Positions 1 to 64,000 of a stretch of 64,000 bases of DNA are shown one piece after another. How positions within the stretch are numbered: position 1 is the first letter of the stretch; each line of letters opens with the position of its first letter. Made by a program: the position numbers and the translations under genes. The notes under the pieces were generated by a model that did not search any database, was not told the DNA's origin, and saw only the letters and a list, made by a program, of their open reading frames with translations. Origin of the DNA: Longimicrobiales bacterium (GTDB taxonomy: Bacteria > Gemmatimonadota > Gemmatimonadetes > Longimicrobiales > Gaopeijiaceae); the NCBI GenBank assembly GCA_965249725.1, contig OZ252251.1, positions 352,001 to 416,000 of the forward strand, written 5' to 3'.

Positions 1-116
1 TAAAGGGGGTGCCCATCGACGCCGAGCATCTGGTAGACGCCCGGTCGGTTTTCGGCGTGGGTGCGTACGTGTTCGCGGAGGGCGGAGGTCGGCACGCTTA
101 TGGGTGTCGGAGTCAC
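1..116 (-). CDS. GIY-YIG nuclease / UvrC-like protein, N-terminus only (runs off the window edge)
   Basis: Manual translation of the minus strand from GTG at 116 gives VTPTPISVPTSALREHVRTHAENRPGVYQMLGVDGHPL(Y). This matches the PGVYxM...LY start of UvrC/Cho GIY-YIG domains. Not in the ORF track. Confidence 0.7.
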   Translation of the reverse strand, partial: MTPTPISVPTSALREHVRTHAENRPGVYQMLGVDGHPL

Positions 117-205
117 AGGACTTTCGCTTTTCGTTCGGTAAGTATAAAGGGCGCTGTCCCAAAGAGCCATTGCTCCGCGAGGCGCAGAACCGCTAACGTC
201 CGCCC

Positions 206-1495
206 ATGTCTTCAGAGAGCCGCGATCGGATCGTTCGGGACCCACTATGGAACACGATCCGCCTCGATGAGACCGCCGTCCGCATCGTAGACACGCAGGC
301 ATTCCAGCGCCTCCGCTACATACGCCAGCTCGGGTTCGCCCACCTCGTCTATCCCGGAGCGACCCACACCCGATTCGACCACGCCCTCGGGGTCTATCAT
401 CTTACCGTAACGGCGATCCGAAGCTTGAAGGAGACGCGTCGCATGCCCGAGGATATCGGGGATGAGGCTCTGCTGGTGCCCTACGCGGCGCTCCTACACG
501 ACATCGGTCACTACGCGTTCTCGCACGCCCTCGAGGAGTTGGAAACTGACCTCCTGCCGGGGGATCACGAAGCGATCAGCGCGCGCTTCTTCGACTCACC
601 CGAGCTGAATGAGGCGTTGGCGACCATCGGACCCGATGTCGGGCCCAAGATCCACGCTCTGATCCGTGGAGAGAGCGAGAACCCGCTCGGTGGGCTGGTG
701 GCGGGCAGCTTGGATCTGGACAAGATGGAGTACCTCCGACGTGACGCCCGTTTCTGCGGGGTTCCGTACGGCGAGGTCGATGTGGACCGGCTTCTACAGG
801 GGATCGCGATCCTTACCGACCCTGCGACGGGGAGGACGGAGGTCGGCGTGCAGGAAAAAGCGGTGGCGGCTCTCGAGTCGCTGCTCTTCGCCAAGTACCA
901 GATGTTCAGGAACGTTTACTGGCATCACGCTGTACGCGCCGCCACGTGTCTGTACAAACGCATTGTCGACGAGGCTGTGCAGGACGAAATCCTGGACCCG
1001 GAGGAACTCGTCGGGCCTACCGACGAGGAGTTGATTTACGAGACGACGCGACGGGCTCGGGCGTCCGACAGCCCCATCGCGGAGCGGCTCGCGACCCGGT
1101 GGCTCCCCGCGCTCCGAGCCCGAAAGCTACCGAAGCGTGCGTTGGAGGTGACCGCGGCCGAATTGGGCGATCGTGTGGTGGAGGACTGGGCGGTCTCCGA
1201 GACGGCCATGAAGCGGTCCGTCGAGGATCAGTTGGCTGAAGAGGTCGGGCTGGAGCCCGGCGAGGTCGTCATCGACTTCCCGGCCAAGCGAGCCATGTTT
1301 CAGTTGGATCTGCTGATCGAGAGACGGGGCGGACAGGTCCAACGTCTGGGTCTGGGGGGATTGCCGGGACTCATCGATCTACCGCGCCTGGCGCAGGAGC
1401 TCTACACGACGACCCGGGTCCTCAGGGTCTTCACATTCGAGCGGCGTTCGTTGGACCGTGATTCGGTTCTGGAGCGGATCACGCGCCAGGCCTAG
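206..1495 (+). CDS. HD-domain phosphohydrolase (SAMHD1/dNTP triphosphohydrolase-like)
   Basis: FQRLRYIRQLG, YPGATHTRFDHALG, LLHDIGH and DLDKMEYLRRD motifs. Confidence 0.9.
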   Translation: MSSESRDRIVRDPLWNTIRLDETAVRIVDTQAFQRLRYIRQLGFAHLVYPGATHTRFDHALGVYHLTVTAIRSLKETRRMPEDIGDEALLVPYAALLHDIGHYAFSHALEELETDLLPGDHEAISARFFDSPELNEALATIGPDVGPKIHALIRGESENPLGGLVAGSLDLDKMEYLRRDARFCGVPYGEVDVDRLLQGIAILTDPATGRTEVGVQEKAVAALESLLFAKYQMFRNVYWHHAVRAATCLYKRIVDEAVQDEILDPEELVGPTDEELIYETTRRARASDSPIAERLATRWLPALRARKLPKRALEVTAAELGDRVVEDWAVSETAMKRSVEDQLAEEVGLEPGEVVIDFPAKRAMFQLDLLIERRGGQVQRLGLGGLPGLIDLPRLAQELYTTTRVLRVFTFERRSLDRDSVLERITRQA

Positions 1496-2235
1496 GCGGC
1501 CCCAAGCGCCAGCCACCCGATGGTCACGTTGTCCGGCGCCCCCCTGCTGTGCGCCTCGGCTACGAGTCGCGACGTCATCTCCTCGAGACCGTCCCAAGTG
1601 AGGCCGTGAAGTGCCTCTTCGAGTTCAGCGTCCGTCATTAGGCCGGCCAGTCCGTCGGTACAGAGCAAGAAGATGTCGCCGGCCTGGACGGATCCGTCGA
1701 AGATATCGGACTCGACCTCCACTCCAGTCCCGACGGCCCGGCTGATCAGGTGGCGGAGCGGGTGCTCTCCGGCGGCCGATACGGTCAACGCCCCTGATTC
1801 CACCAGCGCCTGCACGACCGTGTGGTCGCGAGTGATGCGGAGGAGTGTTCCGTCCCGATAGAGGTAGGCCCGGCTGTCACCGACGTGGCCGATGACCCAC
1901 TGGTCCGAGTCGTCCTGTAGGGAGAGCGCAGTCACCGTGGTGCCCATGCCGGCGCGCTCCGGCTCCACGAGAGCGGCCTGCCAAACGTTGTGGTTGGCCA
2001 AGGCGACCGCCTCCGTCATTCTCTCGCCCCAGCCCCGGGTCGACTCTTCAGAGGTGAGGTGCTCCCGGATGCTCCGGGCGGCCTCTGCGGAGGCGAAGTC
2101 ACCCGCCGGGCGGCCCCCGATTCCATCGGCTACGATCACGATGCCGGCGGCCTCGTCGAGGAGCAGCGTGTCTTCGTTACGGCGTCGCTTGAGCCCCGGG
2201 TCCGACGTGCCTGCCACCCGCCACGTGAGTGCCAA
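1492..2235 (-). CDS. PP2C-family Ser/Thr protein phosphatase (Stp1/PrpC-like)
   Basis: RRRNED, VADGIGG, GMGTT, HVGDSRAY, LLCTDGL and DNVT motifs. Confidence 0.93.
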   Translation of the reverse strand: MALTWRVAGTSDPGLKRRRNEDTLLLDEAAGIVIVADGIGGRPAGDFASAEAARSIREHLTSEESTRGWGERMTEAVALANHNVWQAALVEPERAGMGTTVTALSLQDDSDQWVIGHVGDSRAYLYRDGTLLRITRDHTVVQALVESGALTVSAAGEHPLRHLISRAVGTGVEVESDIFDGSVQAGDIFLLCTDGLAGLMTDAELEEALHGLTWDGLEEMTSRLVAEAHSRGAPDNVTIGWLALGAA

Positions 2236-2515
2236 GTATGCTCCAAGGTGAGAGAAGATCGAGCAAAAAGCTTAACCACAGCGTGATGATGCGCAAAGCG
2301 AAGAGAGACGGTCCGGCGTGTTGCGGAATCACCCGAATTGCGGGGAACCGAAGGGGGCCGCAGGGTTAGCACAGGGTGGTCACCGACCTGCCTGATCCAC
2401 CGCCCTTTGAGGGCTGGCGCCGAAGCTATGGAGATCACGTCGCGGGTGGCCTTGTGCGTTCCCACGAGTGGGAACCCCTCTCGTGGTCCGGTGTCCAATA
2501 CGCTCTCGAAACATC

Positions 2516-2544
2516 TGGACAAGAAATCGGTATGTCGATATCTT
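2516..2544 (+). promoter_or_regulatory. Putative sigma70-type promoter of the sigma factor gene
   Basis: TGGACA (2516-2521), a 17-nt spacer, then TATCTT (2539-2544), about 90 nt upstream of ATG 2636. The SD-like AGGAG lies at 2619-2623. Confidence 0.45.
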
Positions 2545-2635
2545 GAACGGCTGCATATCCTACGCATGCAGCGGTCGGTCGAGGATCGGCTGATTAGCAA
2601 TGACAAACTCGAGTACTTAGGAGCATAGATTTTCG

Positions 2636-3529
2636 ATGGCTACGGCAACTACGCGGAAGCGGAAGGGACGCAATCCCCTGGCCGGCTTCGACGCTAGCAT
2701 CGAAGAAAAGACCGCCCTGGATCAATATCTGAGGGACGTAAGTCGCCATGAGCTCATCACTCCCGACAAGGAGAAGGAGCTTGGTGCCCTCGCTCAGAAA
2801 GGTGACCAGGATGCGATCCAAGAGCTCGCACGAGCGAATCTTCGATTCGTCATCAGTGTGGCCAAGAAGTATCAGAACCGGGGCGTAGCCCTCACGGACC
2901 TGATCCAAGAGGGCAACGTCGGCTTGGTGACGGCCGCCCGGAAGTTCGATCCGGAGCAGGGCGTGAAGTTCATCAGCTACGCGGTTTGGTGGATTCGGCA
3001 GGCGATTCTCGCGTCTCTGGCCAATCACGGTCGGGCCGTGCGGGTACCCCTGAACCGAGCCTCCGACCTGGCGCGCATCTTCCGTGAGAAGGAGCGGCTC
3101 AAGCAGGAGTTGAATCGCGAGCCCACGTCGGACGAGTTGAGCGCGGCCACGGACCTCACGCCGGAGTTGATCGAGTCTCTCCAGACGCTCAACGCCGCAG
3201 AGATTCGGCTCGATGCCCCCATCGGCGACAGTGAGGATTCTCAGCTCGTCGAGCGGTTCATCACCGAAGAGGCCGCCGAGCCCGAGCAAGAGGTCGAGAG
3301 CCGGCTCCTGACCGAGACGGTCGGTGCCGCGCTGGACACCCTCGAGGCGCGTGACGCACGCGTGCTTCGCCTGTACTTCGGTCTCGAGGGCGAGCGCGAG
3401 CACACACTCGAGGAGATCGGCAACATGCTGGGCGTGACGCGTGAGCGTATCCGCCAGCTCCGTGACCGGGCCCTCCGGAGGCTGCGCGAGGGTGGTAAGG
3501 GAGATGCGCTGGAGTCGTTCGCGGCGTGA
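2636..3529 (+). CDS. RNA polymerase sigma70-family factor (RpoD/RpoS type, no region 1.1)
   Basis: Region 1.2 LDQYLRDV; region 2 NLRFVISVAKKY, DLIQEGNVGL, KFISYAVWWIRQAI; region 4 TLEEIG...VTRERIRQL. Confidence 0.93.
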   Translation: MATATTRKRKGRNPLAGFDASIEEKTALDQYLRDVSRHELITPDKEKELGALAQKGDQDAIQELARANLRFVISVAKKYQNRGVALTDLIQEGNVGLVTAARKFDPEQGVKFISYAVWWIRQAILASLANHGRAVRVPLNRASDLARIFREKERLKQELNREPTSDELSAATDLTPELIESLQTLNAAEIRLDAPIGDSEDSQLVERFITEEAAEPEQEVESRLLTETVGAALDTLEARDARVLRLYFGLEGEREHTLEEIGNMLGVTRERIRQLRDRALRRLREGGKGDALESFAA

Positions 3530-3545
3530 TCCACCAGCAGGAAAG

Positions 3546-3596
3546 CCCCGCCCGCCCCGAGACGAGATGTTCTCGGTGGGGGGCGGGTTTTTTTTT
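3546..3596 (+). terminator. Rho-independent terminator after the sigma gene
   Basis: GC-rich inverted repeat (CCCGCCC...CCGAGA / TCTCGG...GGGCGGG) followed by a T9 run at 3588-3596. Confidence 0.75.
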
Positions 3597-3622
3597 CGTA
3601 TGCCGCCTATCCGGTTGACCGA

Positions 3623-4522
3623 GTGACGGGCATGGTCCACCAGGTCGGCGGTGGGGTGTACACCGTTGCCCTCGAGGGCGGAGGCATGGTCGAGGCGTCC
3701 CTACGGGGTCGTCTCAAGCTCGAGCAGCGTACGGGCGATCAGGTGGTCATCGGCGATCGAGTCCGCATCGCGGAGGCGGGTGACGACACACACGTGATCG
3801 AGGAGATTCTGCCCCGCGAGACGGCCATCACGCGTAGCCGCTTCGGAGGCCGGTCCACGAAGGTCCTCGTTGCCAACGCCGAGCGACTCCTCGCGGTCTT
3901 CGCTTCCAGCAGGCCGAAGCCACGCCGTGATCTGATCGACCGCCTCTTGGTGGTGGCCGAGTATGGTGGCGTCACCCCAGTCGTCGTCCTCAACAAGATG
4001 GACCTGGAGGGCGCGGCAGACTTCGCGGAGGAGCTTGAGAGCGTGTATGAGCCTCTCGGGTACCTGGTCCTGAAGGTGAGCGCCGAGACCGGTGAGGGCC
4101 TGAGCGGGCTCGCCGAGCAAGTGTGCCACGGCATCGCGGCCTTGGCCGGGCCCTCCGGGGTGGGCAAGTCGAGCCTGGTGAATGCTCTCGAGCCCGAGCA
4201 CGCCCTCAGGATCGGTGAGCTCAGCCGCAAGAGCGGTACGGGCCGCCACACCACGGTGTCCTCGCGGCTGATTCAGCTCCGCTGTGGGGGGCTCGTGGCG
4301 GATACGCCGGGCTTCAGCGACATCGGGGTTTGGGGGGTGAAGCAGGGAGATCTCGACGAGTGCTTCCCGGAACTGCGGGCCCTCGCGCCCGGCTGCCGGT
4401 TCCGAGGGTGCAGCCACCTGCACGAGCCGGACTGCGCGGTGCGTGAGGCGCTAGACGCGGGCGAGATCGACGTGGATCGCTTCGAGAGCTACAAGATTCT
4501 GTTCGAAGAGGCCGAGTCTTAG
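3623..4522 (+). CDS. rsgA: Ribosome small subunit-dependent GTPase A
   Basis: OB-fold VIGDRV; circularly permuted G motifs NKMD, GPSGVGKSS, GRHTT, DTPG; Zn finger CRFRGCSHLHEPDC. Confidence 0.95.
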   Translation: MTGMVHQVGGGVYTVALEGGGMVEASLRGRLKLEQRTGDQVVIGDRVRIAEAGDDTHVIEEILPRETAITRSRFGGRSTKVLVANAERLLAVFASSRPKPRRDLIDRLLVVAEYGGVTPVVVLNKMDLEGAADFAEELESVYEPLGYLVLKVSAETGEGLSGLAEQVCHGIAALAGPSGVGKSSLVNALEPEHALRIGELSRKSGTGRHTTVSSRLIQLRCGGLVADTPGFSDIGVWGVKQGDLDECFPELRALAPGCRFRGCSHLHEPDCAVREALDAGEIDVDRFESYKILFEEAES

Positions 4523-4546
4523 GGTCCAGCTTCAGGAACAGCCTCT

Positions 4547-5353
4547 CTAGGGCCGGTAGCTTCCCGAGAGGGGCGTTACCCGCAGGACACCGGTACCCGG
4601 GTCGTCATCGACGGACACGGGCCATTGGTAGACCTGCTGCAGCGTCTTCTCCTGCAGGACCTCGCGAGGTCGTCCCTCGGCCGCGACGCGGCCCCGATCC
4701 AGAAGCAGCATCCGGTCTGCGAAACGGGCCGCCAGATCGAGATGGTGTGTGATAAGGAAGATCGTCATGCCCCCGTCCGCCGAGGCGCGGAGCAGCTCGA
4801 GGATCTCCATCTCGTGACGGATGTCCAGGCTGGCCGTGGGTTCGTCGAGCACCAGGACTTCGGGCTCCTGGGCGAGGGCTCGGGCGACTCGTGCCCGCTG
4901 GAGTTCTCCACCGGACAGGGTCGAGACGAACCGGTGTCCGAGTTCCCAGACGTCGCAGCGTTCCATGGCCCGCTGGACGGCCTCCCGATCGGTTGGGGTC
5001 TCCGCCTGTAGCGGCCCCAGGTACGGATAACGGCCCATGCCGACCAGGTCCCGCACGGTCAGTGGGAAAGCGACCGACTCAGCCTGGGCCACGACCCCGA
5101 CCTCTCTGGCCAACGCCCGCCGGTTCCACTCCGAAACCGTCCGTCCCGAAACACGGGTCTCTCCTGTGGCCGTCGGGACCATGCCCAGCAACGCCCTGAG
5201 GAGGGTCGACTTTCCGGAGCCGTTCGGCCCGAGGACTGCGTAGAAGGCGCCCGGCGGGACCACCATGGATACGCCGTCCAGCGCCGCGTCTTCCGCTCCC
5301 GGATAACGCACGGTGAGATCGACGGCCTCCAGGGCGTTGGATCGGTCCGACAT
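4547..5353 (-). CDS. Iron-siderophore/heme/cobalamin ABC transporter ATPase (FepC/BtuD-like)
   Basis: GPNGSGKS, LSGGELQR, LVLDEPT, H-loop ITHH. Confidence 0.92.
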   Translation of the reverse strand: MSDRSNALEAVDLTVRYPGAEDAALDGVSMVVPPGAFYAVLGPNGSGKSTLLRALLGMVPTATGETRVSGRTVSEWNRRALAREVGVVAQAESVAFPLTVRDLVGMGRYPYLGPLQAETPTDREAVQRAMERCDVWELGHRFVSTLSGGELQRARVARALAQEPEVLVLDEPTASLDIRHEMEILELLRASADGGMTIFLITHHLDLAARFADRMLLLDRGRVAAEGRPREVLQEKTLQQVYQWPVSVDDDPGTGVLRVTPLSGSYRP

Positions 5354-6351
5354 CAGCCCTCCCCGCTCCCCAGGCTGCGCCGCAGGAGGACCAGGAACAG
5401 AGGCACTCCCACGAAGGCCGTGACGACGCCGATCGGTATCTCGGTCGGCGAGAGAACGGTCCGGGCTGCGACGTCCGCGAGCGTCAGGAAGACCGCTCCG
5501 GCCAGGAATGACAGCGGAAGGAGTGTTCGATAGTCCGATCCGGCAACCAGCCTTACTCCGTGGGGGACGATGAGTCCGACGAAGCCGATTACGCCTGTTG
5601 CGGCTACGCCGGCCGCTGTGAGGAGCGAGGCCACCACGTAGGCCATCTTCTTCACGCGCTCCACGTTGGTGCCGAGGTAGCCGGCTGTCTCCTCTCCGAT
5701 CGCCATCAAGTTGAGTGGGCGCGCCAGGCCGGCCAGCAGTATGGCCGCCGGTAGCGTGTACAGGGCCACCGTCGCCACGGTTGCCCAGTCGGCCCCGGCC
5801 AGGCTGCCCATCATCCAGAGAACGGCGCTTCGTACTGTGCGGGCCTCCGAGACCGACAAGACGAAGGCGATACAGGCCGCGAAGAACGCTCCTACCACGA
5901 CCCCGGCGAGGAGGAGGACTCGCACGTCGACCCGGTCGTCCGCCGCCAACGCCACTCTCAGGACGAGCACCACGGCCAATATGGCACCCGCGAAGGATGC
6001 CGCCGGGAGCGCCCAGGAGTGGCTGGCCACCAGGCCCAGAGCCAGCGCCAGAACCGCCCCGGTCGCTGCCCCCCCCGAGATGCCCAGGATGTAGGGCTCA
6101 GCGAGCGGGTTACGGAGCAAGGCCTGAAAGACGGCTCCGGCCAGGGCCAGGCCTCCGCCGACCAAGATGGCGAGCGCGGCCCGGGGGGCCCTCAGCTCGA
6201 CGACGATCTGTCGCAGGGCCGGATCTCCGCCACCCGTCAGGGCCGCTACCACCTCCGACGGCGAGAGTTCGACCGAACCGAGCCATATGCTCAACACGAA
6301 GGCGGCGATCAGGACGACGAGAAGTGCTGCAGCCCAGGCGAACCGCCTCAC
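5353..6351 (-). CDS. FecCD/BtuC-family ABC permease
   Basis: RNPLAEPYILGISGGA, GVIGFVGLIVPH and EIPIGVVTAFVG motifs. Start reassigned to GTG 6351, which overlaps the upstream stop (GTGA). Confidence 0.92.
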   Translation of the reverse strand: MRRFAWAAALLVVLIAAFVLSIWLGSVELSPSEVVAALTGGGDPALRQIVVELRAPRAALAILVGGGLALAGAVFQALLRNPLAEPYILGISGGAATGAVLALALGLVASHSWALPAASFAGAILAVVLVLRVALAADDRVDVRVLLLAGVVVGAFFAACIAFVLSVSEARTVRSAVLWMMGSLAGADWATVATVALYTLPAAILLAGLARPLNLMAIGEETAGYLGTNVERVKKMAYVVASLLTAAGVAATGVIGFVGLIVPHGVRLVAGSDYRTLLPLSFLAGAVFLTLADVAARTVLSPTEIPIGVVTAFVGVPLFLVLLRRSLGSGEG

Positions 6352-7256
6352 CGGAAGGCCTCCGGATGAATCAGGCGAGCAATCGCTGTGGCCGCCTCTC
6401 CCAATCGAGGCCCGGGCACCTCCACCCAGCTGGGCACCGGTGCGTGATCGACGTCGGAGAGCTGGCGCGGAACCTCGCCTGAAGACACCAGGATCAGATC
6501 CACCTCTCGTGTAATCAACTCTTCGAGACTGATCGGGCCGTAGAGACCATCCAGGTCGCCGAAGACGTTGTCCGCCCCGCCGGCGGCCATGAGTTCGTGT
6601 ATATAGGTCCCAGGACCGGCCACCCACGGTGGCTCACCGCCCATCAGATAGATGACGTTTCTGCGGGGTAGGCCGGCAACTCGGTCCGCCACGTCGTCGA
6701 GAGCCCGCCGCATGCCCGCCAGAATCGAGTCCACGGTGTCGCCGGTGCCAGTGATCGCCCCAAGACGCTCGACGATCGCTCGGACGTCCGCGATGCCGTC
6801 CGGCTGGATGGCGAAGTGCGGAATGCCCAGATCACTCAAACGATCGGCGGTAGCCCGATCCGACTCCCCCCCGAATCGGACGACCAGATCTGGGCGGAGC
6901 GAGACCAATACCTCCAGGTTGGGCTGGAGTCCTCCTCCGACAGACGGTAGCTCCGCGAGCGCCGCCAAATCGTCGTAGTCGGTGCGCCCGACGAGGTGAT
7001 TCCGGACCCCAAGCGCGAGGAGCGTCTCCGTGGCCGAGGGCACGAGCGAAATGATCCGGGTGGGGGCGCTGGCGAAGCGGTGGCGCATACCCGAGTCGTC
7101 TGTGACCTCCAAGGGAAAGCCGGCTGCCGGAGCCACCTGGGTCCCGGATCCGACTCGGCTCCCGGGCTCCCCATCGCCTCCGCAGGCCAACTGAGAGGCC
7201 AGAAGCGCCCACACGCCCGCTCGGAGGAACCGCTGCCAGGCCCTGACGGGAGCCAC
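6348..7256 (-). CDS. Helical-backbone substrate-binding lipoprotein (BtuF/FepB-like)
   Basis: Lipobox LAC, then RIISLVPSATETLLALG, PNLEVLVSLRPDLV, GPRLGEA. Confidence 0.88.
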   Translation of the reverse strand: MAPVRAWQRFLRAGVWALLASQLACGGDGEPGSRVGSGTQVAPAAGFPLEVTDDSGMRHRFASAPTRIISLVPSATETLLALGVRNHLVGRTDYDDLAALAELPSVGGGLQPNLEVLVSLRPDLVVRFGGESDRATADRLSDLGIPHFAIQPDGIADVRAIVERLGAITGTGDTVDSILAGMRRALDDVADRVAGLPRRNVIYLMGGEPPWVAGPGTYIHELMAAGGADNVFGDLDGLYGPISLEELITREVDLILVSSGEVPRQLSDVDHAPVPSWVEVPGPRLGEAATAIARLIHPEAFR

Positions 7257-7289
7257 TAGCTGACGGCCACTAGAATGCGGACGGAGGCC

Positions 7290-8300
7290 TCAGGGCGCGC
7301 CGGCGCCCTCGGGCGCCGGTAGGCCACAAGAGTCCCGATACACTTCTGTCCAGCCGCCACTTTCTCTCTGAAGGGCCGAGATCCAAACGGATGTCTCACC
7401 GACCACCTCGAGAATGAGTTCGGGGGTGCTGTCACCATCGACGTCGATTCTGCCGAAGTAGCGGGCCGCCCCTTTTCCGTGTTGGCTCCAGATCCTGTGG
7501 TCGACGTAGGTGGTCTGGTAGCCACGACCGTCGGGATCGGAGGCGACGAGGAACACCGAGTAGGCGTTGCTTGGGGCCGGTCCGACCTGAAGAGAGTCCT
7601 CGTACACGAAGGTTGCGACGACCGTGGGAGCTACCGAGGACTCGCCGTTGAAGACCTGGACATCGCGCCGGACACCGAGGACGGATGCGGGCCAAGGAGA
7701 TCCCAGGGTGGGCAGAAGCTCCCTCATCATGTTGAGGGACGTGACTCTGAGGTCTCGAGTCTGCTCCACCGGATCGTAGTCGTCGTATCCCACCGAGGTC
7801 GTGATGTCGCTTGGAACCGCGAGAAACGTGGTGGCCGCGGCAGCGCCGGGCACCAGTTCAATCGGACCGTTGACCTGGGCCCTGCCCCCGCAATACGCGT
7901 TGCTCGCGCTGTAGCCGGTCGCGGTCAGCGTGCCCACACGCACCCCTTCGGAGAAGAGAGTGAACGTCGATCCTGCCGCAAAGTACCGCTCGCCAAAGGC
8001 CTGAGCCTCCTGTCCTGATCCCGCACCCGGAAGCTGATGCAGCCCATCAGGATGCAGCTCCGCGACAGGCACCAACCAAGCCTCGGACCCTATGCGGCGT
8101 CCGAGAAGGAGGACGGGCTCCGGGGGGGTAGAATCCACGACGGCCTGGGTCGTGTCGACCGGCGGAGCGGGAGTCTCCATGATCGTTGGTGCCGAGGGGG
8201 CTCTCAGGCCCACGTCGACCCCTCCCCACTCCACGTTGTCGCATCCCAGGGCGACCATTACAATCCCGAGCAACGGGATCCTCTGAAGGCCTTTGACCAT
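7290..8300 (-). CDS. Hypothetical lipoprotein
   Basis: Signal peptide with a VALG-C lipobox, Pro/Thr-rich linker, DVDGD motif near the C-terminus. Confidence 0.7.
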   Translation of the reverse strand: MVKGLQRIPLLGIVMVALGCDNVEWGGVDVGLRAPSAPTIMETPAPPVDTTQAVVDSTPPEPVLLLGRRIGSEAWLVPVAELHPDGLHQLPGAGSGQEAQAFGERYFAAGSTFTLFSEGVRVGTLTATGYSASNAYCGGRAQVNGPIELVPGAAAATTFLAVPSDITTSVGYDDYDPVEQTRDLRVTSLNMMRELLPTLGSPWPASVLGVRRDVQVFNGESSVAPTVVATFVYEDSLQVGPAPSNAYSVFLVASDPDGRGYQTTYVDHRIWSQHGKGAARYFGRIDVDGDSTPELILEVVGETSVWISALQRESGGWTEVYRDSCGLPAPEGAGAP

Positions 8301-8378
8301 GCGGAAAAGCTATCCCGGCCCTTGGGGGAAATCAAAGGTGCCTCTCTACCACTGGACTGCCCCGAGCGAGGTCGATTT

Positions 8379-9056
8379 GTGGAAGACGGCGACTCGTTGA
8401 GGACCCGCCTGGTCTGGGTGCCCTCTTTTGTGGTGGGTGCGGCCGCGGCCACCTCCGCGGCGGTCGCGGTGGCTCTCCTACTGTATTCCGGCGAGGGTAT
8501 GCTGCGATCATTGACGCTGATCGTCGCGGTGGAGCTCCTGGCATTTGGTGTGGGCCTTGCCGGACCCTCGAGCGGCAGGGATTGGGCCAGAACGGTCGAG
8601 GCTCTCCGAATCCGTTGGCTGAACGTCCTCATCGCCTTCCTGGCAGCCTCGGTCTTTGCGGTGGCGTGGACCTTCGGCGGTGGATTCGGGGCTGAGCAGG
8701 GTACACAGGCCCTTGGGCTGGCTCTGCTGGGAGCGCTGCCGTTGTATGCCTGTGGTCGGCTCCTCACGGCGATTTCTTCGGTTTCGGCGGGGGTTGTGCG
8801 CAGCAGCCCCGGTGCGTTCGCGTCCCTGGGAGCTGCTCTCGGCGTGCTCATAAGCGGGTCGACCGGACTGTCGCGCCTCGGGGCCCCGTCTCTGTTGTTG
8901 TTCTTCCTGGTCGCGCTCTCTGGCACGGCGTTGATGCAGGGATCGGTTCTAGGGGACCTGCGGGAGGTGTTGGACGGAGGCGACGCCGCGCCGACGGGAG
9001 TCGAACATGGGGCCGGACCTGAGGCTGAGCTCGAGCCCGAGCAGCACTTCTCGTGA
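8379..9056 (+). CDS. Multi-pass membrane protein, loosely resembling the membrane domain of fused spermidine-synthase-like proteins
   Basis: About 6 hydrophobic Gly/Ala-rich segments. GTG start 8379 chosen after GAGG. The stop overlaps the next start (GTGA). Confidence 0.6.
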   Translation: MEDGDSLRTRLVWVPSFVVGAAAATSAAVAVALLLYSGEGMLRSLTLIVAVELLAFGVGLAGPSSGRDWARTVEALRIRWLNVLIAFLAASVFAVAWTFGGGFGAEQGTQALGLALLGALPLYACGRLLTAISSVSAGVVRSSPGAFASLGAALGVLISGSTGLSRLGAPSLLLFFLVALSGTALMQGSVLGDLREVLDGGDAAPTGVEHGAGPEAELEPEQHFS

Positions 9057-10135
9057 TTATCGCTCACCTCTCCGATCTGCATCTAGGCTATCGTGCCTAC
9101 GCCCACGTGGAGCAGGGCCGGAATGTCCGGGAAACCGACGTGGCCCGCGCCTTTCACCAGGCGGTTGAGAGGGTGATAGGGCTGAAGCCCGCCGCGGTAG
9201 TGGTCGCGGGGGACGTGTTCGACCGGCCGGAGCCCCCCCACTCCGCGTTGGTGGCCCTGGCCCAGGGCCTGCAGGCACTCAGAGAGGCCCTGCCGGACAC
9301 CCCGGTGCTCCTCGCTGCCGGCGCGAGGGATACTCCCCCCCCCGTGGCGGATCCGGGGCCACTGGCCACGTTCGACACGATGGCCGCGGTCGAGGCGGTG
9401 ACCGGAACGACGCGGTCGGTGTACTACTCCCAGTTGGGATTGAACGTGACGCTCGTTCCGCATCGGGCTACGCTGCAGGGGCCACCGCCACCAGTGGCTC
9501 CCAACCCCGATGCCCAGTGGAACGTGCTGGTGGGTTATGGGTCGGTCGATGGAGGGGACGAGTCCATGCTCGCACTGGATCCTTCGGACTGGGACTACGT
9601 GGCGCTCGGCTATGAACATCATCGCCGGCAGGTCGGTGGGCCCGTGCACTATGCGGGGTCCCTCGAGCGGGTTGGTCCCACGCCGTGGGAGGAGGCTGCC
9701 GAGGAGAAGGGCTTCCTGACGTGCGAACTGGACTCTGGGCGGGTGCGTTTCCACGCCATCCACGGTCGACCGGTGGTCTCCTTGGCCCCGATTCCCTTTG
9801 AGGAGCATCGCCCGGAGCGACTCCGTGGGCGAGTGCAGGAGGTGCTGGACGAGGTTCCGGGTGGAATCGAAGAGAAGATCGTACGTATACGCATAGAGGG
9901 GCTTCCACCGGATCGCTTGAACCTACTTCATGGGTTGTTGCCGGAATACCGACGCCGGGCCCTGCATTTGGAGGTCCAGCTCGATGATGTTCCGGGAGGG
10001 GAATCGGCCGAGGAGCGGCCTGCAGTGCGGTTGGCGTCGAGGCTCGCGGAGCGCCTTGCGGCGGAGGGCGACAGCCTCGAGGATCTAGTAAAGCTGGTGG
10101 AGGATTGTCTGCCGGCGGTGCGGCTAGGGAGATAG
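9053..10135 (+). CDS. SbcD/Mre11-like metallophosphoesterase with degenerate motifs III-V
   Basis: HLSDLHLG and GDVFD are intact. GNHD becomes GARD and GHxH becomes GYEH. YAGSLER...EEKGF is SbcD-like. Confidence 0.8.
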   Translation: MIIAHLSDLHLGYRAYAHVEQGRNVRETDVARAFHQAVERVIGLKPAAVVVAGDVFDRPEPPHSALVALAQGLQALREALPDTPVLLAAGARDTPPPVADPGPLATFDTMAAVEAVTGTTRSVYYSQLGLNVTLVPHRATLQGPPPPVAPNPDAQWNVLVGYGSVDGGDESMLALDPSDWDYVALGYEHHRRQVGGPVHYAGSLERVGPTPWEEAAEEKGFLTCELDSGRVRFHAIHGRPVVSLAPIPFEEHRPERLRGRVQEVLDEVPGGIEEKIVRIRIEGLPPDRLNLLHGLLPEYRRRALHLEVQLDDVPGGESAEERPAVRLASRLAERLAAEGDSLEDLVKLVEDCLPAVRLGR

Positions 10136-10139
10136 AAGG

Positions 10140-11558
10140 TTGAGCCACCTCGATATCGGCACATCGTCGTTCGATCAGGACCGACCCGCCTTCCGGTTGG
10201 GTCCCGGGTTGGCCGCGCTCATCGGTGGCGACGGACCCCGTCGCAGCGAGATTCTCGAGCGCTTCGCCGGCCCGCTGGTGAAGGGAGACGAACGGCTTGC
10301 GACGCTGGTCGCCGGGCACGGGCTGGCGGAGCCCGCACAGGCCTGGCGTCGCGCGGTGCGAGTGTTGGCGCAGTGGCTCGGGATGGAGGGCGTCGATAGA
10401 GAGATTTCGAATCTCGAGGGGGATGCTTCAGCCAGCTCGAGTCTTACCTCGATGGACTCCGGAGTGGAGAACCTCCGTGCCCGGGTCCAGGAACTTCGTC
10501 GGCTCCCGGAAGCCGTGCTGATGAAGGAGCGGGAGTTCCGCGAAATGAGGGCGGACAACGTCGAGGTGAGCGGCGACATGGAGGTCGCCAACATGGAGTG
10601 GCTCCGTGAGAGACAGGACGCGGAGACGCATCTTCTCGCTTATCGCGATCGGGCTCGCGAGCTGAAGGTTCGGCTTCAGCAGCTCGAGGTGGGGGGCCCC
10701 GAGAGCGAGTGCCCCACCTGTGATCGCCTGCTCGCGGAGCGGTACGAGTCGGTCCTGACGGTGCTGCGTGAGGAGTGGGAGTCGGTCGTTCAGGACGGCA
10801 GCTGGTGGAAGCGCCGGCGGGAGCAATTGGATTTCAAACCCTCTCATCTGCAGGATCTCGAGGGGAAAGCAATTCGACTCCAAGCCGCCATCGAAGAGTG
10901 TGCCGAAGAGGTCGAGCGTCTCCGCGCACGCCTACCGGAGCTGGCCGATGCCGAGGACACACTCGCCGCCGTCCGGGCGGCGGGAACGTCGAGGGATCGG
11001 CGTAAGTCCGCTCAGGGTGAGGATCAGGCCACCGCAGGCGTGGACGAAGAAATCGATCGGCGTCGCCGGGCGCTCAAGGCTCTGCGGGCGGAGCTGCTCT
11101 CCGACGCTCGAGACACGCTGGCCGCGCGAGCGGGTCGGTACCTCAATCGTCTGACGAGCGGGGGCGTGCTGGGTGTAGGCGTCACGGGCGACGGAGAGCC
11201 GACGGTGATTCGGGACGAGGGAGAGAGACGGCTCCAGTCCGACGAGGAAGTGGCAGCCTACCTCTTTGCGCTCCGGATGGCGCTCATCCACCTCGGTGTC
11301 GCTCAGGGCATTCAGTTCGACGAGGTGCTGCTCGGAGATACGTTCGATCGACTCGAACCGGAGGCGAAGGTCCGGGCCGTCGGTCTGCTCAGGAGCATGC
11401 TCCCACAGGTCTCGAAGATCCTACTGTTCTGCCGAGGCGAGATCCTGGACACGATCCCCGAGTCGTTCGATTGGATCGTGGATCTGCGCGTGGACCGGGC
11501 GGGAGCCCCTCAAACGCGTGTCCGCAGCAGCGGGGTGGGGAAGCTACGCGTCCACTGA
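10140..11558 (+). CDS. SbcC/Rad50-like coiled-coil protein with zinc hook and degenerate ABC-ATPase motifs
   Basis: Central CPTC flanked by coiled coils. Walker A position reads IGGDGPRRS, signature position LQSDEE, Walker B position VLLGDTFDRLE. Confidence 0.72.
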   Translation: MSHLDIGTSSFDQDRPAFRLGPGLAALIGGDGPRRSEILERFAGPLVKGDERLATLVAGHGLAEPAQAWRRAVRVLAQWLGMEGVDREISNLEGDASASSSLTSMDSGVENLRARVQELRRLPEAVLMKEREFREMRADNVEVSGDMEVANMEWLRERQDAETHLLAYRDRARELKVRLQQLEVGGPESECPTCDRLLAERYESVLTVLREEWESVVQDGSWWKRRREQLDFKPSHLQDLEGKAIRLQAAIEECAEEVERLRARLPELADAEDTLAAVRAAGTSRDRRKSAQGEDQATAGVDEEIDRRRRALKALRAELLSDARDTLAARAGRYLNRLTSGGVLGVGVTGDGEPTVIRDEGERRLQSDEEVAAYLFALRMALIHLGVAQGIQFDEVLLGDTFDRLEPEAKVRAVGLLRSMLPQVSKILLFCRGEILDTIPESFDWIVDLRVDRAGAPQTRVRSSGVGKLRVH

Positions 11559-12035
11559 CCCACTCGGGTCTTCGTCGGACTCACCCCATCTTATTCGCGC
11601 CGCCGCCTCGAGAATGGCCGCTTCCACCTTATCGCGGTCCCGGTACTGCCCGATCGAAATCGTGGTGCGCCCCCGACGGGTGCGGCTGACGCGAATTCGG
11701 ACATCGCCGCCAAGGTCCCCTGTCCGTATGAAGTCGTCCTTGGGGTCGTCACGGGACTGGTAGCGAAGGCCGGCGTCCAGTACGGCCGCCTTGTACCTCA
11801 CCACGAGCTCTTCGCGCACCAAGTCACTGTGAAAGTGCGCACCCCTGTAGAAGGCGCCTGAGGTGGCATGGCTGAACGTGGCCTCGGGGGGGAGCGCCAT
11901 TCTGAAGCCTGGCCAGCCCTCGTCCGCGAGGTCCGGGAACTCGGCGTACCGAATCCCGTCCGTCTCCGACTCTTGGATGGACTCACGGCCCGAACCCAGG
12001 ATGCCGGCGGAGCGGGCCACGTCCTGCAAACCCAC
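11544..12035 (-). CDS. Hypothetical protein (start uncertain)
   Basis: 163-aa ORF with protein-like composition filling the gap between genes; the frame stays open upstream of the GTG. Confidence 0.5.
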   Translation of the reverse strand: MGLQDVARSAGILGSGRESIQESETDGIRYAEFPDLADEGWPGFRMALPPEATFSHATSGAFYRGAHFHSDLVREELVVRYKAAVLDAGLRYQSRDDPKDDFIRTGDLGGDVRIRVSRTRRGRTTISIGQYRDRDKVEAAILEAAARIRWGESDEDPSGSVDA

Positions 12036-12147
12036 GTACCAGCGGTCGACGGTTTGAACGAGCCGCAGAATGATCTCCGCCTCGATACCATGGGACTGAG
12101 GCGGATCGGGCGCGACGCCTATTCCATCGGACGCGGTGTCTATGCGG

Positions 12148-12585
12148 TCAGATCCGTTGGTTGTCGGCCCGCCAGCTCTTCACGCGCTTCTTGACCTCGG
12201 CTCGGTCCGAGATGCCCTCGGCGATGATCGCGTTGAAGAGCTCGCCGACCTCACCGTCCGAGGCGAAGCGGAGGCCGATCAGCAACTCGGTCTCCATCCC
12301 GTGGATGGTATCTCGCTGATCCGACCCGAGAATGCGCTCGAGGCGGGCCCGTTCCTCGAGACGAATCACACGATCCTGCACACCAAGTGCGAAGACCCTG
12401 GCGAAGAAGAACGTGATCAGAATGCCAACAGCGAAGAGTAGAGACAGGAGTGCTCCGACCGAGAAGGCGGTCACGACGACATACAATGACCAAAGGGTGT
12501 AGACGGCGATGAGCCCAAATGCCACGAAGTGGTACAGGGGCACCAACTTGGCGTGACTCTCGAAGCTTTGCGGGACGCTGCTCAC
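12148..12585 (-). CDS. Small membrane protein (DUF6526-like)
   Basis: QSFESHAKLVPLYHF, two TM helices, QDRVIRLEE, LIGLRFASDGE, WRADNQRI. Confidence 0.75.
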   Translation of the reverse strand: MSSVPQSFESHAKLVPLYHFVAFGLIAVYTLWSLYVVVTAFSVGALLSLLFAVGILITFFFARVFALGVQDRVIRLEERARLERILGSDQRDTIHGMETELLIGLRFASDGEVGELFNAIIAEGISDRAEVKKRVKSWRADNQRI

Positions 12586-12660
12586 AGGGTTCCTCCAGGC
12601 AGTGGGATTCAGTTCTGGATGAGGATAGCCGACGAGGTCACGCCGCCGCCATCCCCCGCT

Positions 12661-14994
12661 CTACCTGGTCAGGGCCTGCCAAGCCAGCAACCGCTCCTCG
12701 TACGGCGCCGCCGAATCCGGGTCCTCACCCTGGAGCGCGCCCTGCACGAGTGCGGCGTACGCCCATGCGTAGTAGTGCGGTATGCCGATCGTCGAGCGGT
12801 CGGGCCAATGCAGCCACCCGTCGGGGATCCCACCCCGGTGCATGAACACGTCGTCGACCAGCGTGCGGGTCCGCACCTCGTCGAGCCACGGACCGGTGAC
12901 AGGGACGAGGCTGGGGTCCTGGATGAGCATATTGGTCGGGGTCAGGTCAGGAGGCCCTGGATTGAGCCGGAAGGCGAGTCCCTGCCTGACCAGATAGGGC
13001 GACAAACCCAGAGAACGCGCCGCGTTACCGCTCGAGGCGAAGTAGATGGGCCGGTCGTCGATACTGTTCTGGATGAGCGACAGCGCGAACTGCTGCCACG
13101 GGAAGACCACCGTACCTCCGTCCAGCCTGGCGATCACCGGACCGAGGCGGAAGTCTCGGGCCTCATCCATCGCGAAGTACCCGGCCGGACTCGCCACCTG
13201 ATCGATCACGGAGTCCTCGAGGGCAAGGAGCGACTTCAGTGGCCTCGTCACCGGCTCGTCCATCAGGATCCCAATCTTGCTTTGCCTCTCGGCTTCGACA
13301 CGATCGTGGGTATACATCGCCGACGTCGTGGCGGCGCTGTAGGGACGTTGGCACACGATGGTCGTCGGGTCCTGCTCGGGATCGACGTCGTCGGGGCAGG
13401 GACTGGTCAGGTCCCGAATCTGCTTGGTGTACCAGCCGGTGTTGAGATAAGACGTGACGATGACCGTGACGTCTCGGCGGATGCCCTCGGCCTCCTGCAG
13501 ATACCAGAGGGGGAACGTGTCATTATCCCCGTTCGTGAAGAGCACCGCGTAGGGCTCGACGCTCATGAGGAGGTTGTATCCCCAGTCCCTGGCGGAGTAG
13601 TCGCCCTTACGGCTCGCCCAGGACCAATTGAGCATCAGCGGGACGAGGGCCAACAGCAAAACAGGAGCTGCCCGCATCCAGTTTCCGTTCAGCCGCTCTG
13701 CGAACCGCTGCCAGAGAGCCGTGATTCCTAGTCCGGCCCAGAGCCCCCAAATCGAGAAGCCGGCGACGAAGAAGTAGTCGCGTTCCCGCACTTCATGGAA
13801 CTCGAGCCCCGGCGTTGGCGACGCGAGCGAGTATCCGTACTTGAAGTTCAGGTAGAAGACCAAGCCCAGCGACAGGGTCGCGAACAGCACCAGGGCGTAG
13901 ACCCCCGTGGCCGAGTCGCGTCGAAGGTGCTGGCTCGCTCCGTAGGCGCCCAACCCTGCGAACAGGAACGTGAAGGGGAGCCTGAGGAGTGGGAAGACCG
14001 TCTCCGGTCCCGCCACCCCTCGAGCCCACTGCCAGTCGAAGTACTGAAGGTAGTTGGCGTATTGAGATCCCAGGGACGCCAAGCGCGGGAAGAGCGCGGG
14101 CTTGTCGTACTGCTGCCTCGAAAGCGACGCCGACAGTTCCGCACACCCCGCCTGCCCCCACGTGACGATGCTGGTCAGGGCGCTCCACACGCTCGGACAA
14201 GTCGGGTCTGCCTGGTTGATCACCGGGGCTAGGCCCGCGCGCAGTGGAAGGAAGAGATGAATGGAGAGGCCGAGGAACACCGCCACGGCTCCAACCGCGT
14301 ACAACCGCCAGTTGAGCAGCGTCCGAGGTGATACCAGCAGGATGAACACGCCCAGAGCCGGAGCGGCCAGGAACGCCATCAGGTGGTTCCCCACCGAGAG
14401 CGCCAGGATAAAGGCCATGAGCACCAGCAGGTTGTCGTCCCGACCCTTGCCCAGGTTCTCTCGCCAGTGGAAGGCGAGCCAGGTCAGCAAAGCGATGGTG
14501 AAGAGGGAGACCGTGTAGACCTTCTCGTTCACGTTGGACTGATTCCACACCGTGAAGGCCGTTGCGCTCACGAGCACTGCGGTTACGGCGCCGACCAAGC
14601 GGAAACGCCGATCACTGGAGAAGAATCCCAGCACGTGGTACACACAAAGAAACCAGAGGCCGTGGGCCAGACTCCCCATCAGGGCTGAGAAGAGGTTGAT
14701 GCGGGTGGCTACCGACATCCCGAGGGGGGCCAGCAAGATGTCCCAGGTGCGCGCCAGCACAACGAACAGGGGATTCCCAGGCGGATGGGGAATCCCGAGG
14801 ATGTGACCCGTGGCGATGTACTCGCTCGTGTCCCAGAACGCCGTGGTCGGAGCCAAGGTCAGCGTGTAGAGAAGGCCTACCGCTAACGCGACCACGCCCG
14901 CCCACTTGTAGGGCGGATCGACGGCATCGGGGCCGTTCGTCACCTTCTCGGCTGGGACGAGCCGAGGGGCGTTGTCGGTGTCAGAGGGACTCAT
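12661..14994 (-). CDS. DUF2723 / TMEM260-like GT-C membrane glycosyltransferase
   Basis: TLAPTTAFWDTSEY, IPHPPGNPLF, EVRERDYFF, FTNGDNDTFPLWYLQE; many TM helices. Confidence 0.88.
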   Translation of the reverse strand: MSPSDTDNAPRLVPAEKVTNGPDAVDPPYKWAGVVALAVGLLYTLTLAPTTAFWDTSEYIATGHILGIPHPPGNPLFVVLARTWDILLAPLGMSVATRINLFSALMGSLAHGLWFLCVYHVLGFFSSDRRFRLVGAVTAVLVSATAFTVWNQSNVNEKVYTVSLFTIALLTWLAFHWRENLGKGRDDNLLVLMAFILALSVGNHLMAFLAAPALGVFILLVSPRTLLNWRLYAVGAVAVFLGLSIHLFLPLRAGLAPVINQADPTCPSVWSALTSIVTWGQAGCAELSASLSRQQYDKPALFPRLASLGSQYANYLQYFDWQWARGVAGPETVFPLLRLPFTFLFAGLGAYGASQHLRRDSATGVYALVLFATLSLGLVFYLNFKYGYSLASPTPGLEFHEVRERDYFFVAGFSIWGLWAGLGITALWQRFAERLNGNWMRAAPVLLLALVPLMLNWSWASRKGDYSARDWGYNLLMSVEPYAVLFTNGDNDTFPLWYLQEAEGIRRDVTVIVTSYLNTGWYTKQIRDLTSPCPDDVDPEQDPTTIVCQRPYSAATTSAMYTHDRVEAERQSKIGILMDEPVTRPLKSLLALEDSVIDQVASPAGYFAMDEARDFRLGPVIARLDGGTVVFPWQQFALSLIQNSIDDRPIYFASSGNAARSLGLSPYLVRQGLAFRLNPGPPDLTPTNMLIQDPSLVPVTGPWLDEVRTRTLVDDVFMHRGGIPDGWLHWPDRSTIGIPHYYAWAYAALVQGALQGEDPDSAAPYEERLLAWQALTR

Positions 14995-15071
14995 CTAGGG
15001 GCCTGTCGAGCATCGGTTCGAGCATCGGGTCGGAAGCGTATTGGCGGTTCCAAGATAGCACTGCGCCCGTC

Positions 15072-17060
15072 CTACTGTGCCGCCAGGTGGAGGTTCCCGT
15101 ACTCGTCCAGGGTCAGTTGCCACCCCTCCGGCACCCACGTGGTAGAGCTGTACTCCAAGACCACGAGGGGTCCGTGAAGCTCGTGCCCAGGAGACAGCTC
15201 ACCTCGCCAGATCCGCCCGGCCTCCACCCATTCTCCGTCCACGTGAACCCGCGTGGCGCCGGGGGTGGCGGCCTCGGTCGCGGGTTCGAAGCGCTCGAGC
15301 GCCAGCTCGGGTCCGGGTGCCGACGCGACGACGCGGAGCGTAACCGCCTCGGCCGGACTCCCGTCTCGACGGTAGCCGTACCTCTCCTCGTGCAGATCGT
15401 GGAACGCGGCGACCCAGTTCTCCCCGGGCACCCGGAGCTCGAAGCTCTGCCCTGCGTAACGGGCGTCGACCCACCGTCTCAGCGTGATCGTGGCCTCATC
15501 GACATCCTCCTGACGCATCGCTTGGAGCGCCTGGCTCTCCAACTCTACGTATTCCGCCTCGATCAGGGCTTCTCCCGAAGGCGTTTCCGTGGAGACCAGG
15601 ACCGTCCGCGACGTCTCTCGGGTCACGTCGGCCGCCAGCATCCCATAGGCGGAAAGCAGGCCTGGCAGCGGTGGCACGATGGCGCGGGCGGCACCCAACG
15701 TCTGAGCGAGGCGTGCGGCGTGCAGTCCTCCCGCTCCGCCGAACGCAACGAGAGCGAAGTCCGCAGGGTCGTACCCCCGCTCCACAGAGATCACACGGAG
15801 AGCCCGCTCCATGGCCGAGTCGGCCACCGCGAGGATTCCCTCCGCTGCCTCTTCGAGGCTCGTGCCCAGATCCTGGGCCAAGGCAGCGAGGGCGGGCTCG
15901 ACGCTGTCCCGATCGAGCGTGGCCTCACCCCCCAGGAATCCGTCGACGGGCAGTCGACCGAGCCAAACATGGGCGTCGGTGACCGTAACGCCGTCGCCTC
16001 CTTTCCCGTAGCAGATCGGCCCGGGCTCTGCACCGGCGGATTGCGGACCGACCCGGAGTGCCCCGCCTGGGTCGACTCGGGCCAGGGATCCGCCCCCGGC
16101 CCCCACCGTATGGATGTCGATCACCGGGATGGCCACCGGCTGGCCTGCGATCTCGAACTCTCTCGTGTGCAGAAGGCCGCCCGGACACAGGGACACGTCG
16201 GTCGAGGTGCCGCCCATGTCGAACGAGATGATCTGGTCGTATCCGGCCAGGCGTCCCCAGGCCATGGCTCCCACGACTCCACCGGCCGGGCCCGACAGCA
16301 CCGTGTGGATCGGCTCCCGTGATGCCCGGGCCACCGGCAGAGAGCCGCCGTTGGAACCCATGATGCTCACCCGATCCGCCCCGGCCTCTCGATGTAGCCG
16401 CTCCAGGTAGGCCGACATCCGAGGTGCCACGTAGGCGTTTACGACCGTTGTGGACGTTCGTTCGTACTCGCGGTACTCGGGAAGCAGCCTCACGGACACG
16501 GACAACGGTACGGTGAGGTCCGCCAGGGCGTCGGCGACACGCTCCTCATGGTCTGGCAGCGCGTAAGAGTGGAGGAGTACCACTGCGACCGACTCGGCAT
16601 CGGTGAGGCGCTCGGCCAGGGTGTTCAGCTCGTCCTGGTCGAGGGGCTCCACCACCTGGCCCTCCGGTCCGACCCTGCCCCCGATGCCGATGCGGTCGTC
16701 TCGCTGGACCAACGGGGCGGGGCGGTGGCCGACGAGGGCGTACAGCTGTGGGCGATTCTGTCGCCCGATCTCGATTACGTCCTCGAAGCCCGAGTTGGTG
16801 ACGAGCATGACCCGGGCACCGTCGCGCTCCAAAAGGGAATTGGTTGCCACCGTTGAGCCGTGTAGGAGCAGGTAGTCGGCTTGGTCACCGCCGAGCATGG
16901 TCCGTACCCCATCGAGAACCGCGTCGGCGGGGTCAGCAGGCGTAGAGGGCACCTTGAGTGATCGGAGGCGGCCGGCATCGAGGACCAGCACGTCGGTGAA
17001 CGTGCCTCCCGTGTCGACCGCGATGATCAGCGGGATCTTTCCCTTCTCCGCTTCACTCAT
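15072..17060 (-). CDS. Hydantoinase A / 5-oxoprolinase family protein
   Basis: DTGGTFTD, HGSTVATN, EYERTSTTVVNAY, SGPAGG, DMGGTSTD, GAGGGS, SAGAEPGPICYG. Confidence 0.92.
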   Translation of the reverse strand: MSEAEKGKIPLIIAVDTGGTFTDVLVLDAGRLRSLKVPSTPADPADAVLDGVRTMLGGDQADYLLLHGSTVATNSLLERDGARVMLVTNSGFEDVIEIGRQNRPQLYALVGHRPAPLVQRDDRIGIGGRVGPEGQVVEPLDQDELNTLAERLTDAESVAVVLLHSYALPDHEERVADALADLTVPLSVSVRLLPEYREYERTSTTVVNAYVAPRMSAYLERLHREAGADRVSIMGSNGGSLPVARASREPIHTVLSGPAGGVVGAMAWGRLAGYDQIISFDMGGTSTDVSLCPGGLLHTREFEIAGQPVAIPVIDIHTVGAGGGSLARVDPGGALRVGPQSAGAEPGPICYGKGGDGVTVTDAHVWLGRLPVDGFLGGEATLDRDSVEPALAALAQDLGTSLEEAAEGILAVADSAMERALRVISVERGYDPADFALVAFGGAGGLHAARLAQTLGAARAIVPPLPGLLSAYGMLAADVTRETSRTVLVSTETPSGEALIEAEYVELESQALQAMRQEDVDEATITLRRWVDARYAGQSFELRVPGENWVAAFHDLHEERYGYRRDGSPAEAVTLRVVASAPGPELALERFEPATEAATPGATRVHVDGEWVEAGRIWRGELSPGHELHGPLVVLEYSSTTWVPEGWQLTLDEYGNLHLAAQ

Positions 17061-17102
17061 AAGTTCTCCAGGCCTCGACCCGGGGTCTTCCTCACGAGAC
17101 GA

Positions 17103-18608
17103 ATGAAGTCCATGCAGCTCAAGCCCACCTTCGACGAATTCCGCTCAAAGGCAGATCGCTCCGGCGTCCTGCCCGTGTGGCGCGAGTTCCTGTTCGATGT
17201 AGACACCGCCGTTACCGCCTACGCTAAGGTCCGCCGTCCGCCCTTCGGTTTCTTGCTCGAGTCCGTCGTAGGAGGCGAACAGTGGGCCCGCTACACGTTC
17301 CTGGGCAGCGAGCCTGCTGAGGCATGGCGCCTGCAAGAAGGCCGAACTGAACTCTGGACCCGTCAAGATGGCTGGCAGCCCATCTCCACCGACGACCCAC
17401 TGACCGATCTCGACGAGCGACTCCGAGCCCGAGAACCGCTCGCCACTGGAGGCCTTCCCCGGCTGTGGGGAGGCGCCGTAGGGTACTTCGGGTACGACGT
17501 GGTGCGCCAGATCGAGCAGCTTCCCGACGGACCTCCGGACGATCTCCAGCTTCCGGACGGCCTCTTCGTCTTCATCGACGTCGTGCTAGCCATCGACAAC
17601 CTCTTGGGGCGTGCCATGGCCATCGCCACCGTCGAGGTAGAGGAGGGTCTGAGCGAGGCGGAGCTCCGCAGACGTTACGACGAGGCTGCGGAGAAGACAC
17701 AGACGCTGGTCGATCGGCTGAGCGAGGAGCCGTCCCCGCCACCCTTGGAGCTCGGCCCCGAGCCCGATGAGGATCCGGACTTCAAGAGCACCATGACGCG
17801 TGAGGATTTCGAGGCCTCCGTGGAGCGGATTCGCGAGTACATCATGGCCGGTGACGCCTTCCAGGTCGTTTTGAGCCAGCGCCTCGAGATGCAGCTGCCT
17901 GCGGGCCCCTTCGACCTCTATCGAGCCCTCCGGTCGCTGAATCCGTCCCCCTATCTCTACTTCCTCGAGTTGGATGGACTGTGCCTCGTGGGCAGTTCGC
18001 CCGAGGTGCTGGTGCGGGTCGAGGATGGGGTCGTCACGGTGAGGCCGATCGCAGGGACGAGGCCGAGGGGCGGGACCCCCGAGCAGGATCGTGCGTTCGC
18101 CAAGGACCTTGCGGAAGACGAGAAGGAGTTGGCGGAGCACCGCATGCTGGTCGATCTGGGACGCAATGATGTGGGCCGTGTCGCCGAGTACGGCTCCGTC
18201 GAAGTGCCCGACCTCATGGTGGTGGAGCGCTACTCACACGTCATGCACCTGGTCAGCCAGGTCGAGGGCAGGTTGCGGCCGGAGCTGTCGGCAATGGATG
18301 TGTTTCGGGCTTGCTTCCCGGCCGGGACGGTATCAGGAGCGCCCAAGGTGCGGGCCATGGAGATCATCGACGAACTCGAGCCGGTCAGGAGGGGCCCCTA
18401 TGCCGGGGCCGTGGGTCACTTCAGCTGGGGCGGTGCCGCGATGGACACGGCCATCACGATCCGGACGGTCGTAGTAAAGGACGGCACGGCGTACGTCCAA
18501 GCGGGTGCCGGTATCGTGGCCGACTCCGACCCCGGTCTCGAGTATGACGAGACGCTCAACAAGGCCCGGGCGCTGCTGAAAGCCGGCGCCATGCTGCCTT
18601 CCCTCTAA
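17103..18608 (+). CDS. trpE: Anthranilate synthase component I
   Basis: FLLESV, GDAFQVVLSQR, NPSPY, GSSPE, PIAGTRPRG, EHRMLVDLGRND, GTVSGAPKVRAM, AGAGIVADS. Confidence 0.93.
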   Translation: MKSMQLKPTFDEFRSKADRSGVLPVWREFLFDVDTAVTAYAKVRRPPFGFLLESVVGGEQWARYTFLGSEPAEAWRLQEGRTELWTRQDGWQPISTDDPLTDLDERLRAREPLATGGLPRLWGGAVGYFGYDVVRQIEQLPDGPPDDLQLPDGLFVFIDVVLAIDNLLGRAMAIATVEVEEGLSEAELRRRYDEAAEKTQTLVDRLSEEPSPPPLELGPEPDEDPDFKSTMTREDFEASVERIREYIMAGDAFQVVLSQRLEMQLPAGPFDLYRALRSLNPSPYLYFLELDGLCLVGSSPEVLVRVEDGVVTVRPIAGTRPRGGTPEQDRAFAKDLAEDEKELAEHRMLVDLGRNDVGRVAEYGSVEVPDLMVVERYSHVMHLVSQVEGRLRPELSAMDVFRACFPAGTVSGAPKVRAMEIIDELEPVRRGPYAGAVGHFSWGGAAMDTAITIRTVVVKDGTAYVQAGAGIVADSDPGLEYDETLNKARALLKAGAMLPSL

Positions 18609-19966
18609 CCGAGCTCCTCATAGAGGTAGGCCAGGGCTCGGATGCCCTTCTCGATGTTCTCCTCGGGGAACCACTCGTTCGGCGCGTGCAGATTGGCCCC
18701 CGGAAGCGAGAAGCCTACCAGCAACGCGGGAGCGCCCAAGACCCGCTCGAATTCCCCGACGATCGGTATGCTCCCACCCTCGCCGGCCAAGACGGGCGCA
18801 GCGCCAAAAGCCTTCAGGAGCGCCGCCGTTGCCGCCTCCTTGAGATTTTCGTCGAGTTTGGCTCGCCAAGGCATTCCGCCGTGGAGCTCCTCGACTCGGG
18901 TCGTGACCCCGGTCGGGGTGACTTTGGCGACGTGTTCCCGGACCAACTCGGAGACCCGTTCGGGAGTCTGGTCCGCCACCAGGCGGAAGCTCACCTTGGC
19001 CATGGCCTTCCCGGGTAGCACGGTCTTCGCGCCCTCACCGGTGTAGCCGGAAAGCAGTCCGTTCACCTCGCATGTAGGCCGAATCCAGAGTCGCTCGGGC
19101 ACGGAGTATCCCTTCTCGCCACCGGCGAGGGTGGCACCGACCGATGCGGCGAAATCGTCCTCATCGAAGGGCAGGCTCCGAATACCGTCGCGGGTCTCGG
19201 AGTCCCAGTCGAGGACATCGTCGTAGAACCCGTCGATGACGATGCGTCCTTCATCGTCGAACAGCGTCGCCAGAATCTGGGCCAGCGCCATCGCGGGATT
19301 CACGACGGGACCGCCGTACGCACCGGAATGCAGGTCGCTGGACGGACCCTCGACGTGGATCTCGCAATAGGCGATGCCGCGTAGCGAGAAGAGCAGGGAC
19401 GGCAGACCCGGCGCGAACATGGCCGTGTCGGAGATGATCACCGCGGCGCAGGCCAGGCGGTCACTGTTCGCCTCGACGAACGGCACCAGGTTCCGTGAGC
19501 CTACCTCCTCCTCACCCTCTGCCAGGATGATGAGGTTCACGGGCAGTCCGCCCCCCGCCTTCAGGTGCGCTTCGGCCGCCTTCACATGAAGGTAGAGTTG
19601 CCCCTTGTCGTCGGCGGAGCCACGGGCGTATAGGCGGCCCTCCCGGAACTCCGGCTCGAACGGAGGAGAGTCCCAGAGCTCGAGGGGTTCCGGAGGCTGG
19701 ACGTCGTAGTGGCCGTATACGAGTACGGTCGGGGCGTCTTCGCCGGCCCCGCGCCACTCCCCCAGTACGATCGGGTGACCGGGTGTCTCGATGACCTCGG
19801 CCTCCAGGCCGGCGTCCACCATCCGCGCCTGAAGCCACTCCGCCGTGCGGCGGGTGTCATCGTCGTGGTCCGATTTGGCACTGATGGACGGGAGCCTCAG
19901 GAATTCGAAGATCTCGTCTGTGAAGCGCTGCAGTCCGTTGCCGATGTATTCCTGGACATCACTCAT
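18605..19966 (-). CDS. M20 family dipeptidase (CNDP/DapE-like)
   Basis: YGHYDVQP, ARGSADDKGQ, EGEEEVGS, DLHSG, GGSIP, HAPNE. Confidence 0.92.
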   Translation of the reverse strand: MSDVQEYIGNGLQRFTDEIFEFLRLPSISAKSDHDDDTRRTAEWLQARMVDAGLEAEVIETPGHPIVLGEWRGAGEDAPTVLVYGHYDVQPPEPLELWDSPPFEPEFREGRLYARGSADDKGQLYLHVKAAEAHLKAGGGLPVNLIILAEGEEEVGSRNLVPFVEANSDRLACAAVIISDTAMFAPGLPSLLFSLRGIAYCEIHVEGPSSDLHSGAYGGPVVNPAMALAQILATLFDDEGRIVIDGFYDDVLDWDSETRDGIRSLPFDEDDFAASVGATLAGGEKGYSVPERLWIRPTCEVNGLLSGYTGEGAKTVLPGKAMAKVSFRLVADQTPERVSELVREHVAKVTPTGVTTRVEELHGGMPWRAKLDENLKEAATAALLKAFGAAPVLAGEGGSIPIVGEFERVLGAPALLVGFSLPGANLHAPNEWFPEENIEKGIRALAYLYEELG

Positions 19967-19990
19967 GATCGAATCTTCTTCAAGAGGTCC

Positions 19991-20026
19991 ACAACGAAGA
20001 GGCGCCGGCCTGCGGGCCGCCGCCTC
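19991..20026 (-). terminator. Probable terminator hairpin after the GlsB/YeaQ-like gene
   Basis: GAGGCG-C-CGGCC-(TGCG)-GGCCG-C-CGCCTC inverted repeat at 19999-20026, followed by TTCGTTGT on the minus strand. Confidence 0.5.
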
Positions 20027-20053
20027 CTGATTCCCACACGTGTCGACCGGTCT

Positions 20054-20332
20054 TCAAATGAGGCCGCGGATGCCCCACCGGTAGACGAAACTCATCAAGG
20101 CGGAAAACGCCAAGGCGCCGCCCATCCCTCCCGCGCTCAGCGCGAGGGGATCGTCGAACTCGAATATGCCGACTCCCAGCATCCCACCGATGACGGCACT
20201 GAAGGCGCCGAGCACCATGAGGAGCGATACGTGTCCGGACGTCTCCTCGGGGCGCTTGACGGCCATGCGCATGACGAGGCCGATAAGGGCCCCCATCACA
20301 ATCCATATGCCGATGCCGATCCAGTTCTCCAT
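20054..20332 (-). CDS. GlsB/YeaQ/YmgE-like small membrane protein
   Basis: WIVMGALIGLV...LGAFSAVIGGMLG; 3 TM helices, 92 aa. Confidence 0.7.
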   Translation of the reverse strand: MENWIGIGIWIVMGALIGLVMRMAVKRPEETSGHVSLLMVLGAFSAVIGGMLGVGIFEFDDPLALSAGGMGGALAFSALMSFVYRWGIRGLI

Positions 20333-20505
20333 TTGTCACCGTTTTGGGTCAGGCGTGGTCTCGTTGTCCGAGGCGAGGCCTCAGGAAGGAGAATCTAAGA
20401 AATCCACCGGTCCGCGCCACCGGTGAAGCGCCGCCGGTGGAGCGCCGCCGTGTGCGCCGTAGGAATCTCATTGCGCCTCAGCGCATGTGGGTCTACGGTT
20501 GCTTC

Positions 20506-21015
20506 GTGAACGACGACGTCATCGATCTTACCAAGTATCTGGGCCGAACCGGGCCCGAGGCGGCGCAGGAAGGCGCTCGCGGCAACTTCTCCGTCTGGGG
20601 TGGTGACGGAGAGCGATCGCGGTTCGCCCTACCAATATGGCGGTCGATCTATCTGGTCGGTGGCGGCCGGGGCGGTTTGGTCTCGGTGGCCCAACAGGGT
20701 GATTCCGAGCCGGAACCGCTCTTCGTGCTGGATCTGGGGGCCGAGCCCGCCCGCACCGAGTTCACGCTTCCCATGGTCGAGGCCGATATCGGTGGTGATG
20801 CGCCCGCGCTCCTGGAAGAGGGGGATACGGTGGCCGTGTTCTTAGGGGAGCGGAAGGGGCGGAATTGGTTCTTGGTTCTCGACGATCGAGGCGAGGGCCA
20901 CGAAGCCGCGGCGGCCGGAACCAGAGAAGATCTGCTGTTTCTTGCGGGAGAATGTGCCGGCCTGCTCTTCTTCCGCGAGCTTGCGGAGGCTGGGGAAGAG
21001 CTGGATCTGGACTAG
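20506..21015 (+). CDS. Hypothetical protein (possible GAF-like fold)
   Basis: Protein-like sequence from GTG 20506 (MNDDVIDLTKYL...); the ORF-track N-terminal extension looks spurious. Confidence 0.6.
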   Translation: MNDDVIDLTKYLGRTGPEAAQEGARGNFSVWGGDGERSRFALPIWRSIYLVGGGRGGLVSVAQQGDSEPEPLFVLDLGAEPARTEFTLPMVEADIGGDAPALLEEGDTVAVFLGERKGRNWFLVLDDRGEGHEAAAAGTREDLLFLAGECAGLLFFRELAEAGEELDLD

Positions 21016-21039
21016 AGGCTTGCCGAGGCCCCGGGGCAT

Positions 21040-21708
21040 CTATCCGTCGTCGTCCTCGCCCATCGCCCGCTTCAGGGCGTCCAATCGAGCGTCGACATCC
21101 ATCGGAGGTGGTGGAGGAGGCGATCTGAACTCGTCGAGTGGGTCGTCGTCCATCGCCTCGTTCACCTCTATCTGAGCCTCTCGCCGGGCGTCGTCGTCTT
21201 CTAAATCACCCGCGATGCGGTCCAATTCGGCGAACAGATCCTCGGCCCCGTCGATCGAGTTGCGAGCAGTGGCGCGCCCTGCGGTCGCGGTCAACGTGTC
21301 ACGGTTCTTCTCGGCGTCCTTGATCGTCGCGATCATATCCTTGAACTCGGCCCGGCGCATATCGAGCTCTTCCTTGAGGACGATGGCTTTTTGCTCGAGG
21401 ACTTCCCGACGGTGCTCGTGTTTCTCGGCGTACTCTCGAGCGACTCGGGCGGTCTCTTCGTCACCGATGTCGGAGGCCATCTTCTCGCGACGACGACACG
21501 TCTCTCCCTCACGCTTTTCCTTGTCGGTCGCTTCTATGGCCTTCTTGATGGCCGCTTCCAGCCGCTGGGTCTCGGCTTGGGTGTCGGCGGCCTCGCGCTT
21601 CATCGCCCGGAGCAGATTATCCACGGCTTCCGGGACGTCATCGCGGTCCAGCTCTTCCTTGAAGTTGTCCACGGCTTCTCGGAAGGCTCGGCGTAGGTTG
21701 TCGAACAT
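21040..21708 (-). CDS. PspA/IM30-family coiled-coil protein
   Basis: N-terminal amphipathic MFDNLRRAF, long helices, GDEETAR, C-terminal DVDARLDALKRAMG. Confidence 0.78.
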   Translation of the reverse strand: MFDNLRRAFREAVDNFKEELDRDDVPEAVDNLLRAMKREAADTQAETQRLEAAIKKAIEATDKEKREGETCRRREKMASDIGDEETARVAREYAEKHEHRREVLEQKAIVLKEELDMRRAEFKDMIATIKDAEKNRDTLTATAGRATARNSIDGAEDLFAELDRIAGDLEDDDARREAQIEVNEAMDDDPLDEFRSPPPPPPMDVDARLDALKRAMGEDDDG

Positions 21709-21732
21709 AGTCCTAATTGTGGAGCATTGGAC

Positions 21733-22365
21733 TTAGTTCAGGAAGGGCTCTATCCGCTGGGCGAATGAGTTCCTGGCGCGATGCAGCCGGCTCTTCACAG
21801 TACCGAGATTGACGCCGGTGATCTCGGCGATTTCCTCATAGCTCTTTCCATCGAGCTCACGGAGTCTGAAGACCAGCCGGTGGTGTTCCGGCAGCTCCTC
21901 GACGGTGTCCTCGACGAGGCGTCTCAGATACCGCTTCCTGTAGAGATCGTCCGGCCTCATCCGGAAATCCTCGAACTGCAGGGGCCGATGGTCGTCGTCC
22001 CAGTTGCCGGTGAGCCGCTGAAAGAGAATGAGGGGGCTCCGTGACCGGTTGCGAAGCTCGTTCTTGGAGAGGTTGCTCGCGATGGTGTAGACCCACGTGG
22101 AGAACTTCTTCGTCGTGTCGAACCGGTGGAGGTGTCGAGTCACTCGAATGAAGGCCTCCTGGACGAGATCCTGGGCCCTGTCGCTGTCTCCGGTCTTACG
22201 CGTGACGAAGTGTACCAAGCGGTCGTGATAGCGTTCGTAGAGGTTCTCGAAGGCACCCTTCCGACCCTGCAAGTGAGCCGTGACGAGGTCCTCGTCACTG
22301 AGCTGCGTGAGGGGCTCCTCGGAAAGGTAGGTCACGAATTGCTCGGTCATATTCGGCTTTACCAT
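21733..22365 (-). CDS. ECF sigma factor (RpoE/SigW-like)
   Basis: AQDLVQEAFIR, FSTWVYTIASN, SYEEIAEITGVNLGTVKSRLHRAR. Confidence 0.93.
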   Translation of the reverse strand: MVKPNMTEQFVTYLSEEPLTQLSDEDLVTAHLQGRKGAFENLYERYHDRLVHFVTRKTGDSDRAQDLVQEAFIRVTRHLHRFDTTKKFSTWVYTIASNLSKNELRNRSRSPLILFQRLTGNWDDDHRPLQFEDFRMRPDDLYRKRYLRRLVEDTVEELPEHHRLVFRLRELDGKSYEEIAEITGVNLGTVKSRLHRARNSFAQRIEPFLN

Positions 22366-22431
22366 GCGCTATTCCAGTGAGGTACGGCCGTCGGTGAGGA
22401 TCTTCGGCGTCGACCTGGTGGGGCCGTTACC

Positions 22432-22450
22432 AATAATGATTCTCACTTTC
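22432..22450. promoter_or_regulatory. Fur-box-like operator upstream of the ECF sigma gene
   Basis: AATAATGATTCTCACTTTC matches GATAATGATAATCATTATC at 14 of 19 positions; an AT-rich island in GC-rich DNA. Confidence 0.55.
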
Positions 22451-22496
22451 AGATTGAAATATGCTCCGTCGGGTACTCGCCTACAAGGGCCAAACC

Positions 22497-23615
22497 TCAA
22501 ACCGGCCGGCGGTCCAGTCCCGATAGCCGCGCCCCGTCCGAAAAGCCCGTATACAGGGCTTGTTCCGGCTCGGGGAGGTCTTCTCGCGACCGCAGAGCCT
22601 CCTCGGCCGCTGCGTCTACCAGGGTCCCAGCTTCTTCCTCGATAGAGTTCAGCTGCTCCTCCGAGATGCCCTTGCTCTTCAGGAACTCCTCGAAGAGGCC
22701 AACAGGATCCCGGCGTCCCCAGGCCTCGAACATCTCCGAGGGGAACGTCGCGCGGGCCTCACCCTCGTCGTGGGTCGCGTGTCCACCCATGCGGAACGTC
22801 TCGGCCAAGACGATGGCCGGACCCTCACCTTGTCTGCACCGGCGAACCGCCAGGGTCGTGGCCGCGAACACGTCGAGCAGGTTGTTGCCGTCCGCGGTCC
22901 AGGACGGGATGCCGTACATGTCGGGCCACCGCTTCAAGTCCCCAGCGCCGTGCTCGTCGAGTCGGGTGCCGAGCGCGACCTGGTTGTTCTGGATTACGAA
23001 CACCGCCGGGACATCCTGTACGGCAGCGAAGCCCAGGCCCTCGTGGCACGCCGCGGTTCGGGTCGCCCCATCGCCCACCCACGTCATGGCGACACGGTCT
23101 TGGCCACGTTGCTTGAACGAAAGTGCCACCCCGGCCATGACCGTCACGCTCGTGCCCATGTGGCTGATGGGTTGTATGACCCCGACCGACAGGTCGCCGG
23201 CATGGAGGTCGCGCCCGCCACTCGGGGAGTCTGCTGTGGCCAGGTAGGCTCGGAAGAGGTCGGCCATGGGCATGCCCATCATGTGGCAGGCCCCGGCGTT
23301 CCGGATCATGGGACACACTACGTCCCGCTCCGGATCGAGCGCCGAAACGGTCCCCACCGTTACCGCCTCTTCACCTGTGCCCAACCAAGCCTTGGAGAGC
23401 ACGCCCTGTCGCACCCATCTCTTGAGTCCGATGTCGTGAAGGCGGGTCAGCAGGAGGTCACGGTATAGGGAGCGAAGCCGGCCGTCGTCGAGTTCGGTGA
23501 CGATCGCCGCTCGATCCTCGTCGTCCAGCACTGTGCGCTCGTACGCCTCTACGTCACCTGGCTCCGGAGTCCAATCCAGGTACTCTGGCGGGTCGTAGGT
23601 GGCGTACCGCTTCAT
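22497..23615 (-). CDS. TPP-dependent 2-oxoacid dehydrogenase E1 alpha subunit
   Basis: GTGEEA, TPP motif GDGAT...IQNNQ, FRMGGHATHD, DPV. Confidence 0.88.
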   Translation of the reverse strand: MKRYATYDPPEYLDWTPEPGDVEAYERTVLDDEDRAAIVTELDDGRLRSLYRDLLLTRLHDIGLKRWVRQGVLSKAWLGTGEEAVTVGTVSALDPERDVVCPMIRNAGACHMMGMPMADLFRAYLATADSPSGGRDLHAGDLSVGVIQPISHMGTSVTVMAGVALSFKQRGQDRVAMTWVGDGATRTAACHEGLGFAAVQDVPAVFVIQNNQVALGTRLDEHGAGDLKRWPDMYGIPSWTADGNNLLDVFAATTLAVRRCRQGEGPAIVLAETFRMGGHATHDEGEARATFPSEMFEAWGRRDPVGLFEEFLKSKGISEEQLNSIEEEAGTLVDAAAEEALRSREDLPEPEQALYTGFSDGARLSGLDRRPV

Positions 23616-23928
23616 CCGCGCAAGCTAGACGGATCCAGGGGACGGAACAAACAGGAACGACAAAGGGCGAATGAAGGAACGGTCGTCGCGGCTCGAAGCC
23701 AGCCCCCCCAGGGTGGCCGCACGATTCCCGTCACACTTCACCCGCCCCAATAGGCGATGCAATGCCATATCGTCGTTGGTCGTAACGCTATATACGGCTC
23801 CCGCCCGGACATGTCACTCTCATATCGGTACGGACCGCACATTGGCCCCGAGCGGGGTGCGTTGCCGGGTGGCAGATGCTCCGCGAGATTAGCCGCAGCA
23901 ACCGCCCCCGAGGCCGCACTCTCATGAG

Positions 23929-24621
23929 GTGGACACCACTCCTCGAACACCGACGGCTACGAAAACCACCGCGATGGACCACAGCCCAACACCTGCTACC
24001 GACAACGGACGCCCGCGCGTCTCGGCTGTGGTCGCCCTTACCTTGCTCGAGGTTATTCAAACGCACGATCGACCCTCCGAGGTATTCGAGGAGGAGGACA
24101 CCTCGATCACGATGCCCCGTAGGCTGGGGCTGAGCGATGTCGTGGAGCGCCAGATCCGCAACTATCAGGAAGAGGTGAAGCGAGGGCGGAAGATCTCGGA
24201 CGGTGAATTCAACAACCTGGTGGGCCTGGTCATCAAGAGACCCGACTCCGAGGAAGTGTTGTTCGAGTGCGGGAGGCGGCTCGCGAACAAGTCGAACGAT
24301 CGTCGCTCTCGGTTCATGCCTCGCGGGCTGGCGGTGGCATTGGCGCGTCGGCGCGTACGTCGCCGACTCAAGGCCCTTTTCGGAAGACGGATCGGGGGTT
24401 TTGCCGGGGGTGGCTTTACGATGGAGGGACGGGCGCTACTCTTTATGCAGAGCGATCCGGGTGGTGATGCGTGTGCCATCGTGTCGGGTCTGTGCTCAGC
24501 GGTGCTCGATGCGACCATTAACGGGGCTCCCGCTGTGGATCATCTGGCTTGTGAGGCGCGCGGCGACGCGTTTTGTCGGTGGGGGATTCCGGGAGGGATC
24601 GAGCAGATTCCTCATCGTTGA
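23929..24621 (+). CDS. V4R / BchJ-like (H-NOX-related fold) protein; start may be ATG 23974
   Basis: C-terminal DAC...LACEARGDAFCRW matches the V4R C..CxAxGxxxCxF pattern; EVLFECGRRLA. Confidence 0.6.
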   Translation: MDTTPRTPTATKTTAMDHSPTPATDNGRPRVSAVVALTLLEVIQTHDRPSEVFEEEDTSITMPRRLGLSDVVERQIRNYQEEVKRGRKISDGEFNNLVGLVIKRPDSEEVLFECGRRLANKSNDRRSRFMPRGLAVALARRRVRRRLKALFGRRIGGFAGGGFTMEGRALLFMQSDPGGDACAIVSGLCSAVLDATINGAPAVDHLACEARGDAFCRWGIPGGIEQIPHR

Positions 24622-24692
24622 GTGATTTGCTGCGTTAGGTTCTCGATACATCACGGGGCTCCCGCGAGCGGTGGGCCCGATTGCGGAGGGAT

Positions 24693-25442
24693 ATGGAAGC
24701 GTTGTCGACGGTAACGGTAGTCGCTGCCTTTGTGGCGGCTCTAGTGGGCTTCTTCGTCGGAAGGAGCTCGAGTCGCGCCAAGGGAGGCACCTTTGGCGGC
24801 GGATCCGGATCCGGCTCCTCCGCACGGGGGGGCAGCGGTCCCGACGAGGCGTTCAACCTCGCCCTCTCCCGCATCGGCGGTTATCTGCGGGAGAACGTGG
24901 ATGCTCCGTTGGCGGCGGCCTTCAAGGACCGGAGACTCTCGCTCAGAAAGGCCGCCGAGCAGGCCGTCGCGGCCGTGGACGACCTCCACTTCTACCTCGA
25001 GGATCCGTCGGGCGAAACCGATGAGGACGACCTTCTGCGGCTCGCCAAGGAGGCCGTTACCGACTTCGAGGCCGATTGGGACCTGTCGGTACGGGTCTCG
25101 GCCAAGGGGCCGGTTCAGGTCCATGTGAACGCCGACGCCCTGCTCGACGCGCTCTACCTGATACTCCACAACGCCGCGGTGTTCGGTGAGGGCAAGGGAG
25201 TGGTCGTTACGGTGTCCAGCGATGTGGAGTGGGGTCGGGTGTTGGTGCAGGACGACGGACCCGGCTTCACGGCCGAGGCTCTCTCGAGAGCGTACGACCC
25301 CTTCTACACCACGAGCGAAGACGGACTGGGGTTGGGCCTGTCGCACGCGCGACGCGTTGTGGAGCTGCAGGCTGGTCGAATCCACCTACGGAACCGCACC
25401 GACGGAGGTGCGGAGGTCGAGATCGCCCTACCGCTGGCCTAG
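24693..25442 (+). CDS. Membrane-anchored histidine-kinase-like ATPase (HATPase_c) without a canonical H-box
   Basis: N-terminal TM helix; N box LILHNA, G1 VQDDGPGF, F box YDPFYTT, G2 GLGLGLS. ATG 24693 follows GGAGG. Confidence 0.78.
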   Translation: MEALSTVTVVAAFVAALVGFFVGRSSSRAKGGTFGGGSGSGSSARGGSGPDEAFNLALSRIGGYLRENVDAPLAAAFKDRRLSLRKAAEQAVAAVDDLHFYLEDPSGETDEDDLLRLAKEAVTDFEADWDLSVRVSAKGPVQVHVNADALLDALYLILHNAAVFGEGKGVVVTVSSDVEWGRVLVQDDGPGFTAEALSRAYDPFYTTSEDGLGLGLSHARRVVELQAGRIHLRNRTDGGAEVEIALPLA

Positions 25443-26386
25443 CTGCCCGGGGTCGCGGCCTCGCTTCCGGCCTCGACTCCAATGGAGGCTGACGCGGCTC
25501 TCTGGGGAGCCCAGGTCATCACCGCCACGGCTACCGTGAAGGTCAGAATCGTAGCCGCCAGAAGCGTGTGCAGGGACACGGGGATGACGGCCAGCCGCAT
25601 GTACACCGAGAGGAACCCCAGCGCCACCTGAGCGACGACCAAGGCGCCGGCCGACAGCGCCAGTGTCCGGGCTACCGAGGGGCCCAGTTCCTTGACCGCC
25701 CGCACCGTGAGGATGGCGAGGGACACCAGGAGCAGGATCCCGACCACCCTGTGCCCGAAGTGGACGGCCACCGTCGCGGTCTGCAGGGGCGGAATCCACT
25801 GCCCTAGACACAGCGGAACGTCCGGGCAGACGAGACCGGCGTCCATGTGCCGCACCGCCGCGCCGAGAACCGATTGCAGGAAGGTGAGGACGGCTCCCGC
25901 TAGCGCCACGTTGCGAAGCCCTATCAGACCCGCCACCGGACCCTCCCCGGATGTCCACCTGGGTGAGGTCACTACCGCAAGGCCCGTCGAGAGCGCCAGG
26001 AAGAGAAACGCCAGAGCCAAGTGAGTGGTGGAGACGGCGTCGGGGAGCTGCATGAGGACCGTGAGCCCGCCGAAGACGCTTTGAACGATGAGGAGCGCGA
26101 TCCCCGCGATCGCCCACCGCCGGACCGCGGGCCGGTGCGCCTCTGGCTTCCATCCCATATAGGTCGCTGCGGCGAAGATCAGGACGAGGCCGCCGGCAAC
26201 CAGTCGATGCAAATGCTCCCAGAAGACACCGCCTGTCATCTCTGGAACCATGCTGCCGTAACACGTCGGCCAGTCCGGGCAAGCAAGGCTCGATTCTGTG
26301 GCGTGGACAACGCTCCCGAGGAAGAGGAGGCCCAGGGTCCAGACCGTCGTGATGTAGAAGCCTCTATGGTGATGCACGGTGTTCAT
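25439..26386 (-). CDS. ctaA: Heme A synthase (COX15/CtaA)
   Basis: LACPDWPTCYG, EHLHR, THL, VCPDVPLC, HFGHR, SLHT; about 8 TM helices. Confidence 0.88.
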   Translation of the reverse strand: MNTVHHHRGFYITTVWTLGLLFLGSVVHATESSLACPDWPTCYGSMVPEMTGGVFWEHLHRLVAGGLVLIFAAATYMGWKPEAHRPAVRRWAIAGIALLIVQSVFGGLTVLMQLPDAVSTTHLALAFLFLALSTGLAVVTSPRWTSGEGPVAGLIGLRNVALAGAVLTFLQSVLGAAVRHMDAGLVCPDVPLCLGQWIPPLQTATVAVHFGHRVVGILLLVSLAILTVRAVKELGPSVARTLALSAGALVVAQVALGFLSVYMRLAVIPVSLHTLLAATILTFTVAVAVMTWAPQRAASASIGVEAGSEAATPGS

Positions 26387-26519
26387 TCCGGATCCTCGTT
26401 CATATCATTGGCCGGGGTAGAGTCCCCAGCGTACTGGCCTGGAAATAGCCCCGAATCCCGACAACTTACCGGACCGTTCACGGATCCCATAGACGAGAGC
26501 CTCACAAATGCCGCCAAGG

Positions 26520-27031
26520 GAGCAGTCCAGGCGGTGGTCAACTTCTCCCAGAGCTACCTGATCGCTTCGGTCTCCGAGAGAGTCGTAGCGGATCTCAGAC
26601 GGGACCTCTTCAGCTCTCTCGTGCATCAACCCCCCGGCTTCTTCGCGTCCCGACGTGTCGGTGAGCTTACGTCGCGGCTCGCGTCGGATTCGGGGCTCAT
26701 CCAGGGTGTGCTGCGCTTCGGCGTCCCCGAGATCATCCGGCAGGGCATATTCCTGGTGGGCGCCTTGGTCCTCGTGACCATCACCCATCCACGGCTGACA
26801 CTCGTGACGCTCACGGCGATTCCCTTTGCCGCACTGGTGGGTTGGTTCTTCGATCGCAGGGTCCGACATCTGAGCACGCGCATTCAGGATCGTCTAGCCG
26901 ATGCCGTGTCGCGCGCCGAACAGGTCTTCACTCAGATCCGGACCGTTCAGAGCTTCACCCGTGAGGGGTACGAGGCACGGGCCTACGCGACCGAAGTGAA
27001 TCGCGCCCGTGACGAAGGCCTGGCGTTCTGA
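26520..27031 (+). pseudogene. Internal fragment of an MsbA/ABCB-type ABC exporter transmembrane domain
   Basis: ERVVADLRRDLFSSLV, FFASRRVGELTSRLASD, IRTVQSFTRE. No first TM helices, no NBD and no credible start; the stop abuts the convergent gene. Confidence 0.7.
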
Positions 27032-27033
27032 GT

Positions 27034-28989
27034 CTAGGTCGTCGTAGCCGGTTCACCGACCGGCTCGGAGGCCACGGGCGGTGCAGGTGTGGACTCGGTA
27101 GCCGGCGAATCCGTTTCCGCGACCGGGATCCAATCCTCCCTCACGAGTCCTTCTTCCACCCACTCGAAGACTCCTTCCATCGCTTGTTGCGCCACCTTGT
27201 ACGTGGCGGAGTCATTGTTCGAGAAAAGGCGGCGGAAGCGGTCTTGGATGCGTGTCCTGGACTGCCTGCAGAAGAGATCGGCCAGCGCATAGGGCGACCG
27301 ATCCGACGGATTCGCGCGGACTAGGCTCTGGGCCCGGACCACGGTCGACACCATGACGAAGAGTTCGGCGCCGATCTCGACGATCCTGCCGAGAACCGCC
27401 TGCTTCTTTTCGAGGCCGGGGCCGAAGCGGATCATGGAATAGAAGATCGACCTCGCCAACTTGGCCGACGTTCTGTGCGCGTACCTCAAGTGGCCTGCCA
27501 GGGGACCGAACTCCCCGTAGCGAGGCCATCGGCCCCAGGTCAGCCAGCGGCTGGGATACCACCACGCGTAGTGAAGGCCCGCCCGGAACAAAGCGGCGAT
27601 GCGTTCTCGGACGGGCGCCTTCGGGTTGATCAGGTCGCCCGCAACGCTCAGGTGACTGTCCACGGCCTCGCGGGCGATGAAGAGCCGCATGATCTCGCTG
27701 GACCCTTCGAAAATGAGGTTGATCCGGCTATCCCTGAGCGCCCGCTCGATGGGATATGGATGTTCTCCTCGGGCGCGCAGTGAGTCCGCCTTCTCATATC
27801 CTCTTCCACCCCGGATCTGTACGGCGTCGTCGATGACTTCGTAGCTGACCTCGCTGTTCCACATCTTCGCGATAGCCGCCTCGAGACGAATGTCGAAGCT
27901 CTTCGCGTCGGCCATGCGTGCGGTGAGATCGACCACCGCGTCGAGGGCGAACGTGTTGGCGGCCATCGTGCCCAACTTCTGGGCGATGGCGTCGTGCTTG
28001 CCCACCGGGGCTCCCCACTGGAAGCGCTCGGCCGCCCAGGTCCGGCACGAAAGGAGGGCGCCTTTGGCTCCGACGGCGCAGAAGGCCGGAATGGACAGCC
28101 GCCCCGTGTTCAGCGTGATCAGAGCGAGCTTCAGCCCGCGACCCTCACCCCAGAGCAGGTTGTCCTTCGGGACCTTCACGTTGTTGAAGTGCAGGACGCC
28201 GTTCGACAGGCCGTTGAGGCCGAGAAAGGTGCAGAGGTGTCCTACCTCGACGCCTTCCCACCCCGTCTCCACGATGAACGCGGTGATCGGCTTACGTCCG
28301 CGCACTCCCTCGCGCGCGGGGGTCCGTGCCATCACCACGATGATGTCCGACCTCGGTCCGTTGGTGCACCAGAGCTTCTCGCCGTTCAGGATCCAGTGTT
28401 GGCCGTCTTCTGAGAGCTCCGCCGTCGTGGCCAGGTTGGCCGGGTCCGAACCCACGTCCAACTCCGTGAGCGCGAAGGCCGACAGCTCTCCCGCCGCGAG
28501 ACGGGGTAAGTACTTCTTCTTCTGCTCGTCTGTGCCGAAGTAGATGAGCGGCTGAGGCACCCCGATGGACTGATGGGCGGACAAAAAAGCCCCGGTCGAA
28601 GCACAGCGGCTGGCGACGATCGCGAGGGCCTTGTTGTAGTGATACTGAGAGAGTCCCAGCCCACCGTATTCTTCTGGAATCTTGATGCCGAAAGCGCCGA
28701 GCTCGGCGAGGCCGTCCAGGACCTCCTGGGGCACCCAGCTCTCCCGGTCGATGGCGTCACCGTCGATGTGGGCGATGGTGAACTCTTCGAGCGCCTTCAA
28801 GAACGGCGCGGCCTTGGCTTCGTCTTGCGGACTCGGGTCAGGAGGCGGATATACGACGCTCAGGTCGAGGGAACCGTCGAACAAGTCACGGGCAAAGCTC
28901 CGGTTCGCCCACTCCGTCTCTCGTGCGGATTCGGCGACCTGCCGGGCTTCTTCTTGGCTGGCCAGTTTCTTGTTGGGCTCCTGCGACAT
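27034..28989 (-). CDS. Acyl-CoA dehydrogenase (ACAD9/VLCAD-like)
   Basis: IPEEYGGLG, AFALTELDVGSD, LNGEKLWCTNG, LNTGR, IRGGRGYE, IFEGSSEI; start taken at MSQEPN. Confidence 0.93.
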   Translation of the reverse strand: MSQEPNKKLASQEEARQVAESARETEWANRSFARDLFDGSLDLSVVYPPPDPSPQDEAKAAPFLKALEEFTIAHIDGDAIDRESWVPQEVLDGLAELGAFGIKIPEEYGGLGLSQYHYNKALAIVASRCASTGAFLSAHQSIGVPQPLIYFGTDEQKKKYLPRLAAGELSAFALTELDVGSDPANLATTAELSEDGQHWILNGEKLWCTNGPRSDIIVVMARTPAREGVRGRKPITAFIVETGWEGVEVGHLCTFLGLNGLSNGVLHFNNVKVPKDNLLWGEGRGLKLALITLNTGRLSIPAFCAVGAKGALLSCRTWAAERFQWGAPVGKHDAIAQKLGTMAANTFALDAVVDLTARMADAKSFDIRLEAAIAKMWNSEVSYEVIDDAVQIRGGRGYEKADSLRARGEHPYPIERALRDSRINLIFEGSSEIMRLFIAREAVDSHLSVAGDLINPKAPVRERIAALFRAGLHYAWWYPSRWLTWGRWPRYGEFGPLAGHLRYAHRTSAKLARSIFYSMIRFGPGLEKKQAVLGRIVEIGAELFVMVSTVVRAQSLVRANPSDRSPYALADLFCRQSRTRIQDRFRRLFSNNDSATYKVAQQAMEGVFEWVEEGLVREDWIPVAETDSPATESTPAPPVASEPVGEPATTT

Positions 28990-29136
28990 GACCGTTCTCC
29001 CATGGTTTCGGCTGGAGCGGGAACTCAGCTGCCGGTACAGATGCACCCTGAGAATCTAACTCTTGGCGTCCCGAGGCGTGTGCCCGTTGTATACCCTGAG
29101 GGGCCCCGTCGGGCTCCCCGGCGAGCTCCCCCGAGG

Positions 29137-30336
29137 TCAGTCTTCGTACTTCCCGGCTAGGATGAACTCGTCGATCTCTCCGGCTCGCTCCTCGGCGTCG
29201 TTTTCGCCGAGCTCGATGAGCCGATGGATGTAGTCTGGCTGGAACAGGACCAAGCTGAGGAGGTCCGGGCTCGTGGTCTGCCGCGTACCGAGTCCTCGGG
29301 TGAGGAAACGGAAGGTCTTCGGCAGGTGCGGCTCGAACTCGTTCGCCAGACGCCCAAGATCGACCGAGGGACGCAGGACCAGGAGCCTTACCAGTCGTAG
29401 CCCGTCCCGCCCGTTCCGGGGCACTTGGTCGATCAACTGGTTCAACCGTTCCAGGCGCAGCGCGTCCTGGTCGAGGAGATCGAGAAAGACCGAATTCAAC
29501 AGCACCCCGAGTACCTGGGCCGGGGGCGGATAGCCGGTCACCTCGGGCACTCTGGCCTCCGCCGCCGACCGGTCGTAGCGCGTCGAGATTGCCAGGATTT
29601 TCTCGGCCCCGAGATGAAGGGCGGGGGAGAGGGGTGCGGCCAGGCGCACGCCGCCGTCTCCGTAGAACTCGTCCGCGACGCGGATGGCCGGAAAGAAAAG
29701 CGGGAGCGCCGATGACGCCATGACGTGATCGACGGTGAGAACCGTCTTGCGTGAGCGTCTCTGAGGCCGGCTCCAGTCCTTTAGATCACACCCTTGGATC
29801 CAGGTGACGGACTGACCGGTGGTGTAGCTCGACGAACTGATCGCGACCGCTTTGAGCCGGCCGACCGAAAGGTTGTACTGGATGCCCGTGAGCTCGCCGT
29901 CCACGGCGTGCATGACCTCGGCCAGATACGCACGCAACGGTGATGTGTCGACCAGCCCTTTCACCCGCACTGCCCCCCCCACACCGCCAGACAGCAACTG
30001 GAACACCCAGCGTGTGCCCGTCCATCCGAGGGACGGCGTGTCCACACGGAAGACGTCCTCGACCGTGAGTCGCTGCCAGAGGGCGACCAACTCCTCGACA
30101 GACTGGTGAAACGACCCGTGGTGTGACGCCAGGTGCGCGGCGTTGATCGCACCGGCGGATACGCCGGTGACGATCGGGACCTCGAGGTCGGGATACCGAC
30201 GAGCCAGGTAGCGGAGGAACCCTACCTGATATGCGGCCCGTGCTCCCCCACCCCCCATGACCAGCCCCAGGTCGGGGCCGCCTCTGGGGGCCGCGTAGAG
30301 CGGGGAGTCGGGTGAGTTTTCTGGAGTTGTCGTCAT
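29137..30336 (-). CDS. Patatin-like phospholipase
   Basis: GGGGARAAYQVG, GVSAG, DGG catalytic motifs. Confidence 0.92.
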   Translation of the reverse strand: MTTTPENSPDSPLYAAPRGGPDLGLVMGGGGARAAYQVGFLRYLARRYPDLEVPIVTGVSAGAINAAHLASHHGSFHQSVEELVALWQRLTVEDVFRVDTPSLGWTGTRWVFQLLSGGVGGAVRVKGLVDTSPLRAYLAEVMHAVDGELTGIQYNLSVGRLKAVAISSSSYTTGQSVTWIQGCDLKDWSRPQRRSRKTVLTVDHVMASSALPLFFPAIRVADEFYGDGGVRLAAPLSPALHLGAEKILAISTRYDRSAAEARVPEVTGYPPPAQVLGVLLNSVFLDLLDQDALRLERLNQLIDQVPRNGRDGLRLVRLLVLRPSVDLGRLANEFEPHLPKTFRFLTRGLGTRQTTSPDLLSLVLFQPDYIHRLIELGENDAEERAGEIDEFILAGKYED

Positions 30337-30373
30337 CTGCGCCTAATCACGACTCGGTGCCGGGGGTTTCCGC

Positions 30374-30766
30374 CTAGCCTACCAACGGTCGGCCGATGGC
30401 CATCATGCCTACCGCGATGACGATGAGGGCAACGAGCGCCCAGACGCCGTGAGGAAGATAGGTCTTCTCCTCGTCCGGTCTCCGGCGCATGACCGAAACG
30501 GGAATCTGACCCGCGGCCGCGGCGAAGAGCATCATCACGAGGTGCCCGGCCACGGCGGGCTGGAACCGACCCGAGAAGATGAGCGCCAGTCCCAGGAGGA
30601 GCTGAAGGTGCATGAGTCCCGCGAAGCTCGACGAGATGATGCGCATCTTGCTGTCGTAAGGGCGTTTCGAGACCGCGCCGTAAATGGAGTACAGCACGGT
30701 CAGGATGCCCGCGAGGAGGACCAGGTATCGAAATCCCGAATGGGACTGAAGGAAGAAGGTGCTCAT
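30374..30766 (-). CDS. Small 4-TM membrane protein with His residues (cytochrome b-like)
   Basis: HSGFRYLVL, HLQLLLGL, GHLVMM. Confidence 0.65.
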   Translation of the reverse strand: MSTFFLQSHSGFRYLVLLAGILTVLYSIYGAVSKRPYDSKMRIISSSFAGLMHLQLLLGLALIFSGRFQPAVAGHLVMMLFAAAAGQIPVSVMRRRPDEEKTYLPHGVWALVALIVIAVGMMAIGRPLVG

Positions 30767-30820
30767 TTGACCCTTGGTAGTTAGGCGATTCTCTGCTCGC
30801 GGCGTATCTCGCTGCGAGCG

Positions 30821-33800
30821 TTACATGGACTCCAGGACCCGAGCCAGCCGGGCCTCCAGGGCGGCTTTGCGCCCCACGTGCTCAGCGGTGGGAGGATAGA
30901 GTGAACCGGGCTGTACGGCACCTCCGTCGAGGGCATCCGAAAGCTGTTGGGCACTACGTCGGATTTCACACAACTCGCCGTCGGTCCCTGCGGGTCGTTC
31001 ACCACCGCCGAATCCGAATCCGGGGCAGCTCAACCCCGGCCGCACTTCCTCGATGCTTCGGGCCACCTCAAGGAGATCCAGAAGGAACGCCTCCCGCTCC
31101 TCGTACATGGCCTGCGTGACCGGCATTTGCGGATCGCCCCGCACGTCGACCGTCTGGCTGGAGGTCTCCCCCCGCGCCTCCAGGGTCACCGTATACCGTC
31201 CGGGCGACACCCACGGGCCCAGGTTGTCGATCGGCCGCGCCAGCTTTGGATCCTCATGAGGACGCCATGTCTCTCGCTCGCCTGAAGGGGCATTCCGCAG
31301 GTCCCAGTTCATCCGATGGATGCCGGCCCCGGACGGCACGGCGAAGTCCCGTACCATTCGTCCCGACGAATTCGTGACGATCATCCGTGCTTCGCCCCCT
31401 CCCGCACCCAAGCTGTAGGTGATGAGGGCGCCGGACACCGGGTTCTCTCCCGCGAACTCCGCTTGGCCGCGATACGACGTGACCTTCCGGTAGTTGAAGA
31501 TCGTGGCGTGCTGGATGCTGAATACGTGCGCCCCGGCGGAGGCCACGTCGGCGGTCCACTCGGCCAATGGACTGGTATCATCGAGAATCCAGACACTCTG
31601 GCCGTGCGTTCCCAGCACCAGGTCCTTTTCCCTCGGATGAACGACCATGTCGTCGACATGTGTGGTGGGCATGTTGGGCAGCTTGGCCCAATTCGCACCG
31701 CGATCCGTGCTCACGAACACCGAATGTTCGGAGCCGGCGAAGAGGACGTCCGCATTGTCCGGGTGCTCGACCAAGGAGTTCAGAGAGCCAGAAGGCAGGC
31801 CACCCACGACCGACTCCCAGGTCTGTCCGAAGTCCTCGGTGCGGAACAGGTAAGGGTCGAAGTCTCCGTCGCGGTGCGCATCGAAGGCCACATAAGCCAC
31901 CCCACCCCCCACTTGTGAGGCGACGATCCGGCTCACGTAGGTGCCATCCGCGATACCGGTGACGTTGCGGCTCACCTCGATCCAGTTGCGGCCTCCGTCG
32001 CGGGAGACCTGCAGGTTCCCATCGTCCGCCCCGACCCACAGGATCTGGGGATCGAGGGGCGACTCGGCGATGACGCTGATCTCGCTGAAGTTCGACGTCC
32101 CGTCGTTGGGTGAGATCGTGAGGTCAGAGCCGTAGACACCCATGAGCTGAAGCTCGCCTCGGTCGACGTTGCGGGTCAGATCCTCGGTGCGGGCCCACGA
32201 GTCGCCACGATTGCGGGAGATGAACAACCGATTCCCGCCCAAGTAGACCACCGACGGGTCATGTCTGGACACCAGGCTCGGCGACGCCCAGTCCCAGCGG
32301 TATGACGACTCTCCTTCGGGCGCGCGGGGCCGAATGTCGAGCATGTCGCCCGTTTCCGCGTCGAGGCGGTAGTAGCCCCCTCCGTTCGAGTTCGCGTACA
32401 CGTACCGGTGACTGGTCGGGTCGACCTGCTGGTACATGCCGTCGCCGAAGCCGGTCTGCATCCAGTCATCGTTGATGATGCCGATCCATCGGCGCGTCTC
32501 TGAGGGACCCATCCAACTGTGGTTGTCCTGCATGCCGCCGTAGACCCAGTACGGGTCGCGGTTGTCCACACCGATGGCGTAGAACTGTCCGATCGCGAAG
32601 TTGTTGAGCTTCCGGAAGTTCACACCCTGGTCGTACGTCTCCCACAGGCCCGCGTCACCGACCAGGTAGAGGTGATTCGGGTCGTTGGGGTCGATCCACA
32701 GTCCGTGTTGGTCCGCGTGGACTCCCACGTCGTAGGTGGGACGCATAGCGATCTCCGTCCAGGTGGTCCCCCCGTTCTCGCTCTTGTAGGTCGAGGTCCC
32801 CAAGACGTATACGCGGTCTTCGTCCGACGGGTCGATGAAGATCTCCGAGTAGTACATCGGCCTCGGGTCCATGGAACTGACCCTGCGCCAAGAGGCTCCT
32901 CCGTCTTCGCTCCGGTAGGTGCCCTGCTGATCCGCGTCGGCGTGCTGAACGAGGGCGTTCAGCACCATCGGATTCGACTCGGAGATGGCGAGGCCGATCC
33001 GACCCTTGTCTCCCTCCGGGATGCCTCCAGTGAGCTCACTCCAGGTATCCCCGCCGTCGGTGGTCTTTTGGATGCCGCTCCCGGGCCCGCCGCCGTTGAA
33101 TCCCCAGGCCCGTCTCAGACGCTGGTACGTGGCTGCGTAGAGAGTCCCCGGATTGCGGCTATCCATGACCAGGTCCACGGCCCCGGTGTACTCGTCGATG
33201 AACAGGACCCGCTCCCAGCTTCTGCCGCCGTTCCTGGAACGGTAGACACCGCGCTCCTCGTTTCCGCGCCACAAGTTTCCGAGCGCTGCCACGTAGACCA
33301 CGTCGGGGTTCGTGGGGTCTACCAGCACCTTGCCGATGTGCCGGGTCTCGACGAGGCCCACGTGACGCCAGGTGTCCCCTGCGTCGTCCGAGCGATACAC
33401 GCCGTTGCCCCAGGACGAGCTCTGGCGGTTGTTCTGTTCACCGGTGCCGGCGTACATGATGTCGGGGTTGGACGGGGCGATCGCCACGTCACCGAACGTG
33501 CTGACTTCCTTGTCGGCGAAGACGTTGCTCCAGGTGTGGCCCCGGTTGCTGGTCTTCCAGAGTCCGCCTGACGCCGAGGCGAGGAAGATGGTCGAGGGAT
33601 CGTCGGCGAGCGATTCCACGTCGTGAATGCGTCCACCGGTTACTGCGGGTCCGATGAGACGCGGTTGGAAGGTGGAGAGCTGGTCGGCGGAGATCGGGAC
33701 CGCCTGTGAGGAGCCCTGGGTTGGGAGCATAGCGAGGGCGGAGAGCATCACGAGCGCAGGGAGTATCACGGAGGCGGTGAGTATCGTGAGGGCCGGGGGC

Positions 33801-33898
33801 ACTGTCTCCAAGGACCTCATTTGGCTGGCGCGAAGCATTAAGGACTCCAGTCGTATCGGAAACTCTCGGAGCAGGTTCTCGCCGGAGGCATACCTCAT
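30821..33898 (-). CDS. Secreted VPS10/sortilin-like BNR-repeat beta-propeller protein (glycosyl-hydrolase-like); start uncertain
   Basis: IGPAVTGGRIHD, multiple Asp-box SxDxGxTW repeats, YGGMQDN. Confidence 0.88.
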   Translation of the reverse strand: MRYASGENLLREFPIRLESLMLRASQMRSLETVPPALTILTASVILPALVMLSALAMLPTQGSSQAVPISADQLSTFQPRLIGPAVTGGRIHDVESLADDPSTIFLASASGGLWKTSNRGHTWSNVFADKEVSTFGDVAIAPSNPDIMYAGTGEQNNRQSSSWGNGVYRSDDAGDTWRHVGLVETRHIGKVLVDPTNPDVVYVAALGNLWRGNEERGVYRSRNGGRSWERVLFIDEYTGAVDLVMDSRNPGTLYAATYQRLRRAWGFNGGGPGSGIQKTTDGGDTWSELTGGIPEGDKGRIGLAISESNPMVLNALVQHADADQQGTYRSEDGGASWRRVSSMDPRPMYYSEIFIDPSDEDRVYVLGTSTYKSENGGTTWTEIAMRPTYDVGVHADQHGLWIDPNDPNHLYLVGDAGLWETYDQGVNFRKLNNFAIGQFYAIGVDNRDPYWVYGGMQDNHSWMGPSETRRWIGIINDDWMQTGFGDGMYQQVDPTSHRYVYANSNGGGYYRLDAETGDMLDIRPRAPEGESSYRWDWASPSLVSRHDPSVVYLGGNRLFISRNRGDSWARTEDLTRNVDRGELQLMGVYGSDLTISPNDGTSNFSEISVIAESPLDPQILWVGADDGNLQVSRDGGRNWIEVSRNVTGIADGTYVSRIVASQVGGGVAYVAFDAHRDGDFDPYLFRTEDFGQTWESVVGGLPSGSLNSLVEHPDNADVLFAGSEHSVFVSTDRGANWAKLPNMPTTHVDDMVVHPREKDLVLGTHGQSVWILDDTSPLAEWTADVASAGAHVFSIQHATIFNYRKVTSYRGQAEFAGENPVSGALITYSLGAGGGEARMIVTNSSGRMVRDFAVPSGAGIHRMNWDLRNAPSGERETWRPHEDPKLARPIDNLGPWVSPGRYTVTLEARGETSSQTVDVRGDPQMPVTQAMYEEREAFLLDLLEVARSIEEVRPGLSCPGFGFGGGERPAGTDGELCEIRRSAQQLSDALDGGAVQPGSLYPPTAEHVGRKAALEARLARVLESM

Positions 33899-33921
33899 AA
33901 AGCTCCCGAGAGACGGTAGAA

Positions 33922-34704
33922 TTAGGCGGGTGGCACCGGGCCCGCCAGGGCTTCTCGGACGATATCGAGTACTTCACCTGACATGTCCTGCGCGCCGAGC
34001 ATCCACTGGAGGTAGTCGGGCTCGGACAGAGCCACCTCGGCAAGAGATCGCCCCTTGTGTTTGCCCCTCCGGAAGAGACGACCGTCGGGCCCTGATTTGA
34101 ACCACTGGTCGACGGCCGTTCGGATCGGCATGACTTCGTCGCAGTACCGATTGAGAGCGTCCATGTCGCGGGGCAGATCGGGATAGCGGTCCATCTGGGC
34201 CGCCAGGACGGCGGCCGTCGTACGGATGTCACCGAGCGCGCTGTGCGCCTCCTGGTGCTCACGGTCCAGGTAGAACCGCGCGGCCGCCGACAGGTCACGG
34301 GGTTCCTCCCGGTGGAAGATTCCCTGCACGTCGATGATCCGGCGCGACTTGTAGTCGAAGTCGAGGTCGGCGCGTTTGAATTCGGCCAGGAGCATCGGGA
34401 GATCGAAGCGGCGGATGTTGAAGCCGCCCAGGTCGCAGGGGTCGAGGAGATCGAAGAGGGCCTTCGCTCGTGACGTGAACGGGGCCTCTCCCGCTACGTC
34501 CTCGTCCGAGATCCCGTGAACCGCAGCGGCCTCGGGATGGATGGGCACACCCGGGTTGAAGCGACGTACACGCTCCAACACGTCACCCTGTGGGGAGACA
34601 CGGAGGATGGCCATCTCGATGATGCGATCATCGGTGGTGCTCAGCCCCGTCGTCTCGAGATCGAAGAAGACGATGGGCCGGTCGAGCTCGATGGGGAGCA
34701 GCAT
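33922..34704 (-). CDS. DEDDh 3'-5' exonuclease (DnaQ/ExoX-like)
   Basis: FDLETTG, FNIRRFDLPML, HSALGD; C-terminal GKHKG...DYLQW. Confidence 0.9.
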   Translation of the reverse strand: MLLPIELDRPIVFFDLETTGLSTTDDRIIEMAILRVSPQGDVLERVRRFNPGVPIHPEAAAVHGISDEDVAGEAPFTSRAKALFDLLDPCDLGGFNIRRFDLPMLLAEFKRADLDFDYKSRRIIDVQGIFHREEPRDLSAAARFYLDREHQEAHSALGDIRTTAAVLAAQMDRYPDLPRDMDALNRYCDEVMPIRTAVDQWFKSGPDGRLFRRGKHKGRSLAEVALSEPDYLQWMLGAQDMSGEVLDIVREALAGPVPPA

Positions 34705-34736
34705 CAGGCGGCCTGGCGAAGAGTGGGCATCAGCCT

Positions 34737-35747
34737 ATGATAGCGGGCATGGAACGAACAGGCAGCATGCGGGCGGTCGTCATGGACGAACCGGGAGGGC
34801 CGGAGGTTCTCTCGGTGCGATCCGCACCCATGCCGATCCCCGAAATCGGCGAGATCCGAGTGAAGGTTGCAACGTCCGGCGTCAATCGGGCCGACCTCCT
34901 GCAGCGGATGGGGAACTACCCGGTCCCGGAGGGTTGGCCCGAGGATATTCTGGGCCTCGAGTTCTCGGGTGTAGTGGACACTCTGGGTCCCCAGGTCGAG
35001 CGGTGGAGTGAAGGGGACCGGGTCATGGGCATCCTGGGTGGCGGCGGATATGCCGAGTACGTGACGACACACGGTACGTACGTCGTACCGGTTCCGGATG
35101 CGGTCGGACTCGAGGAGGCCGGCGCGATTCCCGAGGTGTTCATGACCGCGTTCGATGCGGCGGTGATGCAGATGGGGCTGCGATCCGAAGAGACCATCCT
35201 CATCCACGCCGTGGGTAGCGGTGTGGGGACGGCCGCCGTGCAGATCGCGAATGCCCTCGGCGCGCGCACGCTCGGTACGTCTCGCACGCCCGCCAAGCTC
35301 GAGCGGGCGATGGCGCTCGGCCTGGAGCACGCCGTGCCGGGCGACGCCGAGTGGCCCGAGCGGGTGCTCGAACTCACGGATGGTCGCGGCGTGGACGTGA
35401 TCCTGGATCTGGTGGGCGGACCCTACCTGGAAGGGAATCAGAAGGTCGTGGCGGTCCGCGGGCGGCACGTGGTCGTGGGAGTCCCGGGCGGAGCGGTCGC
35501 GACCATCAATCTGAGGGCCATGATGGGCCGACGAGCGACGATCAAAGGCACGGTCCTGAGAGCGCGGCCCCTCGAGGAGAAGGCAGTGCTCGCTGCGGCG
35601 TTCGAGGAGCGCATACTTCCGCTGTTCCCGGGTGGGCAGGTGAGCCCGGTGATCGACCGTGTGTTCTCACCGGAGGAGGCTGGGGAGGCTCACCGGTTGA
35701 TGGCAGCGAACGAGAACTTCGGGAAGCTCCTGCTCCACTGGGAGTAA
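34737..35747 (+). CDS. NAD(P)H-quinone oxidoreductase, PIG3/zeta-crystallin family
   Basis: VNRADLLQRMG, GLEFSG, GGGYAEY, IHAVGSGVGTAA, GVDVILD. Confidence 0.92.
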   Translation: MIAGMERTGSMRAVVMDEPGGPEVLSVRSAPMPIPEIGEIRVKVATSGVNRADLLQRMGNYPVPEGWPEDILGLEFSGVVDTLGPQVERWSEGDRVMGILGGGGYAEYVTTHGTYVVPVPDAVGLEEAGAIPEVFMTAFDAAVMQMGLRSEETILIHAVGSGVGTAAVQIANALGARTLGTSRTPAKLERAMALGLEHAVPGDAEWPERVLELTDGRGVDVILDLVGGPYLEGNQKVVAVRGRHVVVGVPGGAVATINLRAMMGRRATIKGTVLRARPLEEKAVLAAAFEERILPLFPGGQVSPVIDRVFSPEEAGEAHRLMAANENFGKLLLHWE

Positions 35748-35756
35748 CCCGCCCTC

Positions 35757-35864
35757 GGTGGTGCCTCGTCGGTGGTGCCTCGATGGTGGTGCCTCGATGG
35801 TGGTGCCTCGATGGTGGTGCCTCGATGGTGGTGCCTCGATGGTGGTGCCTCGATGGTGGTGCCC
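35757..35864. repeat. 14-bp tandem repeat GGTGGTGCCTCGAT (1 variant, 6 perfect, 1 partial copy)
   Basis: Read directly from the sequence; fills the space between the convergent qor-like gene and sucA. Confidence 0.95.
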
Positions 35865-35869
35865 GGTGG

Positions 35870-38698
35870 CTACCCCGTCTTGAGCGACTCGCGGATCACC
35901 CGAGCTTGTTCGACCACGTGGCCGATGTTCTTCCCTTCCGCGGGGCTGGCGCGTTCGGGACGCGCTACGTGGCTCAGCTTGAGTTCCCGAGGCACCACGG
36001 CTCGAAGGCGCGGGCCCACGTATGAAAGGGCTCCCATGTTCCTCGGCTCTTCCTGAACCCAGACAACCTCGCGCACGGCAGGGTAGCCGGCGAGCAGTTC
36101 CTCGATCTCGGATGCCGGGAACGGATAGAGTTCCTCGAGTCGCACGACCGCGACCCCGGATTCGTCTTGTCGCAGTTCACTGCCTGCCAGGTCGTAGTAC
36201 AGCTTTCCGGAGCAGAGCAGCAGGCGGGTGACCGAGTCGGCTTCGGTCACCACGGGATCGTCGAGTACGGGCTTGAAGCCCCCTTCCACGAGATCGGCGA
36301 CGGCTGATGTGGCTCGAGGGTGCCGGAGAAGGCTCTTCGGCGTCATGACCACGAGGGGGCGCTCCGGGCGGACATGTGCCTGCCTTCGGAGCAGGTGGTA
36401 GTACTGCGCGGGCGTGGTGGGTGACACCACCCGCATGTTGTCCTCGGCGCACAGTTGGAGGAAGCGTTCCAGCCGGGCGCTCGAGTGTTCGGGCCCCTGG
36501 CCCTCGTAGCCGTGAGGGAGGAGCATCGCGAGCGTGGCGACCTGCCCCCACTTCTCCCAACCCGAAGACACGAACTGGTCGATGGAGACCTGGGCCGCGT
36601 TGGCGAAATCGCCGAACTGGGCTTCCCACAGGACCAGGTCCTTCTCCGAGGCCACGCTGAAGCCGTACTCGAAGCCCAGGACGGCCATCTCGGAAAGAGG
36701 GGAGTTGTGCACCGTGAAGCGCGCTTCTCCGTACTTGGCGAGCGGCGTGAACTGCTGGCCCGTCTCGGCGTCGTGGAGCACCAAGTGTCGATGGCTGAAC
36801 GTCCCGCGCTGCGAGTCCTGCCCGGTCAGCCGCACCGGAACGCCCTCCCAGAGGAGTGAGCCGAACGCGAGAGCTTCCGCGTGACCCCAATCCAGAGAGA
36901 AGGCGGGACCGAACCCGTCGTCACGTCTCGAGAGTTGCCGCTCCAGCTTGGGATGGACCGTGAAGTCCTCCGGCGTGGCTACTGCTGCTGCGTTCACCTC
37001 CAAGAGAACGTCGAGCGGAATGGAGGGAATGGAGCCGCGCGGCGGCCCCAGGTTCGAGTCCTCCATAGCGTCGGCGGCCGAGTGCTCTTCGCTCTGCACC
37101 TCGTCCTGAGCGTCGCGAAGGTAGCCGGAGACTCGGGCGGTGATCACATCCACGTCGTCAGCGCTCAGCACGCCCGCACCGACGAGGGCGTCCGCGTAGA
37201 CCGCCCGAACCGTCGGATGCTCCTTGATCCTCTTGGACTCGAGCGGTTGGGTATAGCCCGCTTCGTCACCCTCGTTGTGGCCGTAGCGACGGTAGCCCAC
37301 CAGGTCGATGACCACGTCATCGTGGTACTCGGCCCGATATGCCATAGCGAGCCGAACGGCGGTCATGCACGCCTCGGCGTCATCGGCGTTCACGTGGATG
37401 ATCGGGAAGCTGAAGCCCTTGGCCAGATCGCTGGCGTAGCGCGTGGAGCGATCGTCGATCGGAAGCGTCGTGAAGCCGATCTGGTTGTTGGCGATGAGGT
37501 GTACCGTCCCGCCCGTCGTGTAGCCGGGCAGCCTTCCGAGGTTGAGCGTCTCGGCCACGACGCCCTCACCCGCGAACGCGGCGTCACCGTGGATCAGAAT
37601 AGGCACGACGGCCGCCGTATTTCGCTCGGTTCCCTGGTCATCGCCTTCATGCTGAAGCGCCCGCGCCATTCCTTGTACGACAGGGTTCACGAACTCGAGG
37701 TGACTCGGATTCGGCGCCAGCGTGATGTGGATGACCGATCCGTCCGGCAGGCTGCGTTCACCCTCGGCCCCGTGGTGGTACTTCACGTCACCGGTACCCT
37801 CCACGGAGAAGGCACCCTTCGCTTCAATGCCCTCGAACTCGCGGATGATCTCCTCGTATCCGACTCCCACGAAGTGAGCAAGAACGTTCAAGCGGCCCCG
37901 ATGAGCCATGCCCAACACGACCTGCTGGGCCCCGGCTCGGGCGGCCTCTTCGAGGGCGAGGTCCATCATGGGGACCATCATGTCGGTCCCTTCGATGGAA
38001 AAGCGCTTCTGGCCCAGGTAGGCCTTGTGAACGAACTGCTCAAGCCCCTCGACCTCAGCCAGTCGCTGTAGGAGCCTGACCTGGTCGCCGGCCGCCATGG
38101 GCTGTGCGTGCACCCCGGACTCCACCTGGTCCCAGAGCCAACGTACCGCCGAGGGGTCCTCGAGGTGCTCGAACTCATAGCCGATGGTCCCGCAGTAGGC
38201 CTTCCCTAGCCTCTCCAGCGCCGACGCCAGGGACTCCTCTCCCACTCCCTCCATGACCAGAGAGGCGGGCAACTCCTCGAGCTCCTCCATGCTGGTGCCG
38301 AAGAACGACGGATCCAGCTGAGGATGTCCGGGCGGTGCCGATCCCAGCGGATCGATCTGGGAGAGGTGGTGGCCATGGTCGCGGTAGGCCTGCACGAAGG
38401 ATGTCGCGCGCGCCACCACCGGAAGGAGCCGGCGCATGGCATCGGCTTCACCCTGCACGGCGTGCAGTTCCTCGGTCCGGAACTCGGTGACCTTCGCTGC
38501 AGGAGCGTCGACTGAGCCGCCCCCGTTCGCCGCCAAGCTCTCGGGTACCATGAGGCCTGCTTCACGAGCCGCCGCCGGCCCCAACGAGAAGAATCGTCGC
38601 CACTCTTCGGGGACCCCTGATGGGTTCCGGGCGAACTCTTCATAGAGCGCCTGAGCGTACGCGGCGTTCTGGCTGTCGAAGGGCTTCTCTTCCATCAC
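35870..38698 (-). CDS. sucA: 2-oxoglutarate dehydrogenase E1
   Basis: YLGQKRFSIEG, GMAHRGRLN, GDVKYH, NPSHLE, HGDAAFAGEG, WEAQFGDF, GPEHSSARLERFLQ. Confidence 0.96.
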   Translation of the reverse strand: MMEEKPFDSQNAAYAQALYEEFARNPSGVPEEWRRFFSLGPAAAREAGLMVPESLAANGGGSVDAPAAKVTEFRTEELHAVQGEADAMRRLLPVVARATSFVQAYRDHGHHLSQIDPLGSAPPGHPQLDPSFFGTSMEELEELPASLVMEGVGEESLASALERLGKAYCGTIGYEFEHLEDPSAVRWLWDQVESGVHAQPMAAGDQVRLLQRLAEVEGLEQFVHKAYLGQKRFSIEGTDMMVPMMDLALEEAARAGAQQVVLGMAHRGRLNVLAHFVGVGYEEIIREFEGIEAKGAFSVEGTGDVKYHHGAEGERSLPDGSVIHITLAPNPSHLEFVNPVVQGMARALQHEGDDQGTERNTAAVVPILIHGDAAFAGEGVVAETLNLGRLPGYTTGGTVHLIANNQIGFTTLPIDDRSTRYASDLAKGFSFPIIHVNADDAEACMTAVRLAMAYRAEYHDDVVIDLVGYRRYGHNEGDEAGYTQPLESKRIKEHPTVRAVYADALVGAGVLSADDVDVITARVSGYLRDAQDEVQSEEHSAADAMEDSNLGPPRGSIPSIPLDVLLEVNAAAVATPEDFTVHPKLERQLSRRDDGFGPAFSLDWGHAEALAFGSLLWEGVPVRLTGQDSQRGTFSHRHLVLHDAETGQQFTPLAKYGEARFTVHNSPLSEMAVLGFEYGFSVASEKDLVLWEAQFGDFANAAQVSIDQFVSSGWEKWGQVATLAMLLPHGYEGQGPEHSSARLERFLQLCAEDNMRVVSPTTPAQYYHLLRRQAHVRPERPLVVMTPKSLLRHPRATSAVADLVEGGFKPVLDDPVVTEADSVTRLLLCSGKLYYDLAGSELRQDESGVAVVRLEELYPFPASEIEELLAGYPAVREVVWVQEEPRNMGALSYVGPRLRAVVPRELKLSHVARPERASPAEGKNIGHVVEQARVIRESLKTG

Positions 38699-38817
38699 TC
38701 ACGACTTCGGGCGGGCCGAAAAAGCGGTCCTAGCGGACCTCGAAAATGGAACTCCTAACCTAGTGGAATTTCCCTCCCCGGCGAGCCCTGTCACCGCGTG
38801 GTGAAACGCTCGGGCTC

Positions 38818-39591
38818 TTGTTAATCGACTCGGGGATCTTGAGTATCCCTGACATGTTCGCTGACTCTACCGTCCCGTTTCATCCATTGAATGAGTGGGT
38901 GGATCGCTTCCCCTGGGTGATTGCCGGTATCACCAATGCCGGTGACGCGGACGAGCCCTTCGATCTTCGCCTCTTCGGCGACGCGCCTCCACCCTCCGCG
39001 CCCGACCGCTGGAAGGCCCTTCTCGAGGCATCGGGCTTCTGGACTGTGGCCAACACTCAGCAGGTGCATGGAGCCCACGTGGCGGTACACTACGACCTTC
39101 CCCGGGGCGTGCACGTCCAGAGTGGACCTGCGGACGGGCATGTCACGTCTAGGCCGGGTGTGCTCCTGGCGGTCACGATAGCCGATTGTGTGCCCGTCTA
39201 CCTCGTCGACCCGGAGGCGCGCGTGGTCGCTCTCCTGCACGCCGGTTGGAGGGGCATAGCCGCCGGCATCATGGTGGAGGGGGTGGGCGCACTCCGGAGT
39301 CGGTTCGGCTCCCAGCCTGCCGACCTACACATGCATCTCGGACCGGCCATCTGTGGCGCGTGCTACGAGGTCGGTCCCGAAGTCTTCGTCGCCCTCGGGT
39401 TGCCGGCACCAGCGGGCCCGACCCCCGTGGACGTGCGGGCCGCTCTGGTTTCGCGGGCCCGGGCGGCCGGTGTGGCAGAAGGCCAGATCACGGTCTCGCA
39501 AGAGTGCACGCTGTGTGGAACGGCCGGCCTCTTCTCCCACAGAGGAGGCCGATCCGAACGCCAGGCAGCGTTGCTGGGGATTCGGCCGTGA
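38818..39591 (+). CDS. pgeF: YfiH/PgeF (LACC1-like) purine nucleoside phosphorylase / peptidoglycan editing factor
   Basis: QVHG, ADGHVT, ADCVPV, HAGWRG, GPAICGACYEVG, FSHR. Confidence 0.9.
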   Translation: MLIDSGILSIPDMFADSTVPFHPLNEWVDRFPWVIAGITNAGDADEPFDLRLFGDAPPPSAPDRWKALLEASGFWTVANTQQVHGAHVAVHYDLPRGVHVQSGPADGHVTSRPGVLLAVTIADCVPVYLVDPEARVVALLHAGWRGIAAGIMVEGVGALRSRFGSQPADLHMHLGPAICGACYEVGPEVFVALGLPAPAGPTPVDVRAALVSRARAAGVAEGQITVSQECTLCGTAGLFSHRGGRSERQAALLGIRP

Positions 39592-39782
39592 ATCCCGGAG
39601 TGGGCCTCTGTGAGAAGTGTGCCTTCGTTCGGGTGGTCGAGAACAATCGAGGGTCTATCTTCCATCTCTGCGAGCGATCAAGCGAGGACTCGAGCTATCG
39701 AAAGTATCCGCAGCTGCCCGTGCTGACCTGTCCGGGCTTCGAGGTTGCGAGAACAGAACCAGACGGGGAGGTGGCTGAATGA
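39588..39782 (+). CDS. Small 4-Cys protein (64 aa), putative metal-binding
   Basis: MNPGVGLCEKCAF...FHLCERS...KYPQLPVLTCPGF; GTGA overlap upstream and ATGA overlap downstream. Confidence 0.75.
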   Translation: MNPGVGLCEKCAFVRVVENNRGSIFHLCERSSEDSSYRKYPQLPVLTCPGFEVARTEPDGEVAE

Positions 39783-40243
39783 GCGATCCGTTCTACATCG
39801 CGCGGGCCGACGTGGGAAGGCTGTCGGGCATCCATCGGCGTGCTCTCCTGGAGGATGGCACCCAGGTCGACTTCGGCGTTCATGGTCCGGTGAAGTCCCA
39901 CTACGGGCTGGACTCGGAGCCGAACCTGCCTCTACCCGTAGACTACATCGTGGCCGCCGCCGCTGGCTGACTACTCGGGACTCTAATAGGCGCACTGGAG
40001 GTGCGCGGGGTCAGGCTACCGAGCGACCACATCCGTTCGAGCGCCGAGGGGATCAACGAGATGCGGAATAGGATGCCACTCCTCACTGAGATCCACGTTC
40101 AGTACACCATCCAGATCCCGGAAGGCGACAGGGAGACCGTGGACAAGGCGTTGGCAAGGCACGTGGACAAGTGTCCCACGGCCCAGAGCCTGAAGGACTC
40201 GGTCGAGATCAGCTGGACGGCCGAGATCGAGGAGAGCGCATAA
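39779..40243 (+). CDS. OsmC/Ohr-family protein, probable selenoprotein (UGA at 39968-39970 read as Sec64), 154 aa
   Basis: Two in-frame ORFs join across TGA: PVDYIVAAAAG-U-LLGTLIGALEVRG...HVDKCPTAQSLK. The TGA is at the first catalytic Cys of the OsmC fold. Confidence 0.85.
39974..40023 (+). promoter_or_regulatory. Candidate bacterial SECIS element
   Basis: Upper stem GCGCAC (39990-95)/GTGCGC (40001-06) with loop TGGAG; lower stems GACTCT/GGGGTC and CTCGG/CCGAG; apical loop begins 25 nt after the UGA. Confidence 0.7.
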
Positions 40244-40334
40244 CGTCCGGAACCCGATGCTCGCCGGCCGGGTTTGAGGTACACTGGGGCTGCGAGTTCA
40301 ATTCTCATCGAGATTTCAACACCTGGGCGAGCTG

Positions 40335-41954
40335 ATGCCGGAAATTCTGGCCTACATCACGTTGGTTGTCACGGCAGGGGTGCTCGCCCTGCTTGTGCCT
40401 TTTGCGCTGCACCGGACCTACCTGCTTTGGCTCTCCCGACGGAAGCGATCTGCCATTCGGGATCCCTGGCCCGAGTCCGAGCTCCCGCGAGTCACGATCC
40501 AGTTGCCGGTCTACAACGAGCTTCATGTCATTCGACGTCTCGTGGATGCAGCGTGCGCTCAGGATTATCCCCGTCATCTTTTCGATGTGCAGATCCTGGA
40601 CGACTCGACCGACGAAACGGCAGACGTCGCGGGGACTGTGGCCGACGAGTGGCGGGCCCGGGGGGTTGGGGTGGACCATGTGCGCCGCGCCACTCGGGGC
40701 GGGTACAAGGCCGGCGCCTTGGCTCGTGGGACGCACCGATCACAGGCCGACTTCCTGCTCGTCCTGGATGCCGACTTCGTTGCGCCCCCTGATCTGATCC
40801 GGAGCCTGCTACCCCCGTTTCGCGACCACGCGGTCGGCATGGTGCAGGCCCGCTGGGACCATTTGAACGCGGACGAGAGCTGGCTTACTAGGGGTCAGAG
40901 TCTATTCCTCGACGGGCACTTCTTCTTCGAGCAGGGCGGCCGGTACAAGAGCAGACGTTTCTTCAACTTCAACGGCACGGCGGGCATGTGGCGGCGTACC
41001 TGCATTCTCGACTCGGGGGGCTGGCTGGCCGATACGCTGACCGAAGATCTCGATCTCAGCTATCGCGCACAGATGAAGGGGTGGGACTTCGTCTTTCTGG
41101 AGGATGTCGGTGTGCCTGCGGAAATCCCGTCGACGGTGGGGGCGCTCGAGGTCCAGCAGAGGCGCTGGGCTCAGGGAGGGATCCAGACCGCGAAAAAGGT
41201 CCTACCGGAGCTGCTACGAGGACCGTGGCCCCTGGGCGTGAAGGTGGAGGCGACGGTGCACCTGTGTGGCCACCTCGCTCATCCACTGACGCTCATGCTG
41301 GGTTTGCTGCTTCTGCCCTCGCAGATCGCTCGGCGCACACTCGGCGTCGAACACTATTTGCTCCCGGATCTATTGGTCTTCACGGCGGCCACGCTGCCGT
41401 TCCTCGTGTTCTACGCCCAGGCAGCCCACCGGAGGGGTCGAGATCGAGGCTGGAGCCTCCGCGCCGTCCCCCAGGCATTGGCGCTCGGCATCGGATTGAC
41501 CGTGGCGGTGACGGGGTCCGTGATCCGAGGGGTCGTTCACCGGGGTGACGATGCTTTCGTCCGAACCCCGAAGAAGGGAGAAGCCACCCTCACGTCGTAT
41601 CGGACGCCCGTGGCCATGCGTGACCTCGTCCTGAAGTTGGCCGTTGGTGCGGTGATGGTCGGATACCTGTTGGGCGCCCTCGTATCAGGCTTCTACGGGT
41701 CCCTACCGTTCATCGTGCTCTTCGGGGCAGGCTACCTGGGTCTGGGGCTGCGTGGACTGGGCGACCTAGGCCTCGAGCGTCCGTCCTGGGAGCTTGAACG
41801 CGTCATAGGCGAGCAACCCGAACACCGGCACCCAGAGCAACACGCGGGCCCACACGGGCTGAGGCCAGACTCCCTGGGTGTGATACGTCTCGAGGCCCCA
41901 GTAGCCGAGGAATGCCAGCCCGCTCAGGAGGATCCAGCCTCGGCTCCGGCGTAG
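40335..41954 (+). CDS. GT2 processive glycosyltransferase (cellulose synthase-like / CslA-type)
   Basis: QLPVYNE, LDDSTD, GYKAGAL, DADF, FNGTAG, TEDLDLS, QQRRW, FVRTPK. Confidence 0.92.
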   Translation: MPEILAYITLVVTAGVLALLVPFALHRTYLLWLSRRKRSAIRDPWPESELPRVTIQLPVYNELHVIRRLVDAACAQDYPRHLFDVQILDDSTDETADVAGTVADEWRARGVGVDHVRRATRGGYKAGALARGTHRSQADFLLVLDADFVAPPDLIRSLLPPFRDHAVGMVQARWDHLNADESWLTRGQSLFLDGHFFFEQGGRYKSRRFFNFNGTAGMWRRTCILDSGGWLADTLTEDLDLSYRAQMKGWDFVFLEDVGVPAEIPSTVGALEVQQRRWAQGGIQTAKKVLPELLRGPWPLGVKVEATVHLCGHLAHPLTLMLGLLLLPSQIARRTLGVEHYLLPDLLVFTAATLPFLVFYAQAAHRRGRDRGWSLRAVPQALALGIGLTVAVTGSVIRGVVHRGDDAFVRTPKKGEATLTSYRTPVAMRDLVLKLAVGAVMVGYLLGALVSGFYGSLPFIVLFGAGYLGLGLRGLGDLGLERPSWELERVIGEQPEHRHPEQHAGPHGLRPDSLGVIRLEAPVAEECQPAQEDPASAPA

Positions 41955-43079
41955 GGCCGCGAAAGGCAGCGCCCAGAGCACGTACCAGGGATGGATCGTG
42001 TGAGAGAGCAGCAGGCCGGTCCCCAGAATCCAGAAGAGTGCCTTCTCGGCGTCGTATGACTTCCAGGTGGTCCAGCCGATGACCGCCAGGACGATCAGCC
42101 CCGCCGCCACTCGCGGCGCACGAGGGCCCGGGATGATCCACTCGACGACCGCGAACGCGCCTTCCTGGAATCGCCAGTGCTCCGCAAAGGTAGACAGGCC
42201 ACCCCACAGCATCGTCCCAGCCGACGCATACGGCAGGTAGAAAACCACGATGGCGACACCGAAGGCCAACACTGCCCTCCATCCATACCGCCTCCACAGT
42301 GGAGGCAGTGCGGCCGCCGGGGCGAACTTGGCCAGGGTCGCGAGGCCCAGCGCGAGGCCCATGCGTATGGGATGGGTACCCAGATAGAGGAGAAGCGCGA
42401 TGAACACGAGCCCCAGCGTCTCAAGGTGACCGTTCCAGGCTGTCTCGATGAGAAGTAGCGGTGACCACAGGTAGAGAATCAACACTCCGCGCGGGTCACG
42501 GCCGGATCGGCTCGCAACCTTGCCGAGGAGCCAGCCCGTCACGAGATCCAGACCCACCCACACGATCTTGAGCCCCAGGATGGTTCCGCCGAGCAGCGCG
42601 TTGAGCAGGAAGACGATCTGGGCCAGGGGCGGGTAGATCGTGGACACCGAGGGGTTGTTGATCGATCCGTGCCAGGGCGTCCGAAGCGCTTCGAGTGCCG
42701 GGTCACCCGGCGCGTGCAGGTAGGGGTTCACTCCCTGCAGCTGGACATGTCCGTCCCAGAGGTATCGGTAGAAGTCGTCGGTGAGTTCCGGGGCGACGGG
42801 TAGCAGGGCCAGGCGCATGGCTACGGCCCATCCCCAGATGATGACGAGGTGCGTGCGGTGGGAGCCAGGCGCATTCTCGGCCTGTCGTCCGGCCGCAGAA
42901 GCCGCGAACGCGTAAACCAAGAACGCGCCCGCGACGAGTCCGAGCCCGGGGGACGGAAACCCGCGACCGGGCCACCACGCGGCAGTCGCGAGCAAGACCA
43001 ACTCGACGGCGCCCATCGCCGCGAGGAAACGGCCCCCACCCGTGAGGGGTTCCTCTTCCGCAGGCGTTAGCTTCACCAT
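41766..43079 (-). CDS. GT-C membrane glycosyltransferase (GT87/DUF2029-like)
   Basis: TDDFYRYLWDG, GVNPY, TIYPPLAQ, WNGHLE, LAKFAP, IHPWY. Confidence 0.85.
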   Translation of the reverse strand: MVKLTPAEEEPLTGGGRFLAAMGAVELVLLATAAWWPGRGFPSPGLGLVAGAFLVYAFAASAAGRQAENAPGSHRTHLVIIWGWAVAMRLALLPVAPELTDDFYRYLWDGHVQLQGVNPYLHAPGDPALEALRTPWHGSINNPSVSTIYPPLAQIVFLLNALLGGTILGLKIVWVGLDLVTGWLLGKVASRSGRDPRGVLILYLWSPLLLIETAWNGHLETLGLVFIALLLYLGTHPIRMGLALGLATLAKFAPAAALPPLWRRYGWRAVLAFGVAIVVFYLPYASAGTMLWGGLSTFAEHWRFQEGAFAVVEWIIPGPRAPRVAAGLIVLAVIGWTTWKSYDAEKALFWILGTGLLLSHTIHPWYVLWALPFAALRRSRGWILLSGLAFLGYWGLETYHTQGVWPQPVWARVLLWVPVFGLLAYDAFKLPGRTLEA

Positions 43080-43173
43080 CGGCGCCTCACCATCGGCGCC
43101 TCACCATCGACGCCTCACCATCGACGCTTCCTTCACCACCGACGCCTCACCATCGACGCTTCCTTCACCACCG
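43073..43173. repeat. Imperfect tandem array of 14/18-bp units with core TCACCAYCGRCGC (6 full units plus a partial one)
   Basis: Units start at 43073, 43087, 43101, 43115 (18 bp), 43133, 43147 (18 bp) and 43165. Confidence 0.92.
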
Positions 43174-43186
43174 TTCCCTGTCTGCC

Positions 43187-43906
43187 GTGACCAAGTCCGT
43201 AGCCGTGCTGATTCCCGCCCTCGACGAGGAGGAGACCCTTCCGGGTCTTCTCGCCAATCTGCGGAGTCGATCTCTGGGTCCGGTCGTGGTGGTCGACAAC
43301 GGCTCCCGGGACCGCACTCCCGACGTCGCCGTCGAAGGAGGGGCATACCTGGTCACGGAGACCGAGCGGGGTTACGGGGCCGCGTGTCTGGCGGGGATCG
43401 AGTTCTTGCGGTCCATGCCCAGCCCGCCCGCCGTTCTGGTCTTCCTCGACGCGGATCACGACGAGGGTCCGGAGCAGATCGAGATGCTTACGCGCCCCAT
43501 CCTCGACGGCGAGGCCGATCTCACGCTCGGAGTCAGGCAGCGCGGGATCGGCAAGGTCGGCACTCTCTTTCCACATGCACGTCTCGGAAACCGCCTGATC
43601 ACTTCGATGATCCGCCTCCTCTATGGCCGGAGCTTCCGCGACCTGCCCCCATTCAGGGCCGTCGACTTCCGCAAGCTGATCGAGTTGGAAATGGACGATC
43701 GCAACTGGGGTTGGACGCTCCAGATGCAAATCCGGGCGGTTCGACATGCGTTCCGCATCCTCGAGATCGAGGTCGCCCATGGCGCTCGTTCCGCAGGGGA
43801 ATCCAAGATCTCAGGATCGGTCATGGGCACGGTGCGCGCCGGGAGCAAGATGCTCCTCACTATGGTGACGGAGCGTTTGAGGCGTCACCACCGCCGTCGC
43901 CGCTAA
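43187..43906 (+). CDS. GT2 glycosyltransferase (DPM1 / polyprenol-phosphate sugar synthase-like)
   Basis: LIPALDEE, VVDNGSRDRT, RGYGAAC, FLDADH, DLPPFRA, GESKISG. Confidence 0.9.
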   Translation: MTKSVAVLIPALDEEETLPGLLANLRSRSLGPVVVVDNGSRDRTPDVAVEGGAYLVTETERGYGAACLAGIEFLRSMPSPPAVLVFLDADHDEGPEQIEMLTRPILDGEADLTLGVRQRGIGKVGTLFPHARLGNRLITSMIRLLYGRSFRDLPPFRAVDFRKLIELEMDDRNWGWTLQMQIRAVRHAFRILEIEVAHGARSAGESKISGSVMGTVRAGSKMLLTMVTERLRRHHRRRR

Positions 43907-44771
43907 CGTCGCCGTTGACGTCGCCGTTGACGTCGCCGGGGACCTCGCCCCTGAGAAAGCTCTCGACGATCTCCAAGGATTCCCGGTGCAGCTCCTCGGG
44001 GGGCAAGTGGCCACAGTCTTCCAGAACCTGCAGCCTGGCGTTGGGCAGCGCCGTCAGGAGCTTCTCGCCGACGGACAGCGGGACCACCCGGTCATGGCGT
44101 CCCCAAAGGAGCAGCGTCGGGACGTCGATTTCAGGGTATCGAGCGGTCAACGTGTCGAGGTCCAGCGGGACGATGGCCAGCGCCGTCTTGATGAGCGCCG
44201 ACCGGTGGGGCGCGCTCCGGAGCGGTTCGGCGTAGCCCTCCACCTGTGCTCCGCTGATGGCCGACGGGTCGTGGACGATGGACCGGAGGACCCATCTGAT
44301 AAGGCGCCGCTTCGGTACCAGAGTGAAGACAAGCCGGGTCAGCAGACCCTGCCGTGCCAGCTTCACGAAGGGAGGCAGCCGTTGGGCATATGCGGCCCCG
44401 GACACGAGGACCAGTCTCCGGAGTCGGCCATCCTCCAACAGGCGAAGGGCCACGAGCAACGCGATCCCTCCACCCATCGAGTGTCCGAACAGGGTCAGAT
44501 CGCGGAGGTCTTTCTGGATGATGAAGCGGTAGACCAGTTCGGCGTGGTCGTACGGAGAGTAGCGATCGTCATCCGGCGCCGGCGCCGAACCGTGCCCCTT
44601 CAGGTCCACGGACCACACCTCGTGGTGCTCCGCCAGGGCCGGGACCCAGTACCGCCACGAGAAGGAGTTTCCTCCGAATCCGTGAAGGAGCACGAGGGGA
44701 CCGCCGCCCTGCCCGGAGCACTCCGCGTGGAGGGGAAGGGCGTACTCCTCCTGCGGAGGCCACCTCGTCAC
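43860..44771 (-). CDS. Alpha/beta hydrolase
   Basis: LLHGFGG, DLKGHG, GHSMGG nucleophile elbow, WGRHD, CGHLPPEE. Confidence 0.92.
   Translation of the reverse strand: MTRWPPQEEYALPLHAECSGQGGGPLVLLHGFGGNSFSWRYWVPALAEHHEVWSVDLKGHGSAPAPDDDRYSPYDHAELVYRFIIQKDLRDLTLFGHSMGGGIALLVALRLLEDGRLRRLVLVSGAAYAQRLPPFVKLARQGLLTRLVFTLVPKRRLIRWVLRSIVHDPSAISGAQVEGYAEPLRSAPHRSALIKTALAIVPLDLDTLTARYPEIDVPTLLLWGRHDRVVPLSVGEKLLTALPNARLQVLEDCGHLPPEELHRESLEIVESFLRGEVPGDVNGDVNGDVSGDGGGDASNAPSP
43894..43949. repeat. 12-bp coding tandem repeat ACGTCGCCGTTG (GDVN repeats in the hydrolase tail)
   Basis: Two perfect copies at 43906-43929 plus flanking variants. Confidence 0.8.
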
Positions 44772-47470
44772 GGCAGGTCGATTCTCTGGGCACCGTGCGC
44801 CGCCAACTCGTCGGCCCAGGGGGCGTGGCAGGTCATAACGAACACCTGACGGGTCTCCGAAAGCTCGCGCAGGAGCTCGAATCCCCTGTTGCGACGAGGT
44901 GAGTCCCAGTTCACGAACGCCTCGTCCACGAAGACGGGCAGGCGCTCCTTGCCCTCGTCCAGATGATCCGTCACCGCCAAGCGGATCGCTGTGTAGAGCT
45001 GCTCGCGACCTCCGGTGGACAGCTTCGCCGCCTCCACCGGCCCGGCCGACTCGGGTCCGCGCACATGGAAATCACCACCCTCGCCGACCGTGATACGGTC
45101 GTAGCGACCGCCCGTGATCGTGTTCAGGAAGTCAGAGGCCCTTCGCACCACATCGGGCTGGTGCTCTTCGCGAAAACGGCGGTCGGCCTCTCGGATCAGG
45201 TGGGCCAACAGAAGCTTGCGGTCGTGCTCCATCTCGAGATTGGCGAGGTCGGCCTCGAGCGCTTGGATCTCCCCGTCGATCTGATCGGCCGTCGTCTGCT
45301 CCCCGGCCCGGGCACATACGCTCTCGAGTGCCTTCATCCGCCCCGTCAGCTCCTCGACCTGGTCGGACTGCTCCTCGAGGGCGAGCCGGGCGGCTGCCAA
45401 CTCGTCGTCTCCCATGCCGCGTCCATCGGGGCCCTCGAGCTGGTCGAAACGAGCGGTCAGTTCATCCAGGTCGGGATGGGAACGGGTCAGGTCCTCGCGG
45501 ATCTGTTCGGCGCGTTCACGGGCGCGTTGTCTCCGAGCGGCCGTCTCCAAGCCCGCTGATATGTCCTCGCCACCGAGCGTCCGGACTGCGTCTTCCAGGC
45601 GGTCGAGTTCCTGAGTGTGCCCGTCGAGTTCCTGCCGTAGCTCCTGCTGGCTGCGGTCCAGGCTCTCCAACTCTCGACGGGCCGACGTGGACGCCTCCTC
45701 GGCTCGCTCTGCCTCGCGCAGCCTGGATTGCAGCACATGAACCGCCGCCGAATCGTCCGACGGGAGATCGATCTCCAGGTCGCCTCCGATGGTAGCCAGG
45801 CACCCCTCCGCGTCGGTGAAGGCACCTCTGAGTTCCACGGTCTCGACAGTCCGAGCGTCCAGGTCGTCGAGCAGTTCCTGGATTCGCACGACGACCGGAC
45901 CCAATTCCGCCCCGGCCTCCTGGAGGTAGTCGTCCCGGATCGGCAGGTCGCCAAGGACCCCGCGCAGCTGCGCGAGAGTCGATGCCACGGTTTCGGAACC
46001 GTCGGCGTCGCTTTCGGGCGGGCCGAGACCACCACCGGGAGGGGACCCGGCAGGACCAGAGCCCGAGGCCCGGCCGTAGGCCTCGCGCATGGTCCACCAG
46101 CGCGCGAGGAGCGCTACGGATGCCACCGCCAGGCTCGCACCGACCACCCGCTGCCAGGTCGCATCGCCGCCCAAGAGCCAAAGGACCGCGGCCCCCAGCC
46201 CCGACGATATGCCGCCCAGGAGCGAGCGGGGGGACGGTGCAGGGGCCTCTACGTGGAGTGTCGAGCGCAGAGCCCGCTCACGCTCACGGTCCCTGGCTCT
46301 AGCTGCATCCCTCACGCGCTCCCTCAGCTGCTGCGGCACGATTCGCCTCAGGGCGCTCTCCTCGGCCTCGCTGAGAGTCTGCGTGAAGATCTCGTTCAGG
46401 GCCGCATCGGCATGGCGCCGACGATCCTTGATCTCCCGTTCGAGCGATCCGAGGCGGGTGCGGGCGGGTTTCAGACCGGCCACCTGTGCTACTACGTCCT
46501 CGATCGTGGCCCGAGCCTCGAGGAGGCGTGCGTCGGCCGCTCCGAGAGAGCCAGCACGCATATGGGGGCCCGCAGCCTCCTCGCACGAGCGAGCGAGTCG
46601 CTTCTGGAGCTTGGCCACCTCGGAGACGAGCCGCTCGTGCGTGCCGACGGGATCGGAAGGAACGGCGTCCAGCTCTCGGGCCGGGCCCGCCTCTTGGTCG
46701 AGCTCAGCGGCCCGATCGAGCAGCTTCCTGGCCGGAAGGAGCGTGGTCGTGCGCTCGATGAGGAGCCGCTGTTGCTCGCGGACGAGCTTTCTGTCCTTCA
46801 GCTCCTGCCGGACCCGCTCCAGGTCGTTCATCGAGCCTCTGAGCTGGCGATCGGTGTCCAGCGCCTCACGCCGTCGGGCCCCCGCGCCGTGGATGCGCCC
46901 CCTCAACTCACGGATCTCCTGTTTGCCCCGACGGTCGGGCCGCCACAGGCCGCGGGCCTCGAGCTCGAGCACTTCCGCCGCCGATCGTGCCGGCACGAGA
47001 TCGCGCGCTCCCATCGCCCCGATGAGCCGGTCCTGAATATCCGACCAGGCCTCGGACTCGAGTGTGGAGACCTCGGCGTGGGTCAAGGCGAATACCTGAT
47101 GGAAGACCGGGCCGGCGACGTGGGTCGCGCAGGACAGCGTCTCATTGCGCAGCGGCCCTTCGTGGTCGCTCCGGCTTATCTGGCCTGTCGGAGACGCCAG
47201 AAGCCGCCGGCGGACACTCCATAGTTCGTCGTCGTCCAAGCGGAGGTCGGCTTCGATGTCGAGGTCATGCCCGCTCCATGGCTCATACGGATGCAGATCT
47301 CGAGAGCTCGGATAGAGCCCGTAGATGATCGAGATCAGCAGGTGGAAGAAGGTCGTCTTGCCCGATTCGTTGGGCCCGACGACCACCACCAGCCCCGGGA
47401 GTGGCTCTTCTCCCGAGTCGAAGCCCTCCAGGGTGCCGAAAGCCGAGGCGCGGATCCGCTCGAACTTCAT
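44768..47470 (-). CDS. YhaN-like SMC/AAA_27 ATPase with coiled coils and central TM helices
   Basis: GPNESGKTT, LSTGGREQLYTAIRLA, PVFVDEAFVNWD, VMTCH. Confidence 0.88.
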   Translation of the reverse strand: MKFERIRASAFGTLEGFDSGEEPLPGLVVVVGPNESGKTTFFHLLISIIYGLYPSSRDLHPYEPWSGHDLDIEADLRLDDDELWSVRRRLLASPTGQISRSDHEGPLRNETLSCATHVAGPVFHQVFALTHAEVSTLESEAWSDIQDRLIGAMGARDLVPARSAAEVLELEARGLWRPDRRGKQEIRELRGRIHGAGARRREALDTDRQLRGSMNDLERVRQELKDRKLVREQQRLLIERTTTLLPARKLLDRAAELDQEAGPARELDAVPSDPVGTHERLVSEVAKLQKRLARSCEEAAGPHMRAGSLGAADARLLEARATIEDVVAQVAGLKPARTRLGSLEREIKDRRRHADAALNEIFTQTLSEAEESALRRIVPQQLRERVRDAARARDRERERALRSTLHVEAPAPSPRSLLGGISSGLGAAVLWLLGGDATWQRVVGASLAVASVALLARWWTMREAYGRASGSGPAGSPPGGGLGPPESDADGSETVASTLAQLRGVLGDLPIRDDYLQEAGAELGPVVVRIQELLDDLDARTVETVELRGAFTDAEGCLATIGGDLEIDLPSDDSAAVHVLQSRLREAERAEEASTSARRELESLDRSQQELRQELDGHTQELDRLEDAVRTLGGEDISAGLETAARRQRARERAEQIREDLTRSHPDLDELTARFDQLEGPDGRGMGDDELAAARLALEEQSDQVEELTGRMKALESVCARAGEQTTADQIDGEIQALEADLANLEMEHDRKLLLAHLIREADRRFREEHQPDVVRRASDFLNTITGGRYDRITVGEGGDFHVRGPESAGPVEAAKLSTGGREQLYTAIRLAVTDHLDEGKERLPVFVDEAFVNWDSPRRNRGFELLRELSETRQVFVMTCHAPWADELAAHGAQRIDLP

Positions 47471-48708
47471 CGTTGCTCGACGACCGTCTTGAGCATGCGC
47501 GACAGGAGCTCTTCTTCGGCTGCATCCAGGAGGGTCGAGACATACGAATCGAGCGCACCGTCGCCCTCGAGGCCGATGAGCAGATCCGCCGACAGACCGT
47601 CGACGGCGGTCTCACCCGACCGAACCGACGACACCAGTCGAAGCACCTGACCCAGCACGTCCTCGCGAGCTGCGTGTTCCTCCACCTGGATCTCCGGATG
47701 CACGCTCCCGACCTGAAGGGTCGCGTCGAGCAATCCGAGACGATGAATCAACTCCTCCCGCAGGTGCTCCTGATCTTCTTCGCGTGACAGCTCCCTCCAG
47801 AGCGGCGTGGCTCCCGAGATGCGGATGCGCGCTATCCATCCCGAGACCCCGGTGCCATCCGCCGTTTCGTCCCATCGCGAGGCGACGGTGCGGACGAGGG
47901 CGTCGAGCGTACCGGCGTCCGTGGGATTCCGTACTTCCACGTCCTCCCATCGAATGGGAGCCAACTCCCTGAATTCCACGCTGGGGGGCGCACCCGGCGA
48001 TAGCTCCACCAGCAGGCAGCCCTTTGCCCCACGTTCGCCGTGAGTCCGTCCTTGGAGATTCCCGGGGTAGTGGATGCCGGGGTGTTCGCACAGGCAGGAA
48101 CGCTTGTGCACGTGACCCAGCGCCCAGTAGTCGTAGCCGGCGTTCTTCAGGGCTTCGAGGTGTGAAGGGGCGTACTTCGCGTGGTCGGCCGCTCCGGGTG
48201 AGTCGACCACCTGGGTGTGCAGAACGGCCACCTCCGGGAGGCGTCCTTCCGGTCTGGGGAAGGCCGCCGACAGGTCCGCCGTCTCGGCGGCGCTTTCATG
48301 CCCCGCGGCCGTCACGATGCCGACGACTTGGCCCTCTCCGTCCTCGACGGGGATGCGGATGGGCCCGGGGCCTCGGACCACCGTCACGTTCTGGGGCCAC
48401 GCCAGATCCTGCGATCGCCGCCCCGCGTGGCCGGGATCGTGGTTGCCGGTGGCGTATACCACGGGCATGCCGGCCTGCTCGAGGCGATGGAGCTGCTCCA
48501 TCAGGAAGCGCTCCGTCTGAAACGACAGCCGCTCGTCGTCGAAGAGATCCCCCGCCAGGAGGACGGCGTCCACACCTTCGGCCAGCGCCAAATCGACGAG
48601 CCGCTGGAGCGCGATGCGCGACGCCTCGCGCAGGCGCTCCCGAACCGTGTTCGTGCGGCTCGAGAAAGCGGTGTCGAGGTGTATGTCGGCGGCGTGGATG
48701 AAGCGCAT
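47467..48708 (-). CDS. YhaO-like Mre11/SbcD-family DNA repair exonuclease
   Basis: All five motifs intact: ADIHLD, GDLFD, GNHD, VLH, WALGHVH; also YPGNLQGR. Confidence 0.92.
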   Translation of the reverse strand: MRFIHAADIHLDTAFSSRTNTVRERLREASRIALQRLVDLALAEGVDAVLLAGDLFDDERLSFQTERFLMEQLHRLEQAGMPVVYATGNHDPGHAGRRSQDLAWPQNVTVVRGPGPIRIPVEDGEGQVVGIVTAAGHESAAETADLSAAFPRPEGRLPEVAVLHTQVVDSPGAADHAKYAPSHLEALKNAGYDYWALGHVHKRSCLCEHPGIHYPGNLQGRTHGERGAKGCLLVELSPGAPPSVEFRELAPIRWEDVEVRNPTDAGTLDALVRTVASRWDETADGTGVSGWIARIRISGATPLWRELSREEDQEHLREELIHRLGLLDATLQVGSVHPEIQVEEHAAREDVLGQVLRLVSSVRSGETAVDGLSADLLIGLEGDGALDSYVSTLLDAAEEELLSRMLKTVVEQR

Positions 48709-48932
48709 CGGTTGCCTGGGATGGTCAACGAGTGGGCCGGCGCACGAAAGCTAGACGCAGCCGGTGGGCGAGGGCCAGGGCCGGCCGGGCAGCGTAGACG
48801 TCGAATGCCCGCGAACGTGCTTCTTGAAGGGACCCTCCACGGTTTCTATCTTTGACGATCTCTCGCGAGGACTCCACTCACGACCCCCGATCGTCGCGAT
48901 GCCAACGCGCACAGGCTCCGCCTGATCCACCC

Positions 48933-51900
48933 ATGAGCGACACTTCCGAAGTGACGGTCCGCCAGGCTCGGCAGGACTCGCCGACCGTCGACGCCGTTTG
49001 CCGGCAGCTCGAACGACAGGTTTCCCCGGACGAAACCGAGATCGTCATTTCGTTCGCGATCATCTTCCTGTCCAAGGCGACCCGGGAGTTCCTGCAGGAG
49101 CGCAGTTCCGACGCACTGGCCCGCATGGTGCTCGGGGCGTGGCGTTTCCTTCAGCGTGGCCGACCCGATCGGGTCGATGTCGAGGTGTTCAATCCCGACG
49201 TCGACAACGAGGGCTGGTTCGCACCCGTAACGGTTCTGCGGACCAACATCTCAGAGCGTCCCTTCATCGTGGACTCGCTTCGCGAGTTCCTGCACACGCA
49301 GGACCTTTCCATCGAACACCTCATCTACCCCGTCATCCACGTCGAGCGAGGGGAGGATGGCCAGGTCACGGAGGTGCGGTCCTCCAAGGAGGGTGAGACC
49401 AAAGAGTCGCTCGTGCACTGCGAGGTGGCTCGAGTCACCGATCCGGTGGCGTTGGATAGTCTGCGTAACGAGGCGAACCGCCGGCTCCAGGACGTGGTGC
49501 GGGCCACCGACGACTTCCACCCCATGGTCGATGCGGTGAACGGCGTCGTGGCCGAGCTGGCGGAGAGCATGGGCGAGCTTCCCGACCTCGGTGAGGAACT
49601 CCGAGAGATCCAAGCATTTCTGCGTTGGCTGCGAGACGGAGGTTACGTGTTCCTGGGGTATCGGGGCTACGACCTGGTCGACGCCGACGGGGGAAGGGCC
49701 ATCGTCGTAGAGCCGGGGTCGGGTCTCGGCGTGTTGAGGAACGAGGCCGAGTCGTCCTACGCCGAGCCGGTGCTCGTGAGCGGCCTCCGGCCCGGGATCA
49801 GGGAGCTCGTGGAGGGAGGTCCCAATCTGATCATCAGTAAGACCAACGCCCTTTCCACTGTGCATCGCCTGGCCCGGATGGACTACATCGGGGTCAAAAA
49901 GCTCTCATCGGCCGGGGAGGTCGTTGGAGAGCATCGCTTCGTCGGCCTGTTCACCTCCAAGGCCTATTCGGAGGAGGCGGAGAAGATCCCGATTCTGCGG
50001 CGCAAGCTCGAGATGATCCTCGAGGCTGCCAGCGCCCCCGAGGGATCGCACGACTACAAGGAAATCAAGACGATCTTCAGCTCTCTGCCTAAGGAGGAGC
50101 TGTTCGTCTCGACGTTGGAGCAGATCGGCGCCGACATCCAGATCGTCCTGACGTCGTACCACACCGATGATGTACGCGTCACGTTGAGAGAGGACCCCTT
50201 CCGTAGGGGCTTCTCGGTCATGGTGATCATTCCCAAGGACAGATTCTCGGGAGATGTCAGGCGGGCCATCGAAGAGGCCCTCGTTCGGCATCTCCAAGCT
50301 GATGTTCTCAACTATCACCTGACACTGGGCGAGGGTGACCAGGCGCGTCTGCACTTCTACATGGCCTCGCCCGGCGAGAAGGTCGAAGGGGTCGATCCTC
50401 ACGATCTCGAGAAGTTGATCGGCGAGCTCATCCGCTCCTGGACGGATCGCGTACGAGGCGGCCTCGAGAAGGTGCGACCGCCCGACGAGGCCCGCCGTCT
50501 CGCTCGTCGATACGGCGAGGGCTTCAGCCCCGAGTACCGGGCGGCCACAGAGCCGGCGGTGGCGGTCAACGACATTCTCGAGCTGGAAGCCATGTTGGCC
50601 GACGACCGCATGGTATCCATCTCTTTTGCCGGAGGTCAGGCGGGAGACGAGGAGGGCGCCACCACGGAGTTGAAGCTCTACCTGTGCGGCGAACGACTCA
50701 TCCTCTCGGACTTCATGCCGATTCTCGAGAACGCGGGTCTCCGGGTGATCGCGGTGGTGCCCTACGAGATCAAGGGGCAGGGTACTCCCGACGCCATCAT
50801 CTACTCGTTCTCGGTGCAGGATTCCGAGGGGAGACCGCTGGAGGCCGAGGATCAGGGACCGTTGCTCGCCGATGCCATCTTGGCGGTCCGCTTCGGCGAC
50901 GCGACCAACGACACCCTCAACGCGCTCGTCATCCTGGCGGACCTCTTCTGGAGGGAAGTCGACGTGCTGAGGGCTTACGCCGCCTACGCCTTCCAGTTGG
51001 GTGCGGTGCCCAGTCGCTTGTCGCTTCCGACCGCGCTCGTGAGCTACCCCAACATCGCCAGGGTTTTCCTCGACATCTTCAAGGCGAAGTTCGATCCCAA
51101 GGGGCCCGCCACTCGCAGTGAGCGGGAGGCGTTGGTAGAGGACCTTCGTGTCCTCCTGACCCAGCTCATGACCTCGGTCACACTCTTGGCCGATGACCGG
51201 GCTCTCCGCCGCATGGTGGCGCTCCTCGACGCCACGTTGCGCACCAACTACTTCCGCAACGGCGGCCGATCGCCGACACGACGGTCGGGGGGCGTGCCCT
51301 ACATCTCGTTGAAGGTTTCGGCCCAGGCGCTCCGGGACGTCGCACGCACGAGGTTGCTGTACGAGGTCTGGGTCCGGTCTTCGCGGATGGAGGGGGTGCA
51401 CCTCAGGGGGGCACGCGTCGCTCGCGGGGGGATCCGCTATAGCGACAGGCCCGACGACTTCCGGACCGAGATTCTAGGGCTCGTGAACACTCAGATGGTC
51501 AAGAACGCTGTCATCGTCCCTGCCGGATCCAAGGGTGGCTACATCACGCTCCGGAAGATCGCCGACCGGGACGAGATGGCCGAGGAAGCGCGCGAGCAAT
51601 ACAAGACGCTGATGCGGGGCCTGTTGGACCTCACCGACAACCTCGACCACGAAGGCGAGACCGTGCCGCCGGAGCTGGTGGTGAGTTGGGACGATCCCGA
51701 CCCCTACCTCGTCGTGGCGGCGGACAAGGGAACGGCCAAGTACTCGGACGTGGCCAACGGTGTGGCGGCCGAGTACGACTTCTGGTTGGACGACGCGTTC
51801 GCTTCAGGAGGATCGCACGGCTACGACCACAAGGTCGTCGGGATCACGGCGGGAGGGGCCTGGGAGTGTGTGAAACGGCACTTCCGCGAGCAGGACAAGG

Positions 51901-53828
51901 ACATCCAGACAGAGCCGTTCACCGTGGTGGGGATCGGAGACATGAGCGGCGACGTGTTCGGGAACGGCATGCTCCTCTCCCGGCAGATCAAGCTCATCGC
52001 GGCGTTCGACCACCGACATGTCTTCATCGACCCGAACCCCGATGAGGAAGCCTCGTTCGTGGAACGTGAGCGCCTGTTCGCGTTGGGACCGTCGAGCTGG
52101 GAGGAATACGATCGAAACGTCCTGAGTCCGGGTGCCATGATCATCCCTCGAGGGGCGAAGGAGGTCGATCTCACACCCGAGGCCCGAGACGCTTTGGGAG
52201 TGCCGGATGAGGTAGAGACGCTCGACGGCGAGTCGCTGATCCGAGCCGTGCTACAGGCGCCGGTGGAACTGCTGTGGAACGGTGGGATCGGCACCTATGT
52301 GAAGGCGCCCTTCGAGTCGGACGCCGACGCCGGAGACCCCTCCAACGATGCGGTCCGCGTGAACTCGGACGAGCTTCGCTGCAGGGTCGTGGGTGAGGGC
52401 GGAAACCTGGGGTTCACCCAGCGGGCTCGGATCGACTTCGCCTTGCGTGACGGCAACCTCAATACGGACGCGCTCGACAACTCGGGTGGTGTGGACCTTT
52501 CCGATCGGGAGGTGAACCTGAAGATCCTCCTCAGGCACCCCGTCCGCTCGGGGGCCATGGGTGAGGACCAGCGAAACCAGCTGCTCGAGGACCTCACCGA
52601 CTCCGTGGCCCAGTTGGTTCTGGCCGACAACGAGAAGCAGAGCCTCGCGATCTCCCTGGACCAGCATAGGACCAAGGAGAACCTGGACGACTTCAGGGAT
52701 CTCATGTCCGCGCTGGAAAAGACCGGTGGGCTGGATCGGGTGGCCGAACACCTTCCCACGTGGGAGGTCCTGTGCGACCGGCTGGAGGAGCAGGGGCGGT
52801 CCCTCACCCGTCCGGAGCTTTGCGTGCTGCTGTCTTACGCCAAGATGGAGCTCATGGGTCGCCTACTCAAGAGCGACCTCCCGGACGACCCCGCGACCAA
52901 GGAGTACCTGCTGCACTACTTCCCCGACGCCGCTTTAGACGCTGCGGGCAAGCAGGGCCTCGAAGCCCACAGGCTGCGTCGCGAGATCGTGGCCTGCCAG
53001 CTCACCAACGACTTGGTCGACCTGATGGGCGCGACGTTCGTGAGTCGCGTATCGAGAGATACCGGTAGGGAAGCCGCCGACGTCGCTCGTGCCTGGCTCG
53101 TCGCGGCGCGCCTGGCCGGTCACCAAGAGCTGGTGCGGCGGGTGAGCGGGGCCGAGGCGGGACTCTCGTCGAAGGTGGCGTACCGATGGCTGCTGGGGCT
53201 GTCGCGAGTGCTCGAGAGGACCACGCGCTGGATCCTCGCCAACGTGGACGGCGAGGGCCGCACGGCGATGCTCGTAGACGAGAATCAGGGTAAGCTGGAG
53301 ACACTGCGTGCCGACTTCGGAGATTTCGTGGCGGGAGAGGACAAGATCGTCTTCGAACGGCGTGTGTCGGAGATCGAGCGACACGGTGCGGAGCCGTCCT
53401 TCGCTCGGAGCCTGATCACACTTCGATTCCTGGACCAGTTGCTGGAGATCCTCCGCGTGGCGAGGGAAACCGGTTCAGAGCCTCTCGTTGCCGGCGGGGC
53501 CTACTACAAGGTGTCCGAGCGCTTCCACATTCCGTGGCTGAGGCAGGCGATCTTCGGGTCGGCTTCGGAGGATCGTTGGGAGCAGCGGGCAGCGCAGGCC
53601 TTGGCCGCCGATCTGAGTCGGGCGCATTCCTCTCTCACCCGGCTGGTGGTGGGGTCCGGAGACGGCAGCGGAGCGTTGAACACCAGTTCCGGCGAGTACG
53701 CGCGTTTTAAGGAGCTGATGGAGGAGATCCGCGCCGAGGAGACGATGTCGGTGTCCGGACTCTCCGTAGCCGTCCGGGAGATCGCCCTCGTGGCGGAACG
53801 TGCCAACGGATCGGCATCGACCGAATAG
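48933..53828 (+). CDS. gdhB: Large NAD-specific glutamate dehydrogenase
   Basis: About 1630 aa; EGVHLRG, ARGGIRYSDR, QMVKNAVIVP, AADKGTA, GIGDMSGDVFGNGML, NGGIGTY, EGGNLG. Confidence 0.95.
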   Translation: MSDTSEVTVRQARQDSPTVDAVCRQLERQVSPDETEIVISFAIIFLSKATREFLQERSSDALARMVLGAWRFLQRGRPDRVDVEVFNPDVDNEGWFAPVTVLRTNISERPFIVDSLREFLHTQDLSIEHLIYPVIHVERGEDGQVTEVRSSKEGETKESLVHCEVARVTDPVALDSLRNEANRRLQDVVRATDDFHPMVDAVNGVVAELAESMGELPDLGEELREIQAFLRWLRDGGYVFLGYRGYDLVDADGGRAIVVEPGSGLGVLRNEAESSYAEPVLVSGLRPGIRELVEGGPNLIISKTNALSTVHRLARMDYIGVKKLSSAGEVVGEHRFVGLFTSKAYSEEAEKIPILRRKLEMILEAASAPEGSHDYKEIKTIFSSLPKEELFVSTLEQIGADIQIVLTSYHTDDVRVTLREDPFRRGFSVMVIIPKDRFSGDVRRAIEEALVRHLQADVLNYHLTLGEGDQARLHFYMASPGEKVEGVDPHDLEKLIGELIRSWTDRVRGGLEKVRPPDEARRLARRYGEGFSPEYRAATEPAVAVNDILELEAMLADDRMVSISFAGGQAGDEEGATTELKLYLCGERLILSDFMPILENAGLRVIAVVPYEIKGQGTPDAIIYSFSVQDSEGRPLEAEDQGPLLADAILAVRFGDATNDTLNALVILADLFWREVDVLRAYAAYAFQLGAVPSRLSLPTALVSYPNIARVFLDIFKAKFDPKGPATRSEREALVEDLRVLLTQLMTSVTLLADDRALRRMVALLDATLRTNYFRNGGRSPTRRSGGVPYISLKVSAQALRDVARTRLLYEVWVRSSRMEGVHLRGARVARGGIRYSDRPDDFRTEILGLVNTQMVKNAVIVPAGSKGGYITLRKIADRDEMAEEAREQYKTLMRGLLDLTDNLDHEGETVPPELVVSWDDPDPYLVVAADKGTAKYSDVANGVAAEYDFWLDDAFASGGSHGYDHKVVGITAGGAWECVKRHFREQDKDIQTEPFTVVGIGDMSGDVFGNGMLLSRQIKLIAAFDHRHVFIDPNPDEEASFVERERLFALGPSSWEEYDRNVLSPGAMIIPRGAKEVDLTPEARDALGVPDEVETLDGESLIRAVLQAPVELLWNGGIGTYVKAPFESDADAGDPSNDAVRVNSDELRCRVVGEGGNLGFTQRARIDFALRDGNLNTDALDNSGGVDLSDREVNLKILLRHPVRSGAMGEDQRNQLLEDLTDSVAQLVLADNEKQSLAISLDQHRTKENLDDFRDLMSALEKTGGLDRVAEHLPTWEVLCDRLEEQGRSLTRPELCVLLSYAKMELMGRLLKSDLPDDPATKEYLLHYFPDAALDAAGKQGLEAHRLRREIVACQLTNDLVDLMGATFVSRVSRDTGREAADVARAWLVAARLAGHQELVRRVSGAEAGLSSKVAYRWLLGLSRVLERTTRWILANVDGEGRTAMLVDENQGKLETLRADFGDFVAGEDKIVFERRVSEIERHGAEPSFARSLITLRFLDQLLEILRVARETGSEPLVAGGAYYKVSERFHIPWLRQAIFGSASEDRWEQRAAQALAADLSRAHSSLTRLVVGSGDGSGALNTSSGEYARFKELMEEIRAEETMSVSGLSVAVREIALVAERANGSASTE

Positions 53829-53863
53829 GACCCCCGCTGGACTCTGAGGGGGCTGCGGAGCCC

Positions 53864-54547
53864 CTAGAGAATCAGCAGGACGAGGGTGAGGCTCATTCCC
53901 TGGAGATCGGCATCTGCCAGGTTGAGCAGATCCTGGACTCCGAAGACCGCCCGATAGCCCGCCGCCGCACCGAGATGCACGGGGCCTAATGCGCGTACTC
54001 GTACCAACACTTCGGGCTCCATCACCAGAAAGTTGTCGGCTCCGAGTTCGTTGCCTACGGGCACGGCACGGATCGACGCATGCCCGGCGCCTACTAGGAG
54101 TCGCCCGGCCAGCGAGACGCTCCGGCGGGTCCGAGCCTGGTATCCGAAGAGCAGGCCACCGTATCCCATTCGCAGGTTCGTACCGAGGTCGGCCCCCGAT
54201 TCGACCACGGGTACCGAGTTGAGCAGCCCCCCTCCGACAGCTCCGATCGAAAAGTGGCGTGAGAAGTGGAGCGAGGCTTCGCCGCCCATCATCGCCTCGG
54301 TGCCGCCCAGGATCTCGGCGCCGCGAACGAAGGTGCCGATGGAGGCGCTGACCCCGTCGTCGGACCCTGGATCGTCCAGGTTCTGGGCGTGGAGACCCCC
54401 GTGTTGGGTCCACGTCAGGCCGATGAAAAGGCCGCCCGCGACCAGGGGATGGGCCAGACGGAATGCCTTGCGGGGTATCGGGATCTCCTCATGCCGCGGT
54501 AGGATCGAACGGTACTTGCACCGTTCGAAACAAGGTATACTTCCCAT
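53864..54547 (-). CDS. Putative outer-membrane beta-barrel protein (start uncertain)
   Basis: Signal-like LVAGGLFIGL...HAQ; alternating beta-strand patterns (GYGGLLFGY, LGAAAGYR). Confidence 0.55.
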   Translation of the reverse strand: MGSIPCFERCKYRSILPRHEEIPIPRKAFRLAHPLVAGGLFIGLTWTQHGGLHAQNLDDPGSDDGVSASIGTFVRGAEILGGTEAMMGGEASLHFSRHFSIGAVGGGLLNSVPVVESGADLGTNLRMGYGGLLFGYQARTRRSVSLAGRLLVGAGHASIRAVPVGNELGADNFLVMEPEVLVRVRALGPVHLGAAAGYRAVFGVQDLLNLADADLQGMSLTLVLLIL

Positions 54548-54651
54548 CCTCTCAGGGAACAGGGCAAACCCACGCGCCCGCTGGAATACCAAAGCTGGAA
54601 CACCAAAAGGTTGAGAACTGAGACATAACGTAACAATGTTCAGATAACGCA

Positions 54652-55173
54652 TTGGGACGCAGATACTTGGGCTTTACGAATTGCAGCGGCTGTTGGAGGA
54701 GTGGTGATCGCACGACGAGTCTAGGCTTTACGCTTCTCGAACTCGTGATCGTCATGCTCCTCCTATCACTCTCGCTCGCGGCAGCGGCGGGGGTGTTTTC
54801 GGCTTATCAAGGCCGTACATCCGCTCAGCGCGCAGCGCAGGTGTTTGCGCTCGATATCGGGCTTGCCAGGACGAGTGCCGTCAGGAGTCGAGAGAAGGTG
54901 GTTGTCGATTTCGACGAATCTCAGGTGACCTACCTGCTTCGGTTCGAATCGGGTGACACGATTGTGAGGCGGGAATTCAGTCGGCAGAACGAGATTTTCC
55001 TCGACTCGGTGAACCTCCAGCTGACGGGAGACAGCTTGGTCTTCAGTACGCGCGGTGTGGGTGACCTGAGCGGAGCAGGCTCCTCCTTGGGGGTGGCGAG
55101 CTTCGTCGCTGGCGCGGCGGGGTACGAGGTGTCCTTCAACGGCATGGGGGCTTCAAAGGTCGAGAAACGTTGA
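54652..55173 (+). CDS. Type IV minor pilin / pseudopilin, FimT/GspH-like
   Basis: G|FTLLELVIV prepilin motif, DIGLARTSAV, LVFSTRG. Confidence 0.85.
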   Translation: MGRRYLGFTNCSGCWRSGDRTTSLGFTLLELVIVMLLLSLSLAAAAGVFSAYQGRTSAQRAAQVFALDIGLARTSAVRSREKVVVDFDESQVTYLLRFESGDTIVRREFSRQNEIFLDSVNLQLTGDSLVFSTRGVGDLSGAGSSLGVASFVAGAAGYEVSFNGMGASKVEKR

Positions 55174-55562
55174 GCAGACGGCGTCGCAAGCGGCTGCGCG
55201 TCTCCTCGGGGGGCTTTACACTGATCGAGGTGATCGGAGCGTTGGTGATCTTCTCGGTCGGCGTGCTGATGGTGATGAGCCTGACCGGAACGCTGTCCCT
55301 TCGAATGGAGACCGCCGCGATCCGGTCGGAGCTCAGCGTCATGGGGCAGGAGCGGTTGGACAGCCTGGAGGTCATAGACTACGACGCCCTTCCCGTCACA
55401 TTTACATGGGCTCTCACGGAGGTTCGAGGATCATCGTACTACTGGGTAATCATCGTAGCCGACTCGACGGCGCTAGCGCGCCACGCCAAGGTATGGCTGC
55501 TTCCGTCCAGCGGGTCGGGTCCGTCCTTTACCGGTTCCACGTTCGTCACAAAGTCCTGGTAG
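55170..55562 (+). CDS. Type IV minor pilin, PilV-like
   Basis: Basic leader RRRRKR, then G|FTLIEVIGALVIFSVGVL. Confidence 0.85.
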   Translation: MSRRRRKRLRVSSGGFTLIEVIGALVIFSVGVLMVMSLTGTLSLRMETAAIRSELSVMGQERLDSLEVIDYDALPVTFTWALTEVRGSSYYWVIIVADSTALARHAKVWLLPSSGSGPSFTGSTFVTKSW

Positions 55563-56395
55563 CCGACCGCTCGGACGCGGGTTTTACTTTCCTCGAGGCC
55601 ATTCTGGCGCTCACCCTTTCCTCGCTGATCGTGGCGATGGTGGCGTCCGTTTTTCTTGCTCAGAACGACTTCTACGCGCTCGTCGTCGAGCGGGCACACG
55701 TGCAGGACAATCTGCGCGTCGTGTCCGACCTCATCGCGTCCGAGGTCCGGGGCACCTCGGCCGGGGGCGTCACCACGGCCCAGTCACGCGACTTCGTGGT
55801 TCGCTTGCCGTTGGCTGTGGGTGGTGTGTGCCATGATGAGGCGAGTCACGGGCGGGTGTACATGCCGGGCCTGGCCGACATCGCGACCGACGAAGTGGCC
55901 GGTTATGCCAGGCGGGACGTGAACGGTGATTGGACCTACACCACCGGCACGTGGTCGACGCTGCTGGTGTCGTCAGGGTCCAATGACGCGAACGAGTGCA
56001 CGACCCGATCCGGTTCGGATACAGTAGGCGCGACGCAGGACTTTGGACGCCTCCTGATATCGGGGGGGACGACTCTCGGAGAGTCGATCATGATTTGGCA
56101 GGAGATCGAGTTCAAGATCGACGAGTCTCAACTGGACTCGACGACGTTGGCGGTGTTCCGGGGAGTCACAGGCGACACTCTGAGAGAGTTCGCCACGGGG
56201 ATCACGCCCGACACGAAGTTCGAGTATTCGACCGACGGCGGCTCGTCGTTCTCCGACTCCGAGACGGGGGGCGACCTCGACGACATCGACGTGATTCGAA
56301 TCACGGCAGCGGCCGTAGCAGCGGATTCCGCGGGAGTCGATGAGGCGTACAACTATCAGTGGACCATGAGAATCCCCCTGAAGAACTCGAACTGA
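55493..56395 (+). CDS. Type IV minor pilin, PilW-like (start uncertain)
   Basis: G|FTFLEAILALTL, QDNLR...LIASEVRG, C-terminal IPLKN. Confidence 0.8.
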   Translation: MAASVQRVGSVLYRFHVRHKVLVADRSDAGFTFLEAILALTLSSLIVAMVASVFLAQNDFYALVVERAHVQDNLRVVSDLIASEVRGTSAGGVTTAQSRDFVVRLPLAVGGVCHDEASHGRVYMPGLADIATDEVAGYARRDVNGDWTYTTGTWSTLLVSSGSNDANECTTRSGSDTVGATQDFGRLLISGGTTLGESIMIWQEIEFKIDESQLDSTTLAVFRGVTGDTLREFATGITPDTKFEYSTDGGSSFSDSETGGDLDDIDVIRITAAAVAADSAGVDEAYNYQWTMRIPLKNSN

Positions 56396-56469
56396 CCGTG
56401 CACCGGACTATCGCACCCACTGCGCGTCGGACCACGGCGCCCACCTTGCGTCGGGCCGTCGATGCGACA

Positions 56470-57492
56470 ATGAAGGACGATCCGCGGGCCGGGTTCGTGC
56501 TCGCGCTGGTGGTTCTCCTTCTCTTCGCCATCGGAATCGCGGGCGCCGCGGGGTATCGGATCGTGCTCAACGAGGCCCAAATGGCCACGCACGCGAAGGA
56601 GACGCAGCGGGCACTGTCGATCGCACGAGCCGGGCTTCAACGGTACATCGCAAACCAGATCGGTGTGCACGACGACACCGTGACCTATGCCATCGAGAAC
56701 GGCGACGCAGTGGTCACCGCCCGCCTGGTAACCGAGATCGACGACTTCGAGTCGCTGTATCTGCTTGGCTCCGAGGGCGTCTTTACGGATCCCACGTTCA
56801 GGGGTAACGCCGCCAGGCGGACGGTCTATCAGTGGGCCAAGAAGCGGGAAGTGGCGATCGATCATTTCGCCGCGATCACCCATGCCTCGGGCAATGTATA
56901 CCTACGAATCTCTTCCGATGTGGACGGTGACGATCAGGCCACGGTCGGAGCGTGCACCCAGACTTCGACCAACATCGGTGGCGTGGTTCGTGGCGGCGGC
57001 TCACTGATCATCGAGGGAGGCGACCCGATCCACGGGCATCCCGACGATACGGATTTCGGGTTCTACGATGCTGTGATGGACTCCCTCGGGCTCGACTGGA
57101 GCCTGCTGACCGACACGGGCTTCCCCGTCGACTACGAGAACACGTGGCCCGGGTGCGGGCTGCCCTCCGACTCGTTCACGGTCACGCGCTTTACGGGCAA
57201 CCTGAGCGCTCCTTCATCGGCGTGCGGACAGGGCGTGCTGATCGTGACCGGCGACCTCACACCCGGGAACAACTTCTACTGGGACGGCATCGTCTTGGCC
57301 GGATACGTCGTTTCGACGTTCAACAATTTCAGAATCTACGGAATGCTGGTAGGCGGTCTGGACAATGGTGGGGTCCAGACGAACTACAACAACGACACGT
57401 GGGTTCGGTACGATCGCTGTAAGGCGTTCAAGTCCGGTAGACGCTTGAGCCACTTCCAACCGATCGGCTCCACTTGGTGGGAGAGTATGTAG
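56470..57492 (+). CDS. Type IV minor pilin, PilX-like
   Basis: G|FVLALVVLLL without Glu5 (a PilX/GspK trait), ALSIARAGL, GQGVLIVTGDL, C-terminal WWE. Confidence 0.8.
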   Translation: MKDDPRAGFVLALVVLLLFAIGIAGAAGYRIVLNEAQMATHAKETQRALSIARAGLQRYIANQIGVHDDTVTYAIENGDAVVTARLVTEIDDFESLYLLGSEGVFTDPTFRGNAARRTVYQWAKKREVAIDHFAAITHASGNVYLRISSDVDGDDQATVGACTQTSTNIGGVVRGGGSLIIEGGDPIHGHPDDTDFGFYDAVMDSLGLDWSLLTDTGFPVDYENTWPGCGLPSDSFTVTRFTGNLSAPSSACGQGVLIVTGDLTPGNNFYWDGIVLAGYVVSTFNNFRIYGMLVGGLDNGGVQTNYNNDTWVRYDRCKAFKSGRRLSHFQPIGSTWWESM

Positions 57493-57557
57493 CTCCCGAG
57501 GGCCGGTCCCGGTTTCCTCAGCTTGCCAATCCGGCGTCAGGATGACGAAGTTGCCCC

Positions 57558-57980
57558 ATGGCTGAGATCATGTCCCTCATGGCGCTGGTGGAGCGCATCC
57601 TGGACCACCTCGAACACGGCACGCTCGCTGTGGGGTTCGAGGAGCCGATCCAGAGAGGTTCCGCCTCGGGTTTCGTGGGCGTCGTGCGTCAGTCCGAAGG
57701 CCCCGAGGGCCTCGTCTTGGTGGTCCGCCTCTCGATCATGCGTGTGCCGCAGGATCGGCACGAGGAATTCACGAGCCGGCTCCTGGGCCTCACCCACGAC
57801 TTCCTCGGGCGCGCCGCATTCTCGGTGGCCAAGGACGGCATCGTCTTTCTCACTGCGGGACGTCCGGTCGAGGACCTCGATCCGGGTGAGATCATCGACC
57901 TTATTCTCTGGACCTCGGAACAGGCCGATCACTTCGATGACATACTACTCTCGGAATTCGGTTACGAGCATTCACTTTGA
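57558..57980 (+). CDS. YbjN / T3SS-chaperone (CesT)-like protein
   Basis: 140 aa, acidic; RLLGLT...AAFSV...DLDPGE...ADHFDDILLSEFG pattern. Confidence 0.6.
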   Translation: MAEIMSLMALVERILDHLEHGTLAVGFEEPIQRGSASGFVGVVRQSEGPEGLVLVVRLSIMRVPQDRHEEFTSRLLGLTHDFLGRAAFSVAKDGIVFLTAGRPVEDLDPGEIIDLILWTSEQADHFDDILLSEFGYEHSL

Positions 57981-59059
57981 GTAATCCTGAGACCAATCCC
58001 GAGCGGGGGGTCACGGATCGGACGGCCCGGTCCATGGTCCGCATCTCGGTCTATTATGGACTGCTGGTCACCTCTTTCGCGGTTCTGATCTGGGCCTTCC
58101 CCTGGTTCACACAGGCCGTCACCCGGTCCCAGGAAGACGGCATCTCGGACGCCATCACGGAGACGTTCGGGGGGGTGCCGCTCACGGACGGGTTGTCCAG
58201 TCAGGGTTTGGAAGGCCTGGCCGTGGAAGGGATCTCTCTCCTGGGTGCGCTGGCCATCATGATCCCGGTGGCCTGGACCTACATCATCATCAAGAGGAGG
58301 AGCGGCTACGACCAGTCCGTCGTGCACACCCTCATCATCCTGCCGGTGGCGGTCACGGGCATCGTGATCGTGGTCAAGACGAGCGTGGCCCTGGCGTTCA
58401 GCCTGGCGGGCATCGTGGCGGCGGTTCGGTTCCGCACGACGCTAGAGGACACCAAGGACGCCGTTTACGTCTTCCTGGCCATCGGTGTGGGGCTGGCCGC
58501 CGGTGACCAACGGCTCGGGACCGCCCTGATGGCGTCGATCGTCTTCAACGTCGTGAATCTGGTTCTCTGGAAGATGAACTTCGGCAACATCTACGTGGAT
58601 CAACTCAAGCGCACATCGGGCCTGGCGCTGGGAGACGTACTTGCGGGACCCGAGTCGGCAGCGTCCGCACTCAAGATCGGGGATGAGGCACTCCTGACCG
58701 CAATGCCGCAGACTGACCTCAGGGAGGTCGCTCGCCGCAAGGCGAGGGTGGAGAGCTACCTGGAGGCGGAGACCGACATCCACAAGGAGAAGAAGCAGTT
58801 TTCCATTCTCCTGATCTACTCGGACGCGGCCGGTGAGACGCAGCAGATGGTGGAACGGAACCTCGGCCTATTCGCCGTCCGTTGGCGGCTGGCCGAGATC
58901 ATCCCCGGTGAGGACGGCGTGTCGATTCTCGAGTACCTGGTGCGGGTGAAGGAGCATGTGCCCGCCGGAGCGTTGTTGGACGCCATTCGCAAAGAGGGCG
59001 GAGATTCTGTGCGTGCCGCGGAGCTGAGGTCGCTCCAAGGACTGAAGAAGAGGAGCTAG
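57977..59059 (+). CDS. DUF4956-like membrane protein (MgtC/SapB-related)
   Basis: LAFSLAGIVAAVRFRTTLEDTKDAVYVFLAIGVGLAAG. Confidence 0.82.
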   Translation: MSNPETNPERGVTDRTARSMVRISVYYGLLVTSFAVLIWAFPWFTQAVTRSQEDGISDAITETFGGVPLTDGLSSQGLEGLAVEGISLLGALAIMIPVAWTYIIIKRRSGYDQSVVHTLIILPVAVTGIVIVVKTSVALAFSLAGIVAAVRFRTTLEDTKDAVYVFLAIGVGLAAGDQRLGTALMASIVFNVVNLVLWKMNFGNIYVDQLKRTSGLALGDVLAGPESAASALKIGDEALLTAMPQTDLREVARRKARVESYLEAETDIHKEKKQFSILLIYSDAAGETQQMVERNLGLFAVRWRLAEIIPGEDGVSILEYLVRVKEHVPAGALLDAIRKEGGDSVRAAELRSLQGLKKRS

Positions 59060-59065
59060 CAGACC

Positions 59066-60139
59066 ATGTGGAAACCCGTCATTCCGGTACTCGTCGCAGC
59101 CGTTGCCTCCGCTGCCCTCGTACCCGGTTCCGTCATCGCCGCTCAGGTCCAGACCGCCTCGGCGGACGCTACCGAAGGGCCTTCACCCGTCCCCCCGCTT
59201 TTTGCGTCCCATGAAGTGGTTGAGTTCACGCTCACGGCGGACTTCGACAAACTCAAGGGAGACCGCAAAGAGGAGAGCGAGTATCGGCCCGGCGTCGTCA
59301 GCGTAGCCGGGGACGATGGCTCCCAGAAGGAGATCGAGGTCAAGGTGAGGACGAGGGGGAAGTTCAGGCTCAAGACCTGCCGGTTCCCCCCCCTGCGGCT
59401 GAACCTCCCCAAGAATTCACTGGGTGGGACCGTGTTCGAGGGACAGAACAAGATCAAGCTCGTGACGCACTGTCGGGATGGTGAAGGCGACGAGCAGAAC
59501 CTACTCGAGGAGTACCTGGTCTACCGGACCTACAACGTCATTACGGACTACAGCTTTCGGGTGCGCCTGGCGCGCATCACCTACGTGGACAGTAGCGGCG
59601 AGGACGATACGCTGACACGGTTTGCGTTCCTCATCGAGGAAGAGGACGCCATGCCCGAGCGTCTGGGCGGTATGATCCTCCACGTGAAGCAGGTCCACCC
59701 CAAGCACCTCTCGGCCCGAGAGTCGGCGCGCATGGCCTTGTTCCAGTACATGGTGGGCAATACCGATTGGTCCATGATCTACTTCCACAACGTCGTGCTT
59801 CTCAGAACCGCGGAGAGCGTCCACGTTACCATACCGTACGACTTCGATTGGGCGGGATTCGTGGCCCCCTCCTACGCCAAGCCGGATGCCAGTCTCAACA
59901 TCCGCTCGGTGCGTGACAGGATCTATCGCGGGTTCTGCAGATCGGACGTGGATTATACGGACATCTATTCGGAGTTCGAGGGGCTCCGGCCCGATTTCGA
60001 GGCACTCTATGCCGGCCTGGAGGGGTTCCAGGAGGACAAGCTCGAAGACGCCCTGAGCTACACGAGAGGCTTTTACGAGGTCATCGGGTCCGAGAACCGT
60101 GCGCGCCGTCGCATTGTCGACGCCTGTCGCAAGACCTGA
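59066..60139 (+). CDS. Secreted CotH-like atypical kinase-fold protein
   Basis: Signal peptide; VRTRGKFR, IKLVTHC, EYLVYRTY, YMVGNTDW, HNVVL, IPYDFD. Confidence 0.6.
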   Translation: MWKPVIPVLVAAVASAALVPGSVIAAQVQTASADATEGPSPVPPLFASHEVVEFTLTADFDKLKGDRKEESEYRPGVVSVAGDDGSQKEIEVKVRTRGKFRLKTCRFPPLRLNLPKNSLGGTVFEGQNKIKLVTHCRDGEGDEQNLLEEYLVYRTYNVITDYSFRVRLARITYVDSSGEDDTLTRFAFLIEEEDAMPERLGGMILHVKQVHPKHLSARESARMALFQYMVGNTDWSMIYFHNVVLLRTAESVHVTIPYDFDWAGFVAPSYAKPDASLNIRSVRDRIYRGFCRSDVDYTDIYSEFEGLRPDFEALYAGLEGFQEDKLEDALSYTRGFYEVIGSENRARRRIVDACRKT

Positions 60140-60179
60140 CCGGCAACGCACCTCCCCCGCGGCCGGGCTGCCTTCCGCT

Positions 60180-60584
60180 CTAGTGCTTCTTGCGGCCGGC
60201 GTTCGGGTGATCCAGGTGCTTCCAGGTGTCGCCGCGTCGAACGGCCAGGATCGTGCTCGGGGATACCTTCAGCAGCTTGGCCCAGTGGCCCGCCGCATGA
60301 CGCCAGTATCCCTTCTCGTCGTCCCAATCGTCGAGCACCTGCATCACGTCCTGCTTCGTGAGGAGGGCATGGGGAGACCTCTCACCCTGCAGCCACGGAT
60401 TATCGGGCCAGCGACGGCGACGTTGGAGCGGCCCGGGGGCCTTTGCGCCGGAGTGCCCGAGACAATAGTGCCGGATCTGACTGGCAGTGTACTCGGGGTG
60501 AGACTTGGCGATATCGGTATAGAAACGGCCTTCCTGCGCCAGGTCTCTCCACTTCACGATCAACGGTAGGGGGGGTTTTGACAT
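60180..60584 (-). CDS. Small basic helix-turn-helix protein
   Basis: GERSPHALLTKQDV...WAKLLKVSPSTILAVRRGDTWKHL. Confidence 0.65.
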   Translation of the reverse strand: MSKPPLPLIVKWRDLAQEGRFYTDIAKSHPEYTASQIRHYCLGHSGAKAPGPLQRRRRWPDNPWLQGERSPHALLTKQDVMQVLDDWDDEKGYWRHAAGHWAKLLKVSPSTILAVRRGDTWKHLDHPNAGRKKH

Positions 60585-60782
60585 GTCGGTGCATCCGAGA
60601 TTGAACGGCTATGAAAGCAAAGGCCCCTAACGTGCTAGGGCCCATCCGTAGACTCCGTAGTTGCCGGCGGTTCGTGCCGACACCTTAAGATACGGTCGGG
60701 CCTCGATCAGGTACACCCATCGACGAGGCCCTCGGGCCGGCTGTTACATCCTTGGCACACAGAGACGTCCGGAACGGCTCCG

Positions 60783-61295
60783 TCAGGCCGAGCCGAGCCC
60801 ACCGCGGTCGCGTATGAGGGGTACCATTCCGCCCGCCTCGAGGAGGTCCTGTGCGGTGTCGGAGAGCCTCCCGGTTCGAACCGTCGAGCCTCGGGTCAGG
60901 TTCGTTACCTGGACATTCTCTCCAGACAACACTACGGCGATTCGGTCGAGATCCTCGATGTCTGACACCTCGCACTCCAGCGGAATGAGCCCGTTGTTCA
61001 GTGCGTTCCTGTAGTAGGTGCGAGAGAAGCCGGCAGCCAGCACGACTCGGATTCCCGCGGCAAGGAGGGTCGTGACTGCGACTTCCATGGCGGACCCGCA
61101 CCCGAAGTTGGCTCCAGCGACCAGAACGTCCCCCTCTTCCACGGCGTTGGCGAATCCGGGCCTGGAGGTCTCGAAGAGGAACGCCTTCAGGCGGTGGGGG
61201 TCGAGCGTCTCCTTCTTGCGAGACGATGAGATGATGTGGTCGGTGTTGATGTCATCGCCAAGGCGGTGGGCGCGGCCCTCGGTGCGGAACTCCAT
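60783..61295 (-). CDS. Aconitase-family (LeuD/HacB/DmdB-type) hydro-lyase small subunit
   Basis: GDDINTDHII, AGANFGCGS, FSRTYYRNALNNG; ATG 61295 overlaps the upstream TGA. Confidence 0.88.
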   Translation of the reverse strand: MEFRTEGRAHRLGDDINTDHIISSSRKKETLDPHRLKAFLFETSRPGFANAVEEGDVLVAGANFGCGSAMEVAVTTLLAAGIRVVLAAGFSRTYYRNALNNGLIPLECEVSDIEDLDRIAVVLSGENVQVTNLTRGSTVRTGRLSDTAQDLLEAGGMVPLIRDRGGLGSA

Positions 61296-62560
61296 CACTG
61301 CCCGATCAAACCGCGGGGATCGGTGATCCGTCCCAGGGTCGCGCTGGCGGCACACGTTTCCGGAGAAGCGAGGTAGATCGACGCCGTGGCTGCACCCATG
61401 CGGCCCTGATAGTTGCGGTTCGCGGTGGAAATGACGCGCGCTCCCGGTGTGGGGATGGGCTCCGAGCTGCCACAGCAGGGACCGCACCCCGACATGGTGA
61501 CCACGGCGCCCATATCGCGTAGCGCGTCCAGGGTGCCATCGTCGCGCAGTTGGTCGTGGACCTCCCGGGAGGCCGGCGTGACCACGACGCGAACCCCCTG
61601 TGCCGGCCCGCCCCCGGCGCGGAGGACGGCCAGGGCGCGATGAAAATCTCCCACTCTGCCTCCGCTGCAGGTCCCCAGGAATACCATGTCGATCGGCTCC
61701 CCCAAGGTCTCGTCGATTCCCACCACATTCGTGGGATCGTGAGGCAGGGCGACCAGAGGCGACAGACCCGCGACGTCGATCTCGATCTCACGGACGAAAC
61801 GGGCATCGGGATCGGACTCGACCGCGTGCCAATCGTCGGAGCAGCGCTGGCTCAGGTAGTCGCTGGTCGTCTCGTCGGCTCGGAAGATCCCCGCCTTGGC
61901 ACCCATCTCCACGACCAGGTTGCTCACCACGAATCGTTCGTCCATGTCCATCTCGGCCACGCCGCTGCCGTCGAACTCGATAGCCATGTATCCGGCCCCA
62001 TCGCCTGCCGTTTCGCGGAGCACATCCAAGGCGATGTCCTTGGCCGTCACCCCGGGCTGGAGCTCTCCTTCGAGGCGGATCCGCATCGATTCGGGCACAC
62101 GGAGCCACACCTGCCCGCACGCGAAGGCCCCGGCCAGGTCTGAGGATCCGATCCCGGTGGCGAACGCGTTGAGGGCGCCCAGCGTGACGGTATGGCTGTC
62201 GGCCCCCGCCACCAGATCTCCCGGCCGCACCCAACCCAGCTCGGCGGCCAACTGATGGCTGATCCCGTCTCCCACTCCGCAGACCTGCACCCCGTGGGTC
62301 CCGGCGAAGCTCCGGACCCGCTCATGAAACCCGGCCGTCGCGTCGGAAGAGGGAGGGGAGTAGTGATCGAGCGCGATCAGCACCCGCTCGGGGCGCAGGA
62401 CCGCCTCGCTTTCCATCTCCTCGAAGTAGTCCACCGCCATCGGAGTCGCAGCGTCCGTTCCGAGGAGGCGGTCGGGCTCACAGATGACGACATCGCCGGC
62501 GGAGACCGAGTCGCCCGACTTCACCGAGAGGATCTTCTCGCTGATGGTCTTGCCGGTCAC
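61295..62560 (-). CDS. Aconitase-family (LeuC/HacA/DmdA-type) hydro-lyase large subunit
   Basis: GISHQ, GADSHT, 4Fe-4S ligands FLGTC and GCGPC, STANRNYQGRMG, YLASP. Confidence 0.9.
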   Translation of the reverse strand: MTGKTISEKILSVKSGDSVSAGDVVICEPDRLLGTDAATPMAVDYFEEMESEAVLRPERVLIALDHYSPPSSDATAGFHERVRSFAGTHGVQVCGVGDGISHQLAAELGWVRPGDLVAGADSHTVTLGALNAFATGIGSSDLAGAFACGQVWLRVPESMRIRLEGELQPGVTAKDIALDVLRETAGDGAGYMAIEFDGSGVAEMDMDERFVVSNLVVEMGAKAGIFRADETTSDYLSQRCSDDWHAVESDPDARFVREIEIDVAGLSPLVALPHDPTNVVGIDETLGEPIDMVFLGTCSGGRVGDFHRALAVLRAGGGPAQGVRVVVTPASREVHDQLRDDGTLDALRDMGAVVTMSGCGPCCGSSEPIPTPGARVISTANRNYQGRMGAATASIYLASPETCAASATLGRITDPRGLIGQ

Positions 62561-63660
62561 GGGCCCAGCTCCTCGAGCACCTCCGTCAACGCGGTAAGGG
62601 TCCGCTCGACATCGCCGGGCCGGATGTCACCCATATGGCCGATGCGAATGCTACGGCCCTCGAACGGTCCGAGACCCACGGCGACCAGAATGCCCTTCTC
62701 TCGCATTCCGCTCCGGATCGCATCCGCGGTCAACTCCTCCGGTACATCGATTGCCGTCAGCGTGGGTGAGTGATGCGGAAGGGCGGGGCATTGCAGCTCG
62801 AGCCCCAGGCTCGCCACATGGTCCGTCGTCGTACGACCCATCGCCTCGTGGCGGTCGAATACCTGTTGCAGTCCCTCCTCGTGAATCATCGCGAGAGCCT
62901 CTCGGAGCTGGAGGACCAGGTGCACCGGCGTCGTACCCGGGGTCTCGGGACGGGTGCCCGCCAGGGTTTCCCGTATGGCTCCGAAGTTCCAGTAGTTCGC
63001 GGGTAGGCTCGCCGACTCGGTGGCCTTCCAGGCCCGAGGTCCCATGACGGCGAACGCCAATCCCGGACTCGACATCAAGCATTTCTGACTTCCGGTGACC
63101 GCCACGTCGACGCCCCAGTCGTCGAAGCGGAAAGGAACACCTCCCACTCCACTGATGGAGTCGACCAGTGTGAGCGCGCCCCTGGACCGGGCGAGAGCCG
63201 CCACCGCTTCGACGTCGTTGAGCACGCCGGTCGAGGTGTCGGAGTGCACCACCAACAGGGCCTTCGTCCCCGGGAAGTCGACGAAGGCCTGTTCGATCTC
63301 CGCATGGTCCAGTCCCTGGCTCCAGTCCTTCGAGACACGGTGGACCGTGAGCCCGTAGGACTCGGCGAAGCCCGACCACATGTTGCCGAACTTGCCGTTA
63401 CAGCAGGCGATCAGCTCCTCGCCCCGCGAGAACAGGTTGCAGATGGCTGCTTCCATCGCTCCCCTGCCCGTGGTGTGGACGGGGAGCACGTCTCCCGTCG
63501 TCCCGAACAGGGGCCTCATCATCTCGACGACCGCGCCCAACTGCTCGGAGAACTCGGCTGTGCGGTGGTGCATGACGGGCTGCCCACCGGCCTTCAAGAC
63601 CCGGTCCGGAACGCGACTGGGCCCCGGGGTCATGAGAAGCAGAGGTGCGGTGGGGGTCAC
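62557..63660 (-). CDS. Class V PLP aminotransferase (serine-pyruvate / alanine-glyoxylate type)
   Basis: LMTPGP, HHR, TGRGAMEA, HSDTSTG, VDSIS, GSQKCL, IRIGHMG. Confidence 0.92.
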   Translation of the reverse strand: MTPTAPLLLMTPGPSRVPDRVLKAGGQPVMHHRTAEFSEQLGAVVEMMRPLFGTTGDVLPVHTTGRGAMEAAICNLFSRGEELIACCNGKFGNMWSGFAESYGLTVHRVSKDWSQGLDHAEIEQAFVDFPGTKALLVVHSDTSTGVLNDVEAVAALARSRGALTLVDSISGVGGVPFRFDDWGVDVAVTGSQKCLMSSPGLAFAVMGPRAWKATESASLPANYWNFGAIRETLAGTRPETPGTTPVHLVLQLREALAMIHEEGLQQVFDRHEAMGRTTTDHVASLGLELQCPALPHHSPTLTAIDVPEELTADAIRSGMREKGILVAVGLGPFEGRSIRIGHMGDIRPGDVERTLTALTEVLEELGP

Positions 63661-64000
63661 TCAATGACTCCCTTTTCGCGGAGGCTCTCGTCGATTTGGG
63701 CCTTGAAGACTTCGCCTCCGGCGATGGCCTCGATGCGCGCGGCCTCGCGGGCCTGCAGTGCTTCTACGAGGTCCGCCACCTCCTCCGCCGCCTCGCGCGG
63801 CACCACGACCACACCGTCCTCATCGCCGATGACGATGTCCCCCGGCATCACGACCGTACCCCCGCAGGCAACCGGGACGTTGATCTCCCCTGGGCCATCC
63901 TTGTCACATCCGCCCGGGTTCACCGATCGGCTGAAGACGGGGAAGGACAGATCGGTGATCTCGGCAACGTCGCGCACCGCCCCGTCCACCACGATGCCGC
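63657..64000 (-). CDS. RraA / HMG-CHA aldolase family protein (C-terminal part, 5' end outside the window)
   Basis: VDGAVRD, FPVF, GEINVPVACGG, PGDIVIGDEDGVVVVP. Confidence 0.88.
   Translation of the reverse strand, partial: GIVVDGAVRDVAEITDLSFPVFSRSVNPGGCDKDGPGEINVPVACGGTVVMPGDIVIGDEDGVVVVPREAAEEVADLVEALQAREAARIEAIAGGEVFKAQIDESLREKGVIE

Follow-up and report, generated by a model that had tools for sequence, protein, structure and literature searches.

The 64,000-nt stretch of DNA analysed here (the window) carries two open reading frames, 39779-39970 and 40001-40243, which lie in the same frame and are separated only by the TGA that closes the first and by the 30 nt (10 sense codons) that follow it. 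Such an arrangement raises the question of whether this TGA ends a short gene, marks a lesion or an error in a longer one, or is read as selenocysteine (Sec) within a single intact gene. A preliminary description of the locus had adopted the last of these readings and proposed a selenoprotein of the OsmC/Ohr family with the UGA at the position of the first cysteine. Protein family, cysteine column, decoding machinery, TGA conservation, a downstream hairpin and the available assemblies all favour this proposal. We estimate at about 92% the probability that the locus is one genuine, intact gene for an OsmC-fold protein of presumed thiol/selenol peroxidase type, whose UGA-64 is decoded as Sec.

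One reading frame with a single internal TGA

The two frames relate to each other exactly as had been described, the window sequence agreeing in every detail. Joined through the TGA, which is the only one in frame, they encode a product of 154 residues terminated by a TAA (40241-40243). The peptides quoted in the preliminary description, ...LPLPVDYIVAAAAG-U-LLGTLIGALEVRGV...HVDKCPTAQSLK..., match the translation exactly, as do the length and the end of the protein. The features of the locus are collected in Table 1.

Table 1. Features of the locus in window coordinates
Feature	Position	Strand	Remarks
CDS of OsmC-superfamily selenoprotein (proposed), complete	39779..40243	+	154 codons including UGA-64; Pfam OsmC match, AlphaFold2 model, dN/dS
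GGAGG, Shine-Dalgarno-like	39767..39771	+	7 nt upstream of ATG 39779; putative function, read from the sequence
UGA codon 64, probable selenocysteine codon	39968..39970	+	Column of the first (presumably peroxidatic) Cys of OsmC/Ohr
SECIS-like hairpin within the CDS	39990..40006	+	Stem 39990-39996/40000-40006; apical loop GGA 39997-39999
TGT, Cys132, KCPTA motif	40172..40174	+	Column of the second (resolving) Cys of OsmC/Ohr
Gene for 4-Cys mini-protein, ~60 aa	39600..39782	+	Upstream neighbour; its TGA stop overlaps the selenoprotein ATG (ATGA)

Both sides of the TGA are under purifying selection and evolve as coding sequence. Measured against four relatives, dN/dS ranged from 0.05 to 0.25 in the 63 codons upstream of the TGA and from 0.10 to 0.28 in the 88 codons downstream; the downstream value for one locus (L031) was dropped, as an indel made the ungapped comparison invalid. 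The same TGA is found in genomes of the same genus at 88% identity. Furthermore, contigs assembled from the runs of four studies span the TGA, without any difference being listed. These being assembled contigs and not raw reads, they show the TGA in independent assemblies and do not speak to rare variants; one of the four contig sets may itself be the source of the host assembly. A sequencing error at this codon, which the preliminary description had named as an outcome that would undo its proposal, is thus not what the independent assemblies show. Nothing specific suggests that the locus is a pseudogene or that codon 64 was wrongly sequenced or assembled, although a frameshift in a paralog elsewhere in the host genome (see below) shows this assembly not to be free of errors or decay. 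Set against that are the recurrence of the TGA within the genus, the agreement of the contigs and the low dN/dS on either side, and we consider the chance of a defective or misread codon to be close to negligible.

The read-through product belongs to the OsmC superfamily

Residues 51-146 of the read-through protein match the Pfam OsmC family (PF02566) with a score of 52.6 bits (gathering score, 27.5; E value, 6.5e-14). Scores obtained with curated NCBIfam models stayed below their cut-offs: 21.4 bits versus 85.8 for OsmC (TIGR03562), 19.2 versus 166 for SACOL1771 (TIGR03563) and 22.6 versus 95 for OsmC_like_Se (NF041052). The Ohr model TIGR03561 gave no match to the window protein at E<=1.

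An AlphaFold2 model built from 21 sequences had a mean pLDDT of 92.2 and a pTM of 0.83. Its comparison with the PDB by Foldseek returned 66 matches at E<=0.001, headed by 2onf_A (TM 0.79/0.86). Next came 1ml8, Ohr 1usp, TM0919, OhrB 6eb4 and Escherichia coli OsmC (1nye/1qwi), and the matches listed were all OsmC/Ohr, OsmC-like or unnamed structural-genomics entries.

The preliminary description had stated that OsmC/Ohr proteins carry their first Cys in a PxELLxAALAGC-type motif and a second in a later CP motif, and U64 and C132 do sit at these columns. When the family profile was aligned to Thermus thermophilus OsmC (1ukk), the Cys of the "aGC" motif fell on column 64 and that of the "CP" motif on C132. 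In the AlphaFold2 model, residue 64 falls within a long helix (53-75), and C132 is found where helix 118-131 meets helix 133-138. C132 is invariant in the homolog alignment. So are R9, R20, R76, E90, R118 and E119. It is by superfamily, fold and the pair of redox columns that the protein is provisionally assigned to the peroxidases. The first Cys of OsmC/Ohr proteins is the one that we take to be peroxidatic; the titles of PDB entries for Ohr C60 mutants bound to dihydrolipoamide are consistent with this view.

TGA is the prevailing codon at the column of the first cysteine

If the TGA stood for a redox residue, homologs should have Cys opposite it and relatives should retain it, as the preliminary description had pointed out. 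Both patterns were found. All 19 full-length (~153-residue) database homologs that span column 64 have Cys at that position, the 20th (P0027) being gapped there. A search of 41 related genomes yielded 27 matches at E<=1e-17, every one with exactly one TGA; in 26 of them, that is, in all those for which a locus was given, the TGA occupies the same column. The pattern extends to a phylum sample of 401 genomes, searched with a Cys form as query. The gene was identified in 111 of these genomes, and one TGA was present in 150 of the 150 matches listed, there being 25 further matches outside that list.

Codon counts at this column are similarly one-sided. The 44 species-representative loci comprise 41 with TGA, 2 with TGC and one not spanning the column. 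Metagenome loci (n = 80) divide into 77 with TGA and 3 with TGC, despite the use of a Cys-only alignment as query. Over all fetched loci, TGA occurs in 151 distinct sequences and TGC in 5; neither TAA nor TAG is found in the codon-64 column of any of them, which argues against a plain stop. That all 26 loci examined from relatives, and 151 distinct sequences overall, have the same single TGA at this column of the alignment indicates that its presence at codon 64 is not due to chance.

The tallies for the 41 relatives, for selA and for the mini-protein (the latter two presented below) include the unpublished genomes G025, G096, G192 and G214, with a single count each, and none of the conclusions hinges on them.

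A conserved hairpin lies within the coding sequence downstream of the UGA

Decoding of UGA as Sec in bacteria involves SelB bound to Sec-tRNA(Sec) and recruited by a hairpin. A 7-bp hairpin with a GGA loop begins 19 nt after the UGA of this gene (+22 to +38). Over 86 distinct sequences, 98.2% of the cells in the aligned stem are paired, values that none of 500 shuffles attained, and this conservation is in part protein-driven because the hairpin overlaps the conserved peptide GALEVR in GC-rich genomes. When the register was slid, merely 17-71% of cells were paired. Compensatory double changes occur at three pairs (28 cells); the pair counts are A-U 56, G-C 25 and G-U 3; G-C 76 and C-G 2; and C-G 84 and G-U 1. 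RNAalifold, unprompted, predicts the identical hairpin.

The main elements of the structure are nearly universal among the 151 distinct Sec loci. All six core pairs are kept in 148 of them; the first G of the loop is present in 149 and the second in every one. Codon choice within the stem follows the pairing. The rare Ala codon GCA is found 101 times opposite GUG, and GCG 31 times opposite GCG, with zero A-C mismatches. This matching of GCA or GCG to the partner codon is indicative of selection at synonymous sites. The hairpin is weaker in the Cys forms, within the limits of a small sample (n = 5): two of the five DNAs keep the six pairs, none is fully Watson-Crick, the first loop G occurs in one, and GCA in none.

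Folding of single sequences was less telling. A 63-nt segment of the window gave a z score of -1.5, a modest excess of stability, with 14 of 200 shuffles equally stable, and in a 121-nt context no excess over shuffles was seen (z, 0.11). Given these weak folding energies, support for the hairpin is comparative and not energetic. The Rfam scan of the window found no family at gathering score, so that no generic model caught a SECIS element, and a tRNA scan of the window found none. The hairpin fits the description of a bacterial SECIS element given in the relevant passage of a published study, namely, a stem-loop just 3' of the UGA having a small apical loop with a G (PMC1088965). The preliminary description had regarded the lack of a conserved hairpin, along with TGC/TGT in all close orthologs, as evidence against Sec; what was found is a hairpin both conserved and covarying.

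In a separate observation, two metagenome runs contained short contigs (38-66 nt) of high depth, with 2-5 differences, which fall exactly over the UGA-hairpin segment (window 39959-40013). Such a pile-up would be expected if the samples contained many related organisms sharing a conserved SECIS region.

The host has a complete Sec machinery, and the gene is confined to selA-positive genomes

The proposal also called for selA, selB, selC and selD in the same organism. The host genome (4.16 Mb in 3 contigs, 95.8% complete) contains all four components, each scoring above its curated cut-off: selA with 560 bits, selB with 325 bits (352 with neighbours), selD with 375 bits and tRNA-Sec (selC) with 68 bits. 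The latter is reported by ARAGORN as tRNA-SeC with the anticodon tca (UCA). The selD gene (locus L013; G000:C1:279375-280298, minus strand) has one in-frame TGA of its own, and the selenophosphate synthetase of the host is probably a selenoprotein as well, a known phenomenon.

Within the phylum sample, selA was detected at E<=1e-60 in 321 of 401 genomes. The gene is present solely in selA-positive genomes (111 of 111 gene-bearing genomes) and in none of the 80 that are selA-negative, a figure whose statistical weight is overstated because kin are not independent and most genomes (321/401) have selA anyway. Co-occurrence was also checked manually within each family; in family f1, for example, 13 genomes do not carry the gene, and these include all 9 that are selA-negative.

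Altogether, six independent lines of evidence identify the UGA as a Sec codon: the machinery, the Cys homologs, the conserved TGA, the hairpin, the co-occurrence with selA, and the selection and assembly data. From these we infer that Sec is inserted at UGA-64 of this gene.

Two Sec clades, systematically cut short in annotation

The relatives form two Sec paralog clades, about 35% identical to each other, which have the TGA column and the hairpin in common. Clade A, to which the window protein belongs, reads ...G-U-[LM]-L-G-T-L...K-C-P-T-A; clade B reads G-G-U-L-T-G-T...C-P-V-Y-R-T. Judging from record titles and source names, the relatives come from Gemmatimonadota (Gemmatimonadaceae, Gemmatimonadales, Longimicrobiales), Candidatus Eisenbacteria, Acidobacteriota and others.

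The host genome also has a clade-B copy (locus L054; G000:C3:2678660-2679019, minus strand) that likewise shows the TGA column and the hairpin. Compared with its ortholog in the same genus (L050), this copy has a one-base insertion in a C-run that shifts the frame about 35 codons into the gene, either a homopolymer assembly error or the mark of a decaying copy. In another genome of the same genus, a clade-B gene (L051; G001:C2:29639-30091) has, besides the TGA, a TAA that cuts it off after about 94 residues; this gene is possibly a pseudogene.

As anticipated in the preliminary description, standard annotation fragments these genes. C-terminal pieces of 84-102 residues make up 100 of the 120 protein-database relatives listed. 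Of 11 such fragments that were read, 8 start at the Met right after the Sec column and the other 3 at a GTG ten codons downstream, as in the window. These starts indicate that annotation cuts the gene systematically.

The same fragments could be taken at face value. The TGA would then be a true stop, and two polypeptides, of 63 and ~80-90 amino acids, would assemble into a split OsmC domain. What gene callers report is in line with such an arrangement, as is the fact that the codon following the TGA is ATG in many relatives and serves as the start of most fragments read. However, a Met at this place is ancestral, the Cys forms reading G-C-M. Moreover, the window gene and those of its genus have CTA after the TGA, and the next in-frame start is 10 codons on, inside helix 53-75, which a second polypeptide would have to begin within. 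The exclusive use of TGA among the 151 distinct loci, the restriction to selA-positive genomes, and the covariation of the hairpin together with its conserved loop G all weigh on the same side. We therefore hold a split domain to be very improbable and retain the reading of one continuous selenoprotein.

Genes surrounding the locus

The mini-protein encoded immediately upstream (Table 1) has four invariant Cys residues in the pattern GLCxxC...RGSxFxLC...YPxLPVxxCxG[FY]E and belongs to no Pfam or NCBIfam family. It may bind metal. We considered that it might be an obligate redox partner of the selenoprotein and rejected the idea: it adjoins the Sec-OsmC gene in just 26 of 90 distinct loci, often lying far away, and is found as a single copy in 157 of the 401 phylum genomes, including selA-negative ones that have no OsmC gene of this kind. 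The mini-protein is thus a lineage-specific neighbour that the system does not require.

Directly upstream of the mini-protein gene is a gene of the Cu-oxidase_4 family (PF02578; 38818-39591, plus strand), and a family-2 glycosyltransferase gene (40335-41954) lies downstream of the selenoprotein gene. The window further contains sucA, for the E1 component of 2-oxoglutarate dehydrogenase (35870-38698, minus strand). We do not take the latter to point to a lipoyl reductant, as it is on the opposite strand and two genes away.

Proposed decoding and catalysis

We propose that SelB charged with Sec-tRNA(Sec) recognises the coding-region hairpin 19 nt 3' of the UGA and, competing with release factor 2, would supply the ribosome with Sec. 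Catalysis is proposed by analogy with OsmC/Ohr: the U64 selenolate, placed on the long central helix at the position of the peroxidatic Cys, would attack a hydroperoxide, and Cys132 would resolve the resulting selenenic acid to give a selenenylsulfide. A dithiol donor might then re-reduce the selenenylsulfide; in Ohr, this donor is dihydrolipoamide on lipoylated proteins. Peroxidase chemistry, substrate and reductant are all suggested by this analogy.

A genuine selenoprotein of this fold could also serve some purpose other than hydroperoxide reduction, that is, a different task in redox chemistry or chalcogen transfer, for instance thiol-disulfide exchange or the carriage of sulfur or selenium. 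Such a role would suit poorly characterised members of the YhfA/COG1765 type, and the best structural matches of the window protein do include uncharacterised structural-genomics entries (2onf, 1ml8). It would also be in keeping with scores below the cut-offs for OsmC, SACOL1771 and OsmC_like_Se and with the lack of an Ohr match, and the OsmC-like selenoprotein family already in print is filed, in the passages that treat it, under COG1765 as a "predicted redox protein". On the other hand, U64 and C132 preserve both positions of the mechanism at the OsmC/Ohr columns, and characterised Ohr/OsmC peroxidases are among the top fold matches with a probability of 1.00. On balance, we regard a non-peroxidase function as unlikely, though deserving of serious consideration, and prefer a selenol peroxidase.

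Relation to known OsmC-type proteins

That OsmC-like selenoproteins had been reported before, as the preliminary description had it, is correct. In the passages that deal with them, they were predicted in 2005 from Sargasso Sea data by Zhang, Fomenko and Gladyshev (3 Sec versus 10 Cys forms; COG1765; motif UxxT; PMC1088965), found again in the GOS survey of 2008 (5 Sec versus 161 Cys; PMC2398784) and listed in reviews of 2022 (PMC9312934) and 2026 (PMC13188914). Gemmatimonadota are not mentioned in these passages. Likewise, a literature search on selenoproteins in Gemmatimonadota showed nothing on this gene among the titles and beginnings of abstracts that were listed.

As far as those passages describe it, the marine UxxT family has in common with the present proteins the OsmC/PF02566 (COG1765-type) fold, Sec in place of a conserved redox Cys, the existence of Cys homologs, and a stem-loop 3' of the UGA whose small apical loop contains a G. 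The motif differs: the printed one is UxxT, whereas of the proteins described here those of clade A read U-L/M-L-G-T, where Thr stands at +4, and those of clade B read U-L-T-G-T. The share of Sec differs as well, being a small minority in the counts quoted from print (3 versus 10; 5 versus 161) and a large majority here (41 versus 2; 77 versus 3).

The curated model NF041052, "OsmC-related (seleno)protein", covers the same superfamily and foresees Sec. Two clade-B paralogs tested against it scored 15 and 20 bits, the cut-off being 95, and no protein exceeded this cut-off in 301 sampled phylum genomes or in the host genome. These scores, together with that of the window protein, place the branch outside the curated family and mean that NF041052 does not rescue it in annotation. 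The best match to this model in the host, at 53 bits, is an OsmC-like gene free of in-frame stops (locus L127; G000:C3:808960-809364, minus strand), presumably encoding a Cys-type protein.

With the Cys peroxidases of the Ohr/OsmC type (1nye/1qwi, 1ukk, 1usp/1n2f/6eb4), the window protein shares the fold (Foldseek probability 1.00, TM 0.67-0.79) and the columns of the two redox residues, and PDB entries titled as Ohr Cys60 mutants with dihydrolipoamide offer a model for the reduction step. It differs from them in having Sec for the first Cys and in its sequence, identity being just 12-22%, with a score below the TIGR03562 cut-off and no match to TIGR03561.

Implications

The kind of selenoprotein found here is already known, and the picture of selenoprotein kinds and of Sec decoding is unchanged. 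This branch lies outside the curated family, has a different motif and is overwhelmingly of the Sec form. We tentatively put forward, at somewhat less than even odds, the broader idea that it constitutes a separate, undescribed branch of OsmC proteins, distinct from the marine UxxT family, in which Sec is the default. Such a branch would comprise two Sec clades, and at least about 95% of its loci in Gemmatimonadota, Eisenbacteria, Acidobacteriota and further soil lineages would have TGA; Cys forms would be rare, curated models would miss it, and a SECIS element in the coding region would lock the peptide G-A-L-E-V/A-R. If this were so, the branch would rank among the most Sec-biased families of bacterial enzymes and serve as a widespread, so far unannotated marker by which soil bacteria dependent on selenium could be recognised.

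The main value of these results lies in the correction of annotation and in the recognition of a natural, nearly Sec-only OsmC branch. Well over 100 orthologs and paralogs are kept in public protein sets as C-terminal fragments, or are missed, and a dedicated Sec-aware model would repair many annotations in Gemmatimonadota and Eisenbacteria. An abundant soil phylum appears to invest selenium in an antioxidant enzyme of the OsmC type, if function is assigned by superfamily, and almost never uses a Cys version. With this version nearly absent, the branch offers a convenient natural setting in which to ask what advantage Sec confers over Cys in the OsmC fold.
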